A stretch of DNA of 57,969 nt from Puniceicoccales bacterium (GTDB lineage: Bacteria > Verrucomicrobiota > Verrucomicrobiia > Opitutales > JAIRKQ01): the NCBI GenBank assembly GCA_031268375.1, contig JAIRXJ010000017.1:1-57969 (forward strand), read 5' to 3'. Below the pieces are notes generated by a model. That model ran no database searches and was not told the origin of the DNA. It saw only the letters and a program-made list of their open reading frames with translations. Below are positions 1 to 57,969 of this stretch, one piece after another (positions within the stretch are counted from its first letter, which is position 1; every line of letters begins with the position of its first letter). The position numbers and the translations under genes were made by a program.

Positions 1-837
1 TTGTGTGGCTTGGTCTGGCGTTAACGTAGGGAAATTTTCCACTGACAATCTGTTGTTTATTACCAACTCCGCCAGTTTTCCTGCACCTTCATCACCTTTA
101 GCAAGCAGGGCTTCGGCAAATGCTGGGACTTGGGCTGCATCCAGTTTCACTTTGTCGGCTATTACCAACTCCGCCAGTTTGTCCACACCACCTTCATCAC
201 CTTTAGCAAGCAGGGCTCCGGCAAATGCTGGGACTTGGGCTGCATCCAGTTTCACTTTGTCGCCTTTTACCAACTCCGCCAGTTTGTCCACACCACCTTC
301 ATCACTTTTAGCAAACAGGGCTTCGGCAAGTTGTTTGGATTGGGCTGGGGTCAAACTCTTCAGGCCAAGGTCTGGCATTTTGTTGCCTATTAGCAACCCT
401 GCCAGTTCTCCTTCCCCACCAGCCTTAAGCACGGCTCCAACAAATGCTTGGATTTTAGCTTCGTCTGCGTTCAGATTATTCAGGTCAAGGTCTGGCACTT
501 TGCCGGCTTTTACCAACTCCGCCAGTTTGTCCACACCACCTTCATCACCTTTAGCAAGCAGGGCTTCGGCAAGTTGTTTGGCTTGGTCTGCAGACAACTC
601 AGGGAAGTTATCCACTGACAATCTGTTGTTTATTACCAACTCTGCCAGTTCTCCTGCTCCACCTTTAGCAAGCAGGGCTCCAACAAATGCTTGGATTTTA
701 GCTTCGTCTGCGTTCAGACTATTCAGGTCAAGGTCTGGCACTTTGCTGGCTTTTACCAACTCTGCCAGTTTGTCCACACTACCTTCACCATCTTTAGCAA
801 GCAGGGCTTCGGCAAGTTGTTTGGCTTGGTCTGGCGT
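1..837 (-). pseudogene. Distal part of the tandem-repeat gene, separated from ORF 838..1599 only by one in-frame TGA; partial, runs off the left edge
   Basis: Reverse-complement translation in the frame of ORF 838..1599 continues ...ENFPT-[TGA 838-840]-TPDQAKQLAEALLAKDGEGSVDKLAELVKASKVPDLDLNSLNADEAKIQAFVGALLAKGGAGELAELVINNRLSVDNFPELSADQAKQLAEALLAKGDEGGVDKLAELV... I found no tta/cta/tca codon in that frame down to nt 1. It is missing from the ORF track only because it has no stop inside the window. Confidence 0.6.
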
Positions 838-985
838 TCACGTAGGGAAATTTTCCACTGACCATCTGTTGTGGATTACCAACTCTGCCAGTTTGTCTGC
901 TCCACTTTCACCTCCTTCACCTCCTTTAGCAGCAAGCAGGGCTCCGGCAAATGCTGAGACTTGCTCTTGGCTTAGACTATTCAGG
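1..985. repeat. Coding tandem repeats with 105-bp units and a 243-bp higher-order period
   Basis: ccaactccgccagtttgtccacaccaccttcatcac recurs at 165 and 270 (105 bp apart). caggtcaaggtctggcactttgc recurs at 481 and 724 (243 bp apart). Both strands are open because of the repeat composition. Confidence 0.85.
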
Positions 986-1599
986 TTAAAATGGTTGTCT
1001 TCCTTTACTAACGCATCAAAAACTGCAAGTTTGCCTATGGGATTGGATATGGTGCAGAATCCGCCAATAATTTCGTTAGTACTGGTGCTCGGGCAAAATT
1101 TTAACAAATTTTTCGTGTTCTCTTCGATGGAGGCTTCATTTCCTGGCAATGCAATGAAATCAAATGCAGCCTTCAGAAAGTCAGATTTGTTTTGGATTTC
1201 ATTAAAAGCTCTTTTGGCAAGATCGGTGTTACGGTCATAGCCTTTGCAGAAAAATTTTTTCAACCAAGTAAAAAATCTTGTAAAATAACTAACCTTATAC
1301 TTCCCTGCATTGAGCTCATTGATTAAATTTGTAAATTCTGTCTCAGGATTTTGCTTATCGTCCACTGGCTCACCGCTTTCTCTCATTTCAGAGCTCCCAG
1401 AGCTCTCTGAAGTGGAATCGCTCGGGGTATCTAGAGTTTCAGCGGTCCGAACGTTTAAAGACCCTTGTGTTTTTAATCCAAAGCTTTTATTTAGAGCTTG
1501 GGTGATTGTTGGGTTTACAGAAGCAATGCGAGATTTTGGCTGCGAACCCTGAGTATTATTAATGGGTTGACCTGGATCGTAATTGACTGGTGTTGACAT
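838..1599 (-). CDS. Hypothetical repeat protein, N-terminal portion: S/T/P/Q-rich low-complexity N-terminus, helical middle, first ALLAKG..LAELV repeat. Effector-like orphan
   Basis: 253-aa ORF in the track with ATG at 1597-1599. It ends at TGA 838-840 inside a repeat unit. No recognisable enzymatic motif. Confidence 0.7.
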   Translation of the reverse strand: MSTPVNYDPGQPINNTQGSQPKSRIASVNPTITQALNKSFGLKTQGSLNVRTAETLDTPSDSTSESSGSSEMRESGEPVDDKQNPETEFTNLINELNAGKYKVSYFTRFFTWLKKFFCKGYDRNTDLAKRAFNEIQNKSDFLKAAFDFIALPGNEASIEENTKNLLKFCPSTSTNEIIGGFCTISNPIGKLAVFDALVKEDNHFNLNSLSQEQVSAFAGALLAAKGGEGGESGADKLAELVIHNRWSVENFPT

Positions 1600-1928
1600 A
1601 CTTAAAAAAATATATTCCTAAACGGGACAAAGTTTACAGAATTTACAGGCTCCGGCAAGAATGTCAAATTTTTAACGAAAATTTTGTGCTTAACGGGAAG
1701 ATAATCTACATCGTTTGCAATGGTTTGAAATGGCAAGAGTCGAGAGAGTACAATCCGTTCAAGACGAAGACATGTAAAAAAGGCAATCGAGGATTGTAAA
1801 ACAATTGATATGAATATGATTTTATGTACAATATCTTTCCATTATGAGTATGAGAATAACAGATGAGCCAACGCCAACATACAAATTCTCTCCGTCTATA
1901 AGACTACGAATCTGGTGCCTAACGGCTT

Positions 1929-1956
1929 GAGGGTTCGAGTCCCTCCTCGAACACCA
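1929..1956 (+). other. tRNA 3-prime-end-like module (T-arm, 3-prime acceptor strand, discriminator A, CCA) lacking a 5-prime half; possible tRNA remnant or att scar
   Basis: GAGGG-TTCGAGT-CCCTC is a perfect 5-bp T-stem with a canonical 7-nt T-loop. It is followed by CTCGAAC-A-CCA. The complementary 5-prime acceptor strand (GTTCGAG or G-U variants) and a D arm or anticodon arm are not found in the 330 nt upstream. Confidence 0.4.
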
Positions 1957-2165
1957 CCACCGATAAATCCAGGGATTGCGGGGGATGGGGGAAACATAAA
2001 ACAGGGCATAAAGGAAAGTCCATGGACGGAAAACTAAAAGGTCCGAGGTTTTTGTTTTTCCGTGAGGATATGCAGAAATCCCCTTGGAAGCCCCAGTCAT
2101 TGTTTTTTTGTTGCCGTTAAATAACTTGAATTATTGCTAGTAGAATGTAAATATTTGCCATCCTA

Positions 2166-2951
2166 ATGGGTGAAAATAAATCATTGTCACACTGCTTATT
2201 TAGCGTACGCATGCGAGCTGCAACCAATGGCAGTAATGGAAAAGAAAAACAGCATTTATCCGGCTGTGAACGTTTAGTATCCGACGATCAAATGACTACG
2301 GTTGTTCAAAATCTTCTCCAGAGGGTTTTAACACACACACGTGGTGAGGCGGATACCATCAATATTCAAATCGACAAAATAGATGGAGCAACAATTCGCC
2401 TAGTATCTGCTTTAAAAATAGAATCATTGGAATTTGCGACCGTGGAGCAAGCCTATGGCAGTGCCATTGCCTCACTCGTTGAGTTTGGGGTTTCCAAAAC
2501 CGCAGCATGCAAAGGTGTTGAATTGATCAAAAATTTGTCGGCAAGCATGAGGGGAGGAATGGTCCTAGATGCTATCACCGGTGAACGCATCGATAGTTTT
2601 GGCGACCGTGGGATTCGATTATCTCACATGGACTGTGAAAATGAATCCGCATTTTTGAGCTATTTAGTCGAATCCGGTATAGGCGGTGAAAAGGTCCGCG
2701 AAGCCATGATATTAGCTTCGAAGGCAGCATTTGCAAAGAATTACATAGCAGAGTTGTGTTGGTCCGATGATCCGCACTACGTTACCGGATATGTTGCTTC
2801 CAAGGAAATTTATAGGAGACTTTCTCCAATGAAACTGAAAGAGGACTATATCGGTGGGCGTATGTTTTTTGTTAAACCGAATGCAAACCTCGATGATTTG
2901 ATTGATTTTTTCGAACATCAACCAGTATTGGTGAAAACTTTGCGGAAATAA
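2166..2951 (+). CDS. bioW: 6-carboxyhexanoate--CoA ligase (pimeloyl-CoA synthetase)
   Basis: N-terminus LFSVRMRAATNGSNGKEKQHLSGCERLV and C-terminal AELCWSDDPHYVTGYVASK match BioW as I recall the Bacillus protein (FYSVRMRA...HISGGERL; AELCWSDDPDYITGYVAGK). It lies 2 nt upstream of bioF. Confidence 0.85.
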   Translation: MGENKSLSHCLFSVRMRAATNGSNGKEKQHLSGCERLVSDDQMTTVVQNLLQRVLTHTRGEADTINIQIDKIDGATIRLVSALKIESLEFATVEQAYGSAIASLVEFGVSKTAACKGVELIKNLSASMRGGMVLDAITGERIDSFGDRGIRLSHMDCENESAFLSYLVESGIGGEKVREAMILASKAAFAKNYIAELCWSDDPHYVTGYVASKEIYRRLSPMKLKEDYIGGRMFFVKPNANLDDLIDFFEHQPVLVKTLRK

Positions 2952-2953
2952 AT

Positions 2954-4150
2954 ATGCATGGGGAAACATATTGGCAATCTGAAATTGAAAAGTGCCATCG
3001 CATGAATTTAACGAGAAATATTCCAATGCTAAAATTTCTCGATGGAACGCATGGTGTAACCGAGACTGGCCATAGACTTTTCGTAGCATGTACCAACGAC
3101 TATTTGGGGCTACGATTTCATCCCGAAGTCATAGAATCCGCACAAAAGTGTGGGTGTGGTGGTTTTGGATCCAGCGGAGCGCGGTTAACAACGGGGGCAC
3201 ATCCACTGGCGAATCAATTGGAAAAAGAATTGGCAGATTTCAAACGTTCCGAAGCGGCATTGATATTCAATACCGGGTATATGGCAAACATCGGTCTAAT
3301 CTCAACCGTTGGTTGCAGCGGAGACGTGATATTCAGTGATGAAAAGAACCATGCTAGCATAATCGATGGTTGCAAACTTTCCCATGCCAAGGTAGTGATT
3401 TATCCCCACCGCGACGTTGGTCGGCTACGGGAACTGTTGAATGAACATCGAAGTGGGCAGTCGTGCTTTATTATTACGGAAGGGGTTTTTAGTATGGATG
3501 GAACCGTTGCCCCATTGCCAGAACTATTGCAACTGGCAGAAAGTTTCGATGCCCATATTGTCATCGATGATGCTCATGCGTTGGGTGTTTTAGGAGAGAG
3601 AGGGCACGGGACATTGGAATATTTCAATATTTTACCAAATCCACGCATCATACAAGTTGGAACATGCAGCAAAGCACTCGGAAGCCTGGGTGGTTTTGTT
3701 TGTGGGTCCAAATGTCTAATTCAATACCTGTGCCAGCGTTCTCGCCCTTTCATATGTTCCACAATGCTTCCAAGCTCGGTATTAGCAGCTTCGTCGAAGT
3801 CTTTACAAATCTTGCAAAGTCAGCCTGAAAGAGTGCACAGACTGAAACAGCTTTCGGAGATGGCGAAAAGTATTTTTTCAGAGTGTGGAATGACATTCCT
3901 TCCGGAAGCCGTAGCTATTTTACCCATAATCGTCGGAGATGAAACTAGGACGATGAAGATTTTCGAAAACCTTTACCAACAAGGAATTTATTTGGCAGCA
4001 ATTCGCTATCCTTCGGTTCCTCTCGGCCACGCACGGCTAAGACTTTCCGTCTGTTCCGAATATGGGGAAGATGAATGGAAAGATGTACTGTCACGCATAG
4101 TCAACACCATCAAAACGATTACTGGAGATTCCCATGGCCGGTTCCCATAA
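2954..4150 (+). CDS. bioF: 8-amino-7-oxononanoate synthase (alpha-oxoamine synthase family, PLP-dependent)
   Basis: Motifs NDYLGL, FNTGYMAN, HASIIDG, DDAHALGVLG and the PLP-lysine context GTCSKALGSLGG. Adjacent to bioW. Confidence 0.85.
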   Translation: MHGETYWQSEIEKCHRMNLTRNIPMLKFLDGTHGVTETGHRLFVACTNDYLGLRFHPEVIESAQKCGCGGFGSSGARLTTGAHPLANQLEKELADFKRSEAALIFNTGYMANIGLISTVGCSGDVIFSDEKNHASIIDGCKLSHAKVVIYPHRDVGRLRELLNEHRSGQSCFIITEGVFSMDGTVAPLPELLQLAESFDAHIVIDDAHALGVLGERGHGTLEYFNILPNPRIIQVGTCSKALGSLGGFVCGSKCLIQYLCQRSRPFICSTMLPSSVLAASSKSLQILQSQPERVHRLKQLSEMAKSIFSECGMTFLPEAVAILPIIVGDETRTMKIFENLYQQGIYLAAIRYPSVPLGHARLRLSVCSEYGEDEWKDVLSRIVNTIKTITGDSHGRFP

Positions 4151-4685
4151 TTTCCAAGGCTTTTTTACCTTTGAAAAAATCTTCCCACCTTCTTTCTCTG
4201 CTACTTTTCTCACCAACGCAATCGTCTAATCTTTTCTTCCTTTCTTGTTCGACTTTTCAATGGGAACAGATCTTGGAAACCAAAATCTAGGTTTAATCTG
4301 GATGGGGACAACATCAAAACCAAGAAAAGAAAGGAGATTTTTCCTTTCGAAATTTTCATGGAATCCTACCTGTACAGCGGTGTTATTTACCTTGCTTTTT
4401 TGTCATAATTTTATATGTTTATATCAGTAAAGGTACCATGAAAAATCTATTGGATGTAAAAATTTGGCCTATGGGATGGGTTTTTCTAAAAAATTATGTG
4501 GCCAATATTGGTGATATTTTAATAGGGTATTGTTCTGTAAATTTGCCGGTACCGTAAAAGTCATGTTTTATGGTTAATTATAATGAAATGCTTTACTTAG
4601 GTTGAAATTTTTACAGTAATTTAATATGGGTTCATTTATCGATTTTCTCACCTGGAAAAATCTAAAAATTTAAAACATAGACAAA

Positions 4686-5543
4686 ATGATAATAGTTGCA
4701 GACACCATAGATGGTATTGAGAAAAGGCTAAAGGTCGCCGATGGTAACACCTTGGTGGTGTTTGATTGCGATGAAGTACTAACGACGCTTTCTGAACAGG
4801 TTTGGCAAGCTCGAAATCATGATTTTTTCGTCGAATGGTGCGCTAAGAATATTTCTAATTTTTCAGAGGAAGCATTATACGAAATTGCAACGTCCATTTT
4901 AGTATCCAGCAAGAATCTTTTGGTAAATCAGCGAATGCCGGAGCTTGTCGAGAGTTTGCATAGAAGAAATATAAAATCCATCGTCCTAACTGCGCTTTCC
5001 ACACAGCCCGTTTCCACCATAAGGGACCCGATGGCGTGGAGAATATCAACATTGGAAAATTTCGGATATAATTTTAAGATGTTCTGGCCTTCATTGTCCG
5101 ATAAACATTTTAAAGAACTTGGGGAAGAATACCCGCCAGCCTATGGCTCGGGAGTAATTTGCTGCGGGAGTATTCCCAAATCCCGGTGCTTGATGGGATT
5201 TCTTGCATACGCCAACGTTATGCCGGACGAAATAATTTTCATAGATGATAAAATGGAACACCTAGAAGATGTTAATGCTCAATGCGACCTTGCGAAGATT
5301 GAATTTCTTGGAATTAGATATACGGAATCCCATAAATTGGTTTCAACTATCCCCTTTTGTGCAAGCAAAATTAAGTATCAATTGACAGTTTTAAAAGAAA
5401 AAAACATCTGGATACCCGATAGTGCCATTGAAGAAAATTTAGCATCGGGCTCTAAGTTTGAATATCAACTAGCAACCCCAAAGAAAGAAACATCAACGCT
5501 GGACACAAAGGAGCTATCCGTTTCGATCTCAGAATTAAAGTGA
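4686..5543 (+). CDS. HAD-superfamily-like hydrolase, orphan
   Basis: Motif I-like VVFDCDEVL (DxDxV) near the N-terminus and a late acidic motif IIFIDDK. No other homology recognised. Confidence 0.5.
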   Translation: MIIVADTIDGIEKRLKVADGNTLVVFDCDEVLTTLSEQVWQARNHDFFVEWCAKNISNFSEEALYEIATSILVSSKNLLVNQRMPELVESLHRRNIKSIVLTALSTQPVSTIRDPMAWRISTLENFGYNFKMFWPSLSDKHFKELGEEYPPAYGSGVICCGSIPKSRCLMGFLAYANVMPDEIIFIDDKMEHLEDVNAQCDLAKIEFLGIRYTESHKLVSTIPFCASKIKYQLTVLKEKNIWIPDSAIEENLASGSKFEYQLATPKKETSTLDTKELSVSISELK

Positions 5544-5804
5544 CGGAATGGAAATGTCCGAAAAATTAACCTAACCTGTGGACGGAGAAAGCTTCTATCT
5601 CATGGAGCAAACCTCATTATTCCTCGGTCTCGAGGCAGAGAATTTCTTTGCTTAAAATTTGCTAAAAGTATGTCAAAGCCGTGGGGATAGGAAATCTCAT
5701 TTTCTAGCCTGGAGTCCCATTTGCTCATTTGCAAAGAATTCACATATTATCCATGAATTTCCGTTGACGGACGTAGGAAGGAAAATACACTGCCGTAAAA
5801 TGGG

Positions 5805-6506
5805 TTGAGTATGGACAAAAAAAATTTTATCACCGTGGTGGTTATGGGTTGTTTAAATTTTTGTCATAGTTCAACGGTAACCGCTGCACTAGAAAAAACC
5901 GTAGAGGAATCCATTATGCCACCTCTACACCGTCGGGCAAATGCATTTTGGACATCGGTTAACCATGGAGGCACACAGACTTTTTCGCTGGAAGATACAA
6001 GAAGACCTGGCATCTGGAAGAAAGGTATCGCCATGGTGGGCAGCATCCCAAGGTATACGCGAAATGTAGAAATTGATAGCAGCCCCCTGAGATCCATGGA
6101 GGAGAGTGAGAAAGATACCATTAATGCCATTGACGCTACCGCCCATGCCACAAAGAAATCTAAGAAGAAGAAGAAGGATGTGGAGGAGTCGATCCATCGA
6201 TCCCGCTACCAGAACCTGGTATTGGAAAACGCTGCCCAGGCATACCATGACCACCCCAACGACATTGATGGTTATAGGAATGCCCTTAGGGAGTCCCTCA
6301 AGGACTTTCCGATACCTCCTGACCACCGCCATGAATATGAAGCCATACTGCTCGACGAAGAAGCGAGGTATTTCCACTTCATACTGTCTGAGAAAGCTGA
6401 CAGGGGGAAGGGTATGAAAACCATACTTATTATACTTAAAAATAGCATTTGGTGGGTAGCGTGTTCCCTCTTGATTATTCTCTTTTTATATGTCTTTATC
6501 AGGTAA
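5805..6506 (+). CDS. Hypothetical protein with hydrophobic N-terminus, poly-Lys tract and C-terminal transmembrane segment
   Basis: 233-aa ORF with TTG at 5805 (ATG at 5811). N-terminal FITVVVMGCLNFC, KKSKKKKKD, and C-terminal IWWVACSLLIILFLYVFI. Confidence 0.45.
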   Translation: MSMDKKNFITVVVMGCLNFCHSSTVTAALEKTVEESIMPPLHRRANAFWTSVNHGGTQTFSLEDTRRPGIWKKGIAMVGSIPRYTRNVEIDSSPLRSMEESEKDTINAIDATAHATKKSKKKKKDVEESIHRSRYQNLVLENAAQAYHDHPNDIDGYRNALRESLKDFPIPPDHRHEYEAILLDEEARYFHFILSEKADRGKGMKTILIILKNSIWWVACSLLIILFLYVFIR

Positions 6507-6863
6507 GATAGCTATACCGCCCCAACGTCGTTGAAGCCCGCTGTTGTATCATCGTCTCCTCCATTCCTGCCGAATACCATTCCCATCTGCGGAATAACAT
6601 CTACGAAAACGCTAGAAGGGATCCATACGCGGGCGGACAGGGAACACTTAGCATTTAGGATTATGCTAGTAACATTTTCATCCACCTACCGGGGGACCAG
6701 CGATGATAGAAGGTCCCTTGACATGTTTGGCAATGCACCCTATAAGCCCCGAAAGTGCCCCCAACCACCTGAGGAATATGCAATCATTTGCAAAGAAATT
6801 CAAGTACGTGCCCCATGGGTATGTGGAAAAAATCAGTGTCCGTGTGAATGGGCAGAAGGGTGC

Positions 6864-8669
6864 CTATTGGTCAAATAGGCTATCGATGGGCTTCACATAT
6901 CGATTGCCGGATGCATCTGCAAATACGATGTGATCTTCGTTGGCCTCTGAAATGAAAACTGTAGAATCAGCACTTATCGGACCGCTACCATCGATGATTC
7001 TATCATCGACTTTTATTTTGCACGAATTTTTATCGCACATCACTTCCGATACCCTATGGCTGTGGAAAAAACTATCGACTGCCTTTTGAAGATCGGTGTA
7101 GCCACCCGATCGCATAGGAGAAGCTTTCGCAAAAGAGCGGTCTTCATTGGTCCTTTTGCGTTTTGAAGCGACATTTTCATTTTCATAGCCGTGCAAAACG
7201 TATTGTTTCTGCCTTAGAAGGTTTTTTTCATGTTTTACTGCAAGGGCCGCCCGCGTATACTCTACCTTCGATATTTGGCTATCGTAGGTTCTCACCCCAA
7301 TGAATGCTATAATCGTAAAGGCCAGAGGTAATACCATCGCAGGCTTTTGCAAGACCGCCAAAGCATTACCGTAGGAAAACTGAGCCCTTAGTGACGCACG
7401 AGCATTTGAAATGGAAGATTGTAAGCTCGTGGCATAACTGGTACATGTCGTCCTAAAAGCATTGGTGGACTTTTTTAGGAAAGCGTGGAAGGATGTGAAT
7501 GGATAGGTAATGGCTTTTGCCGTAGCATTGATAAATTTTTTGATGGATAAGCACAGGAACCAAACCCCTTTGCATGCCATTTGGCTAGCAAAAATGGAAG
7601 CGGACACCAAAAACTTTGGGGCATTGGTCAGCTTTTGGTTGCCAAATTTGATAAGATTTCGGGATTTTGTCAAATGGGATCGCACAACATTGCTCCCCTT
7701 TGTCACCAGCAAGCATGCCCAGTCAACCGTGCGCATAACACCAACCTTCGTCACTTGCAAAGACACAACGAAGGCAAGTTTTAGCAAATGGGTAATTTGG
7801 AAAATAACTTTGGGGAATTGCCTGCAAAAGTTTGATATTGCCGATGCCAGCGTTGTTTTGACATGTCTGAATTTCTCAACAGCTTTACCAGCTTTTCCTT
7901 TGGCAGCCCTATACATTTGGACGATTTTGGCAGCCAATAAAGCAGTGACTTCCATCGCAGACTTGGATATTGCCTTTAAATTTTCGATTATTTTCGAAGG
8001 CTTGGCCGCTGAGACACGCTTGGCTTTTCCCTTGATTGTCCTATACGCTTGGACGATTTTGGCAACCAACGAAGTAGTAGCTTTCTTTATATGTTTAGAC
8101 ATTGCCTTTAAATTTTCGATTATTTTCGAAGCCTTGGCTGCCAAGGCACTCTTGGACTTCCCTTTGGCTGTCTTATACGCTTGTATGGTTTTAGCAGCCA
8201 ACGAAGTAGTAGCTTTCGTTATATGTTTAGGTATTGCTTTTAAATTTTCGACTATTTTCGAAGCCTTGGCCACCAAGACACGCTTGGCTTTTCCCTTGGT
8301 TGTCCTATACGCTTGGACGATTTTGGCAACCAACGAAGTAGTAGCTTTCGTTATATGTTTAGACATTGCCTTTAAATTTTCGATTATTTTCGAAGCCTTG
8401 GCTGCCAAGGCACTCTTGGACTTCCCTTTGGCTGTCTTATACGCTTGTACGGTTTTAGCAGCCAACGAAGTAGTAGCTTTCTTTATACGTTTAGACATTG
8501 CCTTTAAATTTTCGATTATTTTCGAAGGCTTGGCCGCCAAAGCACGCTTGGTGAAGTCCTTTACTGCCGTTGAAAATTTTCGTATTTTCTTTGACAAATT
8601 TTCACGAAAGTTGGGCGAGGTATTTTGCAAACATCTATCTTTTTTGAAGAAATTTTTCATATGAATCAA
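6864..8669 (-). CDS. Lys/Ala-rich tandem-repeat protein with one predicted TM segment and a unique C-terminal domain
   Basis: 601-aa ORF starting 25 nt downstream of the glgP stop on the same strand (operon-like). Five 44-aa repeats AAKxSKIIENLKAMSKHIxKATTSLxAKxVQAYxTxKGKxKx. TM candidate AMVLPLAFTIIAFIGV. Confidence 0.7.
   Translation of the reverse strand: MIHMKNFFKKDRCLQNTSPNFRENLSKKIRKFSTAVKDFTKRALAAKPSKIIENLKAMSKRIKKATTSLAAKTVQAYKTAKGKSKSALAAKASKIIENLKAMSKHITKATTSLVAKIVQAYRTTKGKAKRVLVAKASKIVENLKAIPKHITKATTSLAAKTIQAYKTAKGKSKSALAAKASKIIENLKAMSKHIKKATTSLVAKIVQAYRTIKGKAKRVSAAKPSKIIENLKAISKSAMEVTALLAAKIVQMYRAAKGKAGKAVEKFRHVKTTLASAISNFCRQFPKVIFQITHLLKLAFVVSLQVTKVGVMRTVDWACLLVTKGSNVVRSHLTKSRNLIKFGNQKLTNAPKFLVSASIFASQMACKGVWFLCLSIKKFINATAKAITYPFTSFHAFLKKSTNAFRTTCTSYATSLQSSISNARASLRAQFSYGNALAVLQKPAMVLPLAFTIIAFIGVRTYDSQISKVEYTRAALAVKHEKNLLRQKQYVLHGYENENVASKRKRTNEDRSFAKASPMRSGGYTDLQKAVDSFFHSHRVSEVMCDKNSCKIKVDDRIIDGSGPISADSTVFISEANEDHIVFADASGNRYVKPIDSLFDQ
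7884..8543. repeat. 5 x 132-bp coding tandem repeat with alternating 264-bp higher-order units
   Basis: tatacgc anchors at 8042 and 8174 are 132 bp apart. ctatac at 8041 and 8305 are 264 bp apart. The repeat covers residues 43-262 of ORF 6864..8669. Confidence 0.9.
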
Positions 8670-8694
8670 TGATGAAGGTTATTCCATGGATAAA

Positions 8695-11226
8695 TTACTC
8701 TACGTTGATGGGGGCAAGGTCCCAAATCTTTGTCGCATAGTCCTTAATCGAACGGTCACTGGAAAACTTTCCAGAACGTGCAATGTTCAAAATTGCTTTT
8801 TGTGCCCACTTTTGTTTATCTTTGTATGCTTCATCAACCTTCTTCTGCGTCTTCACATAATCTTCGAAATCAGCCAACACAAAGAATGGGTCACCGCCGT
8901 CAAGCAAACTATTCCTTATATTTCTGAGTGGAGCTTCCCCGTATTTAGTCACGAAGAAGTTTGATGCCATCCAGTCTAAAATGGAACGTAGTTCTTCATT
9001 CTTATCATAGTAATCACAAGGGAAATAACCCGTTGTGCGGAGTTTTTTCAGTTCCATTTCCGTGTGACCGAAAACAAAAATATTAGCATCTCCGACTTCT
9101 TCTTTAATTTCAACATTTGCTCCATCGAGGGTACAAATTGTGCAGGCCCCATTCATTGCCAGCTTCATATTCCCTGTGCCCGATGCTTCTTTCCCCGCCG
9201 TAGAAATCTGTTCAGACAGATCCGCCGCAGGAATAATATCACAGGCAAGGGAAACATTGTAATTTGGCAAAAATACCACCCGTATTTTATCGTTGTTTGG
9301 ATTGTTGTTTATTTCATTTGCCACCATATTGATCCCGTGAATTATTTGTTTCGCCATATAATATCCGGGAGCTGCCTTTGCTCCAAATATAAATGTTCGT
9401 GGTACTATATTTTTGTCGCCCCTAATAACGCGTTTGTACACATATAAAATGTGCAATAGGTTGAGGTGCTGCCGTTTATATTCATGCAAACGTTTGATTT
9501 GTACGTCGAACAGGGAATCTGGGTCGACCTCTATGCCACACAGTTTTGAGATTTTTTTGGCGAGAGCTAGCTTATTTGACGTTTTAATTTCTAAAAACTT
9601 TTGTTGAAAAGTAGGATCGTCGGCAAGGTCTTCCAATTTCCGCAACTGTTCGGAATCTTCTGTCCATTTTTGCCCAATTGCCCGGTCGAGTAATTTTGAA
9701 AGATTTGGATTACAACATCTGATCCATAACCTTGGTGTTACGCCATTGGTAACATTTGTAAACTTTTTTGGATACATTTGACAAAATAGAGGAAATAGCA
9801 AGTTTTTCACCAATTCCGAATGCATGAAAGCCACACCGTTTATATATTTACAACACGCGACGGCCAAATATGCCATGCGAACAACCTTATTTCCATCGCC
9901 ACCGATGATCGACAGGGCATGTTTTTTTGAATCGTCGCCTGGCCATTTTTTTTCGACTTCTTCCGTGAGGAATCTGCCATTGATTTCGCAGATTAGCTGA
10001 TAGTGTCTCGGAAGCAAATGTTCAAACATTCCGACCGGCCATTCTTCCAGCGCTTCCGGGAGTAGTGTGTGATTTGTATAGGAAAAAGTTTGTTTGCAAA
10101 TATTCCAGGCCTTGTCCCATGAAAAATTTTCCTCATCGAGGAAAATACGCAATAGCTCTACAATCGCAATTATGGGATGCGTGTCGTTCAATTGAATGGT
10201 TATCTTTTTGGCAAAGGAATCAAAACTTTTATTGCCATTTTTAAACCTGCGAATGATATCTTGTATGGAGCAGCTGACGAAAAAGTATTGTTGGGTCAAT
10301 CTCAAAATTTTGCCACCTTCCGTGGAATCGTCGGGGTATAATACCTTAGAAATAGTATCATTTTTTACCTGCTTGTCCATTGCTTCAAAAAATTTGCCTT
10401 CGTTGAACATTTTCAGGTCAAATTCACTCGCTGAACGTGCCTCCCACAGGCGCATAAAGTTTACCGTATTTGATTTGTACCCAATTACTGCGATGTCCCA
10501 AGGCACCCCCTGTACCGTTTCATAGTCCTGCCAAACGGGTTTCAGATTTCCGTTGCCATCGTAGCAGTACTCGACCTTACCATACAGCTTGATAACTTGG
10601 GTATTTTCCGGCCTGCAAACCTCCCATGGTGTTCCGGACATTAGCCAATTGTCGGGCTTTTCCGCCTGTTTTCCATCCACCAGCTCCTGGCGAAAAAGTC
10701 CCAATTCATAGTGAATTCCATAGGCTACGGCTGGATAATTGAGGGTCGCCAAAGAATCCTGAAAACAGGAAGCTAGTCGACCGAGCCCTCCGTTTCCCAG
10801 CCCCATGTCCGGTTCCACATTTACAATGTCATCGAAATTCTGTCCCAGTATTTCAAGTGCTTTCTTTGCGTCATCAAGAATGCCGAGATTGATCAAATTG
10901 TTCTTCAATAGCCGACCTGGTAGGTATTCCAGCGACATATAATAAACTCTCCGCACATTATTTACGTGATGGACTTTTTGTGTGCGTATGAACTGTGACA
11001 TTATCATTTCTTTTGCCATCAGGCACACCGCTACCCACCAGTCGCGTAATGTTGCAGACGTTTGATCCCTGGCCAGGTCAAACTGTAAATGTTTAATTAT
11101 TGACTCCTTGATCTCCAGTTTAAAATCCTGCGTTTGTATTTTCTCATCCATTAGTTTACTTCCATTTTTTTTGGTTACTTTTATGACTTTCCCAAGATCT
11201 ACTTTTTCCATTTTTACCCAGCTCAA
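8695..11226 (-). CDS. glgP: Glycogen/maltodextrin phosphorylase
   Basis: 843 aa. Motifs LGNGGLGRLA, TNHTLLPEALE and the PLP-lysine motif EASGTGNMKLAMNGA. The true start may be the internal MEKVDL (11211). Confidence 0.95.
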   Translation of the reverse strand: MSWVKMEKVDLGKVIKVTKKNGSKLMDEKIQTQDFKLEIKESIIKHLQFDLARDQTSATLRDWWVAVCLMAKEMIMSQFIRTQKVHHVNNVRRVYYMSLEYLPGRLLKNNLINLGILDDAKKALEILGQNFDDIVNVEPDMGLGNGGLGRLASCFQDSLATLNYPAVAYGIHYELGLFRQELVDGKQAEKPDNWLMSGTPWEVCRPENTQVIKLYGKVEYCYDGNGNLKPVWQDYETVQGVPWDIAVIGYKSNTVNFMRLWEARSASEFDLKMFNEGKFFEAMDKQVKNDTISKVLYPDDSTEGGKILRLTQQYFFVSCSIQDIIRRFKNGNKSFDSFAKKITIQLNDTHPIIAIVELLRIFLDEENFSWDKAWNICKQTFSYTNHTLLPEALEEWPVGMFEHLLPRHYQLICEINGRFLTEEVEKKWPGDDSKKHALSIIGGDGNKVVRMAYLAVACCKYINGVAFMHSELVKNLLFPLFCQMYPKKFTNVTNGVTPRLWIRCCNPNLSKLLDRAIGQKWTEDSEQLRKLEDLADDPTFQQKFLEIKTSNKLALAKKISKLCGIEVDPDSLFDVQIKRLHEYKRQHLNLLHILYVYKRVIRGDKNIVPRTFIFGAKAAPGYYMAKQIIHGINMVANEINNNPNNDKIRVVFLPNYNVSLACDIIPAADLSEQISTAGKEASGTGNMKLAMNGACTICTLDGANVEIKEEVGDANIFVFGHTEMELKKLRTTGYFPCDYYDKNEELRSILDWMASNFFVTKYGEAPLRNIRNSLLDGGDPFFVLADFEDYVKTQKKVDEAYKDKQKWAQKAILNIARSGKFSSDRSIKDYATKIWDLAPINVE

Positions 11227-11327
11227 AAGAATTGAATGTAAATTTTTAGTAATTTCAATCTAAAAAATCTTTAATCGGCAAATCTTTGACTTGACTTCTC
11301 TGCAATATCTCTATTTAAAGGCACATC

Positions 11328-12356
11328 ATGGATAGAATAACTAATAACAACGGTTTAAACAGATTTTTCAATGGGGCAAAACAAGCTGTAAGTGCTGCCG
11401 GTCGTAAAATTGTAAATGCTGCCGGTCGTACAATTAAGAACGTTACCAATGCTCCGTCGTTGGAGCCATTAATGCGGAATGCACAGCCATTAGTGCAAGC
11501 ATTTGCACAACCATTTGATTTGGGAGCTTTTCCGGAGCTTTTTGTAACTCCCATAGGTAACATGTTTAGAGAGTGGAGTTCAGAACGTGTTGACTTCATT
11601 CGAAATCATTGCATGAAACAATTCGAAGAATGCACGGGCGACGGCGTTACCACCATAGAAGATTCGAATAAGGTTTTTGTTGCCAGGAGCGAATTTGGTC
11701 CGGATATTTCCGTTAAGCAGGCACAAGATTTTGGATTCATACTGCCTGGAGACATTGATGAGCGTGTAAGACATAATCCAAATCTAAAGGTAAAGCCATT
11801 GTTTATAAGGTGCTTTGGGGTAGGATCAGGAAACACCAAAGATCAAATTTTAGAGGGGGCAAAAAATATACTTTCATTGCCAACCGATAGGCTGGAATTA
11901 GCTAATAGCCTGATACTGTCTCACATCGAATCGGTACAGGAGAGGTTTAAATCCAACCAAGATGTTTTGGTCGTTCCCCTTATAACAGGATTTTCTCAGG
12001 GAGGTATGTTTGCCAGCGCCATAGCACTAAAAAATAACTTCCCGTCGATAACTTTCAATGGTTTAGGCCTTGGGAAAGGTGGTTGTGATTTTGTTGGAGA
12101 GACGGATTGGGCAAGGGCCCAACGACAGCAAAATAGTCACATTGCCATGGTTGTTGACCATGATTTTGTGGCATCGCCAGATTCAGCATGGCGCAATGCC
12201 ACAAGAATACCAGGTTGCATTGTTGGGATACCAAGCGATAATCCTACCATTAATAAAATGTATGAAATCCACTTCTATAGTGAATATTTCGATAGAGCAC
12301 GTCAAGACTATCTTACTTCTCATCAATTAGACACAAGAGACCGACTAGTTGCCTAG
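11328..12356 (+). CDS. Alpha/beta-hydrolase (lipase/esterase-like) orphan protein
   Basis: Nucleophile-elbow-like ITGFSQGGMFAS (GxSxG) with downstream Asp/His candidates (VVDHDF, YEIHFY). Long non-homologous N-terminus. The stop TAG lies in the CCTAGG at the IS-remnant junction. Confidence 0.55.
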   Translation: MDRITNNNGLNRFFNGAKQAVSAAGRKIVNAAGRTIKNVTNAPSLEPLMRNAQPLVQAFAQPFDLGAFPELFVTPIGNMFREWSSERVDFIRNHCMKQFEECTGDGVTTIEDSNKVFVARSEFGPDISVKQAQDFGFILPGDIDERVRHNPNLKVKPLFIRCFGVGSGNTKDQILEGAKNILSLPTDRLELANSLILSHIESVQERFKSNQDVLVVPLITGFSQGGMFASAIALKNNFPSITFNGLGLGKGGCDFVGETDWARAQRQQNSHIAMVVDHDFVASPDSAWRNATRIPGCIVGIPSDNPTINKMYEIHFYSEYFDRARQDYLTSHQLDTRDRLVA

Positions 12357-12945
12357 GCTCAGGACTCATAAATTCAAATAAAAGAGGAAAGAACAGGCGA
12401 TGGGGATGGAAGAGAAGAAGGTGTGGTGGCAGTGGTCGTAGCGAGTGGCGATGCGGTGCCAATCCTTCAATCTGCCGAACTGTGGCATCGTCTGTATAGG
12501 GTTACATCGTATGGGATTTGGATTTTTCGGTTGCACCGTGATGGAATACAGGGCATCACGTCGTGCTGCAGCAGCTCTCTTCGGAACCAATCAGCATCAT
12601 ATCCTTTATCCGCCAGAACGAATTCAGCTGCCGGGAGATCTTCCAGTAGTTTGGCGGCTCCCTTGATGTCATTGATGTTTCCAGCAGTCAAAGGCAACCT
12701 TACCGGGTGGCCGTCGCCATCGCAAACGGCATGCAATTTGCTGTTCAAACCACCTTTGTACGTCCGTAGCACAGCGAAGCCTCCCTTTTCACAGGCTGGC
12801 CGCACGAGATGTACCTTCAAATGCACCGTGTCTATCATTAACACTTTCGTCCCTGCTTTTGCTAACTTCTGCAAAATTCTGACACATACCCCAAGTTTAC
12901 TCCATCGGATGAAAAGCTTTGCCTTCTTGCCCTCTAAGTATTGTC
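12352..12945 (-). mobile_element. IS5-family (IS427/IS1031-like) transposase remnant, 5-prime truncated and frameshifted
   Basis: ORF 12467..12874 reads ...FIRWSKLGVCVRILQKLAKAGTKVLMIDTVHLKVH...LADKGYDADWFRRELL...IPSRCNRK. The expected C-terminus GRLKDWHRIATRYDHCHHTFFS sits in another frame (ORF 12366..12590). The N-terminal part of the transposase is missing. Confidence 0.8.
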
Positions 12946-12988
12946 AAAGAATTATTCCTCCAAAGGGTTTACAAATTTTTATGCTAAG

Positions 12989-14365
12989 TTACCTACCGAT
13001 GTGATTGTAATTTTTCTTAAAAATTGGAATTCCAAAAATGTAAAAAGTCTTTTTTTGTTTTTCTCTTTTTATTTTAAAAATTTCCAGACAAAATATGGCC
13101 ATCCTGGTTTTCTTTGGTTCGTTACTTATGCCAAATATAAACTTTTTAAATAAATGTTTCCACGGCCGTGGAGCAGAGACAATGTATGAACTTTTTGGTT
13201 GTGTAAAATCATGCTTTTTAAATTCCTGCACCATGGTATCAACACACGCTTTCCACGAAAAATTCTTTGCCCGTTTAAGCCCTTTCTGGGACAATTCTTG
13301 CCGCAATTTTTCATCGTAATATACCTTTTCATAGGCGGCTACCATGGCTTCATCGTTTGTGGGGTCGATTAAAATTCCGGCATCGCCAACAACTTCTGGC
13401 AGGGAGGTCACATTGGATGTGATTACTGGACATCCGCACTGCATGGCTTCGAGCGGGGGTAGTCCAAATCCTTCGTAGAGTGACACAAAAACACAACATT
13501 CAGCATGGGAATATAACGAAGCCAAATCCCCATCTTCCACATAACCGATCCTGATAATTTTCGTGCTATTTTCACCGAGACTTGCCATTTCAGCATCAAA
13601 AAATTCTTCAAAATCATCACAAACACAACCGGCAATAACAAAAACCAAATCATCGATATGGTTTTTTTCAGTAAATTTAATAAAGTTTCTGAGTGTAAAA
13701 ATGAGATTTTTTCGCGGTTCTATGGTGCTGACGGTGAAAAGATAACGCTTGCCTATGGGGATGCCGTATTTTATCCGAATTTGCCGGTTCTGCGTTCCAT
13801 CGACACATGGATAAAAGTTTGCACTTGCCGCCAATGATATTTGGGTAATTTTATGAGGGTCAATCTGTGGAAGTAGTCTAATGATGTCGCTTTTGGTAAA
13901 GTCTGAAATGGCAAATATATAATCCTTCAATGTTAAACTTTTTATGATGTCAAAAAAAACCGAATCTTTGTTGTGTAATGGACAAACCATTGGAATAAGG
14001 TCGTGAATAATGGTATAACAAATGATGCCGGTTTCTTTAATCCCTGGAAAAATAAAATAGCGGGGAGACAAAAAAATATCAAAGTCCTTTACGTCGCCGG
14101 AAAAGATTTTGGACGTAATTCCAATGCCACCTTTCGAGAAGACCTTTTTAACACGGTGGTAGGTATCGTAATCTGTCCCAGCGTATATTGCAACTTCAAG
14201 CTCAGGTCGTCTCAGTAGTTCTTTAAAAATATTATAAACAACGAAAAATATCCCTCGTCGGTCGTTATTATTTTTACATAGGCAAGCTTCTAAGACTTGA
14301 GCGTCATATAATACCCTGACTTTAGCTTTCCGATTAAATTTTTTCTTCAAAAGTAAGTTGCCCAT
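12989..14365 (-). CDS. Glycosyltransferase, GT-B fold family 1/4
   Basis: C-terminal signature [36 protein letters not shown]. About 80 aa of basic/hydrophobic tail follow the GT domain. Confidence 0.85.
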
Positions 14366-14808
14366 TAGCTAAGCCTCCGATTCCAATTTTTCAAAATTGA
14401 CGATGAAGAATTGATTTTATTTTCTCCACCAACTCCAAATTCCACCACCACATTACATTCTTTACACACTTCCATTTCTGGAATATTTTCCTTCGTCCGA
14501 TCTCCTCCATTTGCGAATACCAGCCAATCCGTTGGATATTTTTCCCGAACCCTGCGAATTCCATCGCATGCAGAATTGTCGCTGTCATCAAATCCTAATG
14601 CGTCGACAACATTTTTTAGGCTTTCACAAATCGCCCTACGCGTGGCAAATTCCATGAAATTTTTACCTTTTTTGCGGCATAGCCATGCATCGGAATTAAG
14701 CAATACAATCACACCATCTCCGCGAGAACCAGCATCTCTTATTAGATTTATGTGCCCTTCGTGAAGGGGATCAAACCCGCCACTAACAATATAATAAATT
14801 TTTTCCAA
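14365..14808 (-). CDS. Cytidylyl/adenylyl-transferase family protein (RfaE domain II / TagD-like)
   Basis: N-terminal GGFDPLHEGHINLI (HxGH nucleotidyltransferase motif). 147 aa. Its stop overlaps the GT start by 1 nt (TAATG). Confidence 0.75.
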   Translation of the reverse strand: MEKIYYIVSGGFDPLHEGHINLIRDAGSRGDGVIVLLNSDAWLCRKKGKNFMEFATRRAICESLKNVVDALGFDDSDNSACDGIRRVREKYPTDWLVFANGGDRTKENIPEMEVCKECNVVVEFGVGGENKINSSSSILKNWNRRLS

Positions 14809-14903
14809 GATTTAAAAACAACACACCTTTGTTAAGGGCCTCACGAAAAAAAGTAAAGTATTTTTTATTTTTATTTTAAATATGCATATGAGTAACCATG
14901 GTA

Positions 14904-17594
14904 CTATTCTAATGCTGCTTGGGCTGCCGCTAGCCTTGCAATGGGAACGCGATTTGGTGAACAGCTGACATAGGATAGTCCAATTTTATTGCACAATTTG
15001 ATGGATGCTGGATCTCCGCCATGCTCTCCGCATATGCCGATTTTTAAGTCCTTGCGGGTCGCTCGTCCACGTTCACAGGCAATTTTGATCAATTCACCAA
15101 CGCCCAATTCATCGATGGAGGCAAATGGATTATTTTTAATTATTTCACGCTCCAGGTATTGGGGTAAAAACCCATTGGCATCGTCGCGGCTCATTCCGAG
15201 GGTCGTTTGGGTCAGATCATTTGTCCCAAAGCTGAAAAACTCCGCATCTTCCGCAATTTCTCCGGCCCGCAAACATGCCCGGGGAATCTCTATCATCGTA
15301 CCTACTTTATAGGCAAGGGAATGTCCAAGACGTCGTTCCACTGCTTCCGCAGCTTCGCGAATAATTTTCGCCTGATGCTTAAACTCAGCGGCAAAAGTCG
15401 TCAGCGGCACCATAATTTCAGCATTAACCTCTATCCCTTCCCCTTTAACCTTTGCGACAGCTTCAAAAATTGCTGTGCTTTGCATGGCAGTAATTTCCGG
15501 ATATGAAATCCCCAAACGGCAACCCCGATAGCCGAGCATGGGGTTACTTTCAGACATTGCTTCCACACGCAATTCCAAGTCGGCGGGATTCTTTCCTAAT
15601 TTTTTTGCCAGGGATTCAATGGCAGATCGTTCGTGGGGTAAAAACTCATGTAAGGGCGGGTCCAGTAGCCGAATGGTGACGGGGTATCCCTTCATCTCAC
15701 GGAAAATCCCTTCAAAATCTCCCTGTTGCAGAGGTTTTAACTTGGCCAGTGCCTTTTGGCGATCTTCAACGTTATCCGCAAGTATCATTTCACGCATATA
15801 ATCGATGCGTCCTCCTTCAAAAAACATGTGCTCCGTCCTGCAGAGACCTATGCCCTTTGCTCCTAGCTGAATGGCAGCTTGTGCTTGCTTGGGACTATCG
15901 GCATTGGTTCGAATGTCGAGTTTGCGATAGCTGTCTGCCCAGGACATTACGGAATCAAATATACGAAACGTATAACTTTTTTCCGCCGCCATACTTCCCG
16001 AAAGAACCTGGGTAACTTCCGATGGGGCTGTCTCAACGTGACCGACGAAAATTTCTCCCGTCGTCCCGTCAATGGAAATCGGTTCTCCTTCTTTTATCGT
16101 GACACCATCGGCGGATACCTGTTTCTTTGCATAGTCAATCACCAAGCCTCCTGCCCCACAGACGCAAACTTTTCCCATTTGCCTTGCGACCAGGGCCGCA
16201 TGGGAACTGACTCCACCGTGGCTGGTAACGATCCCTTCGGCGGCCAGCATACCCCGGATGTCTTCGGGGGATGTTTCCGTCCTGCATAGGACAACTTTCT
16301 CTCCCTTACCATGCATTTCCTCCGCTTTCTTCGCTGAAAAATATACATTTCCCGATGCTGCTCCGGGTCCTGCTGGCAATCCACTGGCGATTTTTTTCAC
16401 CTTCTTTTTCCCAGCCGTGTCGAAAATTGGTACTAGCAGCGAAGAAACGGAATCCGCCGGAATGCGTTTTATGGCCATTTCTTTGTCGATGAGGCCTTCG
16501 TTGACCATCTCAACCGCTATCCTAACAGCTGCTAGACCCGTACGCTTACCATTTCGCGTTTGCAGCATGTACAATTTGTCATTTTCAACCGTAAATTCGA
16601 AATCCTGCATGTCACGGAAATGATGTTCGAGGGTTTGACAGACCTTAACCAACTGGTCAAAAACAACGGGCATGTCGTTTTTCAAATTTGCAATTGCTTG
16701 GGGCGTACGAATGCCGGCGACGACATCTTCCCCCTGGGCGTTTATTAAATATTCCCCGTAGAAAACATTTTCACCATTTGCGGGATCTCTGGTAAATGCA
16801 ACGCCCGTCGCACAATTGTTACCCATGTTGCCGAATACCATGCTTTGCACGTTGACCGCAGTGCCCCATTCCGCTGGAATATTATACTTCCTGCGATAAA
16901 TTACCGCACGCTCATTGTGCCAGGATTCAAAGACGGCACCAATGGCTCCCCTCAGCTGGCCAGAAACATCCTGGGGAAATTCCTTACCTGTCCGCTCAAC
17001 GATCAACTTTTTGTAGCGGCCGATGACGTCCTTAAGGTTTTCAGCTGTTAAATCGGGATCACTGTGCACTCCAGCTTTTCTTTTAACATCCGATAAAATT
17101 TCTTCAAACGGGTCGCGAGATTCGTCATCTTCTGCATGGACCCCCATCACAACATCACCATACATTTGAATAAATCTACGGTAGCAATCGTAGGCAAACC
17201 TGGGATTATTCGTATTTTCAGCCTGGCCAATGACGGTCTCATCGTTCAATCCTAGGTTTAAAATGGTATCCATCATCCCCGGCATGGATTCCCGAGCACC
17301 CGAACGGACGGAAAATAGTAGGGGATTTTTGACATCGCCGAACTTTTTCCCCTGCTGGTTCTCCACATGGGACAAGGCTTTTTTTGCGTCCGACCAAACA
17401 TTGTCCGGCAATTTACCATTATTTTTATAATACTCGGCACAAACCTCCGTTGTAATCGTAAAACCTGGCGGGACAGGCAACCCAATCTTCGCCATTTCTG
17501 CAAGATTGGCTCCTTTTCCTCCCAACAAAGCACGCATGCTAGTATCGCCATCGGTCTTTACGCCGAATTCATATATGAAATTCCCTATGCTCAT
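14904..17594 (-). CDS. ppdK: Pyruvate, phosphate dikinase
   Basis: 896 aa. N-terminal [28 protein letters not shown], phospho-His region [18 protein letters not shown]-terminal PEP-utilising TIM-barrel motifs [11 protein letters not shown]. Confidence 0.95.
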
Positions 17595-17666
17595 AATACT
17601 CCTTAGCCTGACAAGCTATATGAAACATCCCCACCGTTGTCAAATACCAAAAAACGTAAAAAACCA

Positions 17667-19496
17667 CTAACAATTTGGCAATTCTCTGGATACTATTACT
17701 TTTTTCAAATATTCGATGGCGGATGGCAGTTTTAGCGTACCAGTAAAATTTTTGTCTATGCGCGAACGTATGGAAACCGTACCCGTCTCCACTTCTTTGG
17801 AGCCCAGGATAAACATGTGGGGAATTTTATCGATTTCCGCACGCCGAATTTTGGCATTCAATTTGTCGGAATGTCCATCCACAGACCCACGAATTCCATG
17901 TGCCTTTAACTCACGATTAACTTCATTGGCATGGGCAATTAAATCGTCATTTAGTGGGATGATCCTGATCTGTTCTGGAGCCAACCACGTTGGGAAGTTC
18001 CCACCGAAATGTTCAATCAGTAGCCCTACAAAACGTTCCAGGGATCCAAATGGAGCACGATGGATCATTATCGGGCGGTATTCTTTGTTGTCATTTCCGA
18101 CGTATGACATTTTAAAACGTTCGGGAAGATTATAGTCCACTTGCACTGTTCCCAATTGCCATTCGCGACCGATTACATCTTGGACAATAAAATCAATTTT
18201 GGGTCCATAAAATGCAGCCTCTCCATCGGCTACTTCAAAGGAAACTCCCAATTCGTCGGTTGCCGCCCGCAGTGCTTTTTCCGCTGCTATCCAATTTTCA
18301 TCGTCACCGATGTATTTATCGGAATTCCTATCGCGTAGCCCAATCCGCACACGGAATTTTTCCATCCCGAGGGTCTTGAAGATAACTTTTACCAGGTACA
18401 GACATCCATTAATTTCATCGTGGAGTTGTTCCTGTGTGCAAAAAATATGGGCATCGTCCTGGGTAAAGCTTCTCACCCGTGTCATACCACTTAATTCTCC
18501 TGACTGTTCCCACCGATAAACGGTCCCAAATTCCGCAACCTTAAATGGCAAATCCCTATAGGATCGCTGGTCCGACATGTATATCATGATATGACCTGGA
18601 CAATTCATCGGTTTTAGCAAAAAACCATCCGCGTTTCCCCCTTCAAGGTCGTCAAACATCGCCTTACACGATTGGTTGGAAACTGTGGCTTTCCCAAGGG
18701 ACTCCCTATCAGGTAGCGGAGGAAATTGCGACTCTTTATAGTAGGGGAAATGCCCCGATGTTTTAAAAAGTCCAAGTTTGGCTATGTGGGGAGTAAATAC
18801 CTGTTGATAGCCCTGCTTTTCGAGTTCTTCGAGGATAAAATTTTGTAATTCCTGCCGAACAATGGCCCCTCTGGGCAGCCATAATATCATGCCCTGACCG
18901 AACTCATCGTCTATGGTGAAAAGTTTCAGTTCTTTTCCCAACTTGCGATGGTCTCGTTTCTTCGCATCTTCGAGCATTGCCAAATGTTCATCCAGTTCTT
19001 TTTTAGACGCAAATGCAGTCCCCGAAATTCGTTGCAACTGTTTATTTTTTTCACTGCCGCGATAGTAGGCACCTGCGATACTCAGCAATTTAACCGCTCC
19101 AATTTCCTTTGTCGAGTTGAGGTGTTCCCCCCGGCAAAGATCGGTAAATTCCCCATTGGTATACAATGAAATTTCTTCTCCTTCGGGGATGTCTGCTAGC
19201 CGCTCGAGTTTATAGGTTTGATTTTTTGATTTCATTAGGGCCATCGCTTCATCGCGGCCAACGAGAGTTTTGACAAATTTTTGATCTTCCGAGATTATTT
19301 TAAACATCTCCCGCTCGATTTTTCCCAAATCTTCCTGGGAAAATTTATGGTCCAGGTCGAAATCATAGTAAAACCCTGTTCGCGTTGATGGTCCGATATC
19401 TAATTTGGCTTGCGGAAACAGTCGTAACACCGCTGCCGCCAATACATGTGCCGCGGAATGACGAATTTTATCTAAAAAAACACATTCATTCATCAC
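17667..19496 (-). CDS. thrS: Threonine--tRNA ligase starting at the editing domain, with no N-terminal TGS domain
   Basis: Begins at the editing-domain motif RHSAAHVLAAAV...GFYYDFDL. Class II motifs DHRKLGKELKLF, FRVRSFTQDDAHIFC and RAPFGSLERF are present. Confidence 0.95.
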   Translation of the reverse strand: MMNECVFLDKIRHSAAHVLAAAVLRLFPQAKLDIGPSTRTGFYYDFDLDHKFSQEDLGKIEREMFKIISEDQKFVKTLVGRDEAMALMKSKNQTYKLERLADIPEGEEISLYTNGEFTDLCRGEHLNSTKEIGAVKLLSIAGAYYRGSEKNKQLQRISGTAFASKKELDEHLAMLEDAKKRDHRKLGKELKLFTIDDEFGQGMILWLPRGAIVRQELQNFILEELEKQGYQQVFTPHIAKLGLFKTSGHFPYYKESQFPPLPDRESLGKATVSNQSCKAMFDDLEGGNADGFLLKPMNCPGHIMIYMSDQRSYRDLPFKVAEFGTVYRWEQSGELSGMTRVRSFTQDDAHIFCTQEQLHDEINGCLYLVKVIFKTLGMEKFRVRIGLRDRNSDKYIGDDENWIAAEKALRAATDELGVSFEVADGEAAFYGPKIDFIVQDVIGREWQLGTVQVDYNLPERFKMSYVGNDNKEYRPIMIHRAPFGSLERFVGLLIEHFGGNFPTWLAPEQIRIIPLNDDLIAHANEVNRELKAHGIRGSVDGHSDKLNAKIRRAEIDKIPHMFILGSKEVETGTVSIRSRIDKNFTGTLKLPSAIEYLKKVIVSRELPNC

Positions 19497-19686
19497 TGTC
19501 CTATTCCTAGGAAAGGTTTTTCAAAAAAAAAGGAAAAAGAAAGTTTTGTTGGAAATATCCTTATATCCTTTATCAAAAGTGAACGACAACATTTCCGCTA
19601 AAAAATCATTATCCTGTGCTCATCATAGTATTATAACGTATCAAGCGTCGGTTCCAACGTAATTTCCAAAAACACTTGTAATTTAA

Positions 19687-21066
<1,380 letters not shown>

Positions 21067-21080
21067 CAATTTTTATACCT

Positions 21081-22598
21081 ATGGACACACCTATAACAAA
21101 TAAAAATAAAGCCCTCCAAGAAACAGAGACACCTAATTCAATCAAAGCATATTTTGCTAAACAGAATCCGCCTGGCATGGCAGCAGCAGAGCCACAGAGC
21201 AGCATGCCAACGAAATTGCTCGGTGATCGTATCGGTAAGGACATAGGGATTGGAGGATTTTTTCGTGCCCTTTGGAACTATATTTCGAATTCTTCGACCA
21301 AATCGTTGGACCAAGCAAAACTAAATGTGGCCGCAAAGGATTATTTGAAAAACAACTCAGGAGAAGTGGATAACATATTACGGGAAATTACCGCGAATAG
21401 GTCACCCCAAGACCCGCACATTGTTCATGCCTTCATTACAGCACTAAAAGAAATTGATCAAGAAAAATTTGATGGTCTTTGTGCCGCTGCAAAGGGCTTT
21501 GTCGATGGAGTCCTAACAGAAGGAGCTCAAACGTCATCCGGTATTACGCCGGCCAACATAAAACATGCCGTTGATTTGGTTGACCGGCTAAAGTCAGTGA
21601 TTAAATTTTCGCCATCTGCCCTTGCCCTACACTCGCTGGCACAAAAGCTTCCAGTAGACCAAATAGAAGCCCAAATAACGCCGGAATTGATAACATTTTG
21701 TAATGATTTCCCTAGATTAGCACAAAAGCTTCCAGCGGAACGAATAACGCCAGAGTTGATAACATTTTGTAATGATTGCCCTGAACAAGCGCGAACTCTG
21801 GCCGAAAGGCAGGATTTCCATCAAAAATCGTTTCGAGGAACAAATGACGATGAGGGGATGTTGCTGGTGTGCAATGATTCGGGATATAAGCCAGGAATTT
21901 TGGGACTAATTGACCAGGGGCTGTTTGAAGGTGACAGGCGGGATACTCGGATAGAAAGCTTTCTTAAAGATCAGGCTGTAACAAACAACCTTTTCTGCAA
22001 GGATGGCATACAGAGGTATGAAATGCCGCATATCACTTTGCCCAATGGGGTAGAAATTTTGAGTAATATTGGGAGATCCGACAGTGAATATTGTAAAAGT
22101 ACGAGTGGATCATACGATCAGGCTGCATATTTGAAATATATGCTCGATCAGTTTAAAACGGCATACGGGAGTACGGATGAAGCCATCAAGGCATTTAAGG
22201 TTTTTGTACAAAATTTTACGGGTACTGGGAATACTTGGGTGGGAGTTTTGACAAGACCACCAGCTGACGAGGCTGTTTTCCCCGGAATAGATATCCAAAA
22301 GAAAGCCAGCCTCATAGGCGGAACACTGGCGAAGAACAGGATACGATCAACGATGCGAATGGATGCAGATTTCAACATCACGTTTAATGCCACCGTTTGC
22401 GTATCGAATGAAGAGGGCATTCAACGGATTAATAAAACAACTAAATCCTCATTCCCCAAAGATACAATATGTGGGATAACAATAAGTTCGTACATTCCAG
22501 CTGTGATAAATGACACCATGGATCAGTGTGGACAAGAGGGGCGGCAAACGACCACCTTCGAAATAATAGGAAGTCTCGGCAGCGGAGGCTCAAACTAA
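21081..22598 (+). CDS. Hypothetical protein, orphan family, full-length paralogue
   Basis: 505-aa ORF. The first 125 aa or so are paralogous to ORF 22624..23082 (shared MAAAEPxSSMPTKLLGxRIGKxIGIGGFFRALWNYISNSSTKSL). Internal 81-bp duplication. No known motif recognised. Confidence 0.6.
   Translation: MDTPITNKNKALQETETPNSIKAYFAKQNPPGMAAAEPQSSMPTKLLGDRIGKDIGIGGFFRALWNYISNSSTKSLDQAKLNVAAKDYLKNNSGEVDNILREITANRSPQDPHIVHAFITALKEIDQEKFDGLCAAAKGFVDGVLTEGAQTSSGITPANIKHAVDLVDRLKSVIKFSPSALALHSLAQKLPVDQIEAQITPELITFCNDFPRLAQKLPAERITPELITFCNDCPEQARTLAERQDFHQKSFRGTNDDEGMLLVCNDSGYKPGILGLIDQGLFEGDRRDTRIESFLKDQAVTNNLFCKDGIQRYEMPHITLPNGVEILSNIGRSDSEYCKSTSGSYDQAAYLKYMLDQFKTAYGSTDEAIKAFKVFVQNFTGTGNTWVGVLTRPPADEAVFPGIDIQKKASLIGGTLAKNRIRSTMRMDADFNITFNATVCVSNEEGIQRINKTTKSSFPKDTICGITISSYIPAVINDTMDQCGQEGRQTTTFEIIGSLGSGGSN
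21639..21782. repeat. Internal tandem duplication (about 81-bp period) inside ORF 21081..22598
   Basis: gcacaaaagcttccag starts at 21639 and 21720. It encodes LAQKLP..(I/R)TPELITFCND twice. Confidence 0.7.
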
Positions 22599-22623
22599 GT
22601 TGAAACGGTGAGAAATTATATTT

Positions 22624-23082
22624 ATGGACACTACACCTACAACACCTCAAGGTAAAACTGCGTCCCAAGAAACAGGGACACCTAATCCAACCGGAGTATG
22701 TCCCTTTAAAGTGGGTTCGAATTTCTCAAGATCGAAGATGGCGGCAGCAGCAGAACCACGGAGCAGCATGCCGACGAAATTGCTTGGTGAGCGTATCGGT
22801 AAGGCCATAGGGATTGGAGGATTTTTCCGTGCCCTTTGGAACTATATTTCAAATTCTTCGACCAAATCATTGGGGCAAGCAAAATTAAATGTGGCCGAGA
22901 AAGCAAAACTAAAAGAGGTCGCAATGGATTGTTTGAAAAGCAATTCAGGAGGCGTGGATAACATATTACGGGAAATTACCACGGATACGTCATCCCAAGA
23001 CCCGCGAATTGTTAATGCCTTCGTTGCAGCACTAAAAGAAATTGAACTAGCAGCTTATTCTTTTGCCCTATTTTCCTGTTGA
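22624..23082 (+). CDS. Truncated paralogue of the preceding gene (N-terminal module only)
   Basis: 152 aa. Similarity to ORF 21081..22598 stops at ...AALKEI (about 23040). The tail overlaps a convergent small ORF. Confidence 0.5.
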   Translation: MDTTPTTPQGKTASQETGTPNPTGVCPFKVGSNFSRSKMAAAAEPRSSMPTKLLGERIGKAIGIGGFFRALWNYISNSSTKSLGQAKLNVAEKAKLKEVAMDCLKSNSGGVDNILREITTDTSSQDPRIVNAFVAALKEIELAAYSFALFSC

Positions 23083-23387
23083 AGTGCTTCGAATCGGACT
23101 TGTTCAGGAGTTTTATAGAAAGCGATATGTATCATATCTGCCACAGCTAATGCGGTGAGCAGGCGGCTTAGTATTTTAAAAAGCTTTCCTGGTGCACGCG
23201 ATCCGAAAAAACTTCCCCCAAGGTTAATTATTGTTTTTCCTCCGAAAATACCTTGTCTTGCCAAGATAACCCTGCCTGCATTTCCAAAACCATCGATAAT
23301 ATTTTTTCTCATAAAATCTCCTTTTCTAAAGTAGGAATATATAAAAACGGAATTTGCAAGCAAAAATTGCAAACAAAAAAACAACAT
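23055..23387 (-). CDS. Small hypothetical protein (likely start MRKNIIDG, about 85 aa)
   Basis: ORF only. Gly-rich, no motif recognised. It occupies the gap between the truncated paralogue and the next gene. Confidence 0.3.
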   Translation of the reverse strand: MLFFCLQFLLANSVFIYSYFRKGDFMRKNIIDGFGNAGRVILARQGIFGGKTIINLGGSFFGSRAPGKLFKILSRLLTALAVADMIHIAFYKTPEQVRFEALQQENRAKE

Positions 23388-23455
23388 CGACGTGGTTTAT
23401 TTCAAATTGACAAAAAATTCTAGGAAAAAGATAAAAGTTTTTATATAATAGCTAC

Positions 23456-24250
23456 GTGTCTAATGGTAAGAAGTTTTTTTTAATGTTTGTAGTTGTCTTG
23501 ATCCTTGGCAGCTCATGGGTTATTGTTTCTTTGAAAACAAATAAAACCCATTTAAAAATGCAGTTGGACGTTGAAAACCATAAAAAGACAGAGGGGGAGG
23601 AGACAATATTTTCATCTTTTACAAAAAAGGATTTTTCCTGGATGCGAAGCCTGAAAAAAGATAAATCTCCCATTGAGTTTGATTTATTCACATGTCCATC
23701 CGTATACAGCGAAAGCGGCAAAACAATGGTTAAAACCTATGATGTTCTCATGGTTGACGATACTTTTCCACTATATCTGTCTGAGGTTAGGAATAAGCCT
23801 TATCGAATAAAGGTGGAGGGATATTCGCAATCTAAAAATGATGATAAAACGGTCATCATGTTTAAGGATATCGAAACGGAGAAATATGGCGAATGTGCCG
23901 TTGGAGATAAGAATGCAGAGCTAAGGATACGGGTAATTGGGTTTGATGTGCAAGGTTATGAAAAAGATGGTGTTTACTACGAATTCCCTGTAGTCACGGT
24001 CAGCGATGATATTACCAAAAAGGAGATCGTCTTGACCAGTGAACAAAAATTTTTGGATAATGAATATCTACTCATCATAAAAGATTTCAACGGTAATGAA
24101 TATGTTTTTTATAATATCGGAGATAGTGTGTCAATGGGAGAAGCAACCTGTAAACTTTCTTCGTTCAACAAGAAGGAAGGGGTTGCCAAATTATCCTTAA
24201 AAGATGCCAATGGGCATGAGTTTACCAAAACTATACACCTAATCCGCTAG
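23456..24250 (+). CDS. Hypothetical membrane-anchored or secreted protein
   Basis: 264 aa with a GTG start and an N-terminal hydrophobic segment FFLMFVVVLILGSSWVIVSL. No homology recognised. Confidence 0.55.
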   Translation: MSNGKKFFLMFVVVLILGSSWVIVSLKTNKTHLKMQLDVENHKKTEGEETIFSSFTKKDFSWMRSLKKDKSPIEFDLFTCPSVYSESGKTMVKTYDVLMVDDTFPLYLSEVRNKPYRIKVEGYSQSKNDDKTVIMFKDIETEKYGECAVGDKNAELRIRVIGFDVQGYEKDGVYYEFPVVTVSDDITKKEIVLTSEQKFLDNEYLLIIKDFNGNEYVFYNIGDSVSMGEATCKLSSFNKKEGVAKLSLKDANGHEFTKTIHLIR

Positions 24251-24289
24251 GTTTGGGATTTGTAAATTCAAGAAAGAACAAGCAATGCA

Positions 24290-24712
24290 GGTTTTCCTAA
24301 GGCCTAAATTGCTCCCAAAACTACGCCTCGTATTCCTCGATATCGATACTATAAACCTCAATCGCTATCATGGCTTCTGTCAGCGACATAGTTGGAGCCA
24401 GGGAACTGATGAAAGACTTACCGGATGCGGATTACCTACTGGCCGACAAAGGATATGACGCCGACTGGTTTCGGGAGGAACTGAGACAACGTGGGGTGGA
24501 ACCATGCATTCTTCCGATGTGCCACCGTAAAATACAGTTGCCCTACAACATAGATTCGTATAAGCGACGCCACAAAATCGAAAATATGTTCAGCAGATTG
24601 AAGGATTGGCGTCCCATCGCCACCCGCTATGATCGCTGTGCCACCAACCTTCTTCTCTTCCATCCCCATCGCCTGTTCTTGCCTCTTTTATCTAAATGTA
24701 TGAGGACTATCC
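24290..24712 (+). mobile_element. Second IS5-family transposase remnant (3-prime part, internally deleted, frameshifted), inverted relative to 12352..12945
   Basis: ORF 24370..24783 reads ...LLADKGYDADWFREELRQRGVEPCILPMCHRKIQLPYNIDSYKRRHKIENMFSRLKDWRPIATRYDRC, then goes out of frame by a 1-nt deletion relative to the left copy. Nucleotide similarity to the reverse complement of 12352-12480 runs up to a shared CCTAGG. Confidence 0.75.
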
Positions 24713-25213
24713 CTAGGATTTGGATTTGTTACAAAAGACTTCAGCATCAATTCCTTGAAAAAATGTATCAATTTTGCATGTGATCATGGAAATTACAATC
24801 TGAGTCAGTGGAAGCGAAGAGGTTGATCTTTGTGAAACTGTAGTTCTAAATTCATTTAGAATGGCATCGAGATTTGCCATGAAATCCCTGAGGTTCCTTT
24901 TTGTAGCTTCTTTTTGGGCATGTATTTCGATCGCCTCCCTGGCTTTTTTTACAAAATCACCTTTGGCGACTACGGCAGCATTCTGCATACCCAATTCGCG
25001 TAAAGCTTGATCTTTGGCTGGTTGTTTAAGGCCTGCGATAGTGCTCCGTAGAGCACGCGGATCGGAAGATTCAGTGCTAATAACTTTCAAGAGTTTTTTC
25101 CCTTCAGAAGCATAACCATCTAGGCGAGATTCATTGTCTTCATAGAACTTAACAGCTTGATTCACTTGAACAGGAAGAAACGGTGAAAATATACTCGAAA
25201 TTAAACTATTCAT
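24713..25213 (-). CDS. Hypothetical protein
   Basis: 166-aa ORF. Its stop (TAG) lies in the CCTAGG at the outer end of the right IS remnant. No motif recognised. Confidence 0.5.
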   Translation of the reverse strand: MNSLISSIFSPFLPVQVNQAVKFYEDNESRLDGYASEGKKLLKVISTESSDPRALRSTIAGLKQPAKDQALRELGMQNAAVVAKGDFVKKAREAIEIHAQKEATKRNLRDFMANLDAILNEFRTTVSQRSTSSLPLTQIVISMITCKIDTFFQGIDAEVFCNKSKS

Positions 25214-25243
25214 GGGGTATCATTTTAGTAAAATTTGATGCTA

Positions 25244-25295
25244 GTCAATTTTTTTTCGAAAAAGAGTATTTTTTTTCGAAAAAATTTGAATTGAC
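25244..25295. promoter_or_regulatory. Nested palindromes in a divergent intergenic region; candidate operator or promoter architecture
   Basis: GTCAATT (25244-25250) and AATTGAC (25289-25295) bracket two T8-CG-A5/6 palindromes. Their CG centres are at 25257/58 and 25277/78, 20 bp apart. Confidence 0.3.
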
Positions 25296-25301
25296 AAAGG
25301 T

Positions 25302-25712
25302 ATGAAAAACGAGAAAAGTTCCTACATGGGAAGTTTTCTAAAGCTTTTATGTTTGTCAATTATAACGCTGTTTGCTACAGCATGTCAAACAAGTGCCCCC
25401 GTTGAACGTGTTACCGTTGGGACTGTGCAACGCTTCATCAGAAATGGAATGACCTCTGCGGAAGTTGTTGGAGTTCTCGGATCGCCCAACATGGTCACAA
25501 AAAATGCCGAGGGCAATGAAACGTGGGTTTATGATAAAGTTCATTCGGAGTACGAGACGAAGGAGTCTGCCTCTGGCATTTGTTTAATATTGTTCGGAGG
25601 TGCTAGAGCAAAAGCTTCTGGGAGTTCCAGCGAGCGCACCTTGACCATAGTGGTGCATTTTGATAAAGATAGTAAGGTCGTAGATTTTTCCTATAGAACA
25701 ACGTCGTTTTAA
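25302..25712 (+). CDS. Lipoprotein with SmpA/OmlA (BamE-like) motif
   Basis: Lipobox LFATAC. Motif GMTSAEVVGVLGSPN...ETWVYD is typical of BamE/SmpA_OmlA-type domains. Confidence 0.55.
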   Translation: MKNEKSSYMGSFLKLLCLSIITLFATACQTSAPVERVTVGTVQRFIRNGMTSAEVVGVLGSPNMVTKNAEGNETWVYDKVHSEYETKESASGICLILFGGARAKASGSSSERTLTIVVHFDKDSKVVDFSYRTTSF

Positions 25713-25715
25713 CCG

Positions 25716-26222
25716 GTGCATATGTTGAAAAAATGCCTCACGACATTATTTTTGTTTGTCCTGTGCCTCATGCCGGGATGTGTTTCAGTCAATGAAACAC
25801 GTGCTCCGACAAGCGTAGAAATACAATCCATACAAACAAGGGAATTTGATGTTTCATACAAAATTGCCTTTGCTTCCGTCGTTGATGTTTTTCAAGATTT
25901 GGGTTTTGTTATACAATCGTCGGATTTTACGACTGGATTAATCATAGCGAAAGGAAATGTAATCAACAGGAATCTTGGGTTTCTAGAGGCTGCAAGTGGG
26001 GTTCATAGTAAAATCATGTGGAATGTTGGTACAGCTCATCTGGAAGAACTTGGCAATGGAAAAATATCGATACGGGTAAGCTTTGTTGCAAATGCCAAGG
26101 TCATGTTTGAGTATGGAGCATCGAATGAATCGAGTAAAGCCATCCACGATGGTGAGTTTTATGCGAAATTTTTTGAAAAAATAGACAAGTCAATATTTGT
26201 AAGACAGAATCTAAAAAATTGA
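25716..26222 (+). CDS. Hypothetical lipoprotein
   Basis: Signal peptide with lipobox LCLMPGC. 168 aa, 4 nt after the preceding lipoprotein gene. Confidence 0.55.
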   Translation: MHMLKKCLTTLFLFVLCLMPGCVSVNETRAPTSVEIQSIQTREFDVSYKIAFASVVDVFQDLGFVIQSSDFTTGLIIAKGNVINRNLGFLEAASGVHSKIMWNVGTAHLEELGNGKISIRVSFVANAKVMFEYGASNESSKAIHDGEFYAKFFEKIDKSIFVRQNLKN

Positions 26223-26431
26223 CCCAATACGCAATCCTATACGGATTGAAACGGATTCTGTTTGGTCTGTGCATGATATTTTGGCCTTAGATTTCCCTAG
26301 GGTGTGTTGGGTTTTGGCGGTGAAAACGATGGGAGTGGAGCAAGCAAAGGTAATATTCGGTTTATGGGAAACAGGGAAATTTTGACCATGTTTTTTATTG
26401 AACAATTTTGATAAAAAAATAGACCCTATCC

Positions 26432-27358
26432 ATGGCTAGTAGGCTCAAATGTGGTGTGGTGGGGGTAGGATACCTTGGACAGCATCACGCGAGGGTGTAT
26501 GCCTCATTGGAAGAATGTTCGCTGGTAGGTGTATATGACATTAGCCCGGAGCGAGCAAAGGAAATAGCGTCGAAATATCACTGTAAAGTTTTCAAATCTC
26601 TCGAAGAGCTTGGCAACGGATGTAACTGTGTAAGTATCGTAACTCCAACGGATAAACATGCCGAAACGGCGATTCCGCTGATTGAAAAAAATTGCCATCT
26701 CCTAATCGAAAAACCGCTGGCATCGTCAACGGAAGACGTGGAACGGATTTTAAAAGCTGCCAATGGCCGTGACAGGATTTTACAAACGGGACTGATCGAA
26801 CACTATAACCCCGTGATGAAATTCTTGGAAGCATCGGTTACAACCCCACGATTCGTAACATCCCAAAGGCTGGCACCGTTTAATGGAAGAGGTACGGAAG
26901 TGGGTGTTGTCCTCGACCTAATGATACATGATATCGGCATAATTTTGCAGCTGGTAAAATCGGAAATTATATCCATCGATGCCATAGGAATTCGAGTTTT
27001 GTCAAAGACGGAAGATATTGCTAACGCTCGGTTGCATTTTGCCAATGGGTGCGTAGCGGATTTAAATGTCAGCCGGGTAAGCGAAAAAAAATTACGTGAA
27101 ATCCGAATTTTTCAGCCGCAAACATATTTGTCGATGGATTTTACATCTCAGAGCGGCCACCTGATGAAGGTTTTGCCGGAAGGTCTGATCAAGGATGAAA
27201 TCCCCGTGGAAAAAGAAGAACCTCTGAGGACAGAGATTTCATCGTTTATACAGTGTGTACGAAACCACATGGAACCAAAAATAGACATTCATTTTGGCAA
27301 AAAAACTCTAGAATTGGCATTGAAAATCACAGAAATAATCAACCTGACCAGCCAATAG
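26432..27358 (+). CDS. Gfo/Idh/MocA-family NAD(P)-dependent oxidoreductase
   Basis: N-terminal Rossmann motif CGVVGVGYLGQHHARVY and EKPLA motif (LLIEKPLASS). Confidence 0.8.
   Translation: MASRLKCGVVGVGYLGQHHARVYASLEECSLVGVYDISPERAKEIASKYHCKVFKSLEELGNGCNCVSIVTPTDKHAETAIPLIEKNCHLLIEKPLASSTEDVERILKAANGRDRILQTGLIEHYNPVMKFLEASVTTPRFVTSQRLAPFNGRGTEVGVVLDLMIHDIGIILQLVKSEIISIDAIGIRVLSKTEDIANARLHFANGCVADLNVSRVSEKKLREIRIFQPQTYLSMDFTSQSGHLMKVLPEGLIKDEIPVEKEEPLRTEISSFIQCVRNHMEPKIDIHFGKKTLELALKITEIINLTSQ
27264..27344 (+). repeat. 81-bp direct repeat, copy 1 (3-prime end of the oxidoreductase gene)
   Basis: 76/81 identical, ungapped, to 28946..29026 (aligned by hand). Confidence 0.9.
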
Positions 27359-27715
27359 GATATTTTGATATAAAATTTCCTCCCTTGATCTTGAAAAAAT
27401 ATTTCCTGGCAAAAGAAGTTAACCCATCGACAATCCTTCCTTTGGAACATTTGAGGTATATTTCCAGAAATGTTAGAAAATTTATATGGTGTTTTTTGGT
27501 AAAAAAAGATTGACATCCCATAAAAATAATATGGCTTATGTTTGATGAGTATGTCGACGTCAGTTATTACTTCCGCTTGTGGGTGTTGCTATGTATATGC
27601 ACATACTTCCTATTGTCGATATTGTTAGTTGCTTTTTTTCGGTTTGCAATCTCTTCCGTGAGGGAAGAGGATTATTTGTGTAGCTTCTAGTAAAAATTTA
27701 ACAATTTCGATATCC

Positions 27716-28909
27716 ATGAAAAAAACTTTAAATGCAATTTTTTTGCTATCCGGGACTGCCATTGGTTCTGGAATGCTTTCCCTTCCACTTGTTTTGGCAA
27801 AAATTGGTGTAATCCCAAGTGTTTTGGTCATACTGATGTTTTGTGGGTTAACTTACTTTTCTGCACTGGCTCGAGTTGAATTAAATCTGCAGTCAAACCA
27901 AGAAAACACATTGGAGAAAGTTGGCTTAATTTTCTCCGGACCCAAAGTTGCCTGGCTCGGAAATTTTTCACTAAAAATTCTTATGTTCGCACTACTCGCA
28001 GCATATTTGTACGGATTGAGTTCCATAATCCAATCCACTTTTTTTCAGGAAATGGCTTTGGCTAAAATAGTAATTATTATTTCCGTATTACTATTTCTGC
28101 TCATTATTTCATCCCCACGAGTTTTGCTCGATTTAAATAAATATGCCATTGTTGGACTATTGCTGATGGTCATTTCCGTGGTTGCCATAATGGTACAGCA
28201 TTTTAGACCTGAAACCATTATTCACGTGCCCTGTGAGATAAAAACTTTCAGTGTTTGGTCAATGATTCTGCCAATCATATTTACGTCGTTTGGATTTCAA
28301 GGGTCATTGCATTCGCTAACCAAAATATGTAATAATGATATTAAACTCTTAAAAATTGCTTGTCTATGGGGGAGTATAATTCCTGCCGTTGTGTATGTTA
28401 TTTGGACGTGCAGTGTGATATGCCTACTAAATGCTAAATTTCCCGAATCATTTAACAAAAATGTGGAAGTTAGTGAACTGATAAATCTTCTGAGTGTAGC
28501 CTGTAACTGGGGTTTCGTGAAGACCTTGCTACTTGCAATTTCAGCCACTGCAATTGCCACATCTATTTTTGGTGTTGGTCTATGCTTAAAAGATGATTTT
28601 CATACATTTTTTAGTAAAATTTTGGATAGAAAGGCTTCTATAGGAGTATCATGTCTTTGTACGGTTATTCCGGGGTGTTTTATAGCGATTTTTGTACCAA
28701 ACGCTTTCATACACGTTTTAAGTTTTGCGGGGATGCTGCTCGTCGTCATTGCGATCTTTATCCCAATGTTTCTGCTAGGAAAAGTTCAGCAAAGTTTCAA
28801 GTTCAAAGCCTTAAACTCTAAATTTATAATGTCGAATTTATTGTTTATTGGAATTGCAATCAGTGTGTGTGAAATTTACAATATATTCACCTGTGGCCTG
28901 TTCAAATGA
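27716..28909 (+). CDS. tyrP: Aromatic amino acid permease, HAAAP family (TyrP/Mtr/TnaB-like)
   Basis: N-terminus LNAIFLLSGTAIGSGMLSLPLVLAKIGV resembles E. coli TyrP/Mtr (GTTIGAGMLAMPLA). 397 aa, multi-pass. Confidence 0.75.
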   Translation: MKKTLNAIFLLSGTAIGSGMLSLPLVLAKIGVIPSVLVILMFCGLTYFSALARVELNLQSNQENTLEKVGLIFSGPKVAWLGNFSLKILMFALLAAYLYGLSSIIQSTFFQEMALAKIVIIISVLLFLLIISSPRVLLDLNKYAIVGLLLMVISVVAIMVQHFRPETIIHVPCEIKTFSVWSMILPIIFTSFGFQGSLHSLTKICNNDIKLLKIACLWGSIIPAVVYVIWTCSVICLLNAKFPESFNKNVEVSELINLLSVACNWGFVKTLLLAISATAIATSIFGVGLCLKDDFHTFFSKILDRKASIGVSCLCTVIPGCFIAIFVPNAFIHVLSFAGMLLVVIAIFIPMFLLGKVQQSFKFKALNSKFIMSNLLFIGIAISVCEIYNIFTCGLFK

Positions 28910-28945
28910 TATGGATTATAAATTGTTTCTCCGGGGAAATATCCT

Positions 28946-29026
28946 ACCACACGGAACCAAAGATAGACATTCATTTTGGCAAAAAAACTCTGGAATTGGC
29001 ATTGAAAACCACAGAGATAATCAACC
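28946..29026 (+). repeat. 81-bp direct repeat, copy 2 (non-coding copy abutting the ddl stop)
   Basis: Same as copy 1, with 5 substitutions and no indels. In the oxidoreductase frame it would encode EPKIDIHFGKKTLELALKTTEIIN. Confidence 0.9.
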
Positions 29027-30085
29027 CCGCCCATCCATGGAATTACTTTTTGCCTTTCTGTCTGCGGCTAAATTTATCAATGCGGAAATAAGTGCCGGTA
29101 GATCTATGCCGGCAGCGCTTGCACTCATTGGATAGAAACTGTTTTGTGTCATCCCGGGAATCGTATTGATTTCTAAAAAAAAGACCTTTCCGGTATTTTT
29201 TTGGAATAAAAAGTCAACCCTGGCCCAATCCCTGCATCCACAACATTTAAACGCCATTTCACAATACCGTTTTACCATATTTTTAGTATCTTCGGGAATT
29301 CTTGCGGGACATATTTTACTGGAATACCCTGGCGTATACTTATTCCTATAGTCCAAAAAGCCATATTTCGGCAAAATTTCCACAATTTCAAGTGCTTTGC
29401 CATCAAGAATGGCCACCGTTAAGTCTATCCCATCTATCCTACGTTCTGCGATATACTCCATATTTTCGTTTAACCTGTGAATGGTCAAACCCAGTTCCAT
29501 TTCTGACGAAATGACATGGGTGCCTATGCTACTACCTTTGGCATTTGGTTTTATAAATAAGTTATGTCCAAGCGTATTGCTAATCAAGTGGGACGAAGGA
29601 ACATTTGCTGGAACAAATTTTATACCATCGATCACGGGAATTCCCGCCTCTGAAACGATTTGCTTTGTGAGAGATTTGTTCATGCATAGTGCACTGGCCT
29701 TCGAATCACTCCCGATGAAGGTCAAATCTTCCGCTTCCATGGCAGCTTGCAAACCACCGTCTTCCATAAATTCCCCATGGGCAACAGGGAAAATTATGGC
29801 ATCCTTTGAAATTGCTTCCTCTGGCAGTTTGTCCCGGCTAAGGACAATTTCTGTTGTTGGTAGGATATTTTGACACACCTGGCATACCGTCTCGCTAGAC
29901 AGCAGTGATATTTCTTTTTCCGACGATGAATATCCACCGGTTAAAATTATTACCTCTCGGGCATATTTCCTATTTATCATTTTGCCTATTCTTGCCATTT
30001 GCCACTCGCATGTCGACTTATTTCTGAAAATTTCATCCCCGCCAATGATTTCCGTTTGCATAGGGACAATAATCATTCCCCACAT
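29021..30085 (-). CDS. ddl: D-alanine--D-alanine ligase
   Basis: ILTGGYSSSEKEISLLS, HGEFMEDGGLQAAME, SALCMNKSLTK, KPNAKGSSIG, FLEINTIPGMT. The likely true start is internal (MINRKY at 29980 or MARIGK at 29998). Confidence 0.85.
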   Translation of the reverse strand: MWGMIIVPMQTEIIGGDEIFRNKSTCEWQMARIGKMINRKYAREVIILTGGYSSSEKEISLLSSETVCQVCQNILPTTEIVLSRDKLPEEAISKDAIIFPVAHGEFMEDGGLQAAMEAEDLTFIGSDSKASALCMNKSLTKQIVSEAGIPVIDGIKFVPANVPSSHLISNTLGHNLFIKPNAKGSSIGTHVISSEMELGLTIHRLNENMEYIAERRIDGIDLTVAILDGKALEIVEILPKYGFLDYRNKYTPGYSSKICPARIPEDTKNMVKRYCEMAFKCCGCRDWARVDFLFQKNTGKVFFLEINTIPGMTQNSFYPMSASAAGIDLPALISALINLAADRKAKSNSMDGRG

Positions 30086-30106
30086 TTTTGGGAGAAATGA
30101 TGCGGT

Positions 30107-30769
30107 TTATGGGAATAATAGGCCAGCACTTTTGGTCGAATCATCGTCCACGTAGGGCAAGCTAGCCACGGTGCACAGGGAAAATATCCATCGAAAAAAT
30201 GCCAATTGATGCCGCCTTTTGTCACGTTTTAGGCGTATGGTTTTTTCCTTACCTATTGTTAGGGACAAACGTTCATCGAATTCTTTTTCGAATGCATCAA
30301 TGGATTCCTTCTGCAACGCACGAAAAGATTTTTTGAAAACGGGAAATTTGACGTCCATCATTTTATTTTTTTCTATCGAGCGATTCGCGAAATCCTTGTC
30401 GAGCGTCTTGGATGAACCCTTTGGTATTTCTGCCAAAGGAGAAAGAGGGTATATTGCAATGCTTGGCCCACCATCCTTAAATACTTTTGGAAGGGACTCC
30501 AGTATCAGATTGTTTGCTTCGATGCTAAATTGTTCATCTTTCCACAAACGTTCCAACACTTGTAAAGATATTTTTTCCACGGACTGAATAACTGCCCCTT
30601 CCACAATAGGGAAGACTTTAGCAACTGGAACACAAAAGACAATATATTTTTCCTCCCAAGTATGTGGAACTGTACAATCAATGTAAATTTTAGGAGAATT
30701 AGGGAATGTAGTGATCGAGTAACACCTATTATTGTAATAAAAAGTTGTCTTTTGGATAAAAAGTGACAA
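30107..30769 (-). CDS. Hypothetical protein upstream of ddl
   Basis: 220-aa ORF, 21 nt upstream of the ddl ORF on the same strand. C-terminal hydrophobic stretch FFRWIFSLCTVASL. No motif recognised. Confidence 0.45.
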   Translation of the reverse strand: MSLFIQKTTFYYNNRCYSITTFPNSPKIYIDCTVPHTWEEKYIVFCVPVAKVFPIVEGAVIQSVEKISLQVLERLWKDEQFSIEANNLILESLPKVFKDGGPSIAIYPLSPLAEIPKGSSKTLDKDFANRSIEKNKMMDVKFPVFKKSFRALQKESIDAFEKEFDERLSLTIGKEKTIRLKRDKRRHQLAFFRWIFSLCTVASLPYVDDDSTKSAGLLFP

Positions 30770-30824
30770 TGATTATTCTCACCTTCAATGCGAATAAATA
30801 CAAATTGTTGGGAACATATTCAGT

Positions 30825-32060
30825 ATGGTGTTTATATTGATTTTGGCTGCAATTGGGGCAATTTTTGTTGCATTTAATAATGGAGCAAATGATGTCGCAA
30901 ATGCGTTTGCTTCAGCCGTAGGGGCCAAGGCTCTAAAGATCAAACATGCACTTCTAATCGCTGCTATCCTAAATTTTTTCGGAGCAATATTGCTAGGGGC
31001 CAACGTTTCCAAAACACTAATCGATGGCGTTGTGGATATTGGCTGTTTCCATGACAAAAATGCCTACATTGCGGGGATGTTGGCGTGCATGGTTGCTACG
31101 GGTAGTTTCGTTCTCATATCCACCCGTACCGGATTGCCGGTAAGCTCAACCCATTCCATCGTCGGGGGGATGATAGGCATTGCCATCACTTTGGGAGGTA
31201 TTGGAGCTGTCAAGTGGAAATGGTTCGGTCTATTGACCCTATCGTGGATATGTACACCATTTTTAGCAGCTGCATGTTCGCTAGTCACCATAAAGTTAAT
31301 AAAACTGACAATTTATCGGGGAGAAAGCTCCAAGGTTATGCAACGGGCATGCAATTGGATCCCTACCTACGCCAGTGTAATTGTCATTGCACTAATCATT
31401 GCCATAGTGAGAGGTTGGAAAAATTGTATTCATCCGCACTGGGCCTTGGGTATATTATTGCTGATTTTCCCAATACTGTACATAATATTTAGGATCATAA
31501 CACATAGTTTAACCATAAAATTCAAAAATAGGGAATTTGGCGTTGAACATGTTTTTAGGCGTTTTCAAGCAGGTACTTCCTGCTTGATAGGGTTTGCCAT
31601 AGGATCGAATGATGTTGCAAATAGTGTCACTCCGGTCATTGCCATATATTTTGTTACAAAGCTTGGCATGCTCCCGGATTCATTTGCCGACCATACCATC
31701 CCCATTTGGATGCTTGCGGTTGGGGGGGTTGGAATGTCGATGGGGGTTTTATCCCTTGGCCATAAGGTTATCAATACGATGGGACACAGCATCACGTTGC
31801 TATCAAATTCCAAAGGTTTTAGCGTCGATTTTTCGACTGCCACAACGATCATCCTGGCATCCGTTTTCGGAATGCCGGTTAGCTCTACCCATGCTGCAAC
31901 CGGTGCTGTTATCGGGGTAGGATTGGACAAAGGTCTCAAGGGGCTGAACCTGCAGTTGCTTTTTACAATATTTGTCACATGGCTTATAACCGTACCCATA
32001 TCCGCCATTTTCACGATTTTAATATATTTTATTCTTAGGGCCGTATTACCGCTGGTCTAA
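30825..32060 (+). CDS. Inorganic phosphate transporter, PiT family
   Basis: Duplicated PiT signature: NGANDVANAFASAVGAKAL near the N-terminus and GSNDVANSVTPV in the second half. Multi-pass. Confidence 0.85.
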   Translation: MVFILILAAIGAIFVAFNNGANDVANAFASAVGAKALKIKHALLIAAILNFFGAILLGANVSKTLIDGVVDIGCFHDKNAYIAGMLACMVATGSFVLISTRTGLPVSSTHSIVGGMIGIAITLGGIGAVKWKWFGLLTLSWICTPFLAAACSLVTIKLIKLTIYRGESSKVMQRACNWIPTYASVIVIALIIAIVRGWKNCIHPHWALGILLLIFPILYIIFRIITHSLTIKFKNREFGVEHVFRRFQAGTSCLIGFAIGSNDVANSVTPVIAIYFVTKLGMLPDSFADHTIPIWMLAVGGVGMSMGVLSLGHKVINTMGHSITLLSNSKGFSVDFSTATTIILASVFGMPVSSTHAATGAVIGVGLDKGLKGLNLQLLFTIFVTWLITVPISAIFTILIYFILRAVLPLV

Positions 32061-32064
32061 AATC

Positions 32065-34296
32065 ATGGGACGTCTTTGTGCAGAGGTTCTAACGTTTGGA
32101 ATGTTCGATGGTCCATTGTTGTACGCAATTCCTCGGGAATTGGAAAATATTTTGACCGGTGGTATGCTCGTCATGATACCATTTGGACGAACAAAAACAT
32201 TGGGCATTATCCTTCGTACTTGCCAAGCGGACCCAGATAAATCATCGTTTCAGGTAAAGGAAATTCTAAACGTTGAATATGAGTTTCCTTTGCTCGGTGC
32301 GGACATGATAAAATTGATATTTTGGATGCACAAATACTATGCGGTGTCGTATAAGTCCCTACTGGAAACCGTTATCCCCCTGGCCATAAGAAAAAATATC
32401 GGGTTCAAATTTGTGCCAAAGTTTTCCCTGATAAAAACTTTACCCAAAGAAGATTGTGAAGTGCTGAAACACCGTTCTCCAAAGCAATACGCACTATATG
32501 AATTTTTACTAAAATCCAACGGCATGTTTGAAAAATCAGCACTGAAAAATTTTTCAACCTCTGCCATCAATTCTTTGGTCGACAAGGGGATCGTCGGGAA
32601 GACTTTTGAACGGGCCAATCACATTGTCTACGCCGATCAAACACTTGGAGAAAGCGGGAACAATAGGAAAGATATAATTTTGACGACTGAACAGCAAAAT
32701 GTTGTTACCCATATCGCCCAGAGCCTGGCCAAGGAGGAATTTTGCACACACTTGATACATGGCATTACGGGTTCTGGAAAGACGGAAGTTTATTTGCATG
32801 CCATAGAAAATGTCCTAAAGTCAGGCGGTGATGCAATTTATTTGGTTCCGGAACTCACCCTAACACCGCAAACGGTCCGCCGCATCAGGTGCGGTGTAAA
32901 TCTGCCCGCCGCTCAAGTTGTGGTTTGGCATAGTGGGCTATCCGAAGGAGAACGCCGTGATGCCTGGTTGGCAATGGCCAACGGTGAAGCAAAAATTGTT
33001 ATTGGGGCACGCTCGGCAATATTTGCTCCCCTTAAAAATACCAAGATAATCATCGTCGATGAAGAACATGAAACGACATATAAACAGGCAGAAACTCCCC
33101 GTTACCATGCTCGTGACGTTGCGGTCTACCGTGCCAAATTGTGCAATGCTATCTGTATCTTGGGGTCCGCAACGCCATCCGTCGAATCCCTATACAATGC
33201 ATCGGTACGGAAGTATAAACTGAATAGGTTGAAAAATAGGATCGATGGTAGTACATTGCCCAGGATTGAAGTGGTCGACATGCACCATGAATATTCTATG
33301 GGGAAAGCAAACATTATTTCATCGCGGCTGCGGGAGTTGGTGGAAGATCGCCTAGAAAAGCATGAGCAGGTCATTTTATTTCTCAATAGACGGGGATATT
33401 CGTCGGTGGTGTTTTGCAAAAATTGTGACTACGTTGCCACTTGCCCGCATTGTAGCACTTCCTTGACATACCATAGGCAGCAAAATGTTTTGCGGTGCCA
33501 CATATGCAATTACATCGAAAGCTTACCATCCAAATGTCCTAAATGCGGAGGATATGACATTTTACAAAGTGGTGTGGGAACCCAAAAACTTATGGGCGTT
33601 ATTTGTACACTGTTTCCGCTAGCCAAAGTTGAACGCCTCGATTCCGATACCACGACGACGAAGGATAGTTTTTTCAAAATTTTGAACCGTTTTAGGGATG
33701 GGGAAATTGATGTTTTGGTTGGTACGCAAATGATATCCAAGGGATTGGATTTTCCGAATGTGTCACTGGTGGGTATTATTAATGGGGACAACGCCATGAA
33801 TTTCCCCGATTTTCGGACAAATGAGAGAGCTTTTCAATCGATCATTCAAGTGTCAGGGCGGGCAGGTCGTGGAAATAAGCCTGGAATCGTTGTGATACAG
33901 ACCAATTTCCCATCCTCGGATCTGATCAAATTAGCGGTCAAAAACGATGTGGAATCTTTTTTGAAAAATGAACTAATATCCCGCAGCGAATTCTTCTATC
34001 CACCATTTTCCCACATTATCCGGCTAATTTTTTCCGGAAAAAATGAAGTAAAGACGGAATTTTTAGCAAAAAAAATTTGCGATGATTTGCGAAAACGATC
34101 CCATGGCCTATTTGAACTTCGAGGGCCAGCCCCAGCCGTAATATATAAGGTGAAGGACCGCTTCCGTTTTTCTTCCATGTGTTTTTCAAAAAATGTGGCC
34201 ACGGCTTTGGAAAAAATCCACGAAAGCGTAGAAGTTTTCAAAAATGCAAAGGATGCTACTTGGACCATCGACGTGGACCCCGTCGATATGGGGTAG
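32065..34296 (+). CDS. priA: Primosomal protein N-prime (replication restart helicase)
   Basis: Walker A HGITGSGKTEVY, DEEH box IIIVDEEHE, and Cys-rich zinc module CKNCDYVATCPHCSTSLTYH...CHICNY...CPKCGG. Confidence 0.9.
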   Translation: MGRLCAEVLTFGMFDGPLLYAIPRELENILTGGMLVMIPFGRTKTLGIILRTCQADPDKSSFQVKEILNVEYEFPLLGADMIKLIFWMHKYYAVSYKSLLETVIPLAIRKNIGFKFVPKFSLIKTLPKEDCEVLKHRSPKQYALYEFLLKSNGMFEKSALKNFSTSAINSLVDKGIVGKTFERANHIVYADQTLGESGNNRKDIILTTEQQNVVTHIAQSLAKEEFCTHLIHGITGSGKTEVYLHAIENVLKSGGDAIYLVPELTLTPQTVRRIRCGVNLPAAQVVVWHSGLSEGERRDAWLAMANGEAKIVIGARSAIFAPLKNTKIIIVDEEHETTYKQAETPRYHARDVAVYRAKLCNAICILGSATPSVESLYNASVRKYKLNRLKNRIDGSTLPRIEVVDMHHEYSMGKANIISSRLRELVEDRLEKHEQVILFLNRRGYSSVVFCKNCDYVATCPHCSTSLTYHRQQNVLRCHICNYIESLPSKCPKCGGYDILQSGVGTQKLMGVICTLFPLAKVERLDSDTTTTKDSFFKILNRFRDGEIDVLVGTQMISKGLDFPNVSLVGIINGDNAMNFPDFRTNERAFQSIIQVSGRAGRGNKPGIVVIQTNFPSSDLIKLAVKNDVESFLKNELISRSEFFYPPFSHIIRLIFSGKNEVKTEFLAKKICDDLRKRSHGLFELRGPAPAVIYKVKDRFRFSSMCFSKNVATALEKIHESVEVFKNAKDATWTIDVDPVDMG

Positions 34297-34298
34297 CA

Positions 34299-35267
34299 TT
34301 AATGTTTATAGGTGTCGTGGAGGCGTAGCAGTCCAACGACCTTGGGTTTTCCGCCAGCGGTGTCTTTTGCCATTGCGGGAAGAACGGATATTTGTGACGG
34401 ACCATTCTCCATGATCTGCAATGCTTCCCCCACATAGCTGTCAGCTTCTATGTATTTGGGGGATGATGTCATTATGTCTTTTGCCCTAATCCTTTGGAAA
34501 GATTCATCTTCCTTCAAAGAACGGCGAATGTCACCTTCCGTTACTAGACCCGATAAAATATCATCTCGGTCTATAACCAAAGCTGCTCCTAGCGGAAACT
34601 CCGTCATAGCAATTACAATTTCGCACAGTGTGCTATCGGATTTTATAACGGCACAGGATGGCAGGGGCGACATCACATCTTTTACTTTTAGGAGAAGGTT
34701 CCTTCCAAGTTGTCCTGCGGGATGAAAAGTTGCAAAATCTTGCTTGGAAAAGGACCGGCGGGACATTAATTCGGCTGCAATGGCATCTCCGATTGCCAAA
34801 CTGACGATGGCGCTGGTCGTAGGAACCATTTGTAGGGGGTCCGCCTCCTTGGCAAAGGAAATATCAATCACAACGTCGGATGATTTGGCAATGGGAGAAC
34901 TAGTATTTCCCACGATGGAAATGATCTTGGACTCAAATTTTTTCAAAACTGGAATTAGGCAGAGTATTTCATCCGTAGTACCGCTTTTTGACAGTAAAAG
35001 TGTGGGGTCGCCGGGGGAATAAACCCCCAAATCCCCATGGGCACCTTCGGCGGGATGTAGAAATACGGAGGGTTGTCCGGTGCTGGTAAAGGTGGCAGCT
35101 ATCTTTTTGGCGATGTGTCCCGATTTCCCCATTCCACAAATAATGGTCTTCCCCCTATGATTTAGCAAAATTTCAATCGCTTTGCCAAAACCTTCATCCA
35201 AAACTTTGGCAGCATGCCCTATGGCATAACTTTCCGCCATTAACAAATCTTTTGCTGCTAGAAACAC
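34299..35267 (-). CDS. kpsF: Arabinose-5-phosphate isomerase (SIS + tandem CBS domains)
   Basis: SIS motif ICGMGKSGHIAKKIAATFTSTGQPS, C-terminal CBS pair, 322 aa. Confidence 0.85.
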   Translation of the reverse strand: MFLAAKDLLMAESYAIGHAAKVLDEGFGKAIEILLNHRGKTIICGMGKSGHIAKKIAATFTSTGQPSVFLHPAEGAHGDLGVYSPGDPTLLLSKSGTTDEILCLIPVLKKFESKIISIVGNTSSPIAKSSDVVIDISFAKEADPLQMVPTTSAIVSLAIGDAIAAELMSRRSFSKQDFATFHPAGQLGRNLLLKVKDVMSPLPSCAVIKSDSTLCEIVIAMTEFPLGAALVIDRDDILSGLVTEGDIRRSLKEDESFQRIRAKDIMTSSPKYIEADSYVGEALQIMENGPSQISVLPAMAKDTAGGKPKVVGLLRLHDTYKH

Positions 35268-35318
35268 TTTAAAAATCCCTAAAAAATAATACCTTTAGGG
35301 CGAGACAAATGTTCTTAA

Positions 35319-36809
35319 ATGTTTTTAAAAGATTTGACTTTCAATTTGTGGAGAAGTATTTTAGCTAGGATGGTGGTCATCGAGAAGTTTTTTCGTAAGT
35401 TATGCAATCCATTCTTGGTGAGTGTATCCATGGGGTTACTCGCTGGATGTAGTACCATCGACAGTGGAATATCGAAAAAGGATGATGTCTTTTGGGACCC
35501 ACCAGCCAAAGAAAGTCAAGCGAAGCAACGACAATTGCAAAAATACAGCAATACCAGTTTTGCCCCAAACTCATCTGATTCGGCATTGGATTTGCCGATG
35601 CTGCTTGATGTTGCATTTGAAAATAATCCATCCACGAAGAAAAGTTGGCAGGCGGCCCGCATAGCAGCAGCACAAAGCGGGAAAGCAGCCAGCATCTTTT
35701 TCCCAAAAATAACAATGTCCGGTGTAACAGAGAAATCGGAGACAAATACTCTCGGGTCGAAAAATTCCGCAACGGCGTTTTATCCGGCCATTGAAATACA
35801 ATACTCCATCTTCCAATTCGGAGGACATTCCAAATATGCGAATGCGGCCAGACAATTGCTCTATGCCGCAAATTATCAGCATAATCGGGCCCTGCAAACT
35901 TTAGCATATGAAGTGCAGAGGTGTTATTTTGCATTGGATTCTGCAGAAGAAACGGTCGAAGCCAGTCAAAGGAATTTGGACGATGCATTTGTGGCATACG
36001 ATTCCGCCTTCATAAAAAATCAGGCCGGATTATCCAACATTCAGGATTTTTTACAGGCGAAAGCCAATAGGTCGCGTGCGGAATTTGACCTTGAAAATGC
36101 CAAGGCACACGTCGAGCTAGCCCGGGCAAACTTGGCAGTTGCAATAGGAGTACCAGTTTCTGAAGCCATACGAATCGTTCAATCCAATGATGAAAATGAC
36201 ATTGGCGACTTGGACATTGACATTCAAGATCTAATAGCCGGAGCAATGCAAATGCGGCAGGATATGTTAGCCCAATATTCGGTCGTTACGGCCAAAAAGG
36301 ATATGACATGGACTAGTTCCTCAAAACTGTTGCCTGAATTGGTTGTCGGTGGGGCTGGCAATAGGAAGTGGCTTCGCGGTGAAGATACACATTTTAATAA
36401 TTTTAATATCTATGCATCCCTGCGGTGGACCGTATTCGATGGATTTAATAACATGTATGATGTTATTGAAGCACGGGCTGCCTTGAGAAGTGCTGAACAG
36501 GAACTAAAACGAATGCAACTGGCCATCGCTTCCGACGTTTGGGCAAAATATTATGCGTTCAAGTCTGCCATAAAACAGCTTAGCGCTGCGAGGAACTATG
36601 AACAATCTGCCCAGGAGTCCTTTGACTCTATCATAATCGCATATAAGGAAGGGCTGTCTTCATTTGGTGATCTAATGGCAGCACAAACCCAATTGGCATC
36701 GGCTAGGAAACAGACGGTGGTGTCGAAAAATAATTTGGCGGTGGCAGTGATTGAGTTAGCCTATGCCGTAGGAATAGTAAATTTTGAGAGTAAAAATAAT
36801 ATACAATAA
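35319..36809 (+). CDS. Outer membrane efflux lipoprotein (TolC/NodT family)
   Basis: Lipobox LLAGCS (the likely start is the internal M at 35370). Two OEP-type repeats (LDVAFENNPSTKKSWQ...). First gene of the efflux operon. Confidence 0.8.
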   Translation: MFLKDLTFNLWRSILARMVVIEKFFRKLCNPFLVSVSMGLLAGCSTIDSGISKKDDVFWDPPAKESQAKQRQLQKYSNTSFAPNSSDSALDLPMLLDVAFENNPSTKKSWQAARIAAAQSGKAASIFFPKITMSGVTEKSETNTLGSKNSATAFYPAIEIQYSIFQFGGHSKYANAARQLLYAANYQHNRALQTLAYEVQRCYFALDSAEETVEASQRNLDDAFVAYDSAFIKNQAGLSNIQDFLQAKANRSRAEFDLENAKAHVELARANLAVAIGVPVSEAIRIVQSNDENDIGDLDIDIQDLIAGAMQMRQDMLAQYSVVTAKKDMTWTSSSKLLPELVVGGAGNRKWLRGEDTHFNNFNIYASLRWTVFDGFNNMYDVIEARAALRSAEQELKRMQLAIASDVWAKYYAFKSAIKQLSAARNYEQSAQESFDSIIIAYKEGLSSFGDLMAAQTQLASARKQTVVSKNNLAVAVIELAYAVGIVNFESKNNIQ

Positions 36810-36822
36810 TAGTTAATAGATA

Positions 36823-38001
36823 ATGAAAGTTTTGAAAAATTTTTATGTGTTAATGGCATCAATGTGCCTGATGCTTATGGGTGGATGTGGACGGGGGAAA
36901 CAGGCAGTACGTCCTCCGACGCCGGTGGTATCAGCAAAAGTGACAGTTGCGGATCTTCCTCTTTACATCGAAGCCATTGGAAGCTGCGTGGCATCTGAAT
37001 CGGTTGCCATTGTCCCCCAGGTTAGTGGCCAAATAGTCGCCGTAAACTTTAGGCAAGGGCAAAAGGTAGAGGTTGGCGATCCTTTGTATGCGATAGACTC
37101 GCGCGTATACGAAGAAAATTTGAAGAAGGCGGAAGCTCAACTGATGGCCGCTACAGCGAAAATGAAGGTCGATATTGCACAGCTGGAACGTTCAAAGGTG
37201 CTGGTCCCGCAGAATTATATTGCCCAACAGCAGTATGAAGCATATGGGATGCAGGTGGAACAAGATATCGCCAGTGTTGACGTGGCAAATACACAGGTTG
37301 CACAGGCGAAGATCGACGTAGAACATTGCAATGTAGTGTCTCCCATAAACGGTATTGCCGGGGCATATCTGGTGGATGTCGGAAATGTCGTTGGGGCGAT
37401 GTCCATCAATAAACCACTGGTAACCGTAGAGAATGTTGATCAATTGTACGTTGAATTCAGCATATCCGAGAATGATTTCTATGATTTACAAAAGTTTTTC
37501 AACCTCGAAGAAGGAAGTTTAAAAATGGAAGTTTCCCCGATTTCGAACGATGGTGTCAAGGGGGAAGCATACGTTGATTTTATCAATAATTCCATAGATA
37601 GGAAAACGGGTTCCATAAAGCTCAGGGCGTTGATGGAAAATCCTGAATACAAATTTTGGCCAGGGCAATCCGTGCGTACCAAACTTTTGCTAACCGTAGC
37701 AAAAGATTCGGTTTTAGTCCCCGCAGAAGCCGTAAAACTTGGACAACAGGGCCGGTATGTTTTTGTAATTAAAGAAGATAAGTCGGTTGAATTTCGACTG
37801 GTGGAAATCGGACAAATACACGGAGCCATGCTGGTGATTAAAAATGGGGTTAGTGAGGGAGAAACCATAGTCATGAGAGGGCAATTGATGTTGGCTCCTG
37901 GGATGAAGGTCATAGAAATGCCCGATACGCAACCCAACTTTTTTGAAGAAAATTTAGAAAAAAATAGGAAAATTGCGGAGAAAAACCCAACGACCAAGTA
38001 A
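36823..38001 (+). CDS. RND efflux membrane fusion protein (AcrA/HlyD family)
   Basis: Lipobox LMGGCG. Lipoyl-like motif VSGQIVAVNFRQGQKVEVGDPLYAID and coiled-coil segment. Confidence 0.85.
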   Translation: MKVLKNFYVLMASMCLMLMGGCGRGKQAVRPPTPVVSAKVTVADLPLYIEAIGSCVASESVAIVPQVSGQIVAVNFRQGQKVEVGDPLYAIDSRVYEENLKKAEAQLMAATAKMKVDIAQLERSKVLVPQNYIAQQQYEAYGMQVEQDIASVDVANTQVAQAKIDVEHCNVVSPINGIAGAYLVDVGNVVGAMSINKPLVTVENVDQLYVEFSISENDFYDLQKFFNLEEGSLKMEVSPISNDGVKGEAYVDFINNSIDRKTGSIKLRALMENPEYKFWPGQSVRTKLLLTVAKDSVLVPAEAVKLGQQGRYVFVIKEDKSVEFRLVEIGQIHGAMLVIKNGVSEGETIVMRGQLMLAPGMKVIEMPDTQPNFFEENLEKNRKIAEKNPTTK

Positions 38002-38003
38002 AT

Positions 38004-50207: not shown

Positions 50208-50918
50208 ATGAAAATAGGTGGCATACAGAAAATTTCTCTTATCGATTTCCCTGGCAAAATTTCCTGCGTATTATTTACGCAGGGATGTAACTTCTGTTGC
50301 CCATTTTGCCACAACGAGTCCTTGGTTTTACCTGAAAAATTTGGGCCTCCCATGGAAGAGAATGAAGTATTTAATTTTTTAAACGCTAAAAAGGGAAAAA
50401 TTGAAGCCGTGGTAATATCCGGAGGAGAACCCACTTTGCAGGGCGACTTGGAAGACTTTTTAAAAAAAATAAAAGAGCTTGGTTTTCTGACAAAATTGGA
50501 TACCAATGGTTCGCGGCCAGAAGTCTTGGACAGCCTATACAAGGCGAAACTATTGGACTACGTTGCCATGGACATCAAGCACAGGTTCGAGAGGTATGCC
50601 GAAATCGCTAACGTTTCTGTTAGTATGGATAAAATAAAACGATCCGTAGATTTGATTAAAAACAGTGGGGTAGACTATGAATTCCGCACAACGGTCGTTT
50701 CAGAGTTTCATACATCCTATGACATAAGAAGTATAATATTCCAATTGTCTGGAGCAAAACGGTTTGTCCTGCAAGAATTTATTCCAGAACATGCCATGAA
50801 TAAGAATTTAAACAACGACGATTCTATTTTTGCTCTCCAAAATAAAATCATCCTAAGAGACATAATTAGTTTTGCCGAATCCCACATAGGAGAGTTCAAA
50901 ATTCGAGCGGCAAATTAG
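50208..50918 (+). CDS. Radical-SAM glycyl-radical-enzyme activase family protein (NrdG/PflA-like)
   Basis: FTQGCNFCCPFCHN (CxxxCxxC cluster) preceded by SLIDFPGKISCVLF, and SGGEPTLQ SAM-binding motif. 236 aa. Confidence 0.8.
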   Translation: MKIGGIQKISLIDFPGKISCVLFTQGCNFCCPFCHNESLVLPEKFGPPMEENEVFNFLNAKKGKIEAVVISGGEPTLQGDLEDFLKKIKELGFLTKLDTNGSRPEVLDSLYKAKLLDYVAMDIKHRFERYAEIANVSVSMDKIKRSVDLIKNSGVDYEFRTTVVSEFHTSYDIRSIIFQLSGAKRFVLQEFIPEHAMNKNLNNDDSIFALQNKIILRDIISFAESHIGEFKIRAAN

Positions 50919-51050
50919 GTATGATTTCGAAAATATAATCTTCCCCGTGGAAAGGAACGATTTGCTAAAAATTTTCCTTTGTGGGTAAATAAAGGTTGAC
51001 TAAATGTGTATGTCCATAATATTTCCTCATCCTCAATAAAGTTTTATATT

Positions 51051-51566
51051 ATGCCAATAGATACTTTTACAAACATCCTCCATGAGTTCGCAAGTAGAAT
51101 AAATTTGTCTGGATTACAAATTGATTCGTCTGGATATTGCTGCTTAGATGTGGATCAGGGAACGCTTATCCACATAAAACACGAAAACAAGCGCGACTCT
51201 ATGATATTTATTGCCGAAATCGGCCAAATTCCGGAAACCAATGCCGGAGCGGTGTTGCGCTACTTGCTCCGAATGAACAATAATCCGGAGGAAAGCAAAG
51301 GAATGACCCTGTCCTATAATGTGGAAAGTAACAATGCTGCCATTGGGTACCAATTTCCGTTGAGGTTTATGAACATAGATAAATTCGAAGAATTTTTCAA
51401 AATGTTCTTGGACGAAGTAGATCGTTGGAAGCAAAAGATGGTCCTCTACATACAAGGGACATTGCCAAAGGGAGAAGAGGCATCGGGTGGAGACGGCGGA
51501 GGAACATTATCTCCAACAGATTCAACTTTCCAAGGAAGTGTTCCCGAATTCATAATAGGGGCATGA
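51051..51566 (+). CDS. CesT/Tir-chaperone-like type III secretion chaperone candidate with Gly-rich C-terminal tail
   Basis: Start taken at MPIDTF. The pattern FTNILHEFASRINLSGLQIDSSGYCCLDVDQGTLIHIKHENKRDSMIFIAEIGQIP...VLRYLLRMNN...FEEFFKMFLDEVDRWK matches the usual class I chaperone layout. Tail is GEEASGGDGGG. Confidence 0.5.
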   Translation: MPIDTFTNILHEFASRINLSGLQIDSSGYCCLDVDQGTLIHIKHENKRDSMIFIAEIGQIPETNAGAVLRYLLRMNNNPEESKGMTLSYNVESNNAAIGYQFPLRFMNIDKFEEFFKMFLDEVDRWKQKMVLYIQGTLPKGEEASGGDGGGTLSPTDSTFQGSVPEFIIGA

Positions 51567-51665
51567 GGAATGTTTTCTATCTAAAAATTTGACCGGTCCA
51601 ATCGATGGGCGGGCATGGGAATTTGTCGGAAGTGGTTTTAGCAAGGGTCAAAGAGGTAGCGTTTT

Positions 51666-53204
51666 TTGATTTTTTCGTTGGAGCTTTTACATAAAAATAA
51701 TAGCGTCAATTCCGTGCGAATTAGATTTTCTTCTATCACAGTTATAGTGAGCTGTGTTTTCTTTTTAATTTTCCTGAGTGGTACTGCCCATGCTATCACC
51801 CATTCCACCATAAATTTTCCCATATCTCTACAGGAGTATCAAGCGTTGGAAGCCGGGAAAAACCTTTCGTTGGGGGGGATTTTAAAACATCGCATACAAG
51901 TTTCACCATTTAATTTGATCGCAACGACCCTGTTTCTGTGCGCAATTGTCCATACTTTCTTCGCCTCACAATTCATAGGGTTGTCTAAAAAAATTGCTGA
52001 CTCCAATGGGGGAAATTTACCGGGCAAACACTTTTTAGCAACCGTTTGCCATTTTTTCGGAGAGGTTGAAGCAGTTTTTGGGATTTGGGCAATTCCGCTG
52101 TTAATCTGCGTGGCCATCTTTTTCGGATGGCATGCGCTGGGACATTATTTCAACGGTGTCGTGAGTTTTGCGGAACCAATTTTTGTCGTCATTATTATGG
52201 CCATTTCGGCCACACGCCCGGTTTTGTCGTTTGCAGAGTCTATTTTGCAGCAAATTGCCAGCCTGGGAAAAAGAACGGTGGCGGCCTGGTGGATATCCAT
52301 TCTGACCGTCGCTCCATTTATGGGATCATTTATTACCGAACCCGCCGCCATGACCATAGGGGCCATGTTGCTTGCAAAACAATTTTACGATCTGCAACCT
52401 TCGAAAAAATTATGCTATGCTACCCTAGGATTGTTGTTCGTGAATGTCTCCGTCGGTGGAACATTGACCCATTTTGCAGCACCACCCATATTGATGGTTG
52501 CACACAAATGGCACCTAACGATTGGTCGAGTGTTTAGGTTACTAGGGTCGCATGCCATCGTGGGAGTCATTGCCAGTACACTGGTATACTATTTAATTTT
52601 CAGAAAAGAATTTTCCGATCTTCAAAGTAGATGTGGCGGTATCGATAAAAAACGGGATAGCAATAAGGCAATTCCGGTGGCGATTACCATTACCCACTGC
52701 CTATTCCTGGCGTGGACAGTATTAAATTTGCATACCCCCGCGCTGGTAATAGCAGGATTTTTATTTTTCCTAGCATTTGTGAAAGCCACTAAAACATATC
52801 AGGACGATGTGAGCTTGAAATCTCCCATTTTAGTCGGATTTTTCCTGGCTAGCCTGGTAACTTTTGGAGGGTTACAGGAGTGGTGGATATCTCCGGTACT
52901 AAGGAGTTTAAAAGAATTTCAGTTGTTTGTCGGTTCTACAATTTTGACCGCATTCAACGACAACGCGGCCATAACCTATTTATCTTCCCTCGTTGGCGAA
53001 TTTTCCACAAATCCATCCATGCAAAAGGCGGTCCTATCGGGGGCTGTAACGGGCGGAGGATTAACGGTGATAGCCAATGCCCCAAATCCTGCCGGGCAGA
53101 ATGTTTTGTCGAAATATTTCGTCGGTGGAATCTCGCCCCTATATTTATTCTTGGGAGCCATAGTTCCTACGCTATTGGTAGCCCTATGCTTTAACTGTTG
53201 GTAA
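51666..53204 (+). CDS. Multi-pass membrane permease (ion-transporter-superfamily-like, function unknown)
   Basis: 512-aa ORF (TTG start) with at least 10 hydrophobic segments. Motifs GSFITEPAAMTIGAML and VIANAPNPAG. I do not recognise the family precisely. Confidence 0.55.
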   Translation: MIFSLELLHKNNSVNSVRIRFSSITVIVSCVFFLIFLSGTAHAITHSTINFPISLQEYQALEAGKNLSLGGILKHRIQVSPFNLIATTLFLCAIVHTFFASQFIGLSKKIADSNGGNLPGKHFLATVCHFFGEVEAVFGIWAIPLLICVAIFFGWHALGHYFNGVVSFAEPIFVVIIMAISATRPVLSFAESILQQIASLGKRTVAAWWISILTVAPFMGSFITEPAAMTIGAMLLAKQFYDLQPSKKLCYATLGLLFVNVSVGGTLTHFAAPPILMVAHKWHLTIGRVFRLLGSHAIVGVIASTLVYYLIFRKEFSDLQSRCGGIDKKRDSNKAIPVAITITHCLFLAWTVLNLHTPALVIAGFLFFLAFVKATKTYQDDVSLKSPILVGFFLASLVTFGGLQEWWISPVLRSLKEFQLFVGSTILTAFNDNAAITYLSSLVGEFSTNPSMQKAVLSGAVTGGGLTVIANAPNPAGQNVLSKYFVGGISPLYLFLGAIVPTLLVALCFNCW

Positions 53205-53347
53205 AGGGTTCCAATTTTGGTGGGGGAATTAATTGTTCCCTATTCGACCCCCTGAGCTAGTGTTTATCGGGGATAAAACTTTTTCTACAACTGGAGCTTG
53301 AAATGTAAGGGAATAGAGGTAGAAAAATTGTATTCAGTGGTTTTTAA

Positions 53348-56300
53348 ATGTTACCCCATACGGAGCAAAAAATGAGCATTCAGAAAAATTTGGAATTAAA
53401 ACGCGTGATTAGCACCCCCATAGAAGAAAAGCCGCGATTCGATTGGAAACGTCTCGTCGAAAATGATAGCGAGTGTGTCTGTGAGTACTACAATATTGGA
53501 GAAATTGCAGATAAAATCGGAGAGACGGTCGTGGACATTTCCTTGGTTAATGGGCAGTCCGATATTTTCGACGATGCGAACAAGCGATTGGTCATTTCGT
53601 TGACCAGACAAGTTTGTCGCTGTATCAATCTACGGGAAACCTGTCCACCCAGCCAAGATCTTGTGAATGACGCCATTGAAGAAATTTTAGTAAGAAATAA
53701 TAGGAGGGAAATGGCCCATGCCTTTGTGGCGAAGTGTAGGTTCGAAAACGAATACTATAGGCGAATCAAAGAAAGTCACAAATTAAGCTTAATCAGGCGA
53801 GATGGCAGTGTCGTGCCATGGAATATTGAAAAAATAAAACATGCGGTTGAATTGGCATTTATTTCCCAACACCAAAGCCCCGAGCGGGCTGATAAAATCT
53901 CTCGGGCAGTGACAAAGAATATATTGGATGAAGGGTTGTCATTCATTCATATTGAAAATGTTCAAGATTGCGTACAGGAAGAATTGATGCGCCAGGGGGA
54001 GTATAAGATCGCCGAGGCATATATCCTGTACAGGGCTGAACGGGCGAAATTGAGGGAACTGTCAGACATTGAGAAAGAATATACAGCAACTCAGGATCAG
54101 GGACCCATTATCGTGGTGAAGAATGCCGACGATGATAGCTTTTTGTGGGATGGATCAGAGCTGCACAAACGAATAGCGTTCGCGAACGCAGGCCTTGATT
54201 CACACCTAACATTCGATGAAATATTGTCATCCCTGCAGGAAGGGATTTCGTCGGAAGTTAGTATTTCGGAATTAAAAAATTATATCATCAAAAATGCACA
54301 GCGGTTAATAGAAAAAGATCCCGTCTTGGCAGTATTTGCATCGAGGATACAGTTGCTTTATTTGTATGAGGACATATTCGATTGGAACTGTACCACCGAT
54401 AGCCTAGAATGTTTGAACGGAAAACAGGCGGTTGCTTTTGTAAAATATGTCAAAACAGCAGTTGCGGATAACCTACTTCACGGGGACATGCTCAAGTATG
54501 ATCTTAAACAGCTTTCTCAGGTCATGGATATCACCTATGACCGTGAGTTCGACGCCATAGCCTTGCAAAGTCTAAAGGATCACTATTTCATGCGGAATTT
54601 TGATAATCGAATTTTAGAAACTCCCCAGATGCTTTGGATGCGTGCCGCGATGGGAGCATTTCTGGCAAAGGAACATGCCGAAGGCGACGTCATCGAATGC
54701 TACAAATTGATGCGGGACAGAAAGTTCTGCCTGGCAACCCCCACTTTGTACTATGCGGGAACACCGAAACCCCAGATGATGTCGAGCTACGTCTTTCACA
54801 TTGAAGATAACATGCAAAGCATCATGACCCGTGGAATTTCCGACAATGCTTTCATCGCAAAGTGGGGAGGAGGCATTGGAGGCTCTTGGACCAGCGTCCG
54901 CGAAAAAGGTGCAAGAATTTCGGGAACTAGGGGACGAGCCCCCGGAGTGATACCATTTCTACAACTCCACCAGCACCAGTTAGCCATTGCAAATCAGGGG
55001 ACCGAGCGCCGCAGAGGTCGCGGAGCAGCGTATCTGGAAATTTGGCACAACGACATAATGGAGTTTATAGACTATCGCAAAAGGCATGTAAATGGAAGCG
55101 TACCGGATGATACCCTTGGGACAGTACTATGGATCCCGGATATTTTCATGCACCGCCTACAACAGGATGCCGATTGGACGTTGTTTAATTCAGAAGATGC
55201 CAGAGGTTTACATGAATTTTACGGTGATGAATTTGATAAAAAATATGGAGAGCTGGAACGGCGTGTTATGGAGGGTAAAGCCTCCGGCAAAATGGTAACG
55301 TGTCGAGAGGTTTGGCAAAAAGTCATGCAGCGAATTTTTGAGGCAGGATACCCCAAGATTGCATTTAAGGATACGTGCAATCGGGCGAACATGTGCAAAA
55401 ATGGTACAATTCACGCGGCAGGGTTGTGCCTGGAACACGTCATGAACACAACCTACGGTGAGACTGCCGTGTGCAATACGGGTGCATTGGACATCAACAA
55501 ACATTTGACCTCGGATGGTTCCCTCGATAAAAATGCCCTATGCCATACGATAGCGGTCGCCACCCGCACGTTGGATGCGATGATAGACGCTAATTTTTTC
55601 TCTTCACAGGCCGCTGAAATATTTGCCCAAAAATACCGGGCCATAGGGTTGGGCATGATGGGATTACAAAATGCACTCTACAACAAAAATCTTTCATTTA
55701 ATTCCGAAGAAGCCATCAGGTTCGGCGAGGAATGTGCGGAAATAATTTCCTATGAAACAATCAAAGAGTCATGTGAACTGGCAAAAAAATATGGAGCCTG
55801 CCAAATATTTGAATCTTCGGAATGGGCAAAGGGGAAGCTACCATTTGACTTTTCCAAGGATAAAAACCCTGGCACATTATCCTGGGATATTCTGCGGGAC
55901 GAGGTAAAGAAAAACGGCATAAGAAATGCGTATTTGAATGCATTTTCCCCTACGAGAAAAATTGCCCGCCTTTTGGGATGCTATCCCGAGTTATCTCCGG
56001 CGACGAAAAATGTTTTCACAAAGCGTTTGGACGATAATTACGAAATGATGATTATTTCCCCAGAATTGGTAAGAATTTTGAAAAAATCTGGCATTTGGAA
56101 TAAGGCAATCCATAAGCAAATTCGATATTTTGAAGGTGAATTGGCTGCCATCGATGAGATTCCCGAATCCATAAGGGAAATGTTTTCCACCGCCTACATG
56201 ATTGACAATGAGGCAATCATCGAAGGAGCTGCCCGGCGACAAAAATGGATCGATCAATCCCAGTCCCTGAGGTTGTTCCTGGGAAGTCCAAATCTAAAAA

Positions 56301-56506
56301 CCCTATCGGATATGTTTGTCATTGCTTGGAGAAAAGGGATCAAAGGGATTTATGATGTTAAATCGGCGGGTTTTTTCTCCGGCATGAACATGGTTGATCC
56401 CTGCGAGAATCATCAGGGGCTGAATAATTTTCAACAACCGAATTACACCGATAGCACCGATGCCGTGATGAATGCTTTGGCCAAACTCAATGAGATAAAC
56501 AGATAA
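53348..56506 (+). CDS. nrdA: Ribonucleotide reductase large-chain homologue (class-I-like, N-terminal ATP-cone segments) with non-canonical active-site residues
   Basis: ATP-cone KLSLIRRDGSVVPWNIEKIKHAVE (aa 145-168). Barrel motifs ATPTLYYAGTPKPQ, WGGGIGGSW, AAYLEIWHNDIMEF, GLCLEH, ETAVCN, WIDQSQSL. Substitutions are described in the findings. Confidence 0.85.
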   Translation: MLPHTEQKMSIQKNLELKRVISTPIEEKPRFDWKRLVENDSECVCEYYNIGEIADKIGETVVDISLVNGQSDIFDDANKRLVISLTRQVCRCINLRETCPPSQDLVNDAIEEILVRNNRREMAHAFVAKCRFENEYYRRIKESHKLSLIRRDGSVVPWNIEKIKHAVELAFISQHQSPERADKISRAVTKNILDEGLSFIHIENVQDCVQEELMRQGEYKIAEAYILYRAERAKLRELSDIEKEYTATQDQGPIIVVKNADDDSFLWDGSELHKRIAFANAGLDSHLTFDEILSSLQEGISSEVSISELKNYIIKNAQRLIEKDPVLAVFASRIQLLYLYEDIFDWNCTTDSLECLNGKQAVAFVKYVKTAVADNLLHGDMLKYDLKQLSQVMDITYDREFDAIALQSLKDHYFMRNFDNRILETPQMLWMRAAMGAFLAKEHAEGDVIECYKLMRDRKFCLATPTLYYAGTPKPQMMSSYVFHIEDNMQSIMTRGISDNAFIAKWGGGIGGSWTSVREKGARISGTRGRAPGVIPFLQLHQHQLAIANQGTERRRGRGAAYLEIWHNDIMEFIDYRKRHVNGSVPDDTLGTVLWIPDIFMHRLQQDADWTLFNSEDARGLHEFYGDEFDKKYGELERRVMEGKASGKMVTCREVWQKVMQRIFEAGYPKIAFKDTCNRANMCKNGTIHAAGLCLEHVMNTTYGETAVCNTGALDINKHLTSDGSLDKNALCHTIAVATRTLDAMIDANFFSSQAAEIFAQKYRAIGLGMMGLQNALYNKNLSFNSEEAIRFGEECAEIISYETIKESCELAKKYGACQIFESSEWAKGKLPFDFSKDKNPGTLSWDILRDEVKKNGIRNAYLNAFSPTRKIARLLGCYPELSPATKNVFTKRLDDNYEMMIISPELVRILKKSGIWNKAIHKQIRYFEGELAAIDEIPESIREMFSTAYMIDNEAIIEGAARRQKWIDQSQSLRLFLGSPNLKTLSDMFVIAWRKGIKGIYDVKSAGFFSGMNMVDPCENHQGLNNFQQPNYTDSTDAVMNALAKLNEINR

Positions 56507-56539
56507 AATTTCACATGGAGCTCGCATCCGATCGGATAA

Positions 56540-57874
56540 TTGGTATCATTCTCAATGAAAGAACATATCGATTCTATTTTTATCCCTTCCATTGGCCATT
56601 GGTTGGATGGCAAAAAACCGGAACAGGTTGCGAGGTTTTGCACTGACACACGTTCGCTGTGTCCAGGCGATTGCTATGTTGCCCTAACCGACATGCGGGA
56701 TGGGCACATTTTTCTCGGAGATGCTAGGACTAACGGTGCCTCATGTGCTATTGTTTCCCGCCCAAAACCCTCCATTGACCTGCCTCAATTTGTTTGTGAC
56801 GATCCAAATGTAGCCATGGTCAAAATGGCAAAGCTAGCACGATCGATGTTCAGGGGCACAATGATCGCCATCACTGGAAGTTTTGGAAAAACCACAACAA
56901 AAGATATTTTAAAGTTGCTCCTTGGCATTGAAAAAAATGTAACGCTTGAAAACAAAAATGGTCAGCGGGGGGTGCCCATGACGCTTGCCACCGTGACCAA
57001 TGGTGAATCCTTTGCGGTCGTCGAAGTTGGCATTGATGCTATTTCTACAATGGATAGGCTTGTGGAACTTATTGTGCCCCACATTGCCATACTGACGGGA
57101 ATCGGCAAGATTCACATGTCAGGGATGGGGAGTGAATCCACAATCGCCCGTGAAAAAAGCAAATTATTGGAGAAGGCCATAAAAAATAATGGCCATGGAA
57201 TATTTCCCGAAGAATGCCTGAGGTTTAGTGCTTGCCGAAAAATTCAAGGGCACTGTAGGGTTGTCAAAGAAAATGGAGAAGATATGTGCTACCATATGGC
57301 TACGAAAGGTGACCAATATCATGTCACGGTGACGTTTTGGGGAAAAGATTTAACCTTTGCCATGCCTCGTCTGATGAGCCAAGGAATTGTCAAGAATTTT
57401 GTCCTGGCATGTATCTGTGCCCTAGAATGTGGCATAGGAGCGGCTAATATTCAAAAGCGTATCAGTCTGTGGAAGCCGTCCAAATGGCGTGGAGAAATCA
57501 TAGCGACGACACCAAGGACATATTTCGCCGATTGCTACAATGCAAACTTCATAGCCTTTGCCAACTCCCTGGCTCAGTTCGACCGATTATTTCCCCATGG
57601 GAGTCGGCTATTTATCATTGGCGCCTTGATCCGTTGTGAGGTAGGGGATGGCGTGATTGATGACAATGCCACCCTTTTTCAAAATTTGCCACTCCGTGAA
57701 AATGATGGGGTGATCGTCATAGGGGAATCTGAGAACTTTTCGATGGATACCATAAATTGCGATTGGAAAGTATTTCCATCGGCATCACAGGCAATGGAAA
57801 TGGTAACAAATTTTCATGGGGTTGTATACCTAAAGGGCCATCGCATCTACGGGTTGGAAAGTTTAATATGTTAA
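56540..57874 (+). CDS. murF: UDP-N-acetylmuramoyl-tripeptide--D-alanyl-D-alanine ligase
   Basis: DTRSLCPGDCYVALTDMRDGHIF, Mur-ligase P-loop AITGSFGKTTTKD, NKNGQRGVPMTL, EVGIDAIS. TTG at 56540 or ATG at 56555. Confidence 0.8.
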   Translation: MVSFSMKEHIDSIFIPSIGHWLDGKKPEQVARFCTDTRSLCPGDCYVALTDMRDGHIFLGDARTNGASCAIVSRPKPSIDLPQFVCDDPNVAMVKMAKLARSMFRGTMIAITGSFGKTTTKDILKLLLGIEKNVTLENKNGQRGVPMTLATVTNGESFAVVEVGIDAISTMDRLVELIVPHIAILTGIGKIHMSGMGSESTIAREKSKLLEKAIKNNGHGIFPEECLRFSACRKIQGHCRVVKENGEDMCYHMATKGDQYHVTVTFWGKDLTFAMPRLMSQGIVKNFVLACICALECGIGAANIQKRISLWKPSKWRGEIIATTPRTYFADCYNANFIAFANSLAQFDRLFPHGSRLFIIGALIRCEVGDGVIDDNATLFQNLPLRENDGVIVIGESENFSMDTINCDWKVFPSASQAMEMVTNFHGVVYLKGHRIYGLESLIC

Positions 57875-57969
57875 AACTGATAATTATGGTGATAATTCAA
57901 AATCTTCAAAGAAAATGAGGATAATTCAAAATCATATGGACAAAATTTTAGGCGGGCGATCCGTTGTCC

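Follow-up and report, generated by a model that had tools for sequence, protein, structure and literature searches.

A class I-type ribonucleotide reductase large-chain homolog with a remodeled catalytic site and no adjacent nrdB in termite-gut Puniceicoccales

The large (alpha) subunits of ribonucleotide reductases (RNRs) are normally active enzymes, although a few viruses carry dead versions of them that serve other purposes. These relics are typified by the inactive R1 homologs of the beta-herpesviruses, namely HCMV UL45 and MCMV M45, from which nearly all of the catalytic apparatus has disappeared and in which other motifs (e.g., a RHIM) have been acquired. Among the active enzymes, the closest known system to the locus described here is the NrdAz group of class I alpha subunits, which includes P. 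aeruginosa NrdA (5IM3), the Chlamydia-type proteins (PRK12365) and the canonical NrdA of Opitutae/Puniceicoccaceae (e.g., P0028). To our knowledge, no bacterial case of such an orphan, remodeled alpha subunit has been described, and we likewise know of no description of its degenerate NrdA-like relatives. Two further RNR classes are relevant for comparison. In class II (NrdJ), the adenosyl group occupies the space between strand betaJ and the finger-loop Cys (Burnim et al., PMC9531940), and class III chemistry relies on one conserved Cys paired with either Met or Cys, and on formate or thioredoxin as the reductant (PMC9669993).

We analyzed a window of 57,969 nucleotides from a Puniceicoccales bacterium (contig JAIRXJ010000017.1); all coordinates below are those of this window and all features lie on its plus strand. 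An intact ORF of 1052 aa occupies 53348–56506, with a probable true start at ATG 53372 (Met9), 7 nt downstream of a GGAG, giving 1044 aa; several orthologs start at the equivalent Met. By its sequence, the product is a class I (NrdAz-type) RNR alpha homolog. Pfam identifies three domains: an ATP-cone (aa 149–233; 53792–54046; 83.8 bits), which aligns to residues 31–130 of 5IM3 and corresponds to the first, functional cone in P. aeruginosa NrdA; the RNR all-alpha domain (PF00317; aa 400–474; 54545–54769; 65 bits), within which sits the apical phosphate loop A-T464-P-T; and the RNR barrel (PF02867; aa 479–1002; 472 bits, E 2.5e-141). The fold is that of a class I alpha subunit, with 5IM3 as the top match in both Foldseek (E 5e-60) and phmmer; the domains and the structural match bear out the class I/II-type large chain recognized in the first-pass annotation of this DNA and place it in class I. 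The order of parts is also that of NrdAz, i.e., an N-terminal extension, the ATP-cone, a degenerate cone region, the all-alpha domain and a ten-stranded barrel, and the two have in common the Cys and Glu of the finger loop, the Cys on betaF, the specificity site and the Gln and Arg of loop 2. Among the family models, the cutoff of the broad TIGR02506 (NrdE_NrdA) is exceeded, at 525 bits versus 341. The specific NrdA equivalogs PRK07207 (695 versus 965) and PRK12365 (619 versus 1350) are missed by a wide margin, and the score for the NrdJ model TIGR02504 is also below its cutoff (283 versus 400); the protein falls far under the cutoffs of all the remaining NrdJ family models and, at 90.7 bits versus 906, is not a member of NF005401 ('ribonucleotide reductase-like protein').

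The window protein belongs to a clade of about 27 sequence clusters at 53–93% identity, beyond which identity falls sharply to 41% for canonical NrdA. The clade was found in 21 GTDB species-level MAGs, mostly Puniceicoccales from lower-termite guts; most of these MAGs bear termite codes in their isolate names, and the codes denote lower termites (PMC11707648). It comprises two subclades, that of the window (group A) and its sister (group B).

The catalytic and radical-transfer residues were read from two independent alignments, one made with HMMER against P. aeruginosa NrdA 5IM3 and human RRM1, and the other with MAFFT/hmmalign against 92 canonical verrucomicrobial NrdA sequences; the assignments were identical in both (canonical positions follow E. 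coli NrdA numbering). First, in strand betaA (QMMSSY; 54773–54790), the gap-free alignment of PQMMSSY with the canonical PQLSSCY places Ser480 (54785–54787) at C225, a position that is Ser in 27/27 clade clusters. The first-pass annotation had correctly called the loss of this Cys but named Tyr481 as its replacement; this one-residue error leaves the point unchanged, with Tyr481 occupying the column just after C225, which is aromatic in 121/121 sequences. Met477 and Met478 stand in place of the canonical Leu and Ser; the sister subclade has either Met or Cys at position 478, and the two swap between close relatives. Second, the finger loop (GLCLEH; 55421–55438) retains the thiyl Cys as Cys694 (C439) and Glu696 (E441), both invariant in all 27 clusters, and adds His697, likewise invariant across the clade, in place of the canonical Ile. 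The N437 column is Gly (Gly692) in the window protein and 15/27 clusters overall, a loss that belongs to the window's subclade, and Asn in the other 12/27; this Asn was reportedly found to be essential in class I RNRs by Kasrayan et al. in 2002. Third, Cys709 in ETAVCNTG (55460–55483) preserves the C462 equivalent. Fourth, the distal phosphate-binding loop and its helix read PTRKIARLLGC (55949–55981) versus the canonical PTATISNIMGT, and the PTRKI segment (aa 868–872) introduces Arg870 and Lys871, both invariant in the clade. Fifth, strand betaJ (GIYDVKSAGFF; 56345–56377) has Tyr1002 at Y730 and Asp1003 in place of Y731; across the clade the two columns read Y17/H6/N3/S1 and D20/E7, respectively. 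The by-eye readings of the finger loop, Cys709, the phosphate loop and the replaced Tyr dyad were all reproduced, and neither alignment restores a canonical Cys, Asn or Tyr-Tyr through missed gaps.

These changes do not amount to a relaxed active site. In the 27 clade sequences, 14 of the 18 mapped catalytic-site positions are invariant, among them Cys694, Glu696, Cys709, loop 2 and PTRKI, as against 35% for the barrel overall, and both phosphate loops are invariant across the 27 clusters. Sixty-five substitutions are fixed in a clade-specific manner, often basic ones in the vicinity of the catalytic site, and new invariant Cys residues occur at positions 348, 683, 796, 818 and 878. The allosteric apparatus is likewise preserved. 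All six residues of the specificity (effector) site segment (54806–54946), D487, K505, R518, I524, G526 and T527, are kept, as they also are in canonical enzymes and degenerate relatives. Loop 2 (NQGTERRRGRG; aa 549–559; 54992–55024), which is invariant in the clade, bears the fixed changes G553E, K554R and S558R, and the ATP-cone is under tighter constraint than any other part of the gene (dN/dS 0.01–0.04). At the other end, the C-terminal tail (56378–56503; dN/dS 0.09–0.24) consists of a variable, disordered linker followed by an amphipathic helix with a conserved D-x-T-x-A-[MV]-x-x-x-L-x-x-[FL] pattern (aa 1035–1050). Whereas the tails of the canonical relatives end in C-x-x-C (ECEACQ), the C-terminal Cys pair is absent in all 27 clade clusters, and the tail of the window protein has, as originally noted, a single Cys (Cys1019), which is not conserved.

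The genomic context also departs from that of the NrdAz systems. The nrdB gene adjoins nrdA in 58/59 canonical verrucomicrobial loci; in a local search around the genes, it was found in 0/34 loci (582 kb) of the clade and the degenerate relatives. In the window, the gene lies between an Na_H_antiport_3 membrane protein (51666–53204), a conserved upstream neighbor in group A, and murF (56540–57874), a conserved downstream neighbor in most of that subclade, which matches the initial reading of a permease and murF with no nrdB. The NrdG-type activase also seen at first pass, 2.4 kb upstream on the same strand, is a class III activase of the NrdG2 type (50208–50918; TIGR02495, 210.7 bits versus a cutoff of 131). 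Of the 11 informative group-A loci, 6 have such an nrdG near the nrdA-like gene; group B has it at none. In group B, a canonical nrdD (with the RIVGY motif and Zn ribbon) is directly upstream in 7/7 loci with upstream DNA, and the order nrdD–nrdA-like–Fe/Mn superoxide dismutase (SOD) is conserved; nrdD is also present at one group-A locus, and the SOD neighbor is absent from the group-A loci. The presence of nrdD directly upstream in one subclade explains an nrdG near the window gene; on the simplest view, this activase serves an NrdD encoded at another place in the genome. Unlike the NrdAz systems, the clade belongs to anaerobes with nrdD, and the class III nrdD/nrdG carried by this lineage from an anoxic habitat can supply its dNTPs.

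The phylogeny supplies a further line of evidence. In a neighbor-joining tree, the clade groups at 99% bootstrap with seven sequences (P0029, P0043, P0122, P0128, P0123, P0125 and P0127), all of which lack the C439 and/or E441 equivalents (P0029 has the Cys but not the Glu). These and other degenerate relatives lack C225 and the Tyr dyad, keep the ATP-cone, share derived residues with the clade (LYYAGT-like, IAFKD, HQHQLAIA and K1005) and have no nrdB at the loci examined. Their catalytic site is scrambled, while the specificity-site residues are kept in almost all, which points to effector binding as the common selected property. Only in the window's clade is the catalytic site intact, though remodeled, and even here the loss of N437 in only 15/27 clusters points to a stepwise erosion of catalytic residues.

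We put at about even the chances that the window protein is a beta-independent, nucleotide-binding or regulatory paralog that descends from a verrucomicrobial class I (NrdAz-type) large subunit. Of the two options entertained at first pass, a non-catalytic R1 paralog is the better supported, on the strength of the residue set, the 0/34 count for nrdB, the class III genes and the Cys loss in the relatives. Such a protein would still form the alpha fold, possibly as a dimer. ATP/dATP would bind at the ATP-cone and a dNTP effector at the specificity site, and the altered, more basic catalytic site would hold a phosphorylated nucleotide. The protein might then act as a sensor, regulator or buffer of the nucleotide pool rather than as a reductase, possibly jointly with the class III enzyme encoded alongside it in the sister subclade, and the C-terminal amphipathic helix on its flexible linker may substitute for the CxxC tail as a partner-docking element. 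By analogy rather than close kinship, it would resemble UL45 and M45 in being a large-subunit homolog that has no small subunit, has lost reduction residues and is put to another use. Unlike those viral proteins, it is bacterial, still has both the ATP-cone and the specificity site, and retains the Cys439/Glu441/Cys462 equivalents in a catalytic site that is under constraint. This lineage would be one caught between an active RNR and a repurposed relic—an orphan class I alpha subunit outliving its beta partner in anaerobes—with the sister lineages as the fully degenerate end state of a natural series. It poses the questions of what uses an alpha subunit has besides reduction (nucleotide sensing, regulation of another RNR class or pool buffering) and of which residues serve which property. 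Several observations sit uneasily with a sensor: the catalytic site is not relaxed, a pure allosteric sensor has no obvious need for the thiyl Cys, the Glu and the betaF Cys, the 65 fixed substitutions suggest that the protein has adapted to a different ligand or chemistry, position 478 exchanges Met and Cys between close relatives, and class III parts near both subclades (nrdD or nrdG) could mean a mechanistic rather than a regulatory link.

The same observations lend some credit to an unlikely but appreciable alternative, namely that the protein is a radical enzyme, possibly a non-canonical reductase, in which the thiyl radical on Cys694 is initiated without NrdB. The radical could come from a 5'-deoxyadenosyl donor in the pocket freed by the loss of the Tyr dyad or from a radical-SAM partner, and the bottom face might be formed by Cys709, Met/Cys478 and Glu696, with another reductant such as formate. 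Residues free to drift in the relatives (Cys694, Glu696, Cys709, loop 2 and the phosphate loops) are invariant here, fixed clade-specific changes surround the catalytic site, and the Met/Cys exchange at position 478 and the location of the gene beside nrdD or near nrdG fit as well. There is also precedent, both in the class II adenosyl pocket (PMC9531940) and in the class III pairing of a Cys with Met/Cys (PMC9669993). As in class II, no beta subunit would be needed, there is no Tyr dyad, and the pocket beside the finger-loop Cys would be free for an adenosyl group. However, class II keeps its Cys pair, the Asn and the tail cysteines, and the window protein does not; it is clearly class I-derived, its NrdJ score is under the cutoff, and no cofactor insertion or domain is present. 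As in class III, it has the barrel of the superfamily and a finger-loop thiyl Cys, and would be independent of oxygen and NrdB, but it lacks the NRDD/glycyl-radical domain and the Zn ribbon. The Cys lost from betaA is, moreover, the very one that class III keeps, and the Cys kept on betaF is the one that class III lacks (PMC9669993). Gly at the essential N437 position, the lack of any conserved B12-related or extra radical-SAM gene near the clade loci, and the loss of the thiyl Cys by sister lineages also count against a radical enzyme. The alternative radical or reductant route proposed at first pass survives in part, through the invariance of the remodeled site. Its fullest form carries somewhat longer odds: the clade would be a previously unrecognized RNR-fold radical enzyme, a class I-derived alpha without beta or Tyr pathway, with the Cys694 radical drawn from bound 5'-deoxyadenosyl or by way of a radical-SAM or glycyl mechanism in common with the neighboring class III system. 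Its bottom face would be sulfur-based, made up of Cys709 and Met/Cys478, its reductant would be something other than thioredoxin, and it would form an evolutionary bridge between aerobic and anaerobic reductases. If a radical mechanism did hold, it would be a new way to initiate thiyl-radical chemistry in a class I scaffold.

It is also rather improbable that the conserved site serves a thiol-based, non-radical function, either as a redox or oxidative-stress switch involving Cys694/Cys709 (with Glu696 and His697) or as a hydrolase or transferase, with a role in shielding or controlling the oxygen-sensitive class III RNR. The placement between nrdD and the SOD gene in the sister subclade, the new invariant His697 beside Glu696, the five new invariant Cys residues and a catalytic site that is conserved with no evident radical source are consistent with this. 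However, such chemistry is without precedent in the RNR fold, the SOD adjacency is missing in the window's own subclade, and the finger loop is modeled at pLDDT <50, which leaves the new Cys and His residues placed in sequence rather than in space.

Far less probable is a glycyl-radical enzyme in which Gly1008 is activated by the upstream NrdG and then oxidizes Cys694. K1005, G1008 and F1009 are indeed invariant in the clade (A1007 nearly so), the same strand encodes an NrdG2-type activase, and the Tyr dyad that otherwise fills the space beside Cys694 is lost. But the resemblance of KSAGFF to a glycyl-radical signature, raised as a weak point at first pass, does not hold up: its K-x-x-G is inherited from the canonical L-R-S-L-G-A (G in 75/92 and R in 92/92 sequences), and it has K where glycyl-radical motifs conserve R, as in the RIVGY of the host's own NrdD. 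No Gly_radical or NRDD domain is matched in Pfam, and the stretch past F1009 offers neither an ordered hairpin nor a glycyl-radical domain, as its residues vary in sequence and length across the clade and are modeled as disordered (pLDDT <50). Gly1008 lies at the outer end of betaJ, six residues past Y730, probably too distant from Cys694, and the activase, whose gene is missing from all group-B loci, is accounted for by nrdD.

An ordinary class I reductase paired with an nrdB elsewhere in the genome is more improbable still. The TIGR02506 score, the public annotation of clade proteins as ribonucleoside-diphosphate reductase subunit alpha or alpha chain, and the confinement of the nrdB search to the loci around the clade genes would allow it. 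Against it stand the absence of C225, Y731 and the tail Cys pair in 27/27 clusters, the variable Y730 position, the lost N437 of the window protein, the NrdA equivalog scores and the contrast between 58/59 canonical relatives and none of the clade loci with an adjacent nrdB. The residue set thus excludes canonical class I reduction, as judged from the alignments, and metabolic reconstructions of termite-gut symbionts that relied on the public annotation would include aerobic dNTP synthesis in error.

Finally, a decaying pseudogene or functionless relic, which the loss of several catalytic residues might suggest, can be dismissed almost entirely given the intact 1052-codon ORF, its retention across 21 species-level genomes and a whole-gene dN/dS of 0.03–0.08 over many pairwise comparisons, in which dS reaches about 1. 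In keeping with the first-pass argument against random decay, the orthologs share the substitutions across the about 27 clusters under strong purifying selection.

The window's nrdA-like ORF (53348–56506, + strand) is intact and codes for a protein of 1052 amino acids with an ATP-cone (residues 149–233, Pfam 83.8 bits), an RNR all-alpha domain (400–474, Pfam) and an RNR barrel (479–1002, Pfam E-value 2.5e-141). HMMER and MAFFT alignments were concordant at the key columns, with verified coordinates. The E. coli residues C439, E441, C462 and Y730 are kept as Cys694, Glu696, Cys709 and Tyr1002, respectively; C225, N437 and Y731 are lost, their columns being occupied by Ser480, Gly692 and Asp1003. 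The first-pass annotation rightly recorded that Cys is absent from the C225 column but placed Tyr481 there; that residue is the invariant aromatic following the Cys. The distal phosphate loop reads PTRKI instead of the canonical PTATI, and the C-terminal tail has no Cys pair. Further, nrdB lies immediately upstream of the canonical verrucomicrobial nrdA in 58 of 59 fetched loci, and none was found in the 34 loci (582 kb) of the clade containing the window's protein and its degenerate relatives. Canonical class I reduction by this protein is excluded by several independent features: it has no βA Cys, Asn, intact Tyr pathway, tail cysteines or nrdB.

A search of 5.8 billion proteins recovered 26 homologous clusters at 53–93% identity, below which there is an abrupt fall to 41%, corresponding to canonical Opitutae/Puniceicoccaceae NrdA; in a 50%-identity library (1.84 billion proteins) the entire clade is a single representative. 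By a GTDB scan, 21 species-level MAGs carry the gene, almost all of them titled 'Puniceicoccales bacterium', with isolate codes (e.g., Gsp477, Kf353 and Roe453) that denote lower-termite gut metagenomes (PMC11707648). All clade members share Ser at C225, Asp/Glu at Y731 and PTRKI, along with invariant K1005, G1008 and F1009 and a conserved amphipathic C-terminal helix where canonical enzymes have the CxxC tail. The Y730 position is more variable (Tyr 17, His 6, Asn 3, Ser 1), and at the N437 position 15 clusters have Gly and the other 12 have Asn. Pairwise dN/dS for the whole gene is 0.03–0.08, with its minimum in the ATP-cone (0.01–0.04) and its maximum in the tail (0.09–0.24). The gene is conserved, not decaying.

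Nor is the catalytic site of this clade relaxed: of its 18 mapped positions, 14 do not vary, compared to 35% for the whole barrel, and these include Cys694, Glu696 and Cys709 along with loop 2 (NQGTERRRGRG) and the two phosphate loops. The clade is also fixed at 65 positions for residues that differ from those of canonical enzymes, with a net basic gain (N528R, S558R, W670K, D684K, A870R, T871K and N975R), and His697 is a new residue. Position 478, two residues ahead of the lost C225, is Met, or Cys in some close relatives, and by β-strand geometry (i-2) would share a strand face with the lost Cys. The catalytic-site invariance, the basic gain, His697 and Met/Cys478 together speak for a pocket that retains a specific ligand, and it might support chemistry. 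The Met478 codon is at 54779–54781, and close group-B proteins (clusters P0018–20 and P0023–25 of the sister subclade) alternate between QMMASY and QMCASY, an unusual exchange of sulfur side chains beside the lost C225 site.

The clade loci show two syntenies. Group A, the window's subclade, has the order Na_H_antiport_3, nrdA-like, murF, sufBD-like, and just 6 of its 11 informative loci have an nrdG–cesT pair upstream; the neighbors in the window were as first described, including the NrdG2-type activase (50208–50918). Group B has the order nrdD, nrdA-like, Fe/Mn SOD, and all seven of its loci with upstream DNA have a co-oriented nrdD immediately before the nrdA-like gene; nrdD is also present in one group-A locus. 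The group-B NrdD is canonical, featuring the RIVGY glycyl-radical motif, the Zn ribbon and the MCCR finger loop. Therefore, the lineage appears to make its dNTPs via class III, which is the simplest account of the apparently 'orphan' nrdG of the window. The NrdD proteins at L003 (7695–9845) and L006 (7724–9874) have only a marginal ATP-cone (21–25 bits) missing the N-terminal KRDG-type motif, in contrast to the strongly conserved cone of the adjoining nrdA-like protein. No terminator-like site separates the two genes in L003, and promoter and terminator scans gave no signal above shuffled expectation. Among the 35 ORFs scanned in the window there are no nrdB, nrdD or B12-related genes. No NrdR boxes lie upstream of the nrdA-like gene; a single 3-mismatch match elsewhere in the window is fewer than chance. 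Rfam reported nothing at gathering score across the whole 58 kb (1–57969), be it a tRNA, a riboswitch (e.g., cobalamin) or an sRNA.

Loss extends to the thiyl Cys in roughly 14 clusters of NrdA-like proteins, defined at 50% identity in public data, within the 150 top-ranked representatives (P0122, P0123, P0125, P0127, P0128, P0138, P0142, P0158, P0159, P0165, P0168, P0187, P0210 and P0211). They have lost C225 and the Tyr dyad while keeping the ATP-cone and specificity-site residues, and are apparently an undescribed set of bacterial RNR-alpha pseudoenzymes; neither RNR phylogeny papers nor full-text searches yielded a described inactive or comparable bacterial NrdA paralogue. The losses in P0142 and P0158 look independent. 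In a neighbor-joining tree (862 columns, 100 bootstraps), P0029, P0043, P0122, P0128, P0123, P0125 and P0127 join the window's clade with 99% support, a grouping open to long-branch attraction and backed at least in part by shared derived residues. Canonical Opitutae NrdA is the sister of the joint group. Neither C225 nor the Tyr dyad occurs in any of the degenerate relatives, whose catalytic-site columns are scrambled and whose specificity site (D487, K/R505, R518, I524, G526 and T527) is kept almost throughout; the property common to the clade and these relatives would therefore be effector or nucleotide binding rather than catalysis.

Immediately after the degenerate P0127 gene at L090 (804–5009) comes a gene, cut short by the contig edge, whose product carries an ATP-cone and at its N terminus matches the class II RTPR model TIGR02505 (57 bits), a further instance of a dead class I alpha adjoining an oxygen-independent RNR. 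At L088 (6582–13772), from the same sample series as P0029, the thiyl-Cys-less P0122 occurs with a TLC-type ATP/ADP (nucleotide) translocase, DciA and a dCMP deaminase, which suggests an intracellular, nucleotide-importing lifestyle.

We favor, at roughly an even chance, a β-independent nucleotide-binding or regulatory paralogue that would sense ATP/dATP and dNTPs and may act with the adjacently encoded class III enzyme. The rival of an active radical enzyme, using a non-β initiator and a different reductant, is unlikely, though it would fit by analogy both the class II pocket (PMC9531940) and class III Cys/Met chemistry (PMC9669993). We consider a thiol or redox role tied to oxygen stress slightly more doubtful again. 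The glycyl-radical hint of the first-pass annotation proved weak: the K-x-x-G is inherited from canonical LRSLGA, the segment past Phe1009 is variable and disordered in alignment and model, Pfam finds no glycyl-radical domain and the activase linkage is inconsistent.

Public annotation treats the clade proteins as ordinary NrdA, and an exact-sequence look-up of the window's protein returned no record. Its nearest NCBIfam models are PRK07207 (695 bits, cutoff 965) and PRK12365 (619 bits, cutoff 1350); the sole cutoff exceeded is that of the broad NrdE_NrdA model (525 versus 341), and every NrdJ model scores under its cutoff. The closest solved structure is P. aeruginosa NrdA (5IM3, E-value 1e-159), likewise the top structural match of an AlphaFold model from a deeper alignment (pLDDT 78.8, the low-confidence parts being precisely the tip of the finger loop, loops 1 and 2 and the tail); a clade-only alignment gave a poor model (pLDDT 62). 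The annotated start, ATG 53348, is without a Shine–Dalgarno sequence; ATG 53372 (Met9) has GGAG 7 nt upstream, and the orthologues in L013, L014 and L018 start at an equivalent MS(I/T/V)QKN. The true start is probably ATG 53372, giving 1044 amino acids.

A CesT-family type III secretion chaperone is encoded between nrdG and the antiporter gene (51006–51566; compare L001 1087–1650), and a T3SS needle-like protein near the L001 orthologue; these termite-gut Puniceicoccales seem to live in association with a host or protist. We rejected a secreted-effector role for the nrdA-like protein, as a membrane-protein gene intervenes and the chaperone is limited to the closest relatives. Most group-A loci (for example L008 12227–12934 and L011 14568–15275) have a stand-alone gene for a 240-residue SufBD-core protein after murF, with no further suf genes nearby; it falls just past the window's 3' end and directly follows the nrdA-like gene in L001. 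Sizeable window ORFs without a Pfam family (5–1240, 5805–6506, 6864–8669, 11328–12356, 12423–13004, 21081–22598, 23456–24250, 30107–30769 and 42409–43674), one with only a weak apolipoprotein-like coiled-coil match, may be lineage-specific or secreted proteins. An internalized β tail was also discarded, as the conserved C-terminal helix bears no convincing similarity to the alpha-binding tail of canonical NrdB (…SLDSVSDDEL in L032). This Opitutae NrdB (L032 8778–9860, beside nrdA) has Leu at the radical-Tyr site (E-N-I-H-A-D-S-L), which marks it as a class Ic-like small subunit.
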